From contig OZ116704.1 in NCBI GenBank assembly GCA_964199315.1, forward strand, positions 29,388,001 to 29,452,000: DNA of 64,000 bases, in the 5' to 3' direction. The first letter of the stretch is position 1. Every line of letters begins with the position of its first letter. Below the pieces are notes generated by a model. It was not told the DNA's origin and searched no databases. It saw only the letters and a program-made list of their open reading frames with translations. The position numbers and the translations under genes were made by a program. Shown piece by piece: positions 1-64,000 of this stretch. The stretch is from Orbicella franksi. Lineage: Eukaryota.

Positions 1-13300: not shown

Positions 13301-13738
13301 CTCCAAGGACAGTGAGATGTATGTATCCACTCACATCCCGGTTTTGCTTTCCGCTGTCGGCAAACATACCTATTTCATGGTTTGCTTTATCAGTGCGGTG
13401 TTTAGGTGCCTTTCTAAACGATTTACTTAAAAGTATTTCTAACGGTTTGGATTCTTTTTCAAGCTTCCACCGCTAGCATTCCTGAGGACACTGAGCCCGA
13501 GTGTGTATGTCCACATGGAATACCGCTGGCTGGTGTGAACGGTGATCCACATGCGGTGAATTGTACGTTATGCGAGAGACCTGGCTCTCGAGGGGGACGG
13601 GCACTAGCAGGCATGATAGCTTTCCGTAGGGCGCAGTCAAAGATGCAACGACTAAAAGGCTTCAGTAAGAGAACCGCAGAAGGTTATGCTGACGCTCTGC
13701 GTCAGTTCGCTGAGAGACATCAGAACGACGACTTATAA
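10321..13738 (+). CDS. Uncharacterised 269-aa protein, 3 exons; candidate N-myristoylated/palmitoylated, mostly disordered, with a C-terminal Cys/His cluster
   Basis: Exons are 10321-10639, 12361-12576 and 13464-13738. Junctions CCAG|gtaaat, tttccttgcaaag|GA, AAAG|gtgaga and tctttttcaag|CT are all phase 1 and give one open 810-nt frame. It starts MGQSMCCLRC and ends ..CVCPHG..CTLCERP..QNDDL*. Confidence 0.8.
11846..12068. mobile_element. MITE with 16-bp TIRs (PIF/Harbinger-like), intronic
   Basis: GGGCCCGTTTCTCGAA ... TTCGAGAAACGGGCCC. The flanks are CAG/GAG, an imperfect 3-bp TSD. Confidence 0.75.
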
Positions 13739-14902
13739 TCTTGTGATTATTGATCGGCAAATTTGTTCTTGCTCTGGATCGATAATCAGATCTAGAACAG
13801 AGCAGAAAATGTGTTGAGATGACCGAGAGGGGCTGAAACAAGAACGTTTTAGTAACTGCTGGAACACTATAACAAGGGCCCGAGACGGAGGTCCTTTAAG
13901 TGTTTGTGGAGTCTGAAGCTCAATAATTTTGCACCTTTGGAGTCCAGAGTTATTAAAATGAATTTGGAACGACAAAGACCTGTAAGAATATGACGGAACA
14001 ATGGAACCCTGTTCCGCTACAAGCCCGAAGGTCTGGTGTAAAAGCTGTTTCAATAATGAACCTTGTACTGCTCAGAAAAAACAAAAAAGGCTTTGTGTTA
14101 TGGCGGGACACACTGTCTTCTGAAGGTTGAACGATAACAAACCTTCAAACAGATGTTAGACATAATCCACAATATAGAAATAAAAAAAGTGGTGTAAGTT
14201 TCAAGAGCAGCTAGTCACACAATAAGATAGTTAAAGAGTCCGTGGAACTCAGCTTGAGCCAAAGAAATGCAATAATCTTATAATAAGTGATTTTATTTAC
14301 ATGTCTTCGAGTGCTGAGTCAGCGTATTGTGTACCGGATCGAAAGATAAAAAGATTTACACTCATGTGTGGTAAATTAATAAATAACCCGTTATTGTTTG
14401 TTTACAGCCGCTGACTGATTTCTTGAAATCGTGATTGAACCGTGAGCTAGCGGTATCGGAGGAGATCATCATTCCTCCCTCGGTCTCCTTCTCAGCTCTT
14501 TTTCTTTTTAGCTTCGATTTTAGTCTTTTGCAATTTTTACCGAGGTCCACAAGACTTTTATTTGAGAAGTCCTCTGGATTTGGGTGAGAAGTTGAAAATG
14601 ACATAGAAAATAGAAAGGGAAACGAGGTATCTTAAGTGCTCTCGTCAGATGGACTCTCGATGGAAAAGTATTACAGGCGTAGCTTTTGAGTCTAAATTTC
14701 AGGCTAGATTCTGAGCGAGACTTAACATAATTTACCAATCGTTGCCGCTGCCGACCCAGAAATGTATGTAACAAATTAATTAATTTTCAGAATCAAAATA
14801 TTTTCAACATTGACTAGGATTGTGCTTTCTACAAACTCAATCTTGGGTTTAGAAATTGGTTGTAGATGTGAAATCCTAATGGGCGAAATTTCGTTATAAA
14901 AG

Positions 14903-16474
14903 CTATGATTGTAAGTTCTCTCTACTTCTAAACAACCAAAGGGTTGATAATAACGAGATCACTAACAACTGCTTATCACTTGTAACTCTAGAAAATCCAT
15001 TAGTTTCTAATTTTTCTGATAGTTTTGTATCGTGAGCGCCTTTTCCTATGACAGCGGTTTCAGTCTCATTGTCTTTGGCTCCTCCCACCTTGTTACACTC
15101 GTGCCCAGTGCAACATCGGACGCAGACTCGTCTCTTCCCAGACCCCACGATTTCTACCTCTCGCCGACATCCGTCGTGGCATGAGTAACCACGCAGTCCA
15201 TCGTCACTGGAGCAACCAAGCATGATTGGCAGAATGCTAAACAAATTAATGAAAAAGACCCTGTAAGTATTAATGGGATAAAGTAAGTCGGAAAGCTCTG
15301 GGGGCAGTTGGGTGGGAAATTGAGAAGGAGGGGAGCCAAGGCTCGTAAAAGGCAACTGCCATTTCAAAAGGTCGTGTGATTCTACTCAATTACACTTCTC
15401 AGCTAAATTGACTGGTATGGAAGACATGAAATAGTTTCCGGAATTTCATGTTCCTTAGCAAACCAGTACTTGATTGATATTAAAGGGTCTCCCGCGGGTT
15501 TTTAACGAATTGAAAGGGAACATTTTTAAAACTTTCGTGACTGGCTGGCGGTTACTTTATTCTCCCAGTTTTTGACACTCGAAATACACCATGGGTACCA
15601 AAGATTGCCATGCACACATGTTGTGCTGTAAAACAAATCCAATTTATCTGTAAGAAACAGAGGGGGGAAAGGTTCATGTTATCAGTGTGGGGAATGATTT
15701 TGAGCTTTGAGATCAGGAACAAAGAAATCCCCGTTACAAAAAACAAGGACCTTCTCTCCCGCTTCCACCCCGCCCCGTGCGTCCCGTGTGATAGCGCCTT
15801 ACCATAATTTGAGTACAGGTTTAGTCAACGCTAGAGCAAGACTCTACTCACCTTGAGTTTGTTCCTGCCGAGCCGCCCTCTTTGTTCAACGTAATGGCAA
15901 AGCATCTATCTCCGGGGGGACACTGCGTGGTTGTCACGCGATCTTGTAGGCACATCCTACCCTGGCATTTAAGGCAGCGAGGGCCCGCGGTCATTAGGCT
16001 CAGCTGCAAAAAAGTATCCCGTCTCCACACGCAACATCCGCGCCCAGGCCACAAACGACCACCAGAGGAAGAGTTGGTGACCAGATTCACGCGGTCTCCA
16101 AGGCCCAGGCAAACGCGTTCACATGAATATTGTCTAGTTTCCCCGGATCCTTTTTCGTTTACGACCGTTTCTTTCTCTGTTGAGACGCATAAATCCCTTC
16201 CACGAAACTTTGCCTTGAGCTTGTAGTCAAAGAAATGTATTTTCCCGTCATTTGGTATTGTGTGATGCACAGCTGACAACAGACGAGGTTTGCTCCGACG
16301 GAAATTGACGGAGATGTTCTGGAAGCGTTTAACGCTCAGAATAACTGAGGTAACGCTACCGCTCGATCCGTCACGCGGTTGGCACGGAATGATGTAACTG
16401 TCCGCCGTGGGGAAGCAGAACCCAAGAAGTCCACATTGAACGAGAAAATTAACAAACAGAGATTGGTAAGCCAT
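14903..16474 (-). CDS. 318-aa protein, 2 exons: signal peptide, putative C1q/TNF-like domain, Ly6/uPAR (three-finger) domain, hydrophobic GPI-like/TM tail
   Basis: Exon 1 is 16474-15852 (TCAAG|gtgagt, phase 2). Exon 2 is 15236-14903 (tttgtttag|C). The joined Cys domain CLKC...C...CPPGDRCF...GC...C..GC...CVRCCTGHECN ends in the CCxxxxCN LU signature. The N-terminus is hydrophobic, and LLVISLLSTLWLF lies near the C-terminus. Confidence 0.85.
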
Positions 16475-17918
16475 CTTTCTGTGTTGCGTTTGCTCTGATT
16501 TCTAACTGAAAAATTTGCTCGCCCGCGAATATTTAAGGGTTCCAAAAACATGGCAACACCTTTCCTCATGCTAGTCAAGTGACGGACGCGATAAGGGTGA
16601 ATCACTTCCGGTTGTGTTTGTTTTGGGTGTAGGTTCCACTTGACTGAACATTACGCCAAAAAAGTCGAAAAATTCGGTCCGAGATTTGTTTATGAACACG
16701 TGGACTGTCAATCAAACTGAGACCAAATAAAGACCAGGTATAAAATGGGGACCTAATCATAAGCTTGTGTTAATTTATACGATTTTTGCTTCAGTGCTCT
16801 CTATATTTAGAAAAGACGTCTTCAATTAATCCACCCCTCGTTCACTTTAAAACATACATGTTCAGTTTTCTCGTCGATGAAACATTTATGTTAGTTCTGA
16901 GAATTTGATGGTAAACTACACTGGCCCTTGCTGATGATTATCTGAAAACTCAGCATATGTCTGAATATCAATGTGTTAACAACGTAAGGAGAAACAAGAG
17001 ATTGATCTCTCAGAAATGGAGTTGAATCTGTGACAAACATGAATCTATTCAAGCGAATTATTCCAAAGAGCCGTGTTTGCGATCAAATAGACAATACAAT
17101 GCCTTCAAGCGGCCGTTTGGCCTGGGGTTGCTGAATAAATAATTCCTCTAAGTAATTAGGTCATCGTTCACAATTCTTCGCAGGGGAAATCGAGAGTAAC
17201 GTGATTTTAATGCGAAAGAAAGGTTGCTTTGCGAAATTGGCTTCCCTATCAAGTAACGTTTCTTTTTATCACCATATTTGTTCATGTTACGTGACATCCG
17301 GTAGTGACGTGTGCCTTAGAGACGACTGAAACAAGCTTGATCACGAGCTTAGGGTCAGCTTAGCCCACAGTTCTTCTAAAATAGGAAGCGTGATACAACA
17401 AAGTTTACTCAAGCACTTAGCAAGCCATAACTAATCTGACAAATGTTTGTTAATACGTGGATGGTGAAGGGACAGGGAAAGACAACCTGACCTTGCGGGT
17501 ACTTTTTATTCGCGTCGATTGTGTTCACTGGATTGGTATACCGTCAAAACGAAATGACCCGAGGCAAGCTACCGAAGCGAGGAACTTGTGCGTTACTATT
17601 GTCAACCTGGGAAGCAGCTCTAGATGAACCAAAATACGACCAAAATGTAGGGTACATTTTATAGAGGGGTGTACCGGGACTATTCGCACGAAAGGGGTGC
17701 CTTTTTGGCCCTTGTTCGAAAAAAGAAATTTCGTTGGCTTTTTGAACTATCGCCTCGACGGAATCGAACTTTCTGGCGATTTAGGAGCTGCAAAAATTAA
17801 CCATACGGCAACAATAACATTAAAACTAGAGTAAAAAAAATCAATGCAGTGAAAGAAATTTAATTTTTCTTTACTCCATTACTATTTATGATGATATTAT
17901 CTTGTTTTGGCCTGTATT

Positions 17919-20900
17919 TCAGTTTTTCATGAGTTCTCTAATGCATGACGTGGCGTAACACGAAGGTTCCAAACTAAACGAAATTTCGATGTTGTTGCAG
18001 AAGTTGTCAAGGCTTCGAGGTAACTCGGTGTGTTCTGTCGCGTCGGTGCATATTGTTTCGTTCTCGCCGAGTCTCGGTCTTTTTACGACATCATTTTTTG
18101 GATTTGAGCCCGTGCTCGCTGCAGAATCGCCAGCGGAGAAATTTCCAGTGCACGCATGTTCGTCTTGCACACATTTCCACGTCAAATCCCCTGGGAATGC
18201 CACAAGTTTTCTATAAGCACCAGGCAAGTTCATTCCCAAAGCTCTAAGCCTGCAACAGAATGGTCGAAAGTATCAATTAGAGCGACAGAAAGAAAGCGAC
18301 TACAATAACCGTGCTAGAACAGTATTCATTATAAGTGTCAGCAGCTCTAAGAACATATTTAAGGGTAGAAATCCAACCTGAAGCTTTTTACGGTCAGCCC
18401 GTCTCTTTCCAGCCTTTCCTTGTACCTGAAAACATTATAGGAGGCAATAATTGAAAGTCAAATATTGAAATCTTCAAGCGCCTCGAACACTAAATCAAAC
18501 CACAGTGGTAGAACCACAACTAAAACCTGTGTTTTTTTTTTTTTTTTTATCGTCAAGCTCGTACGACCGATGGCTACATGCAGTTATTAAAAACTGGATC
18601 ATTGTATATTGCAATTCGAGAGTTTTCATTGGTTTAGCCATCATGGTTTATGAGCCATTAAACCATACTCTACAAATATGGTAAGCGTACGCGTGATTTT
18701 TTGGGGGCGTTTTTATTTCTTTTCTATTTTACAATTAGTTTTCCATATTTTGAGGACGTTCGCACTCGTTGGATATATATCCAACGTACGGTCGTGGAAC
18801 AGTTGTTAATTAGGTTTTTTAATCAATTGTCTGAGGGGTGTATGTAAATTCACGAAGCACTTACTTTTCTCCTACTTCATTTTCGGGGTATTGGACGCTG
18901 TATCCAGGTAGCGGCAAAACCACGTCTTTGAGAAGATATTTTCCTTCGTCATGATCCGATGCGCACCTGACGTGGTCCCTTCCGACGCCACAGGTTTCAT
19001 CTGCGCATAAACTCCTATCACTGTCGTGACTGTCAGCGGTATTCATATTTAACTCATGCGCATTAACAGTTTTATCTACGATCAAGTCTCCTTGAACAGC
19101 CGCTGTCCGACCGTACCGTCGTATCCTGTAGGATGCCATATGATTCCAGACAAGGCTACAGTAACTGTGAATGTACAACAGCCGCATGGAGTATGGGATG
19201 TTAAGCAACGCTTTACGGCAACCATCCTGTACAAGGAAAAAAGTTGTGTTGTTAACCTTGTCCTATTCAAAACAGGCTTTCGTAAGAGTCGCCAACTTCG
19301 GATAAAATTCGGCACGAAATTTTGCGGGCTGGCGATTTTTTAAATTTTGAGAAATCACAGTAATTCTTGGCAGTTCAATGCGTCTTCCCAAAAGTCATAG
19401 CTGGTCTTAAGAAATCGGAAGAATAAAAGGACCAAAACTATGCTCATTTAGATCAGGTATCCAAACCTGCGCTGCTAATCTTTTAATGAATTAATTTGGC
19501 AAGACTATGGTACGAAAAATATGTAAAGGCCCTATTTACAAACCATGTCAGTGCCATGTCTGTGAAGAGCTTTGAGTACCAGTGTTTCACGGACCTTATA
19601 AGAGGGCATTTTACCCAGCGTACCTTGCACGTCGCCTGTCTCGCAGTAATACCTGGGGAAGGAGAAAATTGTGGCAACACATAAAGATTTAGATTTCAAT
19701 CAATTCAAATCAAATAAAAAAAGCAGCGGAATGATTAATCATTTAAGGCGAAAGAGGAATGTCTTTCCAGTTCTTGTCTCGCGAGTTCTGCGTTTCATAG
19801 CGGGAAACCTTTATGTCAATGGCCGAACTTAACAAGATTGGACACTTTGTGACGTTTTATAAGCGATACACAATAAACCAAAGAAAGTTTGAGTACGATT
19901 AGGACTGACTCTATGAACTAGACCTCATGTAAAACGAATTTCAAATCCCCATGCAAAGTCAACAGCTGATGAGATCATAGGAGAAGTAAAAACCAGCTGA
20001 TATGTCTTGATGAACTGCAAAATTCTCAAAACTAAAATCAGAAGAAATCTAAGGCATTTGGTAAGGAGAATTTATAGAAGAAGACTTACCTTTTAGCAGA
20101 GTTGACAGGACTGTCTGGGTTTTGCTCTGATGGAGTCAGAAGAAGCTTGACTGCACGAACCTGAGGACGAAACGAAAATAACAAGATTAGGCGAGTTAAT
20201 ATATGCGAGTTTTTTATACCAATCTCTAAGCGCAGACTGGGCGGTTTTCACTTAAGTGTCCAAAAGTATTTTGTTTGCATCACTACGCTACACGGAGTAT
20301 TTGCTTAAAAACTCGCGCCACTTTTTTGATTCAATGAGAAGTAAAACCAAAACCAATCGTGCTTCGCTCGCACACGTTTTCCCGCGCTTTGCGTCAGCTA
20401 CATGCATTTGCCTCCAGTTTTGATTGGTTCACTGGATTTGTCTGTGTACTTTGTGAATGGCTAGAGTGATTACTTTGATTTTGGTTTCACAAAACTCGAT
20501 TGAAAACTGTTTTATGTAGAGCCAACCCAAACGCCAATTACTCGCGACACTCAAGTAGCGCTCAAACCGTTCTGTGACTTCACGCAGTATGGATGCCTTA
20601 CCATATCTCCTTGTAGCATGGCATGTCCAATGTCACAAGCGTTCACTTCTTTGTCATCCAAACCGAACCTCTGGGGTCCAAAGTAATTCAAAAATCCGTT
20701 CAAAGTCAAGGAGGATATCGAGTCCTGATATTGAAGTTAAAAAAAGTCTCAACTGATTTTTTATAATCGATGATGTTAATTACTGCTTGCATGCAAATAC
20801 TCAAGGGGATTTATAGGACATTACTTATGAAAAAAGTTTTAGGTAAGAAGAAATAATCCTTTGTTAGAAGTTTCTTGGTGTTTTGATGAGGCACATAAGT

Positions 20901-23900
20901 AACTTTTTGAACAAAAAACATAGCTTTTTCTCCACCAAATACCATAGGAACAACAGCCAAAATTCACGTTATAATGGCACTGTAACTCTTTTTCCATGTC
21001 GGCGTCAAATACTGACCTTCATAGGAGCGTAAGCCCTCTGAATAAGCGCCGCTTTAGAGCAAAAGCGTTTGGAATAGGTAAGGCGTTGTGGTTCAGGGAT
21101 GCGGCGCTTATTGAAGAGTGCGCGGCGGTGCTTTCTCTAGTAGGCTATCTTCTTCGCGGATCTACGTTGTTGATGGAGAGATCTACATTAACCTTTTAAC
21201 ATTAACCTACAGTTACACACCTCAACAAGTTTCGTCAACTGGGGAAGATTCTCTCCGTGGCTACAAAAAACGGAAAGAAACCCTTTTTTACGCGTTAAAA
21301 TAAGTAAAATGTCTGCTTCAAAACAGTTGGTGTGATATCCGATTTCTTCACTAACCTCTGGTCAGTATTACACTGTATATTTCTTATGATAACTTGAAAA
21401 TGGTTTCCACTTAGCGCACCCATCCGGAGCTGTCTACTCACACCCCTCCTGTAGCTACCACATTGTATACCTTCTAGGGAGGGGTGATCTTGAATAGCAC
21501 AAATCCTATGGATTGTAGAGGGAAAGATTGCTGAGATTTGGCTGGCCTTTCTCAGGGATGCATTTTTAAGGAAGTTTGTGTCACTGACTTATCATTATTA
21601 GCTTAAGTGCAAAATGTAGCCACGTACATATTTCTTGTTCACAAAATATGAAAATAGAGAGAAGTGTGAACCACCGACAACATAATTGTTGTCCATGCCT
21701 TTAGTACTTTGAAATTAGATAACTGCAACTCACTGCTATATGGTCTTCCTCAGCATCTACATCCGTTCAAAATCCAGCAGCTCGAATTGTTACATGTACT
21801 AGGAAATTTGATCGTATAACCCTTATCCTAGAAAAGCTCCACTAACTACCTGTCCGTTACCATATAGTTTATAAAATTATTTTACTGGTCCACAAAGCTC
21901 TCAATGGAACAGCGCCTTGTTACATCAGTCACTTACTTAATTATCACACCTCTCAACAGACACTAAGATCGTCTTCTGAACACCTTCTGGCGACCCCAAA
22001 AGCGAGACTAAAGACTTATGGCGAGAGAACGTTTGCTGTAGCGGCGCCAAGACTATGGAACTCGATTCTACTCGAACTAAGATCTAGTTCTTCAACTGAC
22101 AGTTTTAAAGGACATTTAAAAACATATCTTTTTAAACATGCTTTTCAACTCTTTTAATTTTTAGATGATAAATATGTTTAAAGGGGCTCAGTCAAGGTAT
22201 TTTGAGTTATTTTGGCCACATACAAAATTACCTTTAAATGGTAGGAAACCTGAAAATAACAGTTTAATAAGATAGAAAAACACCAAAGAGATAATGATAA
22301 ACCATGAAGGAACGAGGATGGCTAAGGATGGAGAAGATTCACACGGATTACAAAAGACGAATTTGAAAAATTGAGGCTAAATCTTTCAACATGCGCAAAC
22401 CATGACTGAGCTCCTTTAAATATCGTAGAATTTTAACCAAGTTTACACCTATTACTCTTTTCCCCCTTCCCCACCCCCCCCCCCCTTCTTTTAGCTTTTT
22501 AAGAATCTTTAATGTGAAGCACCGTGGACAATGAGTGGATTTGGCGCCATATAAATATTTTTATTATTTATTATTATTATAAACGCGTATCTTTACATGC
22601 CTATCCATGGAGCCAAAAATCCGGCTAGCTTAGTTACATAAACAAGTAGACGTGTTGCCAAGCAGTGGCGTAGCTAAGAAGCCAACGTATCTATTCCTCT
22701 TTCCAAAAGCCCGGAGAAGCGAGAACGACTGCATAGCCGCTTATCCAGGTTTTTCAGTGGGTATGGTATTCAATTTCGTTACCAGAGTCTCTCTTCTTCT
22801 CTCCCTCCAAGGGGTGGGAAGAGGAGAGACCCTGGAAACAAGGTTGTATGGTATTCTGCAGTTACTTCTTACATTTGCATTGTTATGTTTAGTTGCCATT
22901 GATAATAACAACAATAGACTGAAAAAATTACGACACTGCTTCTTGTTGAACACCTGAGGTTTGCCGGGTTACAGTACGCCATTCCAAGCTCCCATTAAGG
23001 TAGCCTGAGAGCAGGCTCTCATCGTTGGTGGCACAAGAAAAGCCGTCAGTGAACGAAGTGACTTTGCTCGTCGACTTTGCTCCTGCCGCAATGAATGAGA
23101 GTGGGCTCCCAGATTGCCAAAATGATTAATATCAACGTAAAAATTAACTGACTCACTGTTTTGGAGTGACTCCTTTAACCACCATGTACTGTTTAGTGAT
23201 CGCTTTTTTGTCCTTGATACCAGCATAACTGAAGGCTGATGGCTGCACATTTAAACAGCTGGACAAACGATGAATAGCTTCTAGTGTTTCCTAGAAAATT
23301 TAAAAAAAAAACAATCAGACGTTTGAGTAACAAGGTAGAGTATAAAAATCACAATATTTAGAGAGGAAGCCACATCAGCCTTAGCTGGTTTTCATGCAGG
23401 TCATCTATCCTGGTCCAATTGGAGTTTGGAGATGTTGGTTTTTGTGGAGGAAGGAAAACCGGAGAATCCAGAGAAAAACCCTTGGAGCAAGACGAGATCC
23501 AACAACAAACTCAACCCACATATGGTGCAAGGCTGGAATCAAACCTGCACCACACTGGAGCGAGGCAAGCACCCTCGCCACTACACCATCCCTGCTCCCC
23601 AATATATGCATGGATAAAGCACCCAAACTACACCCTCCACTGAACGCCTCAACTTCCACACAACTGCGACTGTGACTTCAACACAACTCTTGGCTGCCAA
23701 ACAAACCTCAGGCTCCATACCATAATATTGAACAAATATTCATCAAATTCTTACCATATTTCTTTTACATAATACAAATCCTGTGTACTCAGTTTCTGTC
23801 TGTCTGGAAAAGAGAACCATTCAACAAAAGTAAGTCTGTGCACTCAACTTCATCAGCATTGTTGAAGGAGTAACTGTACAATAACTTTACATGTCGGTTA

Positions 23901-26900
23901 GGCATGTGGGTTAGTCTCTGCCTGCCTGCCTGGCTGGCTGGCTGATTGTCGACTGACAGACAGACAGATCATTGCGCATACCTTGAATCACCTTTATTGT
24001 TGTTTTGCCGCATTTGCTTCGGTCCCCTGGCTCGCATTCTTATCTGGATGTAGCTTCCTCCACCACTTGCTGCTTTGCTGCCTTGCTTATTAAAGGTTTT
24101 ACTCTCAAGAAATGAACCAAAGTGTTTTGACAGCAACCTGTGGATCTGAAACATTAAATGGGTGACAAGCAAGAAAACATAAAGCATAAAGCACAAGCCA
24201 GTGTGTTTCATAACCTTTCTAAACACCGAGAAGAAAGGTGAAAATACAATTTCCACAAAATCGATGTTGTCATCGTCAGCCTCATACACATGAATTTGAC
24301 AAACCTAAAATCTTACTTACAGATGCACAGAGGAACTAGCTGTCAGGTTAGGGGCACTTAGAAAATTATAAACTGAACATCACCAAGTCAACATCCTACT
24401 CGATATCGAGGGATTGCTTACTACTACTCTAAAAATTAAGAACCCCCCCCCCCCCCCACCCCATTCCTATACAGGATATAAGTAAATGGAGGACAGAGCC
24501 CCCTTAAAATAACATTTACATTATTATCTCTCAGGTTGCTCTAACCATAACTTTGCAAGGTAATTGTCGGCAGTTTCTGGATTACAGTGTATCTCAACTG
24601 ATGCTAATACTCTTACAGTACCTTAGTTCGTTGCTGTTTATCTGCACAACTGACATCAAGATTGAGGGTAGAAGGAATTCTTCTATTCTCCCAGTGAGCA
24701 AAGCACAGCAACCTTGGAAAAGTGAACAAATGAAGAAATGTGATTTGTAAACTTATACAACTAAAGGGTTAAACTGACTGACTAACTGACTAACCCACCT
24801 GGCGACTGACTGGCCAACCCACCGACCCATGAACCTACCAATCCACCAACCAACTGAAAGACTGGAAGACTGACCAAGGGAAGGAGGGACTTGGAAAAAA
24901 AGGAGGGGTGAAGGGGGAAACAGAGGGGAAAGAAGAAGAGAAGGGGAAGGAAGGAAAAAGGTAGAGAGGGAGGATAGGAGGAAAATTAACAGACTTGTAA
25001 ACAAACAAAAAAAGAATCTAACTTATGATTGAAAAGGGTGAACAAAATACAAATATAATCTACCGGTCAATTTGGTGTCTGTCATTGAGCAAGTCAATGA
25101 ACTCCCAGTATACTTTATCATTCCCAGCAAACATCAGACGAGGGTCTCCCTGAAAAACAGAAGGAGAAAAACAATTGAAAATAATCATGTTAACATTGCA
25201 ACATGTTGTCTTTAAGAAACCTAAGTGAGCCAGTTATCATGAGAAATAAATTTTACAATCTGGGCACCTTCACAATCAGAACAGAATTTATCATCTCAAT
25301 ATCATTTGAAACACAATCAATAATAGAAGTCAGGAGAATAATGAAGAAATGATCACTAACTACAGGTCTAGACATTTCACATTTGTCAAGAAAATTCTCC
25401 TAGTTGATACGTCGAGAAGAACTGCTTCGAGAACAGTTCTAAGGAGAATTTGAAAATATAACAATGTTGGGGCTTAAACTAATATCGACAAGCAGGATTG
25501 CATTCTTGTACAGTGATGCAGCACCAACTTGACATAAAGTGGGGTGGTGAATGGTCCTTCAGAAAACCATGGATCTGGCAAACTTTTTGGATTTCACAAG
25601 TCTTGGAGTCTCATTTTTTTAGTGGCTATGTGCATCTCACAGTGTTGATGCTGTCTAGGAGTCTAAATTTATTGTGAGGCTAAGGAAGTCTCAAAGAACA
25701 GATTTGTTTGTTTGTGTTTATAAATGACATCTGATCACATTAAAACACTGTGAAGTCTCAGTCTTGCAATTTAAAAAGTCAGCATGTCTCTGGCTTGGAA
25801 AAAAGTGCTAGCCAAGAGCACTAGGCTTGCCTTCTTGCAAAGTCTTGAACTTGCCATTCACCACCCCTAAAAAAAGCAAACTATTATTGTTAGAAGAAAG
25901 ACATGGTGTCAGTTAGAAGAATTGAACGCATGGTTTATTAACTTTGATAGGTCTTTGAGTAGCTTACTGACCTCCTGTTCACTCTGTATAGTTTCAGTCT
26001 GAAGATGAGGAAAAGCTAGCCTGACATTTCTATGGAGGGATGTGCGCTCCTCCTTTGTCATCTTAGAGCCTAACACAAGATGAAATATGGAAATTGCTTC
26101 TAAGTCGCTAATCTTTCAGGAGTAATTTGACACCAATAAAAAAAATATGTCAGAATAACTTACTGCAGTAACACCCCGAGTAACACTGCAGGGACCTTTC
26201 TTATAGGTAAATTGGTTGTCATTAATATTCTTACCAACGTAGATCTTTTTGTCACTGTTTCTGTTGCTTTCAACAAACAAACCCAACTCCCTCAGTTCTT
26301 TTAACTTTGCATTTCCAAGACTTCTGTCCAAGTCTTTCAAAGCATTACTTTGTAGCTTCTCAAATGATTCTGAAATCTAAAAATTTACAAAGAAAATACA
26401 TGTATGTCGTTAATATTTACCGCCTGCAAAAAGTCAATTAATCTCTAAGAGTTTAAAGGCCCAAATTTCAACCTACATATTTTAGAGTCATTGTTGTTTA
26501 TTTTGTTTTTCTGTTACGCTAAATTTATATCAATTTAGGTGGACTACAGAGTAAGTGACAATGTTGTACCACCTACATAGGCCAAAGGATTTGCCAAACA
26601 AGATTATTTCACTTATCATGCAAAGAATTCATGATTATATTTAGATCAACATCTTTTAGCTTCTCTCTGAGAAACATGAATATATCCAAGGCAGGCTAAT
26701 CAATCATTTTCTGAAGACATAATTTTGTTGTTGAACAGAATATTTGTATACATGCATGCAAAAATTATAGTGTACCCCTTGTAAACATAAAAATTGTGTG
26801 GATGATGAAAAAGGCCTTTTAAATGGTAAATTTACAGTCATCAGCCAAAAATTAAAATGTGTATTGATACAGCCATACCTGTGTTAGAAAAGGCATTTCC

Positions 26901-64000: not shown

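What the first reader, a model, noticed from the sequence alone, without database searches (positions are those of the whole stretch)
14903..16474. Putative C1q/TNF-like domain fused to a Ly6/uPAR three-finger domain in a GPI-like surface protein
Seen: splicing the two ORFs (phase 2) gives a signal peptide, a ~120-aa beta-rich region, a 12-Cys domain ending CCTGHECN, a short spacer and a hydrophobic tail. Known: CCxxxxCN is the LU/three-finger signature, shared by Ly6, uPAR, quiver and TGF-beta receptor ectodomains. Inferred: TIPNDGKIHFFDYKL, V.LGLGDRV.L and TFLQLSL line up with the hallmark strands of the C1q/TNF jelly-roll (xP.DG.Y.F, L..GD.V, TF.G). I know of no described protein with this combination. 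It could be a lineage-specific surface immune or symbiosis recognition molecule, or a decoy receptor. The ORF track splits the LU domain in two, so it is easily missed.
Basis: partly seen in the sequence, partly recalled or inferred. Interest (0 to 1): 0.8.

Follow-up and report, generated by a model that had tools for sequence, protein, structure and literature searches.

The report
Coral Ly6-type surface protein gene
This is a real, spliced and transcribed stony-coral gene for a membrane-tethered surface protein that joins a Ly6/uPAR three-finger domain to an undescribed beta-sheet domain known only from corals and sea anemones; the proposed C1q/TNF identity of that domain found no support.

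Summary
A two-exon gene on the minus strand (exon 1 16474-15852, GT..AG intron 15851-15237, exon 2 15236-14903) encodes 318 aa. Contigs of two RNA runs carry exactly the proposed 15852/15236 joint, and an existing gene model (P0001) uses the same splice. The product has a signal-peptide-like start, a ~135-aa all-beta domain with six Cys, a 12-Cys three-finger (LU) domain ending CCTGHECN, a ~40-aa linker and a 13-residue hydrophobic tail.

The LU reading is supported by the cysteine pattern, weak profile hits to BMPRII, GPIHBP1 and toxins, and an AlphaFold model whose residues 162-259 match uPAR, GPIHBP1, CD59, Lynx1 and ActRII.

The C1q/TNF reading is not supported. No C1q/TNF hit appeared in Pfam for 19 family members, in a PDB profile search or in six structure searches. 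The confident model is an up-and-down sheet of very long hairpins, not a jelly roll. The three cited motifs are not conserved in the family.

The family comprises five subfamilies in stony corals and Nematostella, all "uncharacterized", all with the same architecture.

Best reading: a GPI-anchored (or short-tail) LU surface binding protein with an orphan hexacoral-restricted N-domain. Ligand unknown. Moderate interest. The scan earlier noted other module-LU fusions (FN2-LU) elsewhere in this genome.

The parts
15852..16474 (-). Exon 1 coding part (Met1 to the first two bases of codon 208): signal peptide, N-domain and first half of the LU domain
   Evidence: ORF; sequence; RNA contigs cover 15852-16498; identical to gene model P0001 apart from P186T
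15237..15851 (-). Phase-2 intron, 615 nt, GTGAGT...TTTAG, splitting the LU domain between Cys191 and Cys216
   Evidence: Joint 15236/15852 with CT..AC ends in contigs of RNA runs X1 and X11; zero depth in the polyA run X11 over 15408-15775
14903..15236 (-). Exon 2 coding part (last base of codon 208 to the stop at 14903-14905): second half of the LU domain, linker and hydrophobic tail
16397..16474 (-). Residues 1-26: signal-peptide-like segment (hydrophobic core, ADS|Y candidate cleavage site)
   Evidence: Read from the sequence; helix 3-20 in the model; no SignalP available, so inferred
15980..16396 (-). Residues 27-165: orphan all-beta N-domain with Cys31, 96, 118, 122, 147, 148 and N-glycosylation sequons at N53 and N134
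15852..15979 (-). LU (three-finger) domain, first half: residues 166-208 with Cys167, 170, 175, 185, 191
15092..15236 (-). LU (three-finger) domain, second half: residues 208-256 with Cys216, 227, 231, 246, 249, 250, 255 and Asn256 (CCTGHECN at 15092-15115)
14969..15091 (-). Residues 257-297: low-confidence (disordered) linker with an NET sequon and a conserved small-residue pair (N287-G288), the candidate omega site
   Evidence: pLDDT <50 over 260-294; alignment; the omega site is inferred
14906..14968 (-). Residues 298-318: 13-residue hydrophobic run (298-310) plus 8 polar residues; a GPI-attachment-signal-like tail, or a very short membrane anchor
   Evidence: Kyte-Doolittle scan of 18 family members: all end in a 13-residue hydrophobic run with 0-8 trailing residues

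Best explanation
A two-exon stony-coral gene encodes a 318-aa cell-surface glycoprotein with no signalling domain. In order it has a cleavable signal peptide, a disulfide-bonded all-beta N-domain (~135 aa) with no detectable relatives outside the family, a 12-Cys Ly6/uPAR-type three-finger (LU) domain, a ~40-residue flexible stalk, and a short C-terminal hydrophobic segment. That segment most likely directs GPI anchoring. Like other GPI-anchored LU proteins (CD59, Lynx1, uPAR, GPIHBP1), it most likely acts purely by binding. The N-domain and LU domain would form a composite ectodomain that captures an extracellular ligand or associates in cis with a membrane receptor or channel and modulates it. 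Shown: the gene model, splice, transcription, conservation, LU fold and cysteine pattern, the absence of a cytoplasmic domain, and the absence of C1q/TNF similarity. Inferred: signal-peptide cleavage, GPI anchoring, and the binding or co-receptor role. The partner is unknown.
For: Splice and transcription: the joint 15236/15852 is present in two RNA runs, and gene model P0001 agrees.

Conservation: 29 homologues at E<=1e-62 in stony corals. An exhaustive HMMER scan of 1.84 billion representatives found 25 hits. Those that cover the N-domain also carry the LU domain unless they are truncated calls or fragments. They include Nematostella XP_032226885.2 and Montipora paralogues. There are five well-supported subfamilies. 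Signal/N-domain/LU/hydrophobic tail are retained in the full-length members.

Tail: the protein ends 8 residues after a 13-residue hydrophobic run. More distant relatives end in the hydrophobic run itself.
Against: No GPI or signal-peptide predictor was available. The window's protein and its closest orthologues carry 5-8 partly charged residues after the hydrophobic run, which is atypical for GPI signals and would also fit a short membrane anchor.

The LU domain is below Pfam gathering scores in this protein: Activin_recp 13 bits against a cut-off of 20.9, and UPAR_LY6 9.5 bits against 24.8.

There is no functional, localisation or ligand data for any family member.
Confidence: 0.72

Rival explanations
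1. One reading: the N-terminal domain is a C1q/TNF-like jelly roll fused to LU, giving a trimerising pattern-recognition or TNF-like surface molecule.
For: The region is beta-rich and about the size of a C1q head. Genuine C1q+LU proteins exist in molluscs (PMC13719153).
Against: Pfam gave no C1q or TNF hit at E<=10 in 19 family N-domains. The PDB profile search gave none. Foldseek and VIA searches of PDB, AFDB clusters, AFDB Swiss-Prot and the ESM Atlas listed none. A C1q cluster scored only 0.46 at rank 62 in the language-model feature search. The model has seven strands, mostly 11-17 residues long and joined by tight turns, which is incompatible with a ten-strand jelly roll. The motifs are not conserved in the family.
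Confidence: 0.03
2. The protein is a type I single-pass membrane protein with an 8-residue cytoplasmic tail rather than a GPI-anchored protein. Otherwise it has the same ectodomain function.
For: The hydrophobic run is followed by RSRENLQS, and by 5-8 residues rich in K/R in the close orthologues. This looks like a positive-inside stop-transfer flank. AlphaFold draws a helix over 295-317. LU proteins with a C-terminal TM helix are known (PMC13719153).
Against: The uncharged run is only 13 residues, short for a bilayer-spanning helix. In the other four subfamilies the protein ends 0-4 residues after the hydrophobic run, a classical GPI-signal layout. A conserved N/S/A-G pair lies ~10 residues upstream, as expected of an omega site.
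Confidence: 0.2
3. Its specific function is a membrane-tethered decoy or co-receptor for a TGF-beta/BMP/activin-family ligand, with an LU domain of the receptor-ectodomain type but no kinase.
For: The best PDB sequence hit of the LU profile is the BMPRII ligand-binding domain, E=0.01. Pfam Activin_recp is the most frequent weak hit, 10 of 17 members. The structural matches include ActRII, BMPRII, ALK1, AMHR2 and TbetaRII ectodomains. There is an extra Cys pair in finger 3, as in receptor ectodomains (my own recollection of those structures, not tested).
Against: uPAR, GPIHBP1, toxins and Ly6 proteins score equally well or better structurally. UPAR_LY6 reaches the same best E-value as Activin_recp. 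All E-values are marginal. The loop-1 CxxC...C disulfide motif is of the Ly6/uPAR type. There is no ligand data.
Confidence: 0.12
4. It is a secreted three-finger toxin-like or venom-auxiliary protein, not a surface protein.
For: The three-finger fold is shared with snake toxins. Cnidarians secrete many Cys-rich toxins.
Against: A hydrophobic C-terminal tail is conserved in all 18 members examined. The ectodomain is large and glycosylated, with a long stalk. The gene is expressed at low depth in whole-colony RNA.
Confidence: 0.04

Closest known systems
GPI-anchored Ly6/uPAR (LU) family proteins: CD59, Lynx1, PSCA, GPIHBP1, uPAR
   Same: Signal peptide, a three-finger domain with the ten canonical cysteines and a terminal CCxxxxCN, a stalk, and a C-terminal hydrophobic anchor signal. 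The LU domain is split over the last two exons. There is no cytoplasmic signalling domain. The model of residues 162-259 matches these structures.
   Different: It has 12 rather than 8-10 Cys. It is preceded by a ~135-aa non-LU beta domain that none of these proteins has. GPIHBP1 has only an acidic disordered N-extension, and uPAR and CD177 repeat LU domains. It scores below the Pfam UPAR_LY6 threshold.
TGF-beta family receptor ectodomains (BMPRII, ActRII; Pfam Activin_recp PF01064)
   Same: They give the best sequence-profile hit (BMPRII, E=0.01) and frequent weak Pfam hits. They share the three-finger fold, probably with an extra finger-3 disulfide.
   Different: There is no transmembrane kinase. 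The protein ends 8 residues after the hydrophobic run. It scores below the Pfam threshold. It has the loop-1 disulfide typical of Ly6/uPAR.
Pdcyst-rich of Pocillopora damicornis (GenBank FJ628421; PMC2728513)
   Same: It is a coral LU-superfamily protein with a signal peptide and a predicted GPI signal, and the only coral LU protein with localisation data that I found (calicoblastic ectoderm).
   Different: Pdcyst-rich is a 147-aa single-LU protein without any N-terminal extra domain. No sequence comparison was made here.
Non-standard LU architectures in invertebrates (PMC13719153, 2026): C1q+LU in molluscs, Kunitz+LU in cnidarians; and the FN2-LU coral proteins noted earlier by this scan
   Same: An LU domain is combined with another extracellular module. 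Cnidarian genomes carry ~43 LU proteins each. Other module-LU fusions were noted in this same genome.
   Different: Here the partner module is not C1q, Kunitz, FN2 or any Pfam family. A domain-annotation survey would list this protein as plain 'LU'.
C1q/TNF superfamily
   Same: Only that both are ~130-aa all-beta extracellular domains.
   Different: There is no sequence, profile or structural match. The strand number, strand length and connectivity differ. The hallmark residues are not conserved.

Membership tests
Ly6/uPAR (LU, three-finger) superfamily | Ten cysteines in the canonical spacing (pairs 3-26, 6-13, 19-39, 45-63, 64-69), ending CCxxxxCN | tested here: met
   Cys167, 170, 175, 185, 191, 216, 227 (or 231), 249, 250 and 255 plus Asn256. 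Eleven Cys are invariant in 17-18 family members; Cys175 and Asn256 are present in nearly all. The pattern is taken from PMC4839075. Two extra Cys (231, 246) are present.
Ly6/uPAR (LU, three-finger) superfamily | Three-finger beta fold | tested here: met
Ly6/uPAR (LU, three-finger) superfamily | Significant match to a curated family profile (Pfam UPAR_LY6 PF00021, or the clan member Activin_recp PF01064) | tested here: inconclusive
   Window protein: Activin_recp E=0.21-0.27 (13 bits against 20.9) and UPAR_LY6 E=1.8 (9.5 bits against 24.8). Relatives reach E~4e-4. All the weak hits belong to the three-finger superfamily.
Ly6/uPAR (LU, three-finger) superfamily | [quoted passage not shown] | tested here: met
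   The intron 15237-15851 lies between Cys191 and Cys216, and the tail is encoded in exon 2. Compared with PMC4839075. Unlike the typical gene, the signal peptide is not on a separate exon.
GPI-anchored proteins | C-terminal GPI attachment signal (small omega, omega+2 residues, spacer, hydrophobic end), with anchor addition shown | not testable with these tools
   Only a heuristic was possible. There is a 13-residue hydrophobic run at 298-310, a conserved N/S/A-G pair ~10 residues upstream, and 0-8 trailing residues across 18 members. No NetGPI or PredGPI was available, and there is no experiment.
C1q/TNF superfamily | Match to the C1q (PF00386) or TNF (PF00229) profile, or to any solved C1q/TNF chain by sequence profile | tested here: not met
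   No such hit at E<=10 for 19 family N-domains or for the N-domain profile against the PDB.
C1q/TNF superfamily | Ten-strand jelly-roll beta sandwich | tested here: not met
   The confident model (pLDDT 89-98) has seven strands, five of them 11-17 residues long, joined by 2-7-residue turns. No C1q/TNF entry appears in the listed hits of six structure searches. The best shape matches are secretin sheets, FHA, C2 and a designed beta protein, all at noise level.
C1q/TNF superfamily | Family-wide conservation of the hallmark aromatic and glycine positions | tested here: not met
In the N-domain only Cys96, Cys118 and Cys122 (plus Gly92 in A4) are (near-)invariant.
TGF-beta family receptor kinases | A three-finger ectodomain followed by a TM helix and a cytoplasmic Ser/Thr kinase | tested here: not met
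   The protein ends 8 residues after the hydrophobic run. No kinase domain was found by Pfam.

The most novel reading that the evidence does not exclude
The N-terminal domain is a genuinely new, hexacoral-restricted extracellular beta fold that has been fixed next to an LU domain since before stony corals and sea anemones split. Together the two domains define a new class of GPI-anchored receptor or co-receptor, for example for microbe or symbiont recognition, for a TGF-beta-family ligand, or for protection against pore-forming proteins in the manner of CD59.
Probability: 0.25. Interest if true: 0.55.

Novelty: new variant of a known kind. Interest (0 to 1): 0.33.

Why it matters
LU/three-finger proteins are among the most expanded surface-protein families in cnidarians, at about 43 per genome (PMC13719153). 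Almost none has a known function. This family shows that hexacorals combined the LU module with a lineage-specific beta domain that no domain database recognises. The combination was kept through five subfamilies over the coral-anemone split, which argues for a conserved binding function.

It gives a concrete candidate that is tractable in Nematostella (LOC116610221) for asking what LU surface proteins do in early-branching animals. It also flags an unannotated domain that could be added to family databases.

Tried and rejected
- **Raw-read RNA runs.** X23 and X24 (2026, polyA) gave 0 reads on the stretch, so they provide no test. The splice evidence rests on Logan contigs of X1 and X11.
- **First AlphaFold model.** Built from 19 sequences, it was poor for the LU half (pLDDT <50). 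Its fold searches were superseded by the 43-sequence model.
- **Internal duplication.** The idea that the N-domain is a degenerate LU domain was prompted by weak language-model hits to LU families (scores 0.71-0.79, noise level). hhalign of the N-domain profile against the LU profile found nothing, probability 0.2%. No LU structure aligns to residues 40-165. Rejected.
- **DUF5888, DUF6896 and other Pfam hits.** Each was a weak hit in one or two sequences. Rejected as noise.
- **Alternative in-frame acceptor at 15261/15260.** It would add 8 aa. It was not seen in any RNA contig.
- **Literature.** A search for the NCBI locus names of the Nematostella and Acropora members found no paper. The supplements of PMC13719153 are not held.
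- **Profile-profile test against C1q.** This could not be run because no tool supplied C1q sequences, and I did not type any from memory.

Full report
**1. What is in the sequence**

Two minus-strand ORFs lie at 15848-16474 and 14903-15367. Reading the minus strand, the first ORF runs from an ATG at 16474 to ...AAC TCA AG|GTGAGT at 15852/15851. A polypyrimidine tract ending TTTAG| precedes 15236.

Joining 16474..15852 to 15236..14903 gives a 957-nt CDS of 318 codons plus stop. The intron is phase 2 and 615 nt long.

The splice is not just plausible. Assembled contigs from two RNA libraries (X1, and the polyA library X11) contain exactly the joint 15236/15852, 'skips 615, ends CT..AC'. The polyA library has no depth inside the intron. 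Two raw-read runs of the same species label gave no reads at all and are no test.

A JGI gene model, P0001 (318 aa), uses the same junction. It differs from the window's product at two residues, P186T and A275T. NCBI models from Desmophyllum pertusum, Oculina patagonica, Montipora capricornis and Acropora millepora have the same junction.

More than ten ORF calls on genomic contigs of other corals stop at '...N-S/A/F-R'. This is the read-through of the same AG|GTGA donor, so the intron position is conserved in stony corals. A distant family member (P0049) is encoded without an intron on a 1.4-Mb contig.

**2. Anatomy of the product**

- **Residues 1-26:** a hydrophobic signal-peptide-like segment (inferred; no predictor available).
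- **Residues ~27-165:** an all-beta domain with Cys31, 96, 118, 122, 147 and 148, and sequons at N53 and N134.
- **Residues 166-256:** twelve cysteines, ending CCTGHECN. This is the only CCxxxxCN in any frame of the 64-kb window.
- **Residues 257-297:** low-confidence and probably disordered.
- **Residues 298-310:** a 13-residue hydrophobic run, followed by eight polar residues and the stop.

**3. The family**

A word-indexed search found 29 homologues at E<=1e-62 over exon 1, with identities of 51-100%. Those with names are all stony-coral 'uncharacterized' or 'hypothetical' proteins.

An exhaustive HMMER scan of 1.84 billion cluster representatives found only 25 hits at E<=1e-3. Among them are Nematostella vectensis XP_032226885.2 (31% identity, E=3e-20) and a Montipora paralogue group.

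The full-length members share the same layout: signal, N-domain, LU domain and a hydrophobic C-terminus. A maximum-likelihood tree resolves five well-supported subfamilies. No hit carries the N-domain in any other context.

No paper mentions the Nematostella or Acropora loci.

**4. The LU domain: supported**

- **Cysteines.** Eleven cysteines are invariant across 17-18 members; Cys175 and Asn256 are present in nearly all. The spacing reproduces the canonical LU pattern (pairs 3-26, 6-13, 19-39, 45-63, 64-69, then Asn) described by Loughner et al. (PMC4839075). There is one additional pair (Cys231, Cys246) in finger 3.
- **Profile hits.** Pfam does not reach its thresholds on this protein: Activin_recp 13 bits against 20.9, and UPAR_LY6 9.5 bits against 24.8. 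The weak hits nevertheless all belong to the three-finger superfamily. Activin_recp is hit by 10 of 17 members and UPAR_LY6 by 5 of 17, with best E about 4e-4. A family profile hits BMPRII (E=0.01), GPIHBP1, PSCA, BMPR1A and elapid toxins in the PDB.
[quoted passage not shown] This matches the typical Ly6 gene.

**5. The N-domain: not C1q/TNF**

- **Sequence.** No C1q (PF00386) or TNF (PF00229) hit appeared at E<=10 for any of 19 family N-domains. No C1q/TNF chain appeared at E<=10 when the N-domain profile was run against all PDB sequences.
- **Structure.** Both AlphaFold models give the same strand map. The second model has pLDDT 89-98 over residues 40-165. The strands are 43-56, 64-74, 87-91, 94-105, 113-123, 128-142 and 146-162, and most are connected by 2-7-residue turns. 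This is an up-and-down arrangement of unusually long hairpins. By established knowledge of the C1q/TNF fold, that fold has ten shorter strands with jelly-roll connectivity, which this is not.
- **Structure searches.** Six searches listed no C1q/TNF entry: Foldseek on the PDB, VIA-align on 48,161 PDB representatives, VIA on Foldseek's top 1000, AFDB clusters, AFDB Swiss-Prot and the ESM Atlas. These libraries hold many such structures.
The three motifs are conserved only among the close stony-coral orthologues. Across the five subfamilies, only Cys96, Cys118 and Cys122 are (near-)invariant in this domain.
- **Not a degenerate LU domain.** hhalign gives probability 0.2%. Language-model feature hits to LU families at 0.71-0.79 are at noise level.

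The N-domain is therefore an orphan. It is disulfide-bonded, glycosylated and all-beta, and it is restricted, as far as found, to Hexacorallia. A missing structural match does not prove a new fold.

**6. Membrane attachment**

All 18 members examined end in a 13-residue hydrophobic run. In four subfamilies 0-4 residues follow it, which is the classical GPI-signal layout. In the window's subfamily 5-8 partly basic residues follow. A conserved N/S/A-G pair lies about ten residues upstream, where an omega site would be.

I consider GPI anchoring the most likely outcome (about 0.7). A very short type I anchor is the alternative (about 0.2). Either way there is no cytoplasmic signalling domain.

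**7. How it most likely works**

By analogy with the characterised GPI-anchored LU proteins, the protein should act by binding alone: CD59 binds C8/C9, Lynx1 modulates nicotinic receptors in cis, uPAR and GPIHBP1 capture soluble ligands, and Drosophila Ly6 proteins organise septate junctions (PMC3058042, PMC4839075). The N-domain and LU domain would present a composite surface on a flexible stalk.

The LU profile's slight preference for BMPRII/ActRII-type ectodomains keeps a TGF-beta-ligand decoy or co-receptor role open, at low probability (about 0.12). The only coral LU protein with localisation data that I found, Pdcyst-rich of Pocillopora (calicoblastic ectoderm; PMC2728513), is a single-domain protein. 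It offers context, not evidence.

The binding partner is unknown, and this part of the explanation is inference.

**8. Comparison with what is known, and novelty**

A 2026 survey of invertebrate LU proteins (PMC13719153) counts 563 LU proteins in 13 cnidarian genomes. It lists LU-only, receptor-kinase and Kunitz+LU architectures there, and it reports a true C1q+LU protein in molluscs.

Earlier notes of this scan describe FN2-LU fusions elsewhere in the same genome (not tested here). Module-plus-LU surface proteins thus seem to be a recurrent theme in this coral.

What is new here is the partner domain. It has no Pfam family, no PDB relative and no named homologue, and it is fixed next to LU in five subfamilies since before the coral-anemone split. 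I class this as a new variant of a known kind, an LU surface protein with an orphan N-domain. It is of moderate interest.

**9. Surroundings**

The gene upstream on the same strand (about 17872-19208 and beyond) is a strongly expressed TruD/PUS7-like pseudouridine synthase. It is unrelated.

Downstream of the stop, the polyA library covers 13486-14893 at the same depth as the exons. This suggests a 3' UTR of up to about 1.4 kb, or a neighbouring transcript.

Noticed in passing
window 17872-19208 (minus strand): The upstream neighbour is a strongly expressed gene (contig depth 64 to over 500 in X11) with a GT..AG intron at 18249-18376. An ORF at 18861-19208 matches Pfam TruD (tRNA pseudouridine synthase D, E=1.4e-6). 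It is a PUS7-like housekeeping gene unrelated to the finding.
   Followed up: partly
window 13486-14893: The polyA RNA run X11 covers this stretch downstream of the stop codon at the same depth (~10) as the coding exons, past two AATAAA signals (14562, 14297 on the minus strand). This is either a ~1.4-kb 3' UTR or a separate or overlapping transcript. It reaches the 'orphan three-exon' region noted by the scan at 10321-13738.
   Followed up: no
window 15504-15783: RNA run X1 (not polyA-selected) holds a contig inside the intron with a 3-nt insertion (TGA behind 15707). This is unspliced pre-mRNA or DNA carry-over from another allele, and it shows that X1 alone would not prove transcription.
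   Followed up: no
window 15237-15261: A second possible acceptor (TACAG|G, exon start 15260) lies 24 nt upstream of the used one and is in frame, adding 8 codons. No RNA contig uses it.
   Followed up: partly
window 16528-16536: A TATA-like TTAAATATT (minus strand) sits about 30 nt upstream of the furthest 5' end of the polyA-run contig (16498). This suggests a transcription start near 16500 and a 5' UTR of about 25 nt.
   Followed up: no
L001:3001-3837: The divergent family member P0049 is encoded as one uninterrupted ORF on a 1.4-Mb genomic contig. The stony-coral orthologues all share the intron inside the LU domain, so the intron was gained or lost within the family.
   Followed up: no
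window 15918-15920 and 15035-15037 (codons 186 and 275): There are two amino-acid differences (P186T, A275T) between the window and the otherwise identical database model P0001. These are probably allelic variants. One lies inside the LU domain, next to Cys185.
   Followed up: no
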